From: Takakia lepidozioides
Taxonomy: Eukaryota > Plantae > Bryophyta
Direction: 5' to 3'
Length of the DNA stretch: 64,000 nucleotides
Assembly (NCBI GenBank): GCA_030704615.1
Contig: CM060733.1
Coordinates: forward strand, 75,764,001 to 75,828,000
This document shows positions 1-64,000 of the stretch, piece after piece (the first letter of the stretch is position 1; the number at the start of each line of letters is the position of its first letter). A program made the translations under genes and the position numbers. The notes under the pieces are model-generated. The model searched no databases. It was not told where the DNA came from and saw nothing but the letters and a program-made list of their open reading frames with translations.

Positions 1-368
1 TATGTTGAATAAAAAGAGAGCTGCTCAATATTACTGCCACTGAACTGTTGCTCTTCTGGGTGTGGACAGGTGGAAGGCATGGAAGCACGGGGGGGTCACT
101 ATATGTATTTTTTTCATATCACGTGCGTACAAAGGTATATTTATACTAGGCTATATTTTTAAAATTTTGCATTTTTTTCCACCCTATCTTTAGGTAATAT
201 TGTAAAACCCTTTGTTTTCTAACACCTTTTTTTAATAATTTTCTTTTGCAACAATTAATTAGATCATATTTTAAATTGTCATTTTAAATAATTACAAAAT
301 TTCAAAGCACGTACACAAACAAGTACATTCCATATAACATAAGTCAAATGCCAAGCCGAAGAAAAAGT

Positions 369-560
369 TTAATTTTCATTAGCCACGAACTCATTCAAAG
401 CCGCAGCATCACTTGGATCTAAAAAGTACAAGTTTTGAGATGGTTCAAATGCCATAGTCACTGTTGAGATTATGGTATCAACATCAATCCACTGTGTATC
501 ACTGGAATCATATTTGAACTTCAGGTGACCTCTACCTGATTTCATCCTGATGGATTGGAG
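369..560 (-). pseudogene. C-terminal remnant of a probably TE-encoded ORF
   Basis: Reads ...KFKYDSSDTQWIDVDTIISTVTMAFEPSQNLYFLDPSDAAALNEFVANEN* toward the left TIR. Family not identified. Confidence 0.3.
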
Positions 561-1393
561 CTAGATGAAATATGAGAAACTTCAAAAGGATGGATACATT
601 ATAAAGCAAAGAAAGCATGACGCCTCCCGAAGGGAGCGTAACTTATGGTGTCTCTTCACCACAAGGGCTAAGACCTTCCAGCTGACAGGTGGACACCTTC
701 ATGACACACCAGACCGTGGTTTGAACCCACAACCACATCCAACGTGGTATGTGCCCATTACCACTGGGCTACATGTTGGTTGTCTGGATACATTATACTG
801 TAGATAAAACCCTTTATTACACTAGGGCTTCGCGTTGCTTCGAACTACTAGCGATGAATTCTGAGAACTACCTTCAATTTTTCACAAAAAAAGGGTGGGT
901 CATCCCCACGGTGTTACATGCAGAGATCTCGTGTTTTGTTTTTTTCTGGAAGAAAAATGGCGGATATCAAGGTTCTATTAGCACAAGCCGCATCAACCAA
1001 TAACAACATACCCAAATACCCTTACATTCACTGTATGAACTTTCAAGCATCCACCATGGGATTGGATCTTGGTGGGTTAAGCCTAGCTTTTGACAATATT
1101 CATGCAAGTTCGTCAAGGGCTCCATCCAAAGCCACACCACGAGAAACAAACAAACATGTCTAAATTTAAGATGTTGAACAAACTTATGCGCAGGGCTGCC
1201 CCTCTCATCAAGCTCTTTAAAATTCGTATTCACTTCCATCTTCAAGCTTTGGAGAAGCTCCACCACCCAAACCCAGAATTAGGATAGCACTCTGATTTCC
1301 ATCCACTGTCGCCAAAATCAGTCAAAAATCACCCCTTCAGTCAAGTGCAATTGTGGGCTGACTTCCCACCTATGCCGGGTAGACCCCACTATC

Positions 1394-1546
1394 AGGAAAT
1401 GGTGGATGGTCTGAGTAGCTACACAGATCAATGAATGAAGCGAGACACTTGCATCTTGCACTCAACAGTACATGATGGTCAGTACTCTTAGGAAATGGTG
1501 GATGGTCTGAGTAGCTACACAGATCAATGAATGAAGCAAGACACTA
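1394..1546. repeat. Local direct duplication (~55 bp, two copies)
   Basis: aggaaatggtggatggtctgagtagctacacagatcaatgaatgaagc[g/a]agacact at ~1394 and ~1490. Confidence 0.85.
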
Positions 1547-1570
1547 GTATCTTTCCAAGAAAACATCCTT

Positions 1571-2160
1571 TCACCAGTAATCACCACAAGAACAAATCCC
1601 ATCTTCAAAGTGGTGGAAAGTAGTTAGCGTCCCATACAACAATTGCTCGGCCAACAATGAGATGAATTTGGTGGAGGTGTGGCAGTCTCCACATACTTGA
1701 AGATTCTTGACGAGTCGTGCTGATCAGCCCAAAACCAATGGCCTTGGTGGCAAAGAGAAAATTCCTTTCCTCCACATCATGCAATAAAAAGCGTGTGCCA
1801 GGCACATACCCCCCCTCCTTCATCTGCCCAGACAATCTTCTCCAGAGCTGCCAGGCTTGCACACGCATTGCAAATGCACAAAAACGTGATGTGGTCGGGC
1901 TTCACCCCTTCCCCCATCATTTGATCATAGGTCTCCAAGGCCTCCATACCACATCCCTGCTGTGGATACCCTGCAAGCATCGTGTTCCATGACACCACAT
2001 CTCGTTCAGCCATAGTGTTGAAAACTCCCTTCGCATCCTTAATGCACCCACATTTGGCATTCATGTCCACCAGGGTAGTGTTCACAATGACATCTGGCAC
2101 AATTCCAGCTTTGACGATGTCACCATGGACCTCTTTCCCCTTTTCCAGAGGTCCAAGGCT
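1571..2160 (-). pseudogene. PLS-PPR-DYW RNA-editing-factor pseudogene, 3' part
   Basis: PPR S/P/L motifs (LVDMNAKCGCIKDAKGVF, DVVSWNTMLAGY, ITFLCICNACASL) joined by a deletion to QMKEGGYVPGTRFLLHDVEE. Terminal FHHFEDGICSCGDYW* ends at TGA 1571-1573. The HSE zinc motif is deleted and there are frameshifts. Confidence 0.93.
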
Positions 2161-2168
2161 TTCACACC

Positions 2169-3225
2169 ATGCCGGAAGCCTTTTGGGAAGGGTTGTTGGC
2201 GCAGTTTGGCGGGACGTTGAAAGACGTGTTGAAGGCGGCTAATGCCACTTCCGCTAAGGCAAAGTTTAAGGTGAAGCCTAAGGAACCCGGCACCTTCGAG
2301 GGCATCCGAAATCGGAAGGCACTCAACACCTGGCTCTTGGAGCTAGAGCAGTACTTCCGGGCGGCCAAGTTGAGTGATGAGGATCGGGTGGAAGTGGCTC
2401 CCACCTATTTGAGGGGCTATGCTCAACAATGGTGGCAGAAACGCCTTCACGACCGAGGTCCAAGTCCGGAAACCTTGAACTGGAGTGGGTTCAAGGAATT
2501 GATGAAGAGACAGTTTGTGCCCCTCAACGCGTCCTGGCTTGCCCGGGACAAGATGAGGAATTTGAAGCAAACAGATGACATTCGGGGGTATGTCCAGGCT
2601 TTCAATGTGCTATTGCTCGAAGTCGCGGACATGGCAGAACCAGAAATGGTCTTCAACTTTGTGGCGGGACTGGCCCCATGGGCCAGGCGGAAGTTGGAGG
2701 AGAAGCCACCCAAGACTTTGAACGAGGCAATTGAGAGGGCTGAATGTTTCTCGGATGTCCCTAGGGGTGAGAGACAAGGCCGTACGGAGCTGAACCACAA
2801 GAAGACCCGGCGGGAAGGTGACTCCTTCCGACCGGAAAAGAAGTGGGATAGGCCACGCGGCGATAATGGCACGTGGAAATCGAAGGGATGGCCTTCACAC
2901 GTCAAGGCGGCACCTGGTGCTTCGAAAGGAAAAGCGGGTGGAGCAGCTTATGGCGGACAGAAGGCAACCTTTGATGGAGTGTGTTTCAATTGCGGGGAGC
3001 CCGGGCACATGGCCAAGAAGTGCACAAAACCTCGACAATTGAACATGACTCGAGCAACCACGGAGCTGTCGGAAGATACAATCAGTCGCTTGGTGGAAGC
3101 GGTGGTCGCCAGGACTTGCAAGGTAGGCAACTATTCTTGTGAGTTGTATCAGGAAACTGGCGCCCTGCGTAAAGGGAGTCAGTTATTGTTCATGGATGGG
3201 ATAATATCCGGAACTAACGTGTCGT
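2169..3225 (+). mobile_element. gag: Ty3/Gypsy gag fragment (capsid plus CCHC knuckle, start of protease), no LTRs
   Basis: Open ~350-aa frame with a retrotrans_gag-like core (WL.ELEQYF, AQQWW, LKQT..IRGYV..F) and knuckle CFNCGEPGHMAKKC. It runs straight into antisense PPR sequence at ~3226. Confidence 0.9.
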
Positions 3226-4105
3226 TGTGCAAACACAAACAAATGTGATGTGGTTGGTTTTCACCCCTTTGCACATCGTTTGCTCATAGGTCTCCAAAGC
3301 CTCCATCCCGCGCCCTTGCTGTGCATATCTAGCAATCATCACACTCCACGACACCACATCACATTCAGCCATATTGTCAAACACTCCATTTGCAGCCTCG
3401 ATGCACCCACATTTGACATACATGTCCACCAGGGTAGTGTTCAAAATGACATCGGGTACAATTCCAGATTTGATAATGTCACCATGGACCTCTTTGCACT
3501 TTTCCAGGGCTGCCAGGCTTGCACACGCATTGCAAATGCAAACAAACGTCATGTGTTTGGGCTTCACCCCCTTCGCACATCATTTGCTCATAGTTCTCCA
3601 AAGCCTCCATCCCGCGCGCTTGCTGTGCATATCCTGCAATCATCGCACTCCATGACACCACATCTCGTTCAGCCATACTGTCAAACACTCCCTTCATACA
3701 TGTCCACGAGGGTATTGTTCAGAATGACATTTGGTACAACTGCAGCTCTGACCATGTCGCCATGAACCTCTTTGCCCTTTTCCAGAGCTGCCAGGCTTGC
3801 ACATGCATTGCAAATGCACAAAAACGTGATGTGATCGGGCTTCACCCCTTCCCCCATCATTTGATCATAGGTCTCCAAGGCCTCCATACCACGTCCCTGC
3901 TGTGGATACCCTGCAAGCATCGTGTTCCATGACACCACATCTCGTTCAGCCATAGTGTTGAAAACTCCCTTCGCATCCTTAATGCACCCACATTTGGCAT
4001 TCATGTCCACCAGGGTAGTGTTCACAATGACATCTGACACAATTTCAGCTTTGACAATGTCATCATGGACCTCTTTCCCCTTTTCCAGGGCTCCCAGGCT
4101 TGCAA
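3226..4105 (-). pseudogene. PLS-class PPR tract (about three P-L-S triplets)
   Basis: Repeated ~303-bp triplet DVVSW..MLAGYAQQG..MEALETYEQM..EGVKP / NHITFVC.CNACASLAALEKGKEVHGDI / DVILNTTLVDMY.KCG. Frameshifted. Confidence 0.93.
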
Positions 4106-4539
4106 ATAGCCACTCCGTGATGACTTGACAGCTGTATCCACCAGCCTGCATGAGTGAAAACATAAATCAAGAAAATGCACATCAATGGATCATATATGTT
4201 CAATATGTTTTTACCAAATTATTAATGAAGATGCACTGTCTAGTGTAGGATATTGCTCCCTTATATCATACCTATTTAGGCCAATGCATTTTCAAGCCAA
4301 ATTTGCACCATAAAATGGGCTTTCTACAAGGAGGAGAGGGAGATGTATAATTAGGCTTTGCTTGCATAACCCAACGGCCAGAAACCCAAACACCTGTTGT
4401 AGATAGAGCACAAAAGACTGGAAGGGGACAGGGTGCAAAATGAGGGCTACTACCACCACTGAATGCTTACTCCAGTGGTACACCTCCCTTCGAAACAACT
4501 CTTCATTATAGAATCACTCTGATAGGAGAGATGAGGACA

Positions 4540-6200
4540 AACAAGAAACGAGCTTCTCCTCATCTATGTTATCTGTTTTTGGATACTTTCATGCTGCCAC
4601 ATCGGCAGTAACTTGTCAAAGTCACTCCTAACCACCACAGATCCACCCAACGAGCTAACTTACAGAATTCAATATGCATCTCAGGGCCGAGTCTAATGAG
4701 AGGATAAAACAAGGACCTCTTGAGTGTGCAGCTTGTGTCTGTAGCGTTCAGAATGACATCTGGTAATCTGACAGGCATTCACCTTTTTCCCTCGGTTGTC
4801 CCACCATTGGCTGGGGTCAGAAAAGTATTCATCCCACAACTTCTCATCATCTCTGTTTACATGTTTTTGGATACTTTCCTGTGTCACATTGGCAGTATCA
4901 TGTCAAAGTCACTCCAAACTACCATTAAAGGTTCACTCACAGCTAACTTGCAGAATTCAACATGGAAATTTAGGGTAGATTCTGATAAGAGGGGAAAACA
5001 GGGTGAAATGTGTTGAAGAATGTGCCTTCTCCTCATCTATGTTATCTATTATTGGATACTTTCATGCTGCCACATTGGCAGTAACTTGTCAAAGTCACTC
5101 TTAATCACCACAGATCCACCCAACGAGCTAACTTACAGAGTTCAATATGCATCTTAGGGCCGAATCTGATGAGAGGGTAAAACAGACAGAAATAGGTTGA
5201 AGAAGAAGGTGCCCTCACCACATTGTCCTTGACCTTCTGATCAACCCTAAAGGACCTTGTGTGTGTGTAGCTTGTGCCTGAAGCCTTCATAATGACATCT
5301 GGTAATCTGTAGGTATTCACCTTTTTGCCTCGTTTGTCCCACCATTAGCTGGGGTCAGAAAAGTATTCATCCCACAGCTTCCTCATCTCTATTTACATGT
5401 TTTTGGATACTTTCCTGTGTCACATTGGCAGTATCATGTCAAAGTCACTCCAAACTACCAAAGATTCACTCAATCAGCTAACTTGCATAATCCAACATGG
5501 AAATGTAGGGCAGATTCTGATAAGAGGGGAAAACAAGGTGAAATGTGTTGAAGAAGGTGTCTTCTCCTCATCCATATTATCTGTTTTTGGATACTTTCCT
5601 ATTGCCACATCAACAATAACTTGTCAAAGTCACTCCTAACCACCACAGATCCACCTAACGAGCTAGCTTACAGAGTTCAATATGCATCTCAAGGCCGAGT
5701 CTGATGAGAGGGTAAAACAGACAGAAAGAGGTTGAAGAAGAAGATGCACTCACCACATTGTCCTTGACCTTGTGTCATGACCCATGGAGGATTTCACCAA
5801 ACATCAACCCTAAAGAACCTCTTGTGTATGCAGCTTGTGTTTGCAGCCTTCAGAATGATATCTGGTAATCTACAGGCATTCACCTTTTTGCCTCGTTTGT
5901 CCCACCAAGCAGCTGGTTCGATTGGCATTTTGTTCATGAAGTCCTCTGCCACCTCCACTCAACCTGCGCGGCCATGATTTTACTCACAGATTGATCTGTG
6001 AGAACCACCATGGTGCATGTGAGCAAGTAGAGATTGAAAAAAGACCAAGCTGACTCTCCCAAGAACCTTGTAAACATCAGGAACAATACCAAATCTTGGC
6101 ACTAAGAGCCCACATTTGCAGGATGGACAAACTTCTTCACATCGCACATTCAGAAAAGCGACACCTTGCGATTGAGGTTGTCCCACCATGTGCAAGAGCT
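4540..6200 (-). pseudogene. Tandem ~540-560 bp units each encoding an OSB-type PDF motif (degenerate)
   Basis: Recurrent DEKLWDEYFSDPSQWWDNRGKK (~4800, ~5340, partial ~5900) and ..RHK.HTQEVL..D..NPPWVMTQG. A WWDNLNRK-type exon sits at ~6170-6190. Confidence 0.8.
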
Positions 6201-7599
6201 GCTGCTGTGTACTCACAATCTGTGAATGTCTCCATCTGCGAATCGCGATCGGCCTGTGAAACCCCTCCTGTGGTTCAACAAGATCAATACACGGGCAGGT
6301 TGGGCAGTTTCAAAAAACTGGCGTGACGAGTTCTATTCGCGTTTCTCGGGCGGGCAGTTCGGGCAGACTCGACATAATTTGAGGACGAAACGTGGCGACG
6401 ATGATGTGGCGACAAAAACGTGGCACTATGGCACCCTATTCTTGCTCTACGCTAAACTAGCTTCTGACCTTCGATCGTCGCTAGAATTAATTTTTTTAAG
6501 TAAAACTTTGGATTTTTTTGTGATTTTGTTTTTTTTTTTAAACTAGGTGAAAGGATATTGCCTTACCGTATTTTCTAAGTATAACTTTTCTAAAACTTAC
6601 CTCAAAAAAATAAATTGCACCCTATATTTGTTCTCACGTGGTTTTAAAAATACTGGGAGTGACCCCCCCAAGCATGGAAGTCAAAGCAGATGAGGGTGAA
6701 GTGACGCACATGAGGAGGTTAGCTATTTCATGAGCATGAGCGGCATGAGCGGAGTAGTAAGACAATCGGTTTTCATGAGCAGAAGTACAAATTCTGGAAA
6801 TAAAAAACATTTAAAAACATTATTTTTAATGGAATGTAGCAGGAAAAAACAAAACAAAAACCAATATAATATTCATTGTTTGAAGTAGAAATTGTAGTTT
6901 TGAGAGCCGTGCTCATGATATTTCGTCTTTCGCCCATGCGAATTCCGAGCGACATCTGCAAAAATGGCGCCGAATTTTGCGGTAATAAGTTCCGCAAGCA
7001 GAAAAATCGGCGACGTATTGCGCGGTAATAGGTGTCTCCGCCGAAAAATAGTGCCGAATTTCGCGGTTATAGGTCCCAACATGATTGAAGTGTAAGCCCA
7101 AAATTTGGAAAAAGACCATAGCGGGTGTGAAATATACTACGGCCTATGTTGTAGGACATTCCACATAAATGTGGAGGATACCACAGTTCACCGTAGGTTG
7201 CTTGTGGTCAGTATCACGATCTAAAGACATCTAAACACAATTCCAAAGCATCACGGCAACAACCTGCTCATGACATGAAGAACTGACTAAGCATGGCCAG
7301 AACAACAGATAGAATGAGCAGATGCAACGATAATTCAAAATTACATAAGTGCTTCATTGCCCAAATACACTTCAGTCTGACATCAAAGAGTCTGAGTCTA
7401 AGATCAAAGATCTGAGTCTGAGTCTGAGGCAGAGGCCAGGCTGCACAATGCAGCCCAGCACAGGGGTTCAGCCTAAAGCTCCAAAAAATGACATTTGTTT
7501 GTTTTCCAAGTTCCTGCATAAAGATGCACCAACCAACATTGCATTGTGAGACACTCACTATACTCCAAAGCTATCAGGGAAGGTCACTGAGCAACCTGC

Positions 7600-8750
7600 C
7601 AAGGCGGAAACACCTGAGTCTAGACCCACACTATATCCCTGCTTCTTCAGCTATCCATGCCTCTGCACAAATCAAGTATACATCCTTGCCTTGCTGCTAG
7701 CAGCTGACGATGACAGCCTAGATTTATTCTAGGAAACACCCAACTCAGCTTATCACACTAGTTCCTATGCTCAATTGCATCTGCTACTCTCTATAATCCA
7801 ACAAGCATTCACCTTCTTGCCTCGATTGTCCCACCATTGACTGGGGTCAGAAAAGTATTCATTCCACAGCTTGTCCTCGTCTCTGTTACCTATTTCTGGA
7901 TACTTTCCTGTTGTCACATCGGCAGTATCATGTCAAAGTCACTCCAAACTAGATTCACTCAACCAGCTAACTTGCAGAATTCAACATGGAAAGTTAGGGC
8001 CGATTCTAATAAGAGGGAAATGTAATGAAGAAGATGCTTTCATTAGCAACGCCTGATTATATCAATTGTGCCGCTGCTGCCAGTTGACCATCTACCCATG
8101 TAGGTTTCTGGTAGCTATTGATCCACAGGGAATCACAGGTAATGTGGAGCTTGAAATCTGGCCCTCTTAGATGAATCTGGACCCACACTCTATCCCTGCT
8201 CCTACAGCTATCCATGCCTTTGCACAAATCATGCATTCACCCTTTCCGTGCTGCTAGCAACTGACAATGAAAGCCTAGAATTGTGCTAGGAAACACCCAA
8301 CTCAACTTATCACACTAGTTCCTATGCTCAATTGCATTTGCTACTCTCTGTAATCCAACAGGCATTTACCTTTTGCCTCAATTGTCCCACCATTGACTGG
8401 GGTCAGAAAAGTATTCATTCCACAGCTCCTGGTCTCCTTGTCTCTGTTACTTGTTTCTGGATACTTTCCTGTTGTCACATTAGCAATATTAGTCAGTCAC
8501 TCCAAACTATCAAAGGTTTACTCAACCAGCTAACTTGCAGAATTCAACATGAAAATTCAGGGCCGATTCTGATAAGAGGGAAAAACAGGGTGAAATGTGT
8601 TGAAGAAGGTGCCTTCATTAGCAGTGCCTGAATTTATCAATTGTGTTGCTACTGGTGCAGCTTCCAGTTGGCCATCTACCCATGCAGGTTGCTAGTAGTT
8701 ATTCTATTGATTCACAGGGAATCATAAGTAATCTTGTGCCTGAAATCTGG
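7600..8750 (-). pseudogene. Two-exon PDF-motif repeat units (OSB-like ssDNA-binding motif)
   Basis: Spliced consensus GKYPETGNRDEDKLWNEYFSDPSQWWDNRGKK|IHPRGPDFKLQITYDSLWINSYKKPAWVDGQL.AAAQLIKSGTANE. Intron GT(G/A)AAT..GTCCAG follows WWDNRGKK. Period is ~557 bp. Confidence 0.82.
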
Positions 8751-8799
8751 CCACTCTATCCCTTTGCTTCTTTTCGCCCACACATATGCAGCCATCACA

Positions 8800-10490
8800 G
8801 CCTCCAAACTGTGGCCCTTTGCCCATCATTTGCTCATAGGTATCCAAAGCCTCCATCCCGTGAATGTGCAGCCATCTTATCAAACACTGCCTTTGCATCC
8901 TCGATGGACCCACATTTGGCATAAAAGTCCACGAGGGTATTGTTCAGAATCACATCTGGTACAATTCCAGCTTTGGCGATGTCACCATGCACCTCTTTGC
9001 CCTTTTCCAGGGCTGCTAGGCTTGCACAAGCATTGCGAACGCACACAAAACGTGATGTGGTTGCACTTCACCCCTTCCCCCATCAATTGCTCATACGTCT
9101 CCAAGGCCTCCATCTCGCGCCCCTGCTGTGCATACCTTGCAAGCATCGTGTTCCATGACACCACATCTCGTCATAGTGTTGAACAATCCCTTTGCATCCT
9201 CAATGCTCCCACATTTGGCATACATGTCCACCAGGGCAGAGTTCAAAATGACACTGGGTACAATTCTAGCTTTGACAATGTCACCACGGACCTCTTTGCC
9301 CTTTTCCAGGGCTGCCAGGCTTGCAAACGCACACAAATGTGACATGGTTGGGCTTCACCCCTTCGCAGATCATTTGCTCATAGGTCTCCAAAACCTCCAT
9401 CCCGTGCCCTTGCTGTGCATATCCTGCAATCATCGCACTCCACAACACCACATCTCGTTCAGCCATATTGTCGAACACTCCCTTTGCATGATCGATGCTC
9501 CCACATTTGGCATACATGTCCACCAGGGTATTGTTCAGGATCACATCTGGTACGATTTTAGCTCTGACGATGTCGCCTTGCACCTCTATGCCCTTTTGCA
9601 AGGCTGTCAGGCTTGCACACGCACTGCAAACGCACACAAATATGATGTGGTTGGGCTTCACCCCTTCCCCCATCATTTGCTCATAGGTCTCCAAAGCCTC
9701 CATCCCACACCCCTACTGTGCATATCCTGCGAGCATCGCACTCCATGACACCACATTTCGTTCAGCCATATTGTCGAACACTTCCTTTGCATCCTTGATG
9801 CACCCACATTTGGCATACATGTCCACCAGGGCAGTATTCAGGATGACATCTGGTAGGATTCCAACTCTCACGATGTCGCCATGCACCTCTTTGCCCTTTT
9901 CCAGGGCTGCCAGGCTTGCACATGCACTGCAAACGCTACAAACGTGATGTGGTTGGGCTTCACCGCTTCCCCCATCATTTGCTCATAGGTCTCCAAGGCA
10001 TTCCTACCACACCCATGCTTGGTAAATCCTGCCAACATGATATTCCACGTGATCAAAGATCGTTGAGGCATTCTGTTGAACACTTGGTGAGCATCCATGA
10101 TGCTCCCGCACTTAACATACATGTTGACAAGGGTGTGGAGGAGAAAAACATTTGGCGTGAATCCACTTTGGATAATGTGAGTGTGCACCTGCTTTCCAAC
10201 TTCCAGGCCTTTCACCTTGATGCACTTATGCAAGAGACAGACATGCGTTTCTGAATCTGCTGAAATGCCTCTTTGGTTTAAAGTCTGTAGAGCCTCTTTC
10301 AGTCTGCGTGCCTCACAAGGCATCTTCACATGCCCAGAAGTGCCAGAAGAGGCATTGTGGACTCCCCCTCTTGATCCTCTTCCAGAAGCTGTGGTCTTGG
10401 TTGAGGTGCTTGATTTTATCAACTGTGACATTGCAGCTGCTGCCTTTAGTTGACCATCTACCCATGCAGGTTTCTTGTAGCTATTGATCC
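8800..10490 (-). pseudogene. PDF-PPR fusion pseudogene: end of PDF motif, linker and PLS-PPR array
   Basis: In-frame KKPAWVDGQLKAAAAMSQLIKS..GHVKMPCEARRLKEALQTLNQRGISADSETHVCLLHKC, followed by about five PLS triplets with frameshifts. Confidence 0.9.
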
Positions 10491-10569
10491 TAGCTAGTGC
10501 TTTGTTCTATCGATGTGCTGCTGCCGCTACTGTTTCCAGTTGACCATCTACCCACTTGTAGCCGTTGTG

Positions 10570-11950
10570 CTATTGAAGAAGGTGCCCCCTTTCCCCCATT
10601 TTCCAGAGGTCCCAGGCTTGCACACGCTTTTGCAAACACAAACACCCACGCCTGGTAAATCCTTCCAGCATTGTATTCCATGAGATCAAAGATCGTTGAG
10701 GCATTCTGTTGAAAACTTGGTGAGCATTCATGATGCTCCCGCACTTAACATACATGTTGACAAGGGTGTTGAGGAGAAAAACAGTTGGCGTGAGTCCACT
10801 TTGGATCATAATGTGAGTGTGCACCTGCTTTCCAGCTTCCAGACCTTTCCTCTTGATGCACTTAAGCAAGAGACAGACATACTTATCTAAATCTGCTGAA
10901 ATTCCTCATTGGTTTAAAGTCTGTAGAGCCTCATTCAGTCTGCCTGCCTCACAACGCATCTTGACATGCCCAGAAGTGCCAGAACAGGCATTGTGGACTC
11001 CCTCTCTTGATCCTCTTCCAGAAGTTGTGGTCATGGTTGAGGTGCCTGATTTGATCATTTGTGTCGTTGCTGCCGCGGCTTCCAATTGACCATCTACCCA
11101 TGCAGGTTTCTTGTAGCTATCCTTCCACAGGGAATCATAGGTGATCTGGAGCTTGAAATCCGGCCCGCTTCGATGAATCTCAACCCACACTCTATCCCTG
11201 CTCCTTCATTCCAGAGCTTCTCTTAGTTTCTGTTATCTATTTTCAATACTTTCTTGTTGCCACATAGGCAGTAACATGTCAAATCACTTCAAAACCCCCG
11301 GTACCATAGATCCACCAAGAGCTAACTTGCAGAATTCAACATGAAAATTAGGGACAATTCTGATAACAAGGAAAACAGGCTGAAATGTATTGAAGGTGCC
11401 TCCGTTACCACTGCCTAGTTCTATCAACCGAGTCTGATGGGAGGGAAAAACAGGCTGAAATAGGTCAAAGAAGAAGGTGCCCTCACCACATTGTCCTCGA
11501 CCTTGTGTCATGACCCATGGAGGATTTGACTGACCACGAACCTAAGAGAACCTCTTGTGTGTATTGCTTGTGTCTGTAGTCAGGTAATGTCTGATTGGTC
11601 TATGAGAACCACCACGGTGCAGCTGAGCGGGCAGAAATTGAAGCACGGCTTGCTGAGACCAAGCTGACTCTTCCAAGAACCTTGTAAACATCAGGAAGGA
11701 TACCAAAACACGGTACTAACAGGAGCCAAGAGCCCACATTTGCAGGATGAACAAACTTCTTCACATCGTACATTAAGAAAAAGCCACACCTTGCGATTGC
11801 GGTTGTCCCACCATCATGAAGGATCTTTAAAAACTCATGCCAGCTCTGCTCCATGCTGCAAATTCAAGGCTGAGTTTGATGAGAGCGCAAAACAGGCTGA
11901 AATAGGTCGAAGAAGAAGGTGCCCTCACCACATTGTCCTCGACCTAAGAC
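10570..11950 (-). pseudogene. Second PDF-linker-PPR junction plus upstream PDF exons
   Basis: ORF 10906-11190: GPDFKLQITYDSLWKDSYKKPAWVDGQL...CEAGRLNEALQTLNQ. Upstream exons MEQSWHEF..DPS.WWDNRNRK (~11790-11855) and TNQTLPDYRHKQ.TQEVL...NPPWVMTQG (~11480-11600). Confidence 0.85.
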
Positions 11951-12739
11951 CAAACTGACTCTCCCCAGAACGGCGAGCTCTCAGCCGACACCTAGTCCTC
12001 GCACACATACCCTAGCGTTTGTCGGGTTGCTTGCTTTTCAGATGCGAAGGTTGCTCCAACTGCGGGTCTCCCATGTTTGCCCTCCCTCCCGCTCGCTGCT
12101 CTAAGTCCCAACCCTCTCTCTCTCCCTCTCGCTCGCTCGCTCTAAGTCCCAACCCTCTGTTCACAGCTACCGGGATGGGCAACTTTTAAAAAAAATTAAC
12201 ATTTTGCAAACCCTACAAGCAACTTTTGCAAAAAAATTTAAACCTTTTGCACTTTGCAACAAGTTTTAAAGGTACCATGTACTAGCTCTACCCTGTTTTC
12301 ATTTTACAATGTTGAATGATTTATATTTATGTCCCTGCACTGATATGGCCACACTTAATTTGACTCCCTTCAATCATAATATGAGGACTGTTAAGCTTGC
12401 ATTGCATTCGGTTTACATTGCAAAGTGCGACGACCACCTCTTCGTCTTTCCGAGGGCAGATTTCTGAAGTTCATGATTTATTCCATTTGCAGCGGAGTAC
12501 TAACTAAACCCATACACCAAAATCAGTGGAAATAATTGTATGGTCCCATTTCACACAGGTGTGTAACATGCCATGTAAACTAAGCCAACCCCTGCCATGG
12601 TCATGGCTGTTTTCACACCGTTCTTGCCTGGGGTGTGGACCACATGTGAGACACCCCACAGTTAGGGCATATTTAGACCCACGCCTTGGCTCAGTCTACA
12701 GACCCGTGATAAAAAGCCGTGGAATGTGCCAGGTGTGAG

Positions 12740-15700
12740 ATGGCATACCCGTGGAAAAAGCCGGTTTATCTTCTAGTGCCAAGCGATATCGACAAGCTGA
12801 AATTCTCTTTCCGGGAGGGATATCGAATGGGGTCTGCCGCGTTTTACGTTTCCATTGAGAACGACCACGGAGCTTCTCGTGCCCACACTTCCGATGAGGT
12901 GGACAAATGGGGTCCCTATTGGCAAAGGCGAAATGAGGAGTTCGAGAGATTGATTGCTACTGATCCTCTTTTCCAGCACTTGTCCGGAAAGATGTTTTAC
13001 GTGTGGGACGACAATCATCGCATCCTGGCATGGATGGAGTACATAGCCCAAGCCCACCCCAACGACCTGAATTGGTATTTTGCCGTGGAGTGTGTTGTGC
13101 TGAAGGTTGCGGGGCCCAAAGATCGCAGTCTTCTCAAAGCTGCAATGGCAGACATCAACTCGTAAGTTACAATGCCTGTTGCTTTGCAACTTTGAATTTG
13201 AAACAGTCATTTCATTGCCAATCGTCATATTTGTTGCAAATTCTCATTTCAGTATTGTTTAATGGAAATGTGGCATTGCAGGGTGACTGAGAATGCCTTC
13301 ATTGCCACCAACTTGTCCCATATGCTCTTCCGAGTGAAGGATGTCGGGAAGCAAGTGGTGCAAGAGTTTGCCAATTCGCTCAGTGCCGACCTCCTTCGCA
13401 AATCGGAGGCAAAGGCAGACAGAACCTGGTATAGGCAGAGCATGGACGCCATGGTGGACTACATATTTTGGGTAAAGCTCCTGATTGTTTTGTTCAGCTA
13501 ATCTATCTCTCTTCCCCCAATAGAAGAAAAAGTGTTGACCAGGATTTCTAATCTTATGTGCGCATTCTTGACAGTCGAAAATTCAACAGGATTTGGCACA
13601 TGCGCGGAGGTTCTACATGGAGTCGGAGGAGAAGAAACTAACCCTCCCGGCACTGGAATCGTATCTCAAAGCTGCGGAAGTGAAGGCCCGCATCAAGTAC
13701 AAGTCGCGGATGGTAAAGTATGTGACCATAGCTGATCCCGCCCTTGGTGCCGACTTTCTGGTGGAGGTGGGGAAGCACTACTCCCGCGCTCTGAAGCCCA
13801 CGATGACATTGGAGAAGCTGCATCGTCTAGCCACATCCTGTGTGGATGCAACAGAAAAGGTTATACATTCTTAACCAAATTATCGTGGCAACAATTCGTT
13901 TTTGTGGTGTTTGGCGCTTACTAATATGCTGGGTGGTTGGACAGACCCGGTGGCTCCAAATCTGGAATGGTTCCCAAAGTACAAGGGACATGTGGAGCTT
14001 CCCCAAACCCGACAAACTGTCTGACCCCACATTCGACATGTGGATGAACCGCATGACATAGTGGTTTCAAGTACTTTCCCACGCTTCATTTGCCGGTTCT
14101 ACGCTTGTACCGGGTGGATTTACTGTACTTTTTGAGGAAAGCGGTCTGATGGAGAATTTCCACAGGTGATGATGAATGCGCAAGAGCAGCTTGACACACA
14201 AGCACATCAGTTCAAGCTGGAGATTTCTGGTGAAGCAGAGAGCCTACGCGACTATGTGACGAGGTACTTTCTGCTCTACAAAACTGACCTATTCTTTCGA
14301 GAGATACCCCATGCCCGGTGGAGCCACGAGTTCACCGACCAGCCGAACGCGGACAAAGCGGCAATGCGCCTTCTGTACAGGTACATATGCGATGCCTTTC
14401 TTTTTAGTCCCTACATTTCCAAGATGTAAGAGGCCTTATGTGGCGCATGAAAATTATTTGTGAAGAAGTCCTTGGAAAAATGGCTTCCTTGGAATTTCCT
14501 GATTCGGGCCGTGGGGGATGGCTGGAAATTTGGCGCCATTTTTCCAATTTCGGGCCTATGCAGTTCTGGGACTTGGCCATTTTCAGCCCCAACCTGGGAA
14601 AATGGTGCCGAATTTCCAGTTTAGGGCCCCGAAAATGGCTAAGTCCCTGGGGTGGCTGGCACCGAGACTGGAAATTCGGCGCCATTTTTCCAGTTCCGGG
14701 CCCAGTCAATTCTGGGACTTAAGACATTTTCAGCCCCAACCTGGGAAAATGGCACCGAATTTCTAGTTCAAGGCCCTGAAAATGGCTAAGTCCCTGGGTT
14801 GGCTGGCACCGAAACTGGAAATTCGGCGCCATTTTTCCAGTTCCGGGCCTAGTTAGTTCTGGGACTTAGCCATTTTCGGCCCCAACCTGGAAAAATGGCG
14901 CCGAATTTCCAGTTCAGGGCCCCGAAAATGGCTAAGTCCCTGGGGTGGCCGGCACCGAAACTGGAAATTCGGTGCCATTTTTCCAATTCTGGGCCCAGTC
15001 AGTTCTGGGACTTAAGACATTTTCAGCCTCAACCTGGGAAAATGGCGCCGAATTTCCAGTTCAGGGCCCCGAAAATGGCTAAGTCCCTGGGGTTGCTGGC
15101 ATCGAAACCGGAAATTCGGCGCCATTTTTCCAGTTCCGGGCCTAGTTTCAGTTTCATTTTTCGAGTTTCATTCCCTGAAATTTACCTCGTTCCCGGGACC
15201 TCATTCTGTGTGTGTTTCTTGAATGCAGGTACTGCCAGTTCTCCTTTTTGGAGAACGGTCATCTGTCCTTCGAGCCGCCATTCTTCCTCGCATGGAGGAA
15301 CCCTGGGGCTGACTCTATGTACACTGACGTTATCGTGAAGGAGTGGCATCTGGAACATTTGCGCGACTGCCCTTGGTATGTGGACCTTCCGCCTGGCTCG
15401 CTCGACTCATCCGAGTTTCAATTGAAGCTGGATGTGGAGGCTCGACGAAACCGGGCTCCGCTGCCTCCGTTGGGTCCAATGGAGGCGAAAGCGCTTGCCA
15501 AGTCCAGGAAAGCGGCAGAGCTTGCTCAGGCAGGTATTCAGGAGAAATTGAATGAGAAGAATAAAGGACAAAAGAAAAGGACACGGAAACAGGGGAGTAC
15601 AGTAACCCCCAAAAAACAGAAAACCAGCGGGGCACCAGAGGAGGCGCAGGAGGGGCCCCAAGGGAGTGACTCCGACGACGACTTTGTGCAAGGTCCTGCG

Positions 15701-17585
15701 ACTGCTGCTGCTGCTACCAAGTCACCGGTTGTCCGGGTTCCCAAGTCAGTTCGGAAAGGGACTGGCTCTGCCAAGAAGTTGGCATTTGAGGGCGAGCCTA
15801 CATGGCGGTATTCAGCGGTGACGTTTCCGCAGAGGCCAAAGCTAGAACCCCCAACCATCATCCAATGTGTCAATGAGAGCTTCTTTGACGCTCTGGCTGC
15901 CAGGGCGAAGAAGGTGGCACACATCAAGTCTCTGGAGGAGCTGAAGGGGAAAGCCAAGAAGAGGGCTGCCGGTACAGAGCCTAAAGACACCCCTGGTTTG
16001 GAAGCCATGATGGAATTCTTCACGGCTGTGAGCATGGATTGCAAGAGCACTCGGGGGGGGGGGTTGAGGTGGAGAGAGCCTGCGATATGATTCTCCTCGA
16101 TATTCCAGATGGGGAGCTGCTGGAGGGCCTGGATGGTGTGCCCACCTGGAACAGGTTTACTGAGGACTACTGGAGAGCCGGGTTTGGGCTGGCGGGGATG
16201 CTCTTGGATGACGGTGGATGTATGGTGGTCCTTGCCACAAGAGGGAAGACCACAGAAAATGTTGTGGCAAGATGGACACCGAAAAGTATCACCCCGGTCC
16301 TCCTCAAAAAATGGTTCTGCATCGATACACAGGGGTTGCGAATAGAGGGCCAGAGTGTAAGTGATCAATCTATTGCATTCACTTCATATCGTGGTGTATC
16401 TAAACTAGACCCTGGAGTTGATCCCTCTTTTGTTGGATGTGCAGACATTGGTGTTTGAGGCATATTGTTTTGTGAAGAGAGGGTCTACGTTCAAATTCCG
16501 CAACAACGGCCGTCTTGTTGATGCCGCTGTGGACCCTATTACCTATTATGTCCTCTACAACTATGTGTCCCACTCCAGTATGCCGAAGGACACAAGGACA
16601 GGCAAACCGTGGCGGTACAGCCGGACCCGGAGCCCTGCTTTCATCCAAACCCTCATGGAGACGTGCTCGGATGTCCAAGGGCGGATTCTTGACCTCAAAT
16701 GCGGCACGGGTAAGCCTTCACGTGCACAGTTTGTCCCCTGGCCCGATTGCAATTGCATGCCGCATGCTACTAACCGCCCGCTTTGTCCCTCAAGTGCTTC
16801 AATGTGGGCAGGGACGTTGTCCGACAGGCATGTCTTCGCCTTCGAGCCAAATACTGCCCTCCACAACTCCAAATTTGCAGCAGCTGAACGTCTACCGAAA
16901 GAGGAAGAGGCATCCTCGGAGGATGTGGAAGAATCCGACAAGGAGCAGGGGGAGGTACAAGTTGGGATCGAGGCCGAGGAGCCCCCGGTTTACGAGTGAG
17001 TGGTCGCATTGTAAGTTGCCTCCTGATTTCGTGAGGCACCTCCCTTCGCTCTCTTATTTCATTGGCCGACCCTTTCTGCTTCTGCTGGTATTGACATTCT
17101 TGAAGTGGATTTGTTCTTACTGCAAGATGCCAAGTACTGCAGGAGGGACGTCTACACCGCATTTCATGGGCAGGAGGAACGTGCCTTTTTTTGCCAGGGG
17201 GGATTTCATGCCGAGTCCAGAAAGGGACTACATCCTTCCTACTTATGCTGCCCGGCTTGCTTCGGTGTCCATTAGGAGGTCTTCCGAACCTAGTCATGTA
17301 CAACAGATTTTAGACGAGGCAAGCCTCAAGAAAATGAAGATGAGGGAGGAGGGAGCAGCTATTAGAGCCCGTCAGGCTCGTAGATTTGTCTTGGATTCTG
17401 CTGAGGAAAGTGGGGGAGAAGAGGCAGAAGATTCCCAGGAGGTGAGGTGGACAGTCCCCCAAGGAGAGGACGGAATTTTTGAGAGGCATAGTGGAACTGA
17501 TGCATCACAGAGCTCGGAGGATGGGGGGGATGAGGGGGATGAGGAGGAAGGTGGGGCAAGTTCCTCGGAGGGTGTAGGAGAGTAG
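12740..17585 (+). pseudogene. Multi-exon gene with an N-terminal ParB/Srx-like motif and a C-terminal beta-class amino (N4C/N6A) DNA methyltransferase-like domain; probably TE-borne and damaged
   Basis: GT-AG introns inferred at ~13162-13281, ~13472-13574, ~13860-13944, 14426-15228 and ~16357-16444. FYVWDDNHR resembles the ParB DGNHR motif. CDMILLDIPDG sits at the DPPY position and is followed by PWR..TRSPAFIQTLMETCSDVQGRILDLKCGTG.ASMWAG..SDRHVFAFE (motif X/I). TAG at 14059; frameshift in a G-run at ~16053-16063. Confidence 0.65.
14500..15147. repeat. Intronic tandem repeat, ~147-bp unit, ~4.3 copies, each with an internal 23-bp inverted repeat
   Basis: Units start at ~14588, 14735, 14881 and 15028. 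Arms are aaaatggcgccgaatttccagtt and aactggaaattcggcgccatttt. Confidence 0.92.
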
Positions 17586-18419
17586 TGCCCATTCCGGCTA
17601 TGACTGTTATGACACACTTGTATGGATGTGGCTTGCCACAAAATTTGCAATAAAATGTTGCATTTCATTGCTATGACGAGTCCACTGGTGCCACATTCCA
17701 ACTTCACATGACCCTATTTCCGTGGACACACAATGGTCCACTCATGTTTTTTTTTTTTTTTTTTTTTTCTGCTCATGCTCATGCCGCTCATGAAATAGCA
17801 GCCCCCCACACGAGAGGGGGCAAACAATGGTTTATCCGGTAAGCAGGCTGTAAGCAATTGTTTATGACCCTGACTATTTTTTTCGCGCAAGATATCACCA
17901 CACTTCATAGTGAACAATGAACAGGCAGTGGATCAAAGGTCCTCAAAAGTGCCACTACACCTCAGCAATGCATAGTCTGCCAAATGGAAGCAGATTTTCA
18001 ATTTTAGTGGAATTTCTGTCTGTCTGATAGCTGCTTACAGTATCATTATCTTCTAGCTATGTCAATAGTGGCATAGCATAGTTCTGTGTAGTTCCACAAT
18101 TTGGGGACAACATTGTAGGGTGTGGAGGGGCAGGTAGGGCAGAAGCACTGAAAGAGAATGTTCTCACAAGGCTGTGCCTGCCCTATTTTGTGACCACAAC
18201 ACCCTCACAGGTTTTTGATGAGAGAGAAGCAGTCGACAAGATGCATCAGAAAGTTTCTTGTGAATTGTCATGTTTGACTCTCTCTCTCCCCCTCTCTCTC
18301 TCCCCACCACATTTCCAAAGTGTTGAGAGTAATTCAGGATAGGAACTAGTCCGTCACAAGTAATTATGTCTTGTCCCCCATCTGCACAATTCCACTGTTG
18401 ATACAAACAAAACTAGGTG

Positions 18420-18685
18420 CGATGGGTTTGGATGGCCTTGCTTGGCGCTTGCAGAATCCATGGCAAGCTGCAGGTGGCTGAACGTGCAGTGCAACATCCA
18501 TTCTGAAGTTGGATAACCAGGATGTTGCTACTCACATGTTGCTATCAAACATATATGCTGCAACTGGCAGGTGGGTCCATACTCCAAGGGTGAAAAAATT
18601 GATGAAGTTCCAAGGGGTCAGGAAGAAGTTGTGTCGCTGCCGCATTGAGATTGGCAACAAAGTACACACCTTTGTTGTAGGGATC
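18420..18685 (+). pseudogene. PPR E/E+ domain fragment
   Basis: VWMALLGACRIHG...HMLLSNIYAATGRW...VRKKLCRCRIEIGNKVHTFVV. A further E+ remnant lies at ~19520-19630. Confidence 0.88.
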
Positions 18686-20504
18686 AGCCATGCTGAATGC
18701 TTAAAGAAACGAGGTAGAGGAAGCATCTGGTTGCCATGCTACTTAGGCATGGGTAATGATTGACAGGTTGAAGTCTTTAACAGTCTTGTCGGGCAATCTT
18801 TCTTCTGTACAGTCTGTTTCTCTTCATTTCTTATAGTTGTCATTTCCACTTGATACTTGGCATTGCAACACTCTTGAAGATTTTGTATACTTGTAGGCCT
18901 CACTGAACATTGTAATAATATGGCGGGTGGGTCTGATATGGCAGGTGGCATGGGTCTGATATATTGGCAGCTGGGCTGTCAGGCCGTCGTCTTTCAATTA
19001 CAATGATGGTCGGGCACGTGTGGGTGTTAGGGATCCGCGATCTGTTATTATGGCTCTCTCAGTTATTAGTTGTGAAAGAAGTAAGACACGGCTCGGACTG
19101 ACCAGATGCGAGAGCATGCTGGTTGGATTATATCTTTTGAGTAATGGAGAAGTGAACTGATTTCCCAAGCTGTTTGTTGAGAGACATGGGGAGGCTGTGT
19201 TTGGTTCACTGAGTTCACGGCTTGTGTCATGCAATCAGTACATGGTTGTAGGGTTATGGCATGTGTAACAGCAAAAGAGTGGTGTAATGTAAGTAATGCA
19301 TGCTAGTCAGAGTGCCCGGGCCAATGGCAACCATCCAATCAGCAACAAAAGCAATTTCAAGCTACAAATAGAGAGAAATACAGAAAACACACCCTGTGGT
19401 GTCCATCAAAGGGCCAATTGGACAAAGCAAAACAACAATAAGAACTGTAACAGCTACAAACTCGCAAAACTGAAGTGCTTCATGCATTCAAGCTGAAAAG
19501 CACCCTGAAGTCCGAAGGTCAGATGGGTGAGGAAGCAGCGACGTCGCTGCCACCATGACATTGGCAACAAGGTGCACACCAGAGTAGATGACAATTGTAT
19601 CCCTGCATTGACAAAATCCATGCTCAGAGCTGAGAAGATTGTCCAAGCAGATGGTGGAGGCAGGCTAGCGTGCCTGGCACAACCTTTGTATTGTATAATG
19701 AGGGGGAGGAGCAAAAGGAAATTTTGTTGAAAGGTGGCCAAACTACAGAAGAATTATTGAGCACTGAATATTTGTCAGATCAGAATTGACTGCAGTTGTG
19801 ACCTACTATTATGGTGGCCCGACCAGCAGCCGTCTTCTTTTACATCGGGATATTGTTGTCAGCTAAATTTTTATGCTTGCCTCATGGTGGTGTGGCTGAT
19901 TGAATTATCTATGCAGGCCTGTGCATGCACATTTCCCTCCCGCCTAGCAGCGCACTGTAGTCACTTGATCAATATGAGCACTAGAAGGAGGAGGTTAGAA
20001 GGACTACTTCTTAGATAGAGTGCGAGAGCAACAGCGTGTGGAGGACTTGCGGGGATTGTTTTTGCGGGTGGATCGGTTGCAGGGTCTATCCCTCCGCACG
20101 AAGCAGAACCTGAAATGCCGTATGAACATGGACATTGAGCGTCAATTGAGAATAGCGAGGGTGGCCAAGCGCGAGCATGCTTGGCGGGATAGAGTGGAGC
20201 ATGCATGCTCCGTAGTCCTGGATTGATTAGGAAACCTTCACAGAGGTCCTCACGTACAAGATCCAGTCGAGCGTCTAAACCGACGTTGGATTTTCAAGAG
20301 GTTGACAACCTGCAGCACCAAATTACGAGAAATTGGCAGGCGGTGGCCAAAGCTCTACAAACCTACCTGGACTACATGGTTTTTGGGATGGCCTCCCTTT
20401 GAAGACTTCTCACATGAGGATCAAGTACGAATCTTGACCCAGATCACGCGAAAGTGGAAACGTGAATAGCATAACAACATGTAACGGACAAGAGTCCGTT
20501 GGTC

Positions 20505-20630
20505 AATCACCAAGTCAGCAAATTTAAGAGATTCCAGGAGGAAGTAATCACCAAGTCAACAAATTTTTGAGATTCTAGGGGGGAAGTAATCAGCAAGTCA
20601 ACAAATTTTTGAGATTCCAAGGGGAAGTAA
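20505..20630. repeat. Three tandem ~41-bp repeats
   Basis: aatcaccaagtcaacaaatttttgagattc(c/t)aggggaagt repeated three times with no spacers. Confidence 0.85.
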
Positions 20631-20923
20631 ACGGGTCCCTATGATTATCATTCACTGGTAGCAAGTCTTTCCATGGGCTTACGTTTCTATAGTGTCTGTT
20701 GTTGCAAGTGTCTGGAATGTAGCAATGTAGTATGCTAAGATTTGCTTGTCACATGTGTTCGTAGCTTTGTGTCCAAATTTTATGGAGTGGCATTGTGATC
20801 TCTGTTTTCGGGCAAGAATTTTCTAATAAAGAATGTTATTGAAGTTTTCATGCCTCACTTAAATATTTGATTCAGGATATGTGGCATCACAGTTGTCAAG
20901 TGTCACAATTGTCTTATGATGTC

Positions 20924-22500
20924 TGTCGGCCAAAGAGAAGGAAATATGGTGAGAAGGAGGCAAGTGATGCTTGTTTGCTGAACTTGTAACCCATGGCTAA
21001 CCAAGGCACCTGAAGATCCCAATCTCCTAGGTGTCCCTTCTGCAAGCCATACTTGCGCAAACCCCTCTTCACCGTCTGAAGAACTCTCTCTGCCAAGCCA
21101 TCGGCCTCAAGATGATCCCGAGAAGTGATGCGGTGGTCTATCAAGGCTTTATCACACAAAGCCTGAAACTCCCCCAATGACTCTCTGAATTTGTCCGTGA
21201 GTACCTCAGCTGGAGCACCGAATCGGCTAAGCACACGATCCAAGAATGCATACGCAGCCCCCTCACTAGCCTTGTCAGGCAATGGAACCAACTCAATCCA
21301 CTTGGAGAAGTGCTCCACCATCACCAACACATATCTGTGGTGGCGCATAGTAAGTGGCAACGGTCCTGCGAAGTCAAGACTCCACCTGTAGCCCAATCCC
21401 ATGATTGGTAAAGGATGCAACTGTGGTGTAGGGGCGTTGAATGAAGCACGCACCCTGTCACACACCATGCACCTAGCCACGAATTGTTGCACCTCTGTAT
21501 GCATACCACGCCACCAATACTGCCTCTGTAGTAAACTGTGAGTGCGTCGCACTCCAAAATGCCCCAACTCCTCATGGGCATGCTGCACTAACCGTGCACG
21601 CTGTGTTGGGTGAGGCACAATCCTCACCCAACCATCCTCCCACACTCGGAGCAGGTGAATCCCCTCCCACTTGAACCTCTTGGCTCGTTGCAGGATCCGA
21701 TCCCTCTCCCTGGCAGTCACAGTGGCTGTCGTGTCTCCCGTGCGGAGGTAGTCCAACATAGCCGAATCCTCATGTATATCTCTGGCACCACCTGGCTCAT
21801 CACTAGCCTCAGGGTCCTCAGACACTCCGTCTACAGTCATCCTTGTTGTAGGTCCAACCTGACCTTCCGATGCCAAGATACACAAAAATGCAGATGTGTG
21901 CCATCCCGACACCATCTCCTCGTCCGTCTCACCATGCCACCGAGCTCCAGTGTCATCCTGCTGGCTCGTGCATGGATTGCGACTCAATCCATCCGCATCC
22001 CGATTAACCAAACCCGGTCGATGCACAACCTGAAAGTCATACTCCTGGAGTATGAGTGCCCACCATGCAAGCTTCCCCCTAAGCTTGTCTGACTCCATCA
22101 ACCACTTGAGTGGTTGGTGATCCGTGATAAGGGTGAAGAGATTGCCATATAGATAGCACCTGAAGTGTGCCACGGCCCACACTGCAGCTAAGCACTCTCC
22201 CTCATATGAGCTGTACTTAGCCTCTGCAGCGTTGTTTGAGCGGCTAGCATAAGCCACTGCGAACTCTCTTCCCTCATCATCCACCTGTGTGAGCACCGCT
22301 CCAAGCCCTAGCATGCTCCAATCCATATGCAGCTGAAAGGACGCCCCCTGATAGGTCGTCTCAGGATAGGCGCCGAGGTCAACCTTACCTTGAGCTCTTG
22401 AAAAGCTCGTTCCTGCTCATCTTCCCACTGCCACTTTTGGTCCGCTTGGTTAGAGCCTTTACAATGGCACTAAATCCCTTGACAAACCGTCTATAATAGT
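20924..22500 (-). pseudogene. RNase H and DDE integrase core of the Gypsy-type element
   Basis: DWSMLGLGAVLTQ, AYASRSNN.AE..YSSYEGECLA, TDHQPLKWL, DADGLSR. HHCC finger HEELGHFG..C..C; WSLDFAG, VLTD, GLAERV; ends FSPYFLLFGR. Confidence 0.93.
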
Positions 22501-23330
22501 TTGCCAACCCCATGAAAGCTCAAACTCGGCTCACATCCGTGGGGCGTGGAATCTGTGCAATGGCCTCTACCTTAGTCTGTTGTACCCCCAATCCTCCATG
22601 ACATATCATGTGACCCAGATACTCAATCTGGTTGTGGAAAAACTTGCACTTCCACAGATGCAACTTCAATCCGTGCGCTCTCAAGCGCTCCAATACCACC
22701 TGAAGGTGTCTCTCATGCTCCTCCACCGTAGCACTAAAGATGATGATGTCATCTATGTAGCACCGAGCAAAGTCCGCCCCTGCTAGAATCCTATCCATGA
22801 CTCTCTGAAACTCTGCAGGAGCATTCTTAAGCCCAAATGGTAAGAACTGCCACTGATATAGGCAATCCTTGTCATGCTCATTGATCCCCCAGAATGTCGT
22901 CTTCTGCTTGTCCGCCTCTTTGATCGGCAACTGGTGATATCCGGATCGTAAATCCAAGTGCTAAAGACCTTAGCATGCCCGATGGCATCAAAGATCTCCT
23001 CTGGTGTTGGCATGGCATACTTATCGGACTTGGTCTGACGATTTACAGGCCGGTAATCACCGCACATACGTCTCTCCGTCCAATTGCCATAGACATCCTT
23101 CTTGGCTGGCATCACTGTGGCTGAAGCATACTCTCCACCAGAGAGCTCCACCAAACCAGCCTCCCAGAGATCTTGAGTCCTCATCTGAATCAAAGACCTC
23201 TCCATGTCACTGTATCTATAGGGTCTCCGAAAGATTGGCGTGTCAGTGGCCAACTCAATACGAATCTCTTGACCCTTCAGTGCTCCCAAGTCCTTCAAAC
23301 TGAAGGCAAAGCAATTCCTGTAAGCCCTCA
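22500..23330 (-). pseudogene. Reverse transcriptase (Gypsy type)
   Basis: RRPYRYS, RMCGDYRPVN, DLRSGYHQ, LPFGLKNAPAEFQR, YIDD (~22747-22759), KC.F....IEYLGH. Frameshifted. Confidence 0.95.
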
Positions 23331-23739
23331 GGAACCGCCGTATACGTCGTCTCTCTCCTCCGGTGAAAATGGGTCCAATGTCAGGCTCCCAATTGTCCTC
23401 CGTAACTGCAACCTTAAGTCCAGTGGGCTTAGAGGTAGAGGACGCGTCCAGTGGTTGCTATGTTGCAACCTCTTGAGCAGTATTCCCTGCCTGCTCAGAC
23501 AATGACAAGGCCTCATCTTGCCCCATCATCTCATCCTCGAGGACTTCCTCAACCCGAGAAAAATCCCCAACCTCATCCATCACCGCCGCCCTGGTTGCCA
23601 ACTCCCTCTGAACCTCGAGCACCTCCCACATGTGCCATGGATGCCTGCACTCCGTGGTCCTCTCATGCTTGCCCCCACTCACTGCCTGTACTGTCTCGGT
23701 AGGCAGAGAGACCATCGAGGGAAGTGTACTTCGCACTCT

Positions 23740-24720
23740 GCGTTGCTCAGCCATAGCCAAGCTGATAATCCAGGTCAAACAATTGAGATCCATTGCTTGC
23801 CCCAACACCTGACGACGTGATGCCTCAGAAAGAGACGACACCGCCGTGGTACCAGTGGTAAAACCCATTGCCCGCTCACGCTCATCAGCATTAGGCTCCA
23901 CTAACTGCTGCAACTGAGCATCCCACAGGAGGCCAGGTCCACTATCCCAGAAAGCATGCGATCCTGGGAAGCTGAGCAGTGTAGGTAATGCTGTTCGTGG
24001 TTGACCCACCTTGTTGACCACTGCCAAAGGCAAACGGTCAACGTGTCTCACATGTTAAGACTGCCTCCCTGTGTCCAAAATGCTATCCACTGTGAGGTAT
24101 GCTGGCCACTGCACCCCATCAAATGCACGCTTGAGCAGTGCGAGTGACATCAAGTTAGTCCACCATAGCCGTGGACGATGAGCCCGTGACCCCATTGTAG
24201 CTGCATCTAGCAACACTACTGACCCAAGCCACAACCGGACTTGATGCACATTGGCCATCACCCTGGCCCGAGAATCGCCCATCAATGGCACATTCTCCAA
24301 GATGTATGCTGGAGATACAACTTGATGAAGCTGTAAGTGGCGCAAAACCCGCACCATCTCCCAAAACAGACCCGACCTCGAGTCTCGCAATCCATTGCCA
24401 TGCCCGGCTGATGAATGTCCTTGACAGGGCCAACCTGCCACTACCAGATCAATGGAGCCAACCCGCTCCAAATCCTGTGCCCCTAGCAACGAAATGTCTG
24501 CTAGCAAGGCCTGCTGATATCCACGAACTGCAGACACCGGCAACAACTCAGGGTACTGCTGCACCAACTGAGCAATATGGCGAAGTGAAACGTGTCGTGC
24601 AGTCTTCCCTCTCCACATACAGGTAACGCCGAACTCGTACACCTGCCTGTAACACAATAGTCAATCCGGTGCTGATCCCGCCAAACAAGTCCAGAAGACA
24701 AATGCCTTCATCCGGATACT
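23740..24720 (-). pseudogene. C5 cytosine DNA methyltransferase domain inside pol
   Basis: Motif I LLDLFGGI (~24674-24698), IV VAGWPCQGHS (PCQ 24421-24429), VI ILENV (~24290), VIII AHRPRLWWTN, IX ERERAMGF, X RRQVLGQAM (~23790). One frameshift and one stop (24055). Confidence 0.93.
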
Positions 24721-25049
24721 GCCACACAATAGGTGTGGTATCCAATGGAGACAACTGAGGTGGTCCTGGTGCAATCCCCGCACTCTCCTCTTCTCCTGAT
24801 GGTACAAAAGCCTCTACCCAGGCTTGTTGCACCCGTCGATTAGCAACCTGCTGCAAATCCTTGCTCGTGCCCCACAATGGAGTCTGAGCAATCATGGCAG
24901 GCAACCCCGCCATACCATGCATGTCATCCTGCTCTCCCGGAGGTGACACATCCTCTGAATGAGCGTTGCCCTCAAGCAACTCTCTAGGCCAACTCACTGC
25001 AGCTGTGAATGCTGCTAGTGTCGGCATCTTGCCTCGTTAGGCAACCGCA

Positions 25050-25460
25050 ACTCTTCCTATGAATGTCACAGGGAGTTGCACACGCCGGACCTCCCCTGAC
25101 TGCCATCCAGGCCTATAGGAAGCTGACTCCTCCCAAAAATCCAAGGTGAAGCCCATGGGGTACAATACTGCCCTACCAACCAGGATATCATACGAGACCG
25201 CGTCTGTCACAATGGCCTTGGCTCGCATCACTGAGCCATCTGTAGGGTGATCCGGCCGTAGTCTATTAGCCAACTCACGCCATGTCATGCCCCGAGCCTG
25301 CTCCGATCCTCCCAGAGACGTCTGTAAGGACAAGGCTCCATATCCGCCTCCGTGAGGCCCAAGCCTGCAATAGCAGCTCTACCCAGCATCAATGGCTGAG
25401 CTCCCGAGTCCAACAAGATCCACAGTGGCCAGTACCTCTTGCCTACCGGTCCACTCAAAC
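25050..25460 (-). pseudogene. Retropepsin-type aspartic protease
   Basis: ILLDSGAQPLMLG (DSG 25402-25410) ... YDILVGRAVL. Frameshifted. Confidence 0.85.
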
Positions 25461-26299
25461 AGAAAATGCCATCGTGGTTGTCTAACATGACAACTCCAGG
25501 TGTCACCATGGCGCGCTCAATGGCTGGCCTAGCTGACAGCTCCATCAACCTGGCAGCTGCAGCTTGCCATGGCGCCGTTGTGGTAGTCTTGACCCTCAAA
25601 TCCAAGGATCCCTCCGGCACTACACCTCCCACTATCTCCGCAGAAGATGAAGTAACCTCCCCACTCTCACAGAGTGTAGCTGCCAGCCTGAACACCTCAG
25701 CTGGTCTTACCCCCGGCGTTGCAATCATGGTAGCCGAGAACCAATGGAGCCTAGCACACAGATGTGGCCGCTCCCAGCAGCACACTAGCTGCCGTAGCCT
25801 TGGCAACACTAGGTAGTGGTGCTACCTGTGTAGCTCTCCCCAATGGCATAGTAACCTCCACCTCGGTAACAATCGGGCGAGAACTAGGTGCCATGGATGG
25901 CGTCGACACTGTCTCCGCCAATGTAAATGACTGAGGAAGCCTAGCCTGACGGCTTGCCTCCCCACGTTGTGGATCCAACTCCACCTCTCCACCTCGTGGC
26001 TCAGGAACTCGTGCTGCTCCTTGAGTCACGGCTGCAACAGACTCCACCTGCATTAGTGGTAGTGCTGCTCCGCACATGAATCCCATGCCTCCCATATCTC
26101 CTCTCTCTGGAGCAGGAGGTGGACCATCCGGCCTTGGAGCCGGTACCACCTGAGCTGTAGCAATGGCAGCAAGCCTCTGCTCTAGTTGCTGAAGCCGGTT
26201 GGCCATGCCTTGGTCAACACCCTGACCTCCGCGTCCTTGGCCATGTTGAGCTTGCCCTTGGCCTACACCTTGTGCCTGGCCACCTCGTCCTCTTTGGGC

Positions 26300-27670
26300 T
26301 ACCCCACCTCGCCCCCAGCCACCATTGTTCCCTTGGAACTGGCCTGGGCGCAACTCAGGATGCAAACCATAACACTGGGCCTCTCCATGCCCATGCTTGC
26401 CACAATGCCCACACTGCAACTGTGCAGGTTGTGCATATGCCGACCCTTTGCCTCCCTCTGGGCAATCCTTCTTGACATGGGGTCATCCACATATCCAACA
26501 CACCACCTCTGCCTGTTGTTGGCCTGCAAATGAAAGGAGAGACCCCTGCATCTGAGGTCCTCTCTGTCCTTCTCTGGGCTTCACCTGGGCCCCCTTGTTG
26601 TCTTGAGCACGTTGAGGTAGTGGTTGGCTAGGAGCACCACTACCCCGTGGTGTCTCCTTAGCAAATCCCACCATGACCACTCGTTTCTCCACCATGTTGA
26701 GCTTTATCCACTCTGCCAGCAAAAACATATTTGCTAAAGTGGGTTGGGCAGCTTGTAGGAGAGTTGCATCCCGCACCCTTCTCCTCAGCTCCTTGTCCAA
26801 TATCCCATACCAGAATTGGACTGCCTGAGCTTCCGTAATCCCTTGGGTTACATTTATCAAGCGCCTCATGCGAGTGAAAGCCTCCCTCAAGCTCTCAGTA
26901 GGCTTCTGTTGGAACTCTTGCAAGCTCTGCAACTTCTCTGTCCTCACCCCTTGGTAGTTCCCTCTCAACTCTTCGAAGAACTCCACAACAAGGTTGAAGG
27001 CAGGCACGGGTACTAGTGCTAGTGCGGTAGTGGCTTGCCGAAAACTGGCCGACATAAAAACCTCCCCAGATGGAAAAACGGCGCCGAATTTCCATCCGGG
27101 GCCGTAGCTACTGTACCACCAGTCCCACTAGTCCCCACTGCTGCTTGCTAAAGCTGCCGGTGCAGCGGCAGGTGTAGCCAATGCCCTCGTGGCTCTAGTG
27201 CCCCTAGTGATGGAGACATAGTCGGGTGACCAGTACATCCTCCGCTCCTTGATCTCAACCTCATGCCCCCGCCTGAACTCATGGTAATCATCTATAGGCA
27301 GCCCCTCAAGGTGCTGAAACAGCCCCTTCCATGCCATGAAAGGCGTAAATAGTTGTGGATTGCACATTTGCTGCAAATCACACCAACTATCAAACTCTTG
27401 GATAAAATCATCCAACTCGATGGTGCCCATCGCCCCAGAGTATCTTCGTGGCCCCTTGGTAGCTCCATACATCTCCTCCATTGTGTCCCACAACAATGGC
27501 AAGGAAACAACTTGCACCGCCGGTGTGAGTCCTCCTGATTCACAATCCGAATCAGAACCTTCCGTAGAAGACACAGGAGGTGAAGGTGGCCTAAACCGCA
27601 CACCATGTCTCGTGTACCCACTAGTATCGCTAGTGCTCAAACCGGCACTGTCCCCAGCAACTAGTGGCAC
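26300..27670 (-). pseudogene. gag: gag with two zinc knuckles
   Basis: PRRYSG..LDDFIQEFDSWC, FQQKPTESLREAFTRM. Knuckles CWICG..H.KKDC (~26470-26500) and CGHCGKHGHGEAQC (~26370-26415). Frameshifts present. Confidence 0.8.
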
Positions 27671-28429
27671 CTCCGTGTTGACAAACTGTCACTCAACCGG
27701 TCATGAACATGTCCCTAACCCCCTCTCCACAAGGTAACCGGGTAGAGAACCTGTTGCGGCTTATGGTTTGGAATACTAGGTTCCTAACATAGCCTACACC
27801 TGCACCTGCATCCACCGCAAGCACTCCTATGGTTGGCTGGTCATCACCTCCAACCTCACCACAGGAGAAACAATGATGGTTTGACTGGTCATCACTCCAG
27901 CCTCACCATCGACAACATGCTCTAGGACTGGCCGGTGATCAAATCCGGACCAATCACCTATAAAAACAAGCGCCCACACAAAACTAACATGGCGCACAGT
28001 CAAGCATGTAGGTATGGAGGGGATCCAAACACAAGAAATCAGAACGACAACTCCCCACACCAAAAACAACTCCACGGTGTTGATCCTGCAATGACACCCC
28101 AGCCCAAACCCGGACTGACTCTTGCCTCCACCTACGGAAAGGTCTTGGCCTAATGAGAGGGTGGAAAACTACGAGGAAGAGAAGCTAAAGCAATGCCTAA
28201 CCCTAGCATGCCCTCATCCCACACTCTTCCTCTCTTCTCTTCCCTCACTTGCATGACCATGGGAATATCATGAAGATACTCCTCAAACCGCCCTCCACGA
28301 GCTTCAAAATTTGGCCTTCAAGACCACATGCCAGTCCTTAGGCAGTCCACTAGTGCCTCCACGAGTCAGCACAGGCCGTCCACAGGTCAACACCGGCTAC
28401 CACAGACCAGTACAGGCCTACACAGATCA

Positions 28430-28795
28430 CTGGTCACAGCCGTCACAGCCCCACACAGGCCACAGCCCCACAGCCCATCACAGCCCCAAAGGCCACAGGT
28501 CATAGCCTGTCACAACCCTACATAGGTCACAGGATCACAGCCCCACAAGCCACAGCATGTCACTGCCTATCACAGCCCATCACAGCCTGTCACAATCCAT
28601 CACAGCCCCACAGGCCACAGGTCATAGCCTGTCATAGCCCCTCACAGCCCCAAAGGCCATAGACACAGCCTGTCACAGCCCCACAGGCCACAGGTCACAG
28701 CCTGTCACAGCCCCTCACAGCCCATCACAGCCCGTTACAACCCCACAGGCCACAGGGCACAGGGCACAGCTTGTCACAGCCCGCCACAGCCCCAT
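28430..28795. repeat. Degenerate CACAGCC/CACAGG minisatellite in the retrotransposon leader
   Basis: Dozens of cacagccc, cacaggc and gtcacagcc units. Confidence 0.88.
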
Positions 28796-30225
28796 CCATG
28801 GCCACTCATGGCAGTTTAGCCATTTCTCCAAGGGGTTTAGCCACGCCAAGCTAGGGTTTGTGTCTCTTGGACTCTAGGCTTCTTTGCACCGAGCTATGGC
28901 GGCTGTGAGGAAATCAACAAGGTATTCTTGCTCTTTATGGCCCCCACACACCACCAATAGTAGCTCTAATTCCAAAGGAAGATGTTTGCAACTGAAACTA
29001 AGTGCACAAGCTTCCTTTTAACTCACAAGACAACGTCATTGGTCCCTATGGCGACTAACCAAACATGGCTGACTTCCAGTCCTTGTAGGCACTCATTCAC
29101 GTGCTTTTCTTGACCATAGCATGCCCTTTGCACCTAATCCAGCCCCTGCACCTGCTGCTTCAAGAGTTGTGCTCCCTTCAAGCTTGAAGTTGAGACCCCA
29201 ACTCACATAGGCCCTACAAGTGCTTTTATTTCACCCCAAGTGGAAACCAGCCCTAGCCCCTCCGTTTGAGCTCTTGCACCCACAAACCTGAAAATACAAG
29301 CTTCAGCGGGCTGAAAGCATGCTCCACACATGCCCTACAGGGAAACCAGCCCCTTCCTTCCTTTCTTGCACTCCCAAACCTGAAAGTACAAGCCTTCAAC
29401 AGGCTGAAAACATGCTCCACACATGCATTGCCCTCACATAAGGGAAGTCAGCCCTTCCCTCTTCCTTGCTTGCCCTCCAAGCTTGAAGATGGAAGCTTCA
29501 ATGAGCTGAATACATGCTCCACACATGCAACCTCTTCACACAAGAGGTATCAGCCCCCTATCTTGGCTCCTTGGCTCCTTGATGCTCTCTAAGACAAGAC
29601 TAAGCACTCCACAGCCTTTGTCAAGCTCCTGAAAACCTAAGGCTTACATTTCCAGCCACAAGACACTCCTCTTGTGGTGCAAGAGCTCTTCTTCCAAGCT
29701 CTGAAACCCTAGGTGCACATTCCATGGCCTTGCCGCACCTCTTAGCTCCTGTTCCAGCCCTACTCTTGCCATGACAAGAGCCCTCAATGCTGAAGCTCGA
29801 GATTGAAACCCAATCTCAACATACTCCACAAACTGCACTGATTTGCCCCAAGCCAAATCAGCCCTTTCGCTTGGTCTTACAATCCTTCACACAATGAAAG
29901 CTTGCATTCCCAAGTCCAGCTCTCAGCTTTGCCACCAAAGCCACTCTAACCTGCTCTTGACTGGTCCTCTTCCCAATCGTGCTTGCTCATGCATGTACAC
30001 AATCTGAAACCATCAAGGTGCTCTGGAATTACCTGCAGCATGGTGCTTTCATCTCTGAAGCTGAAGATCGAATGCCAAGGTCTACTACCTCGTAACCCAC
30101 ATCACCTCCGCTTCTAACAACCAAGAGCTCCACGGTGCTCCTTGCATAACAACTTGGTTTCTCTCATTCTCAAGCAAAAACCACAAGTACTACAACTAAC
30201 TCGTATCTGGCACTCACAGATACGA

Positions 30226-30241
30226 GCTCATCTTTCTCGAG
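30226..30241 (-). promoter_or_regulatory. Primer-binding site complementary to the element's own LTR (putative self-priming)
   Basis: CTCGAGAAAGATGAGC abuts the CA end of repeat A1. It is the reverse complement of (G)CTCATCTTTCTCGAG inside A (30407-30421; 32763-32778). There is no TGG tRNA-type PBS. Confidence 0.75.
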
Positions 30242-30568
30242 TGATAAAGAAGAAGAATACAAGCACAAGCTTATGCAAGCTCACAAAGCTGAAGCATAAA
30301 CTCATGCATATATAACCTCATCACTCAAATACAAGTCAAGCCAAGTGCACCCCACGCCATGGGGAATCCACACTACGGCGCCATAGCTAGGCGTGGTGAG
30401 GCTCAACTCGAGAAAGATGAGTCTCCTACGCTTGTCGTGAAGATAACCACTCCAGGGCCTAAATCTGCCTTGACCCCTGGATTGACACTTGGGCCAATCC
30501 CAAATGTCAATATGTAAAAACTAGCTATTTCCTAGCTAATTTCACACAAGTGGTAAAATAACTTGACA
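30242..30568 (-). repeat. Terminal repeat A1 (327 bp, TG...CA), the distal part of the LTR
   Basis: Reverse complement of 32617-32943, same length, about 18 mismatches by hand count, mostly transitions. Confidence 0.95.
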
Positions 30569-30799
30569 TAGATGACAAATTGCAATCCAAAATTGAGGAA
30601 GTCCATGTTGAGCTCAGAAGATTGTCTGCTGCAGATGAAGGAGGCAGGGTATGTGCCTGACAGACGATTTGTGTTGCATGATGTGGGGGAGGAGCAAAAG
30701 GAATTTGCTTTTTGCTACCACAGTGAGAAGCTGGCCTCTGGTTTTGGGTTGATCAGCATGACCCCTGGGATGCCTCTCCATCTCACCAAGAATCTATGA
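30569..30799 (+). pseudogene. DYW-domain part of the PPR gene disrupted by the retrotransposon
   Basis: QMKEAGYVPDRRFVLHDVGEEQKEFAFCYHSEKLASGFGLISMTPGMPLHLTKNL. It joins 33122 onward across the TSD to restore HTFVVDDKL. Confidence 0.92.
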
Positions 30800-31596
30800 C
30801 ACGTGTCATCCACTTGTTGTAATGGTGTGGTGGAGTGCAATGATTGCAGGATATGCCCAGCATGGTCGTCACAGGAAGGCCCTGCATCTCTTTGAAAGAA
30901 TTAACAGAAAGGCTTGAAGCCAGACAACATCACCTTTAAATGTGAATATCAAGGTGTTACTCTGGCAGCGAAGCACTTTGACTGCATGCTGGACCGTGGG
31001 CCGGCAATTTGCCGAGGCATAGGACCTCTTTCAATAGTTATTTTGTGTGCAGATCTCGTAGCGTTAAGATGCAAGCACCAAATAGTCTTGCAACTAGAAT
31101 TCAGCTTGCGTGGTGTGATCAGAAACTTGAAAATGCAAAATGTATATTCTACACCAGTACAATTTGGCATTCTTAGGCCATTTCATAATCAATGTGCCCC
31201 ATTGTGTTGCCTGGGATTGGAGCTATTGAGTAATATAATTGTGCCGCTCTATTGCACTTGGTAAACCCATTGTTTGAGGTAGTTGTTTTGTGTGCAGATC
31301 TGGCAAGACATGCAAAGTTTTCATGGCAATCAGCGGAAAATAATCTGGGGGTAGAATGCAACACACTTTCTGGAGTGTTCATCCAAGTCATTCCCAACAT
31401 AGGTTGAATATGTTGACCATTACTTTCAATAAAACCACATTCTACATTTTTTCCGCTTGCAATACCTTAAGTAGGGCAACAGGAAGTGATTGGTGGTGGT
31501 GGATCCACACATGGAAAATGTGCCTGTAGTACTAAAATATATATTCTCAAGGCCTTCCTCCCGAGCCGCTCAATGTCGAAAGCCACTCGATGGCTG

Positions 31597-33121
31597 ACCC
31601 GGATTTGCCTGCAGCCATTCGTAGGGACACTGCTCAAGTCCTTAACCTTGACGATCCGGACGTGTGGGTACGTGCATGTGATGAGCGTGCAGAGTTGTTC
31701 AAGAAAGTCATGCCCATGGCTTTTGAGAACCTTGCCATTGCACAACACCGTGATACATTGATGTATGCCACTATACGTGGTGGAGGATATCGTCCTGGGG
31801 TTCGGCGGTTTAGCCCGAGTGACTATGTTTATTTGCAGCAGACTGCTCCTACGACCTTGGATGTCACTGCAGGACGTGTTATTCTGAGGGTTCGAGAGGT
31901 GTTGCCCTCAGGAGTCTTGATCTTGGAGGGTCGGGATGGCATGACTTGGAAAGACCATGTGCGTAATTGTGCGCCATGTCACCTTCCCAATGTCGATAGT
32001 TGACCCAAACTTGGCAGTGGTACCTGCAGGTTTGAGGTGCATGCTTTGTAGGTCTGCCAAAGGGGCAGCCACCATGCTGGTGTGTGATCGATGCTCAAGA
32101 GGCTGGCATATGGGATGCTTGACACCACCTCTTGAGAGGGTTCCTGATGGAGATTGGTTATGTCCACACTGCTTGGGATAGTGGCAGTGGACATGACTAG
32201 AGGCAGCTAACAAGACATGGGAGGCCAAGCTCATAGGAGTCAATACACGAGATCCCAGGCTCAAGTTCACAGGTTGCAAGACGGCAACTAACGATGGGGC
32301 AACTCTTGCACCCGGCCTCTTGATCTATCGAGTTTGAGTGTAGTAGGGACAATGGTGGAGGACTTAGTGAGGCTATGGTCACTATCACATCTTGTGGCTG
32401 ACCTAAGCACTAGCTAGGGGGGCGATTGTGTGGACTAGTGACTGCCATAGTGAGCAGCATAGTGGCAGCCTAGTGACTGACTAGTTGTAGCCTAGTGGTT
32501 GGACTAGTGGTTGGACTAGTGGTGGACTAGTGGTATACTAGTGTGTGGCGTGCACATGTGTTGTGTGGTTTTGGACAACAATGTAGTTGTGTAGCGATAT
32601 GTATGTGCACGACAGCTGTCAAATTATTTTACCACTAGTGTGAAACTAGCTAAGAAATATCTAGCTTTTACATATTGACATTTGGGATTGGCCCAAGTGT
32701 CAATCCTGGGGTCAAGGCAGATTTAGGCCCTGGAATGGTTATCTTCACGGCAAGCGCGGGAGGCTCATCTTTCTCGAGTTGAGCCTCACCGCGCCTAGCT
32801 ATGGCGCCGTAGTGTGGATTCCCCATGGCATGGGGTGCACTTGGCTTGACTTGTATTTGAGTAATGAGGTTATATATGCATGAGTTTATGCTTCAGCTTT
32901 GTGAGCTCGTATGAGCTTGTGCTTGTATTCTTCTTCTTTATCATTGTGTGGACTAGTGACTGCCATAGTGGGCAGCATAGTGGCAGCCCTAGTGACTGAC
33001 TAGTTGTAGCCTAGTGGTTGGACTAGTGGTGGACTAGTGGTATACTAGTGTGTGGCTTGCACATGTGTTGTGTGGTTTTGGACAGCGATGTAGTTGTGTA
33101 GCGATATATATGCGCACAACA
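31597..33121 (+). mobile_element. Same Gypsy-type element, 3' part: integrase C-terminus, PHD finger, PPT and B1-gc-A2-t-B2 repeats
   Basis: (H)PDLPAAIRRD...ENLAIAQHRD..Y continues the integrase broken at 20924. PPT AGGGGGGCGA 32416-32425; B1 32427-32614; A2 32617-32943; B2 32945-33121 ending CA; TSD TCTA 33122-33125. Confidence 0.93.
32030..32181 (+). pseudogene. PHD finger at the integrase C-terminus
   Basis: C4HC3 pattern CMLC..MLVCDRCSRGWHMGCLTPPLERVPDGDWLCPHC. A frameshift at ~31998 separates it from the integrase. Confidence 0.92.
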
Positions 33122-33690
33122 TCTACAACAAAGGTGTGCATGCTGTTGCCAACCTCAATGCAGGTAGCAACAGCGACCTGGCTCCTTCCTAACCCCTGAT
33201 CTGACCTTCATCATTTTTCTCACCCTTGAAGTATCATCCCACCTGCCAGCTGCAGCATAGATGTTTGATAGCAACACGTAAGTCGCGACACCCTGTTCAT
33301 CCCACCTGAGAATGGAGGCTGCTACATGTTCAACCATCTCCATCCCATGTCCCTGCTGTGCATACCCTGCAAGCATCGCACTCCACAACACCACATCTCG
33401 TTCAGCCATAGTGTTGAACACTCCCTTTGCATCTTCAATGCACCCACAGTTGGCAAGCATGTCCACCAGGGTCTTATTCAGAATGACATGTGGTACAATT
33501 CCAGCTCTGAAGATGTCACCATGCACCTCTTTCCCCTTTTCCAGAGCTGCCAAGGCAGTGTTCAGATTGACATTTGGTACAATTCCAGCTTTGATGATAT
33601 CTCCATGCACCTCTTTGCCCTTCTCTAGGGCTGCCAGGCTTGCACAAGCATTGCAAATGCACACAAACATGATGTGGCCGGGCTTCACAG
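33122..33690 (-). pseudogene. PPR L/S/P plus E/E+ part of the gene hit by the retrotransposon
   Basis: ...DVVLWSAMLAGYAQQG..ATYVLLSNIYAAAGRWDDTSRVRKMMK..GVRKEPGRC..IEVGNSMHTFVV|. Confidence 0.92.
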
Positions 33691-35958
33691 ATTCTCACAA
33701 TTCCAATATCTAAAAATATATCAGATTCTATCCACACAGACACATAACCTAAAAACTCATTGATTTGTTGACTGCAAAAGCAGTCTCGACAAACTACACT
33801 TCAACATCCCAAAAAGTGCAGTCATTTAGGCTGAGCACTCGCATGCTAAGAAACAACTTAATTGTGATAGCTGCTACTAGAAGTCATACTTGCAGCTGCT
33901 ACAAGAGTATTCCAAAATTTGCTGAATTATTTCTGCAATATTCACCTCCCTCAGTATCAATAAACAACAGACAAGAAAGTCCAAACACAAACATTTTTCC
34001 ATGGAGTGCAACAGTACATACACCAGACAAAGTGGTCAATTGAGGAAGCATAGTACCCCAATAATCGACACACGCACAAGTCATAAAGTATCTGTCCGAT
34101 CCAGCATTGAGCACTACCAATGAATTGTGCTCGAAATATTGAAACACATGCTCACCAATCATTTAACATCAATTTATTTCACACAAGCACGACTAATCAG
34201 ACCTGGCTGTCTCCAACACAACCCATAGCCCAGTAACCTAAAAATTTTACGAGAACATGAATGTCGGAAGTCAAAACCCCATGGAACATAGTACAATACA
34301 ACAATACTTTTGGTGCAACAAGGAAGTGTGTATATATTTGAAGGTGTAAATCCACTGGACTTATCAATCAATAGACCTCACCTAATGCTACTCAGTACCT
34401 ATTACTGACTCTAAACCGATTCAACATCCCAGTGTCCAATCTTACATGATGGTCTTGTTTGACAAATGCTCAGAGAGGAAATGTACAAGTTCTGATGGCT
34501 TCTCGTCTGCTTCACACTCCAAGTACTGCCAACCTCACATGACTAGTCAATATTGTGCATCGTTTACAGCTCCTATTCACTGTCATTTTAGGGTAAGTGC
34601 AGACTACACTGGCTCAAAAGCGGCAGATGTGCCCTCCACTGAAAGTCCATGAGAAAAAATTTGCTACCATTTTAATTAAGGATATTTGTTCAAATATATT
34701 TTTATCTTCGTAGGTAATGGTATACTAATCATATTTAGTAAATGGTCTCATCCCAAATATTTGAGATATTTTTTATTATATATATATTTTTAATATTTTC
34801 TCTTATTTAGAAATAATTGCTATTTATTAGTATCTTGTAGTTTATGAAATTTTTCCATATAACAGTAAGCTCCTAGAGACAATAACAATATATATATTCT
34901 TAGCAAAGATCTCCACCCAAATATGAAAATTTCAAAATGTTATGGACAAATCGTTATTTTGGGGATTTTTTTGGTACAAAAAAGTCCATAGTGTCTTGAT
35001 GGATGGATGGAATTGTTCACAAATTTATATTTGTGTCTATTCAAACATTGTGTATCTAGTTGTAAAGTCCATATATGAATTGGTTTTGCACAAATAGGTT
35101 TTTCAGATGGCATTTGGGACAATAGATGGACAGTGACAGTCCATTGGAATTCCATGCAAAAGTCCATAGCTTCATGAGATTTCATCCAAATTCCAAAATA
35201 ATTGTACCCACATGTACATATGGTAAGTGGCTAACCCATTCTAAGTCCATTTGCTATGAATATATACTTATGTATATAGGGTGAAGAATAATATGACAAG
35301 CAGTCAGTCAAAAACTGCAAATTGCAGTCCAAACTGAGCCACTTTAGTTGCATCTACCCTTTACATTGAATCTCTGTCTTTGCCCCAACTCTAGCTTCTT
35401 TAAACTCAACTGAACACATAAAACATGACTATATTGGCAGCAGCTGACCCCAAATTTGAGGCACTACAATACAAGGCAGTTTATATTTTGTTGTCGAACC
35501 ATCAAACACTTGCAGGCAAACGTCAGGAGAGGAACCACACTGCTGCTATCCAACCAAAACACACCTGCGGAGTGAGTCCAACTGGCATCTTTGAAAGAAA
35601 CAGATGTGTTGGAAGAGGAGATAAGCCGCTTGGCCTGGGTTTGCACCTCCACATGTGTCATGGCCAAAACTGCAACAGGATGACGTGGCATGGGAATGTA
35701 TGACTGCACTAGTATTCACAACTACACGTGGCGATTGTTGGTTGCCCAATGAATGTCTATGTGGAAAATGCAAAGATAAATGAATGAAATAGAACGAGGA
35801 TGTGATTGCAAATGATGACGTGTCTATATATCATTGCTCACGTGGTTGAAATATTGTGGTGTATTGGATGCAAGTGCATCTAACGGCTGCAAATGATACG
35901 ACTTCGAGGGTGACGTCGACTTACTGGTGATTTATTTTAAATTGTAAGTGGTTTCAAC

Positions 35959-36866
35959 CAGTGTTGGGCGGTTACCCGCCTGGGCCCCGGGTAACCGCCG
36001 GTTCCGGTTCCGGTTATGTGGAACCGGACCGGAACCGGACCCGCCTGTGCAGAACCGGAACCGGAACCGGAACCGCTCATTGGGGATTGTGTGGGAACCG
36101 AAACCGGCGGTTCCAGCTACGACCACATGTGTGGGAACTGGCGGTTCCAGCTCCAAAGCGGTTCCGGTTCCGGTTCCGGTCCACCCGTGGGCTGTAGCCC
36201 TAAATGTCTCTAGTACCTACCAAAGCCCTTCTAAGTCCGGTTCTTGGTTCTTGACCCCTTGGTGGGGCTGGTGGGCCCAGGGAAAAACTTATTTAATGCT
36301 CTTAAGCTCCTGAGATCCTGGGTTCAATGCTTGAAGGCCATGAGATTCTATGTTCAATGCTTCAGCGCCATGAGATCTTGGGTTCAATCTCCAGCTCCAT
36401 GATATCCTGGCTAAGTTCAATAATAAAATTGAAGATGCCAATACTTGCCAGGTAGCTGAATAGTACTTTCAACCCATAAAATTTTACCCATTTTCTTCTA
36501 CCAGTTTATTTAGAGTATTTTTGTTTGTTTTTTTGTGTTAGTGAAAACTAACAAAATCGTTGGATTTTAGTTCAAATATGTGAATACACTGCTATTTAAT
36601 CTACCGGACTGATAAAATATTTTAAATCTAATTAAATTAAACAAATATATTTTTAAAATAGAACCGGAACCTAACCGGAACCGATGGTTTTTATCAGCAA
36701 CTAACCGGTAACCGGAACCACCCCCATGTTTAAAAGTTGGAACCGGAACCGGACCGGAACCGGCTCAATAAAAAAAAACCGGAACCGGATCCGGAACCGT
36801 CTCTTGAAATAATTTTGGAACCAGAACTGAAGGTTCCTTCACAAATGCAAGAACCGCCCAACACTG
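35959..36866. mobile_element. Non-autonomous hAT-type element (MITE), 908 bp
   Basis: Perfect 15-bp TIR CAGTGTTGGGCGGTT; 8-bp TSD GTTTCAAC (35951-35958, 36867-36874); dense AACCGG subterminal repeats. Confidence 0.96.
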
Positions 36867-37099
36867 GTTTCAACAACTTCATTAGCAACTCCACAATTAT
36901 ATTTTAAATTCATGTAATTTAAAATAGATAATAGTAATTAAATAGAATATACAGTCATTTTAACTACTCATTTAATGACTATAAATATATATACCGTAGC
37001 CTCCTATGCGGTCCGACACTTATTAATTGCAAAAACGAGAAGTTGAAATATTTAAAAATTATCAAGCTCAAGTGTTGAATTTTTTTTTATTGTTTTCAC

Positions 37100-38022
37100 A
37101 TAAAACAGCAAACACAAGAGGTCTTCTTGGGTTCATGGTGAGTCGAATCCTCCATGGGTCAAGATACAAGGTCGACGACAATGTGGTGAGGGCACCTTCT
37201 TCTTCGACCTATTTCAGCTTGTTTTGCCCTCTCATCAGACTCGGCCCTGCATTTGCAACACGGAGCAGAGCTGACATGAGTTTTTGAAAGATCCTCGCGA
37301 TGGTGGGACAACCGCAATCGGAAGGTGTGGCTTTTTCTTAATGTACGATGTGAAGAAGATTGTCCATCGTGCAAATGTGGGCTCTCGGCTCCTGTTAGTA
37401 CCATGATTTGGTATTCTTCCTTATGTTTACAACGTTCTTGGGAGAGTCAACTTTGTCTTAGCATGTCGTGTTTCAATCTCTGCCCGCTCAGTTGCACCGT
37501 GGTGGTTCTCACGGACCAATCCGACATTACATGACTACGGACACAAGCAGCACACACAAGATGTACGATGTGAAGAAGTTTGTCCATCATGCAAATGTGG
37601 GCTGTTGCCTCCTGGTAGTACCATGATTTGGTATTCTTCCTTATGTTTATAAGGTTCTTGGGAGAGTCAGCTTGGTCTTAGCAGGCCAGGTTACAATCTC
37701 TGCCTGCTCAGCTGCACCGTGGTGGTTCTCACAGACCAATCCGACAGTACCTGACTATAGACACAAGCAGCACACACAAGAGGTTCTTTGTTGATGGTCG
37801 GTCAAATCCTCCATGGGTCATGACACAAGGTCAAGGTCGACAATGTGGTGAGGGCACCTTCTTCTTCAACCTCTTTCTACCTGTTTTACCCTCTCATCAG
37901 CTTAGCCCTAAGATACATATTGAATTCTGTAAGTTAGCTCGTTTGGTGGATCTGTGGTGGTTAGGAGTGACTTTGACAAATTACTGACCATGTGGCAGTA
38001 GGAAAGTATCCAAAAACAGATC
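37100..38022 (+). pseudogene. Third copy of the PDF-PPR gene, PDF exons (continues after the CACTA at 51443)
   Basis: EQS.HEFLKDP.RWWDNRNRK|gt and ag|TNPT.PDYRHKQHTQEV..DGRSNPPWVMTQG, with an internal duplication. Opposite strand to the 4.5-12 kb copies. Confidence 0.82.
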
Positions 38023-39639
38023 TAACACACCAATAGATTGCGGCTTTTACGTCTCTGTGTTATGACTGCAAATGCAGTCATGGAAGCCATTTACGACTTC
38101 CTGACTCTGCAGACGTAAAGCCCTAGTCAGTTGTGACATGGCAGATATGACTCTCCAGGCTGGCTGTGACGTGGCGCCATAGCATCTGTGGGGGTAGTCA
38201 TACACGCTGGCATTACAGAATGACTGAACGGATAGTGTAGTCCATGTCGGCCGCGGTGTAAGGCAGACACGTGCTAGCTACATAACATGCCACGTGTCAC
38301 ACTGCGACGCCATCCCTGACTGCCAGCTATGACAGCGGACAAGGGAACTAAACGACAGCACGTGTCGCGTCGTAGAAGAAACGCGTGGTGCGACATATCA
38401 ATGCCACGTGTCACTGTGGGGGACGGGGCTTCGCAGTCATATGTATGTCTTGGGGAAATTGGTATCAACACGTGGCAGCATCTGGGGACACCACGTGCCA
38501 GGATCGTGTGTGCCCACGTGCTGGACTTTCGGGAGCTGCGGTGGATTCTTGCCAGTCATACCTACGACTGGCGCAGTACGGTATATTCCATGATCACCCT
38601 TTCCATGAGGACGTTGTAGTCCCACGTGGTGCCACGTGCACAATCCTCTAAACCTCACGTGCTGCTTCGTAGACATACATTTGATTGGACGTTTTGCATA
38701 TGGAGTCATAAGACCAACTGCGCGGGGACCTTAGGGGGTCACGTGTCTCCAAGGGATGGAGGTGAGTGAAGGGTACCCTATCGTGCCAGAAGGCTATATG
38801 GCCATCCACATTGATGATGTCCGCATTCCCAATGCCCCTCTACCATATCACAACAAATCCATGAAGCCTCATCACACTGAGTTGGGAGACACTGTAGGTT
38901 ACATTACTGTGTGGAGTGACAAACTAGTGAAGACCTTGCAGACAAAGAGATGAGGCAGGTCGGCATGCATTGTGGATTTCATGGGGATTTCCACCTCTGC
39001 CTCATCCGGATTTGGCAACTACGGTAACTTATAGTAGTGACAGATTCTCTGAATTGACTGTCCAATTTTGATAGCAACCACATGTTGGATTTCCTCATGC
39101 ATGTTGTTGCAAACTTATGCCTCATTAATGAGCAATGTGGTGGTAGGTGGTATGTCCCCATTGCACACACTATGGTTGGTAATGTTGCTGCTGGGAGAAT
39201 GTGGTTGATAATGGTGATGCTGGATGGTGATGTTGCTGCTATTTGTGCTCTTTCAGAATTACATCTGTGCCACTTCTGTGCCTAAAGTCTTGCTGTATAC
39301 ATGATTGTGATGTTGTATGGCATATGCACGTGGCACCCTATTGGCTACCTCTGTGGCATATCCACGTGTCCGTCCAGAGTCATAACCATGAGTACCGAAC
39401 CCAATATGATACGTGTATGAGCATATTACATTCGGCCAGATCCGGCTGTTGATCGCGAAACAGTGTCTATGAGCTTGACATTTTCTCCCACCACGAACTG
39501 CCATCCCACCCCAAACATGGCAGATTGCATAAGAATTATGGAACACGGATCGTGCAAAGTATTGTGTCTACAAGGTCTACAATGAGCTAATAACAATTTG
39601 TCTATCCAGGTCGGGAAGGGGAGAATAGCAGATGCATAC

Positions 39640-42600
39640 ACTTACCCCATTCTGCGAATCAGGGATCAGTGGTGTCGGCTTCCTGAAAGGGTGAAGGTGT
39701 GCTGCCCTTTGACTTGGGGGGCCTCGTTCGTGGCCAAGCACCTACAACCAACCAACAAGCACCAAAAATGTATTTTGGCATACACTGGGAACTCAAATGA
39801 CAGTAACACAATAAGATGCACCATTCACTGTCAATGCCTGCAGTTCACACTGCGACAATAATTTGACAAACTCCATCACAAGGTTGATTACTGCCACAAC
39901 TTAAGCACAAATGAGGCTGGCAATGGCACAAGGGAGTCAGACAAAAATTCGACCACGGAGTGTACCACACTACAAAGTATGTTACCTGGCGAGGCTGAAT
40001 GGCTCGAGGGCTGATAGCTTGTTGCCCAAATGTGGGTTGCCCTTTGAGATATTCTGGAATGCTCGAAGCCTTAGCTGCCCCCTCCAAGAAGGGCCATAAG
40101 CTAGTTAGAAGAAAATTATCATTGTGCGCCTCTACAGAACGACTTCTCCAAGGCAGTGGAAAAATTGCGTTGTATGCTAGATTGTTCGACCCCTTGTGCG
40201 GTGTGTCGTCAACAAGAAGAGTCGTTTCAGGATTCCAGTCACGGTTGCCCCGCCACACTGTAGATAGGTTCTTCAAAAACCGTGGTTTCATGGACAGGCT
40301 CCCATCCATGTCAATGGACTGCTCACAATATCCCCCATCCCACTTGAATGCAAGGTCACCGTGCCCATGGAAAAGCCAGTCCACTGTGGGTAGGAAGTTA
40401 CGTGGTTGCATACAAGACCATGCTGCCACTTCAAAGTGTTCAAAACACTTGTCCAAAAAAGCTTTGCAACCAGGCCTTACAACGACCATCTTGCTACCAC
40501 ATAATTTGTGCTCAAGGCCATTTGGAACCACAAACGCATTACCGCTCCCGACATGGACGCACTCACACAACAAGCCATTAATATCTAGGATGAGCAAATG
40601 CTTGCCCTTCTCCACTGTTCTGTGCACGACATTCTCCTTCATGAATTGGAGGTTGGGAGTGGAAGTGACAACCGTGGGTTGCTGGGTAATATCTGCCAGC
40701 GGGGAAACAAGGTCAATGTCCAGGGTTCTCTCAGATGCCCCCACCGCGACAGCAGCAGGCCAGAGTTCTGCATGCGCCTCCACTACCGCACAGTGTGACA
40801 GAACTGCACGAGGACGCGTAAGTTCCTTGGTAGGGGTGTCCTCCCCTCCACCTAGGCCAACATGCTCCACCTGCACATCATCCTCGAATGCATCAACTGG
40901 AGTGACGTTACCTGGTGACATGCCAGGCAAGTCAAACCTGTCCTCCAGACGTCTTGAGGCTGAAGGGCCAGCGATGCACGAGCTGTTTGCTATGGATGAG
41001 CCCACTAAGGCAGGTGAGGAAATGCTGATCCCAAATTTCTCTGCCATGGCCTTCTGGTACGTCATCACATGCGATATTATAGCCTTCAAATCCATTATAT
41101 CTTTGTGTTGTGCACCCTGTGCTCTTTCCATATCCTCCACTTTGCGAGCAACTGCTGAATACCCAGAGGTCCCCTCCTGCCAGGTCCACGCAAGTCCATG
41201 AACAACATGAGAACATCATGCCGTTGGTAGGGAAAATGCCTAGAACAAAATAATCGACAAAAAATGGGAGAAAGAATGATCTGCTCGAATCTCACCATCC
41301 GCTCGCTGGTCAATGTTCTGCTTACTGAACCTTCTTGGATTTCATGCAACGATGGACTTCGTCCTGGCTCCTGTGCCTACATTGGAAATTGCCCAAGCAT
41401 GAGTGCAGGCTAGTTTCCTCACCATCAAGGCATGGTTGAAACAATCAAGTGCAAATTAGCTCTTAATAATGAGTTTCATTCACTTGGGGAATGGCTTAAT
41501 ACAAATTATTGTGCCTCCAGAACTCAGAAAGCAACAATTTCATGGAGCTTCACAACTCTGCCAGTACACATAATCTGACATCAGAGAATGAGAGCAGCTC
41601 TCAGGCAACGACATCAACACAATATGTCTAAGCAGAAACTGGTGAAAATCACGTCGTCACATAGACCTCGCACTCCCCGAATATAACTTTCAAACGATTC
41701 TACTTGCCTTTCTTGATGAACATGAGGGACAACTTACATGAAGTTGCACCACTATTCTGACCATGGCGAGACCCAATTGGAAGAAATACAGAAATGTAAC
41801 CAAGGCATAACAAAATTGCAAAACTGGGTCTCTATCTCCTTCAAGAAGTCTGGCAAACTGTATTACTGACCACTTGCTAGGACCAAGTAAGAAAGATTAC
41901 CATTGTACTTGACGATTGCAACCTTGCCCAATTTTACAGATGACTACTACGTAGCACTCACAAAATACTCCTTCCACAAAAAACAGTCCACAGTGATTCG
42001 CTATTGAAGTGACTCTTGGACACACCTCCACCCTTAAAGATGCGCTAGGTAGGGTCTCCCTGCAATAGAAAAGGCTAGTAGCACTCGGGAAACGAAGCGT
42101 AATTCAAGATACCTGCCTCCCCCCTTAAAGAAAAGCCTACAAGCACTTTCTGACAAGGTGAATGAACACTTTAGTTCACTCCACAGGCAGCACCCCTTCA
42201 AGAAAACCCTGATTGCACTCCACATAATTTGGAGAATTCCTGGCCCAAAGCTTGGTGGCACTTCGTACTTCCCTCGTAACATGGTGTAAAATGGGGGAAA
42301 TGGACACCCCATTATACTTTGTACTCATAAGACATTGTTTGCCGTACCCTTGTGGCCATTGACCCCGTGCCCAGTTTGAGCGGGAACAAAAGGAACAGAA
42401 CCTACCTCAGTCAGGGGTTGACGTTGGTAGTAAGACTTACCTTCATATAAAGAATTAATCCGGGTTTTCCAGATATCCTCTAGAAAACCCTTCACACAAG
42501 CATCAATCTGCTGGGTGTGATTTGCACAATTCCCTTGATTGTGAAGAGAGCGTCTCTTTGGTGAGAGAACCCCGGACAGTGTATCAGAAAATGAATACTG

Positions 42601-44793
42601 TCTTCAGATTGCCCACACAACGGACAATTGCACTCTCCCTTTCCTCTCTGCTTCTGTTTGCTGTTCAAAGGTAGGCTTCCTGCCCTGAGTTTAAATTTCA
42701 CTGTAGTGCCAAGAGTGGGTAGACCCTTGAGGTCATCCAAGATGTCCACCCCCATGTCACTGACTGGAAACAAGTTCAGGGAAGTTCTCTGCCTAACTTC
42801 ATTTTCATCACACAATCTCATGGCAACAGACATGGCTTCAGACACTACAGCCTCTAAGTCAGATTTATCCAGCAGGGTCAAGACTTGCGGATCCAGGTCC
42901 AGGGCCTTGAGAATCTTTTCTACTCTCTTCTGCCAGGACTTACCCTGTTTGACATTATAAACAACAATCAGCCAAGGCAAAGAGGGCAAAAAGATTGGTG
43001 TGTGAACTTACAAGCCGAGCCTCAACAGATGCCTTCCCACCACGTCCCGTTTTTTAAGGCTTCTTGATTGATGAATTTGCAACCTTCATGAGGGCACTTT
43101 TTGCGTTGAATCCTGCTGTCTGCCAATACGATACCAGCCTGTCCCAATGAGCTTCCTTCAGATGCGCAGGCCTCCCCTTGCCTGCCTTGTATAGTGCATG
43201 GATCTCGTGTCTTTGGGTTTTCAAGGCAATGCCAAGTGTCTTCCTCATGTGCTCATAGTCAAGACCACATGGCGTGTACGCAAATGTAGAGTTTAGAATC
43301 CTGTATATTTCTTCAAAGACAGATTCATCCTGCGCTGCAATATGCATTGACATGTCACACAAACGCCACATCTGGCCTTTGAGGGCTGCATGCCAAGTAT
43401 TGCGTGCTGGTTCAATGGGCTCTCCAGCTTTGTCAACCGGAAGCACTTGAGGGGGGAGTCCATCTTCCTCTCGCGCATCATGGTTTCGGATTGCCTCTGC
43501 CCTGGCACGCCTGTTCGCCCGCCTCAAAGCATTAGCTCGGTCCTTCTTGGTCATAGGGATGTCTTCCTTTTCCTCCTCAGGTGGTGGGGCAGCTGGGGGT
43601 TGCCATGGGGAATGGGGGGCGGGACGGTATCGCCCACCGTATGGCCCAAAAGGTTCGTATGGTGGACGTGTAGATGCCGGGTAAGCATGTGGGTCTGGGA
43701 GGTAAGGGGGAATAGGCGGAGGAGAATGGGCATATGGCTGCTATGGGTAACCACCTGGAGGGGGCTTGTATTGGATGTGCAGGTTGTAAGGGCCCGCAGC
43801 GCCATACTGATCGGGGGTGGGGTAGGCATGTGGGTAATGTGTGTACGGAGGGTACTATGGAGTAGGTCGTGGAGGTGGTCTTGCTGCGCCTGGGGACTTG
43901 TTTGTAGCAGCATTGACTTGTTTGAACAACCCCCGCCCCGATGGACTGCCCACCACAGCTACAGCGCCTTCGATGGAAGCTCGCCTCTTCCTGGCCTGCA
44001 CAGAATAAAAACCAATTCAAACATTAAAGTCAATCAAAGCATTCAACAGATATCATGGCAACTTCAAAAAAACTAACGTCGTGCACCTGCCATTTTAATG
44101 CTTTGATTGTACTCATCCTACTATGAGCAGGTCCTCATCCCCTCGGACTCATCAGGTGCCCCACACTTATGTTTACCCAACTTGAAAAGTGAGGGCATTG
44201 CCAAATCTACACGGCCAATTCCAAAGCCTACCTAACGGGGAGACCTCACAAACCATTGGCATGCTTGTATCAAAGCGTGCATACAAGAACTTGCATCAGT
44301 GGGTAGATGGACTCATTTGAATGGACATTGCATTTTAGTTGTAAACAGAAACATAACTGTGTATCAACCTCTTAGTAAGAGCCTTTGACTTTAACCCAAA
44401 CTGTGTACACGATGAAGATATAGCGAAGGGCTTGATTTCCTATCCCATTGTGGGGTTTCACTGCCTATATGCTAGGGCATCCCTTCCTTGCTACATGCAA
44501 ATTTTGAAGATGTGGCGTCATAGTGAGCAGGTGCTTACAGATGGTGATTTTGCCGGCGACGGGCGTTTCTGGGGAAGCGAGGGTGCAGGAGCTGGGTGGC
44601 GAAGGACATCTTCGCTGGAATCGCCAGTGTGCTCGCCCGCAGGGACACACAACAAATCTTCGTCCTCGTCTTCATACTGCCGTGCCTTGTCGGCCATTGT
44701 TTTTAGCCTTCCACTGCGTCTGGGTGGTCCCGTGGGTAGTGGAGGTCGACGGCAAGCACGCTTTGGTTTCGGAGCAACAAGCCTGCAAGCCAA
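39640..44793 (-). pseudogene. CACTA second gene (TnpA-like, spliced) containing a NIF/FCP1 HAD phosphatase-like domain
   Basis: TnpA-like exon 43054-43554 (WHAALKG..R, HWDRLVSYWQT). ORF 39845-41140 has LLILDINGLL, VVVRPGCKAFLDKCFEHFEVAAWS, FLKNLSTVW and TTLLVDDTPHKG..N...NAIFP. Confidence 0.75.
42510..43010 (-). mobile_element. 3' fragment of a non-LTR retrotransposon ORF2 (zf-RVT-like)
   Basis: KFKLRAGSLPLN...CPLCGQSEDSIHFLIHCP.F..QR. A related piece lies at ~52228-52420. Confidence 0.75.
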
Positions 44794-45199
44794 ACCCTAA
44801 CCAATCCCGCTCTCTTCATGGTGCGCCATGATAGTGTGGACCAGCATTCTATGTACTTAGCAATGCAATCCCAACACTGGGAATCTAGCAAAACTCGTAA
44901 ACCCAAAAGACAAGAACTAGGGCAATTCCAGGCTAAACCGTATACCTCTAACATTTTTAAAGAAATGCCCTAATGACAAGCCCCTGCAATGCTCTCCTGC
45001 GAGATAGCGGCCACAACAGTAGGGTGAGCCGCCTCTCAGTATACTCACAGTGGGTGCGAACCAAACAACTCCGCCTCAACCTCTTTGTTGCGAGCAATGC
45101 AGGTCTCCCTTAGCTTCTCATACGCAGTCAGGGGACCGCACGGGGAGGGCCTGACCATGGCAGTCTGACATCAGCTGCAAAGACCCTTGCACACCCCCT

Positions 45200-48100
45200 T
45201 GTGTAAGTACAATGTACACAACGAGAGCGGGGTTTTGGCTGAGAGCTCAACGACTCCATGTGCGCAGGAAAGATGAGAAACTGTGGCGACTAGAGGAGGC
45301 GCATGCCATTGCACAAGGGCACCGCAAATTATTGTGCAACTGCAGAACTTGCCATGGAGGGATCCCGCAGTTTCTACCGATGGCCAAAAAACACCTAACA
45401 AAGTATGGGAGGGACCCAAACCTTCGACAGTGTACAGTCCCGGTACGCCTTGCACGATGCACGCACTCTGACATGCTCGCAGCACGCCCGCGCATGTCCG
45501 CATTTTGGACAGTCGTGGAGTGACTGGAGTCCGAACTACGTGTCATTCTTCCGTTGGATGTATTGGAGTCATGGAGTCGTAGTGATGGAGTCATGTAGTT
45601 GGTAGTGCGTCAGAGTAGTCATGTCCATGACTTCATGACCGCGGATCATGGACATTTCAACTACGTGGTGTTCTTCCATTGGTTGTACTGGAGTCATGTA
45701 GTGAGGGTCATGACTACATGGTCGCTGTTGACTGCCATGTCGGAAGGCTGGCCGCATTTTGGGCTTTTGGTAGTTTGTTGCCATGTGTCATGCCTTCAAC
45801 GCACTGCCCACTTGGGCATATTTGTTGAGAGCCTTCACTTTGTCGGTATGTGAAGATAGCTGTCTGTATGTGGGGATGTCAATTTCTATCACAGAGGGTA
45901 TGTTTGTTTTGTTTTTCGATTCGAACTGTGTTCCTACTTTGCCGTATTATAGGAGAGTAGTTTTCATTTGTCTTTGTGTGTGAGCTCCACAAGCTGCTTC
46001 GAAATGAAGACTGTGGCCGACCAATTTCGTCTCCTGATTCGCAAGTGCGGGGGAGACTTGCAGCATTCACCTCTATTGAACTAGTGCAATTCCACGTATT
46101 GTGTTTGCTTTACATGACAATGTTTAAATGAAATTTCAGAGTCTGGGAGTTTTGAAAAAAGCCTGTTCATCGTATCCCAATTTCTGATTTTCATTTGCGT
46201 TCACAGGGCTACATTACATCTGACTCTGAAGTGGAGGCTGAATGTAGTGTAGAGAGTGTTGCAAACGACGTCAATTTGGAGGGACAAGACGGCAATGGGC
46301 TACGGGGCCAGATTGCCCGTGCTGTGCAAGATGCATTTGAAATATCAGATACCCTCCGGGAGAATCCCACACCTGCCCCAAATGCCCTTCCCTTGGACAA
46401 TGATGAGGTTGTTGAGAATGGCGCAAATCCCTCTGAAATGCCTGATGGGGAAAATATGGGCGGAGAAGAAGCAGGCGCGCCAAATGATCTTCACCATGAA
46501 AAACTCATGCGAGAGTCCCAAATCCCCTTATACGATGGGAGCGTTCACAACCGATTGACTGCCACATTGATGTTGCTCAATTCTTGCACCACTCACAGAT
46601 GTACCAACGCATTGTGGATGAGTTATTTTCATTGTTGAGGCTGGAGATTTTGCCCAAACAAAACACCTTGCCCAAATCGCAGTATGAGGCCAAAAATATG
46701 ATCGCCATGATGGGTCTAGGATACAAACAGATCCATGCCTGTGAGCGTGGATGTGTATTGTTTCGTGGAGACCTGGAAAAGGCTGCAAATTGCCCCAAGT
46801 GCCACAGTCCTCGATACATGGACGGCCGTGGGAAGGTGCCCAAGAAGGTGCTGCGATACTTTCCTCTCATACCTAGATTGAGACAGATGTTCCGAGTTAA
46901 GACGCTGGCAGAGCTCATGAAGTGGCACAACAATCATAGAAGTGCAGATGGCATGGTCCGACATGCTGCAGACAGTAAGGCTTGGTGCCATATTGACAAC
47001 ACATGGCCGGATTTTGCTTCAAATCCAAGAAATATGCGTCTTGGATTGGCACTGGATGGGGTCAATCCTTATGGCACAAAATGCGCGAGTTGGTCCACCT
47101 GGCCCATCATGGTGCTCAATTATAATCTACCTCCATGGTTGGTAACGAAGAATTTTTTTGTCATGTTAACACTCCTCATTCCTGGAAAGGAATCTGTGAC
47201 AAGTGAAAATGTGGATGTTTACCTGCAACCACTAGTGGAGGAGCTAACGACATTGTGGGTAGGAGTTGCAGCCGTGGATGTGGCAGCCATTGAAGGAGAG
47301 CGGGCTTTTACCATGCGTGCAGTCCTCATGTGGTCCATACATGACTTCCCCGCCTATGGCTTGTTATCAGGTCAGGTTCACCAAGGGTACTCTGCTTGTC
47401 CAACATGTGGACCTCAAGTCGATTCCAGATATTCCCCAGCTTGCAAGAAATTGATATTCCAGGGGCATCGACGGTATCTTCCCCACAATCATGCCTACAG
47501 AAGATCCAGACTTTTTAATGGGGCGCGAGACATGAGACCTGCTCCACATACAGTGACAGCCACCGAAATCAAGGAGCGTGCACGACATTACAAACAATGG
47601 ATTGATGATGGTGGGACTGTAGGCGCACAGAACGATTCCTCCAAGCTCCATGGCGTAAACGATTGTCCATTCTGTTTGACTTGCCTTACTGGGAGGTGCG
47701 ATTACCACACCTGTGTTTTGGGAACATAATAGTGCATTGGTTTTCATTGTGCATGATTGTTTGTTTACTGAACCTGTGCTATTAACATCATTCATGACTA
47801 CATTGCAATGTGCTTAATTTGTTAGACCACATGGTGCAGCATCTTATCATCCGCCACACTTTTGATACCATGCATTGCGAGAAGAACGTGACGGAGAACA
47901 TAATGAAGACTCTTTTCGGGGAAAAGGACACGATGAAAGTTCGCCGCGATCTGGAATTGCAGGGCATTCGAAAGCCTCTTTGGTTACGACTCCATCCCAC
48001 CAGAGCGGATACATTGGTAATGCCTGATGCGCCATATGTGCTCACAAAACCAGAGCAGCGGGTGTTCCTAGAGATTATCACGAATCTGAAAGTACCCACT

Positions 48101-49765
48101 GGCTATGCCTCTGCTTTCAAAAAACATGTGGTCAAACAAAAGTTGAGCCAATTGAAGTCACATGATTATCACGTGCTAATGCAACAGATCCTCCCACTTG
48201 CTCTACGTGGGTTGATGGCGCCTGGGGTTCGCAATGCCATACTAAGAGTGTCTTGTGTGTTTCACAAGCTTTGTGCAAAATTGATTGATCCCACCGAGCA
48301 TGAGGAATTGAAGAAGGAGGTGGCAGTGACTCTTTGTCTTCTGGAGAAAGAGTTCCCACCCTCATTTTTTGATGTTATGACACATTTACTTATCCACTTG
48401 GTGGATGAGCTGGATTTGTGTGGACCTGTAGCTTCTCGGTGGATGTACCCGGTGGAGAGAGCAATGAAGGATTTTAAAGGGTATGTGCGAAACTCGGCGA
48501 AGCCTGAGGGCAGTATGGCGGAGGGCTACGTGATTGACGATGCATTGGGATTTTGTACATAGTACTTGTCTTCTATTGATGCTACTAGGCGGAGAGTGTG
48601 GGATGCAGGAGAGGAGGAATCAGTGTCGGGCTGGGTGTTGGAAGGAGTTGGTCGACCACGCAGGTTGACCGTCGAATTGTTGCAGCTTGTCCATGACTAC
48701 GTCATTCACAACCATCCTAGTTTGAGCATTATGTTGGGGTAAGTGGCAAACGTGAGTGTATGTCACAGCTTCTGGTACCTGCTATGCATGGGTATGCTTT
48801 GTATAGGTGTGTGTGCAGTAGTTCTTCCATCGGCTGCAGGGGTTGCACTAGATAAATTGATGTGGTTGTGCGTGTGTTGGCAGGACCTATGAGGTGGAGA
48901 AATCTAGGTTGGAGACTGAAAATGCTGCTAACCAGAACAAGATCCGTGCTCTCCCTCACTTTGCAGAATGGCTGGTAAAAGCAGTCCGCCAGCATGTGTC
49001 AAGTGTTGCCAACCATGCTACTGATTCAGCCTGCAAGGAATTGTTGGACATGTCCAAACCCCCATCATTAATCGCAACATCATACAAGAGCATGTCGGCT
49101 TATGGAAACCACTTCAGGGTTACTTCAGATGGACTCAACAGCCCCTTTGTGACATATGACTCGGGGGTCTCTACTGTTTTCCAGCATGACTGTACTTGCA
49201 TTTCAGGTGAGCAGGTGGTGGAAAACGTACGGTATGTGGGTGTCATAAATGAGATTTTAGAATTGGATTATGGCTCCACACACACCACGGTGCTATTGTG
49301 TTCATGGGTGCGTGCACGACGTGTGGGCTCTCAGCCTGTGTCAATGAAGCAGGATGACTCTGGCTTCACATTGGTGAATTTCTCCCACTTGTTGCCTCCA
49401 CTTGAACAGCCTTTTGTGCTCCCATCACAGGTCGAGCAAGTTTTTTCTCTGAGTGTGTAAATGAACCGAGATGGGAACGTGGTGCTGGAAAAAAAAACCC
49501 CAGGTCACGCAGGGCTGTTTGTGATGTGAGCATTTGCAACGATGATATTGCAAGTGTATCAGGCCTCTTAGCCCCCAATCACATTGAAGAGACGAATGTT
49601 GCTGCTGACAGGGTGGGCCAGACCATCCAAGTGACACCTGAAGAGGTTGCTTCACTTTACAGAGACATGCAATCTGAGGAAGCACATCCATGTCCCACAG
49701 AGGACAGTTGCGATGGAGATTCAGAGTCCAGTGATGAGGAGTTGGTTGATGTGGATGTGTACTAG
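45200..49765 (+). pseudogene. CACTA TnpD/Tnp2 transposase (spliced, damaged)
   Basis: IHACERGCVLFRG, KVLRYFPLIPRL, RLGLALDGVNP, IHDFPAYG, FDTMHCEKNV, LKSHDYHVLMQQ, FFDVMTHLLIHL, RWMYPVER, PEGSMAEGY, PFVLPSQVEQVF. Stop at 48560 and frameshifts. Confidence 0.95.
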
Positions 49766-51442
49766 TACCTAGAATGAGGTACGACTTTCCCCCCAACTGC
49801 CTTTCTCTATCTCAAGTATATGAAGGGTGGTATGGGGCAAAATTCAATATGTGATCCCGGTTGATTCATGAATAATGTGGGATTCATAAGACTGGCACTA
49901 AGGGTTGCCCTTGGGGGTGTCCTTGTAGCAGGGTGTTGGAGGTGTCCAACTTACATGGCGTGTCTGTCTGGCAACGTGACATGACATTTATGTCACTATA
50001 GACTTTGGAACAGCGTGCAGATTTACACATCAGTTCTGCCTTGGGTACATTGTTGACAAAGTGCATGTGCCTCCTGTTTACATTACATAATTGCCCCAGT
50101 GATTTTGTGGGTCTTATATTGGGCAGGCTCGTGTTTATGGACCATTGAATACCAGTGGAGTGTTTTTAAGCTTGGTCCCTACTTATCATGTTTGCATTTT
50201 TCCCCAAAAGAATCCGGCAATCCGCATAGATGATGCTCTGGCTGGTTGAATGGGTTCTTTGCGTAGATGCATTTTATGGGCAGTTTCTCTCATGCCCCAG
50301 CTAACACCATCTGACTCACTTGTACAGTCCCCCATCTGTGAATGGCTCGAGCAGGGTGCAGTACATTCAGCACTACACTGCTGGTGCCCTGCAGGTGTTC
50401 CATGCCTTGCACCACATCATTATTCCCTGATGTCATCCTGCTGCTGTTCTAGCTTGGGGCAGGTCATTGGGGATATGTACATTAGAGAGAAGAACATGAG
50501 CTGTTATCTCAATTGTTTTATCATACAAGAAGCTTTCTTCATGGGCTCTCCCATTCTTAGAACACCCCCCCATGGCAAAGTGGGTGGATCGGAACAGCCC
50601 ATATTGCGAAGCTTCTGTTCCAGTACCACACGGCGTGGAGCTCCGGGACGGCCTGCTACAGCGCAGATTGCACAAGGCAATATGTTAGAGTGTCTTGGAT
50701 TTCATATTTTGTTGGTGTTCTTGGTCACTGGTCAAAGACTTTTGTTGAGCAATGTTTTGCATCACTGTCATGAGTGAAATCTATGATTTGCATGAGTTTG
50801 CCTATCCCCTGAATGCATCATTTGTTCGTCTGTCATTCCGCAGTATGAGGCTTGCTTTTGATGTTGTCCGCGATCAACAAACACTAAAATGCACGTCGCC
50901 ATTTGAACGTAATGTCACAAACAGATGCGGTTCCAGATCGCCTCTCTAGCATGTTGGCTTCACGTTCCATTCTTCTCCACAAAGCGCAAACGGCCTACTA
51001 ATCTGCTTCGTGTGCAACCCTTCCCTTCACTTGCATCCCCCGCACCACAATATCAAAACCACTTAACCAATCATATGTAGACACCTCATAAATTGTTCCA
51101 TGTCACAGACTCTCCATGTCATCACGACATGTGATGATTTGGCAGAATGCATTAGAGTGGCAGTCATGAAGTCATATGTCCGTCTAGCAATATGCACAGG
51201 TCATTCTAGTATGGGCATGACCCTGACTGGTAGTCATATCCGCCATGGCAATATTCCTGGTCAAAGGGTGTTTGACCTGTGTTGCGCAAAGTTCGGAGTC
51301 ATACAGTCGCATAAACGGCTTCGTTGTGATCTATGTTATGACTTCAAAAGGCATTTACGACTGCAAATGGCGTATCTGCCACAAATTTGTCGTGACTGCG
51401 CACCCATGGGAGTCATAAAAGCCGCAATCTGTTGTAGTGTAA

Positions 51443-52230
51443 CATAGATGAGGAGAAGCTCGTTGGTGGATCTATGGTGGTTTTGGAGTGATTTTGACAT
51501 GTTACTGTAGGTAGGGTTAGGGCGTCAGTGTCAGCTGCTAGCTGCAGCAAGGCTGAGGATGTATTCACGATTTGTACACAGGCAGGATAGCTGAAGGAGT
51601 GCAGGGATAGATTGTGGGTCCAGATTCATCCAAGAGGCACGGATTTCAAGCTCCAAATCGTATGTCTGTCTCTTGCTTAAGTGAAAGATGAAAGGTCTGG
51701 AAGCTGGAAACAGGTGCACACTCACATTATCCAAAGTGGATTCACGCCAAATGTTTTTCTACTCAACACCCTTGTCAACATGTATGTTAAGTGTGTGGAG
51801 CATCATGGATGCTCACCAAGTTTTCCACAGAGTGCCTCAACGATCTTTGATCACGTGGAATATAATGTTGGCAAGATTACCAAGGATGGGTGTGGTAGGA
51901 ATGCTTTGGAGACCTATGAGCAACTGCTGCGCGAAGGGTGAAGCCCAACCACATGACGTTTGTTTGTGTTTGCAATGCGTGTGCAAGGTTGGGAGCTCTA
52001 GAAAAGGGGAAAGAGGTCCATGGTGACATTGTCAAAGCTGGATTTGTACCAGATGTTATTCTGAACCTTGCCCTGGTGGACATGTATGCCAAATGTGGGT
52101 GCATTGAGGATGCCAAGGGAGTGTTCAACACTATGGCTGAACGAGATGTGGTGTCGGAAGCTCGACCACATCATGTTTGTGTGTGTTTGCAGTGCGTGTG
52201 CAAGCCTGGCAGCCCTGGAAAGCACATGCA
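51443..52230 (+). pseudogene. Continuation of the third PDF-PPR copy (PDF exon into PLS-PPR)
   Basis: gtccag|IHPRGTDFKLQI joins YVCLLLK..GKQVHTHIIQSGFTPNVFLLNTLVNMYVKC, followed by one PLS triplet. Confidence 0.85.
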
Positions 52231-54554
52231 GGTCATCCATGATATCCTCCCCCATGTCTCACAGACTGGAAACAAGTTCAGGGAAGTTTTCTGCTTAACT
52301 TCATTTTCATCAGACAATTTCATGGCAGCAGACATGGCTTTGGCCACTACAGCCTCTAAGTTAGATTTATCCAGCAGGGTCAAGACTGGCGGATCCAGAT
52401 TCAGATCCTTGAGAATTTTTGGGCATCCATGTGTGTGTGCAGGGGTTCAACTGCAGGATCATTGGTGGCGTATGCACTCTCAATCATTGGCATTGACCCT
52501 GTCAAGCATGGTCTCTATTATCCTCTCCCAAGTGCATGTTTGTGAAGTCCCCTGATTGATGACAGCTCATATAGCCTCTACTTGCTATATTTACTACTCA
52601 ACAAGGTTTTCATATGTGTAATGTTGAAGCAATAACTGAACCTGGACACGGACACCAAGTCCAGGAGCTGTGAGACATAAGCTAAAGTTGTCGCTGACAT
52701 GGGGGTTGGGCATGCAGGGCTTGGGTCAGGATCTCCAACTCCCACTGTCCACACCATTCAGCATTCTCACAAGCACTCCGTTGTGAGTCAACACAAAAGC
52801 AACAAAAACAAGCCAAATCCTTCCTCATCAGTTTGTTTGTATCACCACTAGGGACTGATCTCACCGAATGCACTTTTTGGGTTCCCTTTATAGGGTCACA
52901 ATCATGTCGTGAATGTCGGTTGATATCAGATTTCTTCACATTCCAAAAAACACGTTTTACATCCCGTCTTTGCCCAGTGTATGAAGTTTCAGGTCTTGAT
53001 GACAGTCGCTCTCTCAAGAAATTCACCACGTCCTCGGCATTTTGTAATTTAGGGCCTGACACATCCAACTGTGCTTGTCGCAGGATTCTTTTGACAACAG
53101 CACCTGCACCATCATGAGGGCCCTTGCCGTGCCCTGTACCAAAAAAGCTCCAAAGCAAGGCACAACCACCGGTGACATGAGGGTACCGACTCACAAAGTA
53201 CCATGGGACTTTGCTTTTAAATTGGGAAGCACAACTGTCGCTCCATATCCAATGCTCTCTTAGCCGAAGGAAAGTAGTGGATACATGTTTCCAATGCAAC
53301 AGCAAACAATGTTGTACGAAGTAATTGTCGTGGGTTTTGTCGTCCGAAATAAAAAAAATGGTACTCCATCAAGCTATCACTTCGAGGGTCATTACACTAC
53401 AACAGATCCCGGCTTTTACGTCTGCTATTTTCCAGTCGTATCAGCTTTTTATGACTGCATGACTGCCCAATCAGATAAACCCAGTCAGTTGTGACAAATG
53501 AGTCGTAAGCGCATAGAGTCTTATCTGCCAGTCGTGGAGCTCACTGTTGACGTGGCAACGGGGACGCCTAATCGTAGTTATTGTTAAGACCATAGTAAAT
53601 GACTGCAAATCCATGTCAGCTTCACGTGGAACGGAAAGGATATGCCACGTGTCACGTCAAAGGGTCTTCACGACTGGCATATACGATTCCATGGATTAAC
53701 CCCAGGACAACACATGGAGAATATCAGGAACAACACGTGGCATGACAGAGTGAGGAGAGGGGGTCTTCCAAGACTGGCATGTATGACTACACGTGGAGAA
53801 TATGGGACATGACACGTGGCATGGCAATATGGAGCGGGGGGGTCTTTCGTGACTGGCATATACGACTTCGGACGTTTAATCCCAGGTCCACACGTGGAGT
53901 AAAATTATGCAGGATGGGGGATGGTCGTTATGACTGGAACATATGACTTCCATGGCGCACTCTGGATATTGCACGTGGCACGAATATGGGCGAACACGAG
54001 GGGTGAAAGTGGCACGTGGCGGAGGCTCTGTGGATGGGAGGTAGTCGTGTACATGACCATAGTCATGGGCCTGACTCTAGCAACATTGAAACACGAAAGC
54101 AACATTGAAAGCACACGAAAACACCATTGAAACATGAAAGCGCATTTGAAATTGGAACATCGATTCAAATACAACATGACTTAATGTTCAGAGATCCGTT
54201 CCATAATCTAATCTGGTGCTGCTACAAAAATGCACAAAGCTGCAAAGTCTAAGTAGACTTCCAAATGCCTGAGCAGAAGATGCATACACTCGCTTGGCCG
54301 GACTTGGTCACCCACCTTCAACTGCCATCCAACCCAAAAACGGCAGAAGATACTTGAGCAAGCTTTCAGGCAATATAATAGCAACAACAACATTGACATA
54401 TGTGAAACAAACTAACATCGCGAAGAATGTCTAAGCACCATTACACAAACTCGATGTGTGCAAAATGGAAAATTGTAGGTAGGGAACCCTTGCCCCATTC
54501 TGGCAGTCAAGGACTGGAGGTTTGGGAGTTGTCAAGTGCTGACAGGTAGTGCGG

Positions 54555-55205
54555 TGGCTGCAAGCATCGCACTCCACGACACCACATCTCATTCAGCCAT
54601 AGTATTGAGCACTCCCTTTGCATCCTCGATGCACCCACATTTGGCATACATGTCCACCAGGTAGTGTTCATAATGATATCTCGTAATTGACAAGCATACA
54701 CATTTTTGCCTCGATTGTCCCACCATTGACTGGGGTCAAAAAAATATTCATTCCACAACTTGTCCTCATCTCTGTCACCTGTTTTTGGATACTTTCCTGT
54801 TGTCACATTGGCAGTATCATGTCAAAGTCACTCCAAACTACATTCACTCAACCAGCTAGTAACTTACAGAATTCAACATAGAAATATAGGGCCGATTCTG
54901 ATAAGAGGGAAAAACAGGGTCTCATGTGTTGAAGAAGGTGCCTTCATTAGCAGTGCCTGATTTTATCAATTGTGCCGCTGCTGCTGCGGCTTCCAGTTGA
55001 CCATCTACCTATGCAGGTTTCTTGTAGCTATCCTTCTACAGGGAATCATAGGTAATCTGGAGCTTGCAATCCGGCCCTCTTGGATGAATCTGCACCCATT
55101 TCTATCCCTGCGCCTTCAGCTATCCATGCCTAGGAGGGTATTGTTCAGAATCACATCTGGTACAATTCCAGCTTTGGTGATGCAACCATGCACCTCTTTA
55201 CACAC
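54555..55205 (-). pseudogene. PPR/PDF chimeric fragment inside the Pack-CACTA
   Basis: KEVHG.ITKAGIVPDVILN, then a full two-exon PDF unit, then VDMYAKCGCIEDAKG..DVVSWSAMLA. Confidence 0.85.
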
Positions 55206-55664
55206 ATGACAAGCTGGTGAGATTTGTAGAGTTCTACAGACCATGTTACAAGGCAAGCACTTGCATATCTGTACTCTTGAGTTATAAAACTGTGTGGTCA
55301 AGTTCTTATTACACTTCAGCGTATATGTCGTCCAGTAGAAGTGGTAGACCACCACCCGGCGTTAGGGTCCAGTGAAAGGAGACTTTAACACGTGTTTGTA
55401 AGGAAGTTTGTCCAGCCTCAAGCAATGTAGCTTTTTAGCGGTTGAGTTTCAGCTGGATAGCCTGAATAGAAGAGCTCCCCAGCCTTTTGTTCAGAAGGGG
55501 TTCATGGTCGTGTTCAAAAGGAGACAAGGTATGAGTATAGAAGGCTTCTATTCTGAGGTGGTCAGCATTTGTTAGCCTCTTGAAACTTCCCGCTCTGATG
55601 CAAGTTCTATTTTGCTGCACCTTGCAATATGTTTGTCTAGTCAAAAGAGACAAGCAAACCAAAC

Positions 55665-57056
55665 TTGGAATATACCGTCAAGTTGTCCACTTGCAGGAAG
55701 CTCAAATGTTTTGATATTGTCAGTGAGTAGCTTCTCCAATGGCACCAGCTCTAAGCCATAGTTATCATGCACCAGCTTGTAAACAAGTGCTATCAAAGTG
55801 AGATTCTTCAGACCCAACAAGTCCATCTTCAGCAAACCCAGGGCCTCAACTCCATCCATTGTGTACTGTGTGACCACCATGCCCTTCTCACCAAGGGCAT
55901 GCCGTAAGGGAACTACCTGCATGGGTCAATAATCCCGGGGAGAATGACCTTAGCGAGAGGGAAGGATGCAGGAACAATGACCAAGCCTGCTGGATGCACA
56001 CCAAACTCTTATGATTGTCCTCCAATGCCATGGCCATGTCTACCCACGCCTTCACGTGCCCCATCAGTATAGATTTGAGTCAGCAGCAAGACCTTCCCAA
56101 CAGACCTTGGATAATGTCAATAGCTTGAATTCATGAGGGGACACATACAGAATGACAATCTTGTATTGGCTCACATTTCAACGAGCCAAAGCTGGAATCA
56201 GAACACAAAAAAACTGTTTACTTATGTCAAAGGTTAAAACCCTACCCAGAATGAGGATCAGATCACAAGGAAAAAGAAGAGGAAATCACTGTGTTCCACC
56301 TGCTAAGCAAGATAACATGAAATCAATTAGGGATGAACCTCCAAGTTCTCATGATAGCGCTTGACAAACTTCTTGGAGGGAGAGTTGCATGTTATCATGT
56401 TTGCCAACTTCATAGGCTTCCCACGAATACTTGGCACCTGTTACCACCCATCTATATATTTTATCCCCGGGTGAAATCATATAAAAGCAGGTGAAGCACA
56501 ATAAACTGACACAAGATCAATTTAACCAAGGCCTCAATAAGGTGAAACATGCCAAAAAGAGATAAAGTGAAATTGGACCTCCAAACCATTAAATTAGAGA
56601 AACCAAACATCAAACACAGTTCCTGACCAGCTCGATCAACTCAGCACATTCACGGTAGGGCTTCCCCAGCATACGCCCTACATCTTTCAATATAGCTTTT
56701 GATGTCAATCGTGTCAATGTTGCGATTTGTGCTACCTGGTCCTCTCCATATTTGTTGGTAGCATATGTAATCACCTGTGGCATCCCTCGTCAGCTTTAGT
56801 TCATTTTACATGAGAAAATCCAAGGCATAAAGTTCTTTAATTACATCTTGTAACAACCTCTGTTTCTGTCAGCACAATTCATTCACTTTGTTGCGCCATC
56901 CTGTTCCCCTCCAGCTGTCAACCTTCTTCCCTCCTAACGGTACTTCCCACGTACATGCAGGTGTATTGGGGCTTGCAGAGTTCTGTGGCATTGTACCCAC
57001 CTTGTCACGCTGCTCAGGACAAAAGTCAGTGTCAATATCAGGCAACGACTGCCGCC
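55665..57056 (-). pseudogene. dnaE: Intron-containing fragment of DNA polymerase III alpha subunit (family C), cyanobacterial type
   Basis: Exons: ~57056-57001 SLPDIDTDFCPEQRDK; 56774-56628 VITYATNKYGEDQVAQIATLTRLTSKAILKDVGRML; 56437-56339 VPSIRGKPMKLANMI; 56055-55949 WVDMAMALE..FGVHPAGLVI; 55916-55665 VVTQYTMDGVEALGLLKMDLLGLKNLT..LDGIFQ. Introns are phase-0 GT-AG (one acceptor mutated). Confidence 0.92.
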
Positions 57057-57069
57057 GAAGTGGTCCCAC

Positions 57070-57513
57070 CCCTCGTCTGCCCCCTCCACCATGGCTTGGT
57101 GTTCACATGACGGAGATTTGCTTGCCTCCGTCCTACATATTGGGGACAATTTTGCGGTGAAAGCAACGGACGACAACGAGGAAAACGTGGAATTTTACAT
57201 TCTCTGTTGTTCTCGACCTCTTCATGAAGTGAAGAAGCGCTTCACTGATGCATGGCGCACTTCATTTGGCCAAGGTGACATGGCTGTGGCTGGTAAACGC
57301 TATCAGAAGTGGGGGGCAGACGACGACACCTATGTGCTGCGCAAAAATGCAGATGCGAGCTTTTGGCACCCTGAGCATGTGCGTGCCATACAGTTCCCGA
57401 TGCTACCTGCTGACCACAGGGTGTCAGGGAACAAGCCAGTGTATAAATTGCCACCATATGCAGAAGAGGGGATAATGCACGCGATTGCGGAGCTGGGCTC
57501 TACTGACAATTAG
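57070..57513 (+). pseudogene. Probable C-terminal region of a Sola-like transposase, inverted, inside the Pack-CACTA
   Basis: SHDGDLLASVLHIGDNFAVKA..NEENVEFYILCC..W..SF..GDMAVAG..YQKWG. Assignment is by resemblance only. Confidence 0.5.
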
Positions 57514-58744
57514 GCTTTCAAGATGTCAGTTGCAGCCCGTCATTTTGTAAGGTGAACATTGCTATGCCCATGCTCTACTTACTTTCCCATGGGATTTCCC
57601 TTTTGACCTATGAGCAAATGATGGGGGAAGGGGACATCATGTTACAAGTATTATGAAGTTGGACTGCATGTAAGAACTGCAATGGTATGGTAGACTAGTG
57701 GTACATGAGTTCCCATCCTACAGGGACTTCCTGGATTGGGATGCAGGAGTATCTCATTTTACAACAGGCCTTATAAGTATCTACCATTTTCCCCTATCTG
57801 GTCAAATGTGTTTGACCGCAGATCCTGACGGGGCGGAGGTACAAAGTGGCATATACGACTTCGGGTGGTCATAATTGGCAACCAGGACTGCCCCCTTGCA
57901 TTTTGCAGACATATGCTACGACTGGGCAAACGTGGTAGTCGTTAAAGCTGGGATCTATTGTAGTGTTAGGATCAAGCTCAGGGTTTCGACGCCAAGTTAT
58001 TAAAACCATGATGGTAATCTGGTAGGAATGCCAGTGCATTGATTGCACTTCATTCTGGATCTCAAAAGTATAGTTTTCTGCAAAATCAACCACTGAAACC
58101 AGAATATCAGATGGAAAATGCATCAAGCATTGTCAAAATTGCTTGTCCTCCCACCTTGCCACGAAATTGTGGCGAATGAATTCTTGCAGTTTAGGCTTCA
58201 AATATGATACGAGCTCGTGAGGTGGAGAGCGTTTGTGGACGAGAGATAGTCTTTTTTTCTCCTCTCCCTCCTTTGTCAATACTATTTGTTTCGCAAAGTG
58301 CTTCTAATCTACCATGTGCTCCGACGTGACATCCTCATCCTCCTCATAAGGACAAAGAGCTAGATTGTCAACACCATAGTTTGCGCACTCTCCATACATG
58401 CACTCGATTTTGTGCCAATCACTATACTGGTTTTTGGGGCATACCACTGACTCCCACGTGGGACACCCTGTCAAAGGTGTTTACAGCAGCTTGGCAACCA
58501 AGCTGATCACCTGATTGACACACGGATTCACATTCACATGGGCAAGAAGAGTGGATGCCCGATTTTGCTCTCATGTTGTTGAAGCCCAATCGGAGCTCCT
58601 CCCTTTCCACGTAGTAAATACAACAACAGACATTCCTCTCTGTCATCCTCTTCACAAAGAACGGTTTAAGAGAATCGAACTTGCGGCTCCCAATTATGAT
58701 ATTGGGGTGGGCTCTTTGAAATCGTAGAAAGAAGTCCATCTACA

Positions 58745-59135
58745 CACGCAACAAACCTGTTAGTCCATAAATGTCTACTGTACATTATCCATGGAAGCCC
58801 ATAGAGAGTCCACAAATAAACTAATGGACTCCAAAGCAACTCCATAAACCCTAAACCCCACATTCAATCCAGTGCAGTCCACATACATTCCAGACTTGTC
58901 CATGTCATTGCAAACAAAGGTACAAACAGTGGACTGGAATTCCACAAGCCCACATACAATGCAGTGGAGTCCACATACATTCCACACCTATCCATGTAAT
59001 TGAAAAAATAGGTACACTTGTGGACTGCAAGTCCACAAGCCCACATACAATCCACATTTCTCCATACACAATCCACGTGTCTCCATAAACTGGAACCAAC
59101 AGTGGAACTGTGGACTGCTACTACCAATTTTTCCA
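58745..59135. repeat. Degenerate GTCCACA/TCCACAT repeats in a transposase intron
   Basis: Recurrent gtccacatacattcca, cacaagcccacatacaat and gtggactg motifs. Confidence 0.7.
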
Positions 59136-61849
59136 CATTTCTGCTATACCATGACTATGGAGATGGACGCTTCTTCAAGCAACCTTATGCATTCCATACA
59201 GACATACCTGATTTGGAAGAACTCCGCTAAGTCCAATTCAGTTCAGATAAGTGGTCTACACTGCAGTCATGGACAACAAGGCCATACCCTAATTTCCACA
59301 ACTTGCTATCCTAAAGCCTAAATGTCAGGAAGACACTCATTCTTCCATAGCAACTAAAACTAGTGAATGGACTACAAGAGTTGAATGTACCTGTGGCTCC
59401 ATCAAGTAATGGGTGGGCTTCACATCGTAATCAAACGCAGCCAGCCGCTTCCGCGTTACATCTTTGGAATTCGGGCTGATGCGTGTTTGCGTAATCCACC
59501 AAGAGGTCACGACATCCATTGTTGCAGCTGAAATGATATCGTTTCTATGCTTCCTTTTTGACACACTCCACAGGAATCCTCCAGCAGAGTCAACCATGCT
59601 TGCACGGCGAACAACTGCTAAGCTGACGTTGCGGTGATGAATACACAACATGCTGGCCATGGATCTATACGATGCATTGACACCCTTGCTAACTGCAGCT
59701 ATTAATAGGGCATGCTTGCTAGCAAGCTTACCAGCAGAGTTAGAAGTTTTAGTCTCAGCCAACGATTCCATCAAACCATCTATAATGGTTTGTTGAGTAA
59801 AAACAGTCTTTGGATCTTGCAAACCAACTGGCAGCACATGGATGAGGTCAGAATGCGACAAAACCTTCCCCATAATGTGTCTCTTGCTTGCAGGTCCCGG
59901 AAATACATTTAAAGTGGTAGTAATGTGTCCCACAATCGTCTTGCAGGCTCTTCGAATTTCCCGATCCCTTACAACCTCGTCCTTCTCCTCCTGCCCGGAG
60001 ACAACATCAGGTTGCTTGTTGCGTTCTCGAAAACGACAAACGTGTGCAAGAACCAGCGCCCTTTCTCTTTGAGCCCTCTCCGTCTCTCTCTGTGCGTTCA
60101 ATTCCCTCTCTTTGCGCGTGGCTTTGGCCGCATGTACGCGTTGTGATGCTCGTTGTGATGCTGCAGTCGTCATGGCCGGTCTCAACGCTCGAAGCCTGCA
60201 CATAGCGATGAACACTTAAGACAATACTGCACATATTAGGTTTAAAACAGATCCTGTACTACTTGACAATCAAATGTAGCAAAATTGCATAAACCTACAT
60301 GACTAATATCTCCCTGAGTGACTCCCTGAGTGGCACCTACTTTCACGATGCAAAGGAACATGCATGCAAGTGCCTGTGACAGCCATCCCTGGAGACTATC
60401 CTGTGAACGTGAAAGAAAATGACAATGCATAGGCCCATCGGCCAGAATCCACCAGCCACCAATGTGCATGTAAGTTTTAGGGTGCCCCCCATCAACCCTC
60501 ACACACAACACCCAATCATCATACACTTCGTTCCTCATTTCTGAAGACACCGGAAGAATGTTGACTCCCCATGGATGTGTCTGCTCTGACACCTGATACA
60601 GAAGGAAATCGCCAGGCATGGGGTAGTCTATGCAGTACCATGGCAACGACTCCACTACAAATGTGGGGAACGAGGCAAAAGGCAGGCATTCAAGGTTCCA
60701 CAAACATTCAAACTCAATACTTCTAATTCCAGATCATCGCAGCTTAGGTACTCATCATCCGAATCATATATCAACATTGTAATGAACCTGCTCACAACTC
60801 GCTTCGACACACCTCACCGAAGTGTAGAAGCAGGGCCAGAATGCAGGGGAATGAAACAGATTCCAACAATGCGAGCAACTCGCATTACAAGAAAGAAGAC
60901 GAAACACGAAACACAGCAAGTGTGCGAGCAAATCGCGATACGCGCCTTTTCATGACCGTTTTGAAATTCCCCGGTCACGAAACAGTTTTTACGAAATTTT
61001 TAATCCCTAAACCGACACGTCATTGCATCCGTGGCACCTAACCGTGCATATGAAATCCGTTATTTCAACGGATTTTTCCATATGACACCTGGCGCACCTT
61101 CCCTACGTCATTCTACACCTCTTTAGAAAAAGGTAAAACCCCAAAATCCCCTTATTTGAAAAAATATGGACAAATGAAAATTGAGCTACTTTTTACCTAT
61201 AAATTAGTCCATAGCTCTTTATCTTTTATGTTTTTTTTCCATATGAAAGTGGATTTGGGGAGTATTCAAAAAGTGTACATCTAAACTGTTTTCCATTGTG
61301 CCTTTTCACAAGTGTACATTATGTTTATTTAGTCCATAAGTTTGTATGCTATAACAGTTACAGTCCATAGTTACAACTTTGAAAGTCCATAGCTCTTCAC
61401 TACAAAAACTTTTTGGGAATCTAACAATTGGTATATCTTCCCATTGTAGATAAGAACCTTACAACATAGAAATTGCAATAAAATTTTAAATTGTTGATCC
61501 ACTGTAGGTGACACTATCAAGGGGGGTCACTGCAAAAATTGCATAGTTACGCAGTTTTGGTCCATCCTAGCCTGCAAACACCTATTGCCCATTTTTTGGA
61601 TGTCCCTTTGGAATCTACTGCTGACACTTCTTGCATTAGAGATATTGATGATCCTTCTCTCAAGGGTTCCGGCCCACAATTTGACTGTGTGTCAATTTGG
61701 TTTGTGGGTTCCATGAAAGTTTCGGTTCCTCCGGGTTTCAATTGGGTGCCTTCATTGCTACCTGTTAATCCCAGACTGAATTACAAGGTCTCCCATTTAC
61801 AACCATCAAATCGTGAGAACCTCATGGGCTTTGCTATATTCAACCCTAC

Positions 61850-64000
61850 ATGAGCTGGAACTTGGTCACTTGGAACATTAGGGGCATAGGTTCCGAGGCT
61901 TCGGTGCCCAAGAGAAGAAGAATTAAAAGTTGGGTTGCTTCGTCGCTCTCCTTGCATCCCATAGTTTTTTTGCAAGAACATAAACTAGACGCTAGGAAAA
62001 GTGCTTTGCTTGGTCACTCTATTTGGCCTGCTTCTTCTTCCTGGTGGAATCCTACTGTTGTAGACACCAGAGGGGGTACGGCTATATAATTTGGTTACGG
62101 ATAGAATTGCTTTATGGTCCATGCTTCATTCTAATATCCTCAATAACCCGCAGGTCTCCAACTGGGTTTTAGCTGGTGACTTCAATATGGTCGACAGTTC
62201 TCTTGATAGGCTCGGCTCTGCTGCTCAGTCCCTGTCCTTAGATGAGCAATCAGCTTGGGACAATCTTTGCTTCGCAGTTTGGTTCTCGGACACCTTCCAG
62301 TCCCAACATTCTTCTCTTAGATTCACCTGGACCAACAATAGAGGCCCTCCTTACGTGCGTACATGGCTAGGTTAGATAGGTTTTATTGCTTCCGCTGGCA
62401 GCCACTTGGGCCAGCCCGGTCCCCCTTCCCCCTATCTTTCCGGACTTTGATCATGCGATGGTCTCTTTGGTCTTACATCCTCCTGGTCTTCATTGTAGAG
62501 GTAGAAGTTATTTTAAGATGAATCCTCTTCTTCTCAGATCCCCTGATCTCATCCGTAAGCTTGCCACGATTTGGAAGGAGTCTGCCAATGATTTTGCCTC
62601 TCCAATGCTTAGATTCCTTCATAAATTGGCTGTTGCTAGGAAACTGGCTCAATCCTTGTCCAAGTCTATGGCCCTTGAAAGATCTAGGAAAGAAAAGGCT
62701 CTATTGAAATGCATCTCTCACTGCTAATGGCTCATTGAGTCAAATGTTGTGGGCCCCATCACCTTCCAATCCTAGGCGAGAAGAAACCTGGTAGAGCTTC
62801 GTGCTTGCAAGGAAATTAATCTTAAGAGAAAAGCCGGTGTGAATTGGTCCTTGCAAGGTGAAAAAATGACCGCTTATTTTTTCCAAAAAACCAAGCAACG
62901 TCAGGCTGCTACCTCCATCTGTTCTCTTAGGGATGGGATGAACTCCCTTCAGACTTGCCCTAAGAAAATGGTTGCCACTGCGGCGGATTATTTGAAGACC
63001 CTCTTTTCACCTCCGTCCGTCTCTGATGTTTCCCTTTCCTACAGAAGCCAGATGCTCAGTATTGTGCCCTGCATTCTCTCCGCGGATGACCAGAATTCTT
63101 TGAACGCCCCCTTTTCAGTGACTTAGTTATTGGAGGCCACTGAAGCTCTAGCTGCGCTTAAATCACCGGGGCTTGATGGTCTTCCTGTAGAATTCTTTAA
63201 ATGCTTATGGTCGGATGTGGGGGAGGATTTCTTGCTCATGGCAAATGACATTCTAGGTAAAGGCATCATGCCTTCTCAGTTATTTCAAGGTGTTATCACT
63301 CTCATTTTCAAAAAAAATGATAGGGATCTTGAATCTTTAATTACAGGCCAATACTCTTGTAAACTCTACTTATAAAATTATTGCTAAAGTCTGGCCTTAC
63401 AGTTGTAGCCCTTCCTCTTCAAGCTAGTGCGTCCGGAACAGACTGGGTTTATGAAAAACCGTATGATCCTCAATAATATTCTCTTGTCTATCGAGGCCCT
63501 TCATGATCTGGCCCACGAGTCCAACCAGCCTTTGGCCTTGCTTATGCTAGACTTTGAAAAAGCTTTCGATAATGTTGATTGGGCTTTTCTTTTGGGTGCT
63601 CTGGAAAAGGTGGGTATCTTGGGGAGTTTCCTCTCTTGGATCAAAATCCTTCTCTATTTAGCCTCCAGTAAGGTAGTGGTAAACGGGGTCCTCTCTTCTT
63701 CCTTTCCCCTTAACGAATCTGTTCGCCAAGGGTGTCCACTTGCTCTCTTTCTTTTTCATATTGCTGTAGATACTCTGGGCACCTTTTGTCTTCCAACCAT
63801 GCCATCCAAGGCCTGAGAATCCCGAGATCTCTGCCTTCCCCTTAGAGCATCAAGGTGTTCGTGTATGCTGACGATATTGTGAGGTTAATCGATAACTCAT
63901 CTGCTTCCAATGTTACTACCTCTCTACAGGCTCTGGACTCGTTTTGTCATGCCTTTGGGCTCAAGGTGAATTGGTCTAAATTTGTTGGTATTTTCTAGTC
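61850..64000 (+). mobile_element. LINE (L1-like) ORF2 pseudogene: APE endonuclease plus RT, runs off the window
   Basis: LVTWNIRG, FLQEHK, LAGDFN, RLDRF, DHAMV; KSPGLDGLPVEFFK, QTGFMKNR, LDFEKAFDNVDW, VRQGCPLA, YADD. Many stops. Confidence 0.95.

Follow-up and report, generated by a model that had tools for sequence, protein, structure and literature searches.

In land plants, the replication of plastid DNA is ascribed to the family A POP enzymes (Pol IA/IB). A nuclear, plastid-targeted Pol III alpha (DnaE) has been described in red algae and in green algae outside the Chlorophyta (Antoine et al., bioRxiv 10.64898/2026.05.23.727376). Together with the genes of cryptophyte nucleomorphs, these genes form one clade inside the Cyanobacteria in a tree of 567 sequences (bioRxiv 10.64898/2026.05.23.727376), and it is this published tree that places the origin of the clade in cyanobacteria, by way of primary endosymbiosis. 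In the text of the preprint, the green holders of the gene are termed only ‘green algae’ and land plants go unmentioned (bioRxiv 10.64898/2026.05.23.727376). A literature search for Pol III alpha in bryophytes, lycophytes or ferns gave no match. The members of this Archaeplastida family considered here are Spirogloea muscicola SM000033S12379, Chara braunii CBR_g30249 and the genes of Mesotaenium, Mesostigma and Closterium. The initial annotation of the locus presented below had entertained the thought that the gene family might be undescribed; this has to be given up, as the family is already published (bioRxiv 10.64898/2026.05.23.727376) and full-length, intron-bearing genes are present in streptophyte algae.

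The second described system close to the locus is that of the Pack-CACTA and other Pack-TYPE transposons, in which the capture of host genes is thought to proceed by repair synthesis that fills a transposon with foreign DNA (PMC6379663). The DNA analysed here, called the window throughout, is a stretch of 64 kb from the genome of the land plant Takakia lepidozioides, and all coordinates refer to it. What is new is that a dnaE fragment in the window is the cargo of a transposon and that the positions of its introns agree with those of Closterium.

Exons and Lesions of the dnaE Copy

The locus had initially been read as five collinear pieces on the minus strand with motifs of DnaE, and every one of these motifs was found in its place. 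The five-exon account is nevertheless incomplete, since a tblastn search of the window with a protein of Spirogloea muscicola (P0001) revealed a sixth exon on the plus strand. Homology searches, alignments and the tree were done one exon at a time. In the order of the gene, the pieces are as follows.

52443-52510, plus strand: exon 0, 68 nt, directly preceding exon A in the gene and located outside the small transposon
57060-57001, minus strand: exon A', with the PDIDTDF motif and two catalytic Asp, truncated on its 5' side
56774-56628, minus strand: exon B, 49 codons, matching PF07733 with E = 1.2e-11
56437-56339, minus strand: exon C, 33 codons, flanked by phase-0 introns with GT..AG borders that are 190 nt and 289 nt long
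56049-55949, minus strand: exon D, 101 nt, that is 34 codons minus one base
55917-55948, minus strand: D/E remnant, 32 nt, GT..AG, at the position of the D/E intron
55916-55665, minus strand: exon E, 84 codons, with the end of the palm (third catalytic Asp, KMD motif) and the start of the finger

The gaps between exons A'-E measure 226, 190, 289 and 32 nt; all of them start with GT, end with AG and are in phase 0, and exon E likewise terminates at GIFQ, followed by GT. The earlier description of phase-0 introns is thus borne out by the borders and phase of all four gaps, but it does not extend to splicing of the D/E gap, which at 32 nt is too short for a working intron.

On the 1,612-aa Spirogloea protein, the pieces correspond to residues 509-762 (tblastn), with exons A'-E at 543-762 and exon 0 at 509-535. 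About 240 of the approximately 1,600 codons are retained, or about one sixth of the gene, and the same query detected no further DnaE-like sequence in the 64-kb window beyond exons 0 and A'-E. The PHP domain, the transit peptide, most of the fingers and the HhH and OB domains are absent from the window, and no dnaE sequence follows exon E. A complete PHP-palm-thumb-fingers-HhH-OB architecture in one ORF was not found, and within the 64-kb window there is neither an intact parent gene nor a dnaN/dnaX partner.

The view of the locus as a damaged fragment, taken in the initial annotation, was upheld: both ends of the gene are missing from the copy, a -1 frameshift disrupts exon D, and only the 32-nt remnant is left of the D/E intron. 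Exon A lacks approximately its first 10 codons, the similarity breaking off about 10 codons past the expected exon start. The frameshift in exon D lies at 56004/56003, and the two tblastn HSPs of this exon are in different frames. No in-frame stops occur in the seven translated pieces. At the 68 columns that are invariant across seven streptophyte and 16 cyanobacterial sequences, the window has eight mismatches, and live algal orthologues have 0-12 in the same leave-one-out count. The identity of the window pieces to Spirogloea, combined by hand from the values of the single exons, is about 64%, and the algal orthologues are 50-71% identical among themselves. This pattern of conservation looks like that of a source gene under selection when it was copied, with little drift of the copy since. 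The copy itself, as read from its lesions, is dead and unable to make a polymerase.

Family Identity and Nearest Relatives

Three of the pieces match the DNA_pol3_alpha profile (PF07733) collinearly and cover positions 97-117, 115-166 and 226-260 of its 260; the best of these matches reaches 45 bits (E = 1.2e-11) against a cut-off of 23.9. Positions 1-47 of the finger profile, PF17657, come next. Exon E aligns with residues 591-670 of the Thermus aquaticus Pol III alpha (2hpi; E = 9e-14), and in this alignment the Asp of the KMD motif falls on Taq D618. The catalytic carboxylates of the Taq enzyme are D463, D465 and D618. All three catalytic Asp are encoded in the window, two in the PDIDTDF motif of exon A' and one in the KMD motif of exon E. 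On these matches, the pieces are assigned to DnaE/Pol III alpha, of which they cover the palm domain and the beginning of the finger domain.

A search with exon E against 1.84 billion cluster representatives had its best match in Spirogloea muscicola P0001 (about 63-64% over residues 678-761, E = 9e-24), followed by Closterium, Mesostigma and then mixed bacteria. Against the same Spirogloea protein, exon A' is identical at 18 of the 19 residues of its tblastn HSP (0.89 on aligned columns) and exon 0 is 85% identical over residues 509-535. A word search for homologues was made with residues 480-900 of the Spirogloea protein; its full-length matches were only algal and cyanobacterial, and land-plant proteins were not among them. 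The full-length eukaryotic homologues comprise three sequences from Spirogloea and one each from Chara, Mesotaenium, Mesostigma, Closterium and a red alga. The identity to the query amounts to 73% for Chara braunii, 68% for Mesotaenium and 65% for Mesostigma, with cyanobacteria coming next at 63-66%. A 271-aa slice used as query returned partial proteins of bacteria only and no land-plant protein. A search for short products with exon E had a single match, of 94 aa, from a bacterial contig with a frameshifted dnaE, and in metagenomes exon E found only bacterial loci that were at most 54% identical.

Two small streptophyte-specific insertions are common to the window and the algal genes in the alignment, and the window is devoid of an insertion found in some of the aligned cyanobacterial sequences. 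In a maximum-likelihood tree calculated from exon E (84 residues, 55 rows), the window groups within the streptophyte clade with support of 95/81. Its placement near the Zygnematophyceae inside this clade is weakly supported, and the streptophyte clade itself stands beside cyanobacteria weakly (83/77) in this single-exon tree. Taken together, the matches, insertions and tree indicate that the nearest relatives of the pieces are the nuclear DnaE of streptophyte algae and not those of bacteria. The likeness to cyanobacterial DnaE that had been remarked on from the motifs is therefore right in part: the clade as a whole falls within the Cyanobacteria in the published tree, but the closest sequences are those of streptophyte algae.

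Intron Positions Compared with Closterium

The gene of Closterium sp. NIES-54 was placed on its own protein, and the resulting intron map was compared with the window.

Intron before exon 0: agrees with Closterium in codon and phase; phase 2, in an Arg codon
Intron after exon 0: agrees with Closterium in codon and phase; phase 1, within a Gly codon; exon 0 measures 68 nt in either gene
Intron A/B: same as in Closterium; phase 0, after Lys; the donor GTGGGT is common to both
Intron B/C: same as in Closterium; phase 0, between Leu and Val
Intron C/D: approximately two codons or less from the Closterium position, in an indel-rich region
Intron D/E: a few codons or less from the Closterium intron, whose splice point is ambiguous as a short motif is duplicated there

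Both boundaries of exon B consequently agree with Closterium in codon and phase. The initial claim that the fragment had been copied at the DNA level from an intron-bearing nuclear dnaE is substantiated by these spliceosomal introns at Closterium positions and phases. Intron positions held in common with a zygnematophyte favour vertical nuclear descent and disfavour a recent bacterial transfer or contamination.

In the Chara braunii gene, there are no introns in the region corresponding to the window pieces. This gene (BFEA01000333.1) has only two introns altogether, residues 24-1497 being encoded by one exon, whereas the Closterium gene is intron-rich; the density of introns in dnaE hence varies widely among streptophyte algae. 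A further observation concerns the protein of Closterium sp. NIES-64 (P0224), which at residues ~837-1005 reads through a tandem repeat of ~32 residues at the position of the D/E intron. The gene model seems to have retained an intron here; the NIES-54 protein (P0004) is spliced at this point.

CACTA Elements and Their Cargo

Exons A'-E lie within a small transposon, and a larger one of the same family is present in the window. The features concerned are listed below.

53395-57965, plus strand: non-autonomous CACTA transposon, 4,571 bp; its cargo consists of exons A'-E together with the relic of a PPR gene and an ORF of 140 aa
54431-55365, minus strand: relic of a PPR gene, the second cargo, 84-89% identical to PPR arrays at 7.8-11.2 kb
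38026-51439, plus strand: autonomous CACTA transposon, 13.4 kb, with a TAA target duplication on both sides and the same terminal-repeat family as the small element
52230-52420, plus strand: CACTA-internal stretch, 191 nt, 89% identical to 42730-42918 of the autonomous element

The search for CACTA...TAGTG pairs yielded a single pair, in which CACTACAACAGATCCC begins at 53395 and its reverse complement (15/16 bases) ends at 57965. The ends of the small element are similar over ~26 nt, and the element is flanked by a target duplication of TTA at 53392-53394 and 57966-57968. The pattern of the terminal repeats occurs four times in the window, where 0.01 occurrences would be expected. When the small element and one TTA are removed, an interrupted ORF on the minus strand continues across the empty site. 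This split ORF (57966-58739 and 52682-53394, minus strand) is transposon-like, has no Pfam match and carries one later frameshift.

The dnaE exons A'-E are antisense to the small element, in which there is no transposase: the sole ORF of at least 110 aa, 57091-57513, is without a Pfam match. It is an intact plus-strand ORF of 140 aa, head-to-head with the truncated exon A. In the ESM Atlas it shows likeness only to hypothetical proteins of Basidiomycota and Mollusca (score 0.90), and it probably represents the tail of a transposon protein. A PPR relic at 51443-52221 is, like the second cargo, 84-89% identical to the arrays at 7.8-11.2 kb, and the PPR relics of the window are of the PLS type.

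The autonomous element encodes tnp2 (PF02992, E = 8e-72) and DUF4218 at 46.5-48.6 kb, and a match to DUF4216 at 48.9-49.5 kb remains below the Pfam cut-off (28.1 versus 30.6 bits). The CACTA transposase of the window is of the streptophyte type. With its ends, target duplication, lack of transposase, cargo of host genes and an autonomous partner, the small element has what we recognise, from its sequence, as the anatomy of a Pack-CACTA. At 63427-63816 on the plus strand, a reverse-transcriptase fragment (PF00078, E = 5e-15) was also noted, which is probably the relic of a retroelement.

Exon 0 starts 22 nt past the CACTA-internal stretch 52230-52420, outside any bounded element. The interval 52230-52510 is thus a second, relic junction between CACTA and dnaE, 0.9 kb from the small element. 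One possibility to account for the closeness and opposite orientation of exon 0 and exons A'-E is local transposition from a donor element that later decayed. A simple inversion was also considered for the strand of exon 0 and rejected, as neither the matched ends nor the target duplication nor the continuity of the ORF at the empty site would survive it. The position of exon 0 outside the duplication-flanked element and in the opposite orientation with respect to the CACTA sequence means that capture and rearrangement were not one simple event.

Sequencing Reads

The stretch is present in seven runs from four independent studies. The summed depth of contigs over the dnaE fragment resembles that of the low-copy flanks, while over the PPR and transposon parts it is higher by a factor of thousands. 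Reads by the thousands on the PPR relics indicate a very large PPR family in the genome. The contigs of two runs that are possibly RNA pass through the introns unspliced; no run is recorded as RNA. Joints between opposite strands in the read contigs were considered as signs of rearrangement and discarded, as they are cross-matches between PPR repeats.

Origin of the Copy

The locus is in all probability a dead, DNA-level copy of approximately one sixth of a nuclear dnaE, covering the palm domain, that was captured as the cargo of a Pack-CACTA. The parent gene would have descended vertically from the cyanobacterium-derived, plastid-targeted dnaE of the Archaeplastida and would have been under purifying selection at the time of capture. 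A CACTA element may then have taken up a genomic stretch of this intron-bearing dnaE in the lineage of T. lepidozioides, comprising the tail of an intron, six exons and the beginning of the intron that follows, and rearranged derivatives could later have been moved by the transposase of the CACTA family. Carriage as CACTA cargo explains why the copy is fragmentary.

A segmental duplication that left a decaying remnant, surrounded by CACTA sequence by chance (for instance, a dnaE piece inserted by repair synthesis), is an unlikely alternative origin of the fragment. It would accommodate exon 0 outside the small element, the low-copy read depth and the mixed content of the element, where PPR and dnaE sequence occur together with the tail end of a transposon protein. 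The relic of exon 0, however, also adjoins CACTA-internal sequence. Moreover, if Pack-type capture is itself the filling of a transposon by repair synthesis, this explanation largely merges with that of captured cargo.

It is much less probable that the exons belong to a live, expressed dnaE, the remaining exons of which escaped detection or are situated outside the window. The canonical GT..AG boundaries, the lack of in-frame stops and the retention of the three catalytic Asp are what such a gene would have. Nevertheless, only residues 509-762 of ~1,600 are found in 64 kb and the pieces sit between transposon ends; exon A is truncated, with exon 0 on the other strand and 4.5 kb off, exon D is shifted by -1 and followed by an intron of 32 nt, and the possibly-RNA contigs are unspliced.

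Recent bacterial or cyanobacterial DNA, whether from horizontal transfer or as an assembly contaminant, is the least credible source. In its favour, DnaE is otherwise a family of bacteria, and its cyanobacterial members share 37-75% identity with the exons. Against it, the introns agree with those of Closterium in codon and phase, the best matches are streptophyte algae with the window inside their clade, plant transposons and PPR relics surround the fragment, and four independent sequencing studies contain the stretch.

With capture by a Pack-CACTA as the favoured origin, the locus bears on the history of the gene. Ancestral intron positions and conservation like that of live genes indicate that dnaE was carried under selection well into the land-plant lineage leading to Takakia. 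Such persistence narrows the time of its loss, or questions the loss itself. As matches to dnaE in genomes of this kind can be Pack-CACTA cargo and not genes, counts of loci say little about function. We tentatively raise the idea, which we hold to be somewhat less probable than its opposite, that Takakia keeps an intact, expressed and plastid-targeted dnaE elsewhere, against which the antisense fragments borne by CACTA elements could yield small RNAs. If an intact dnaE is indeed kept elsewhere, an embryophyte would have a bacterial-type replicase alongside the family A POP enzymes.

Comparison with Known Systems

With cyanobacterial DnaE (e.g., Chroococcidiopsis P0163), the window shares the palm motifs and the catalytic residues. 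Unlike it, the window and the algal genes have the two small insertions and spliceosomal introns, and they do not have the insertion of some cyanobacteria. In the algae, all domains of DnaE are united in one chain of 1,500-1,900 aa, whereas cyanobacteria include the intein-split form of DnaE-N and DnaE-C. The intein split site of cyanobacterial DnaE lies downstream of the part kept in the window.

The likeness to the Archaeplastida Pol III alpha is closer, as the window belongs to the same family and its streptophyte subclade, with the lineage-specific indels and the intron positions of Closterium. It departs from the algal genes in holding ~240 of ~1,600 codons, in being frameshifted, truncated and borne by a transposon, and in its land-plant host.

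From the known Pack-CACTA and Pack-TYPE elements (PMC6379663, PMC8903248), the locus differs in that the host is not an angiosperm and one captured exon is found outside the element. In the remaining features it resembles them: it has CACTA ends, a 3-bp duplication and no transposase, pieces of several host genes, introns included, make up its cargo, and an autonomous member of its family is located nearby.
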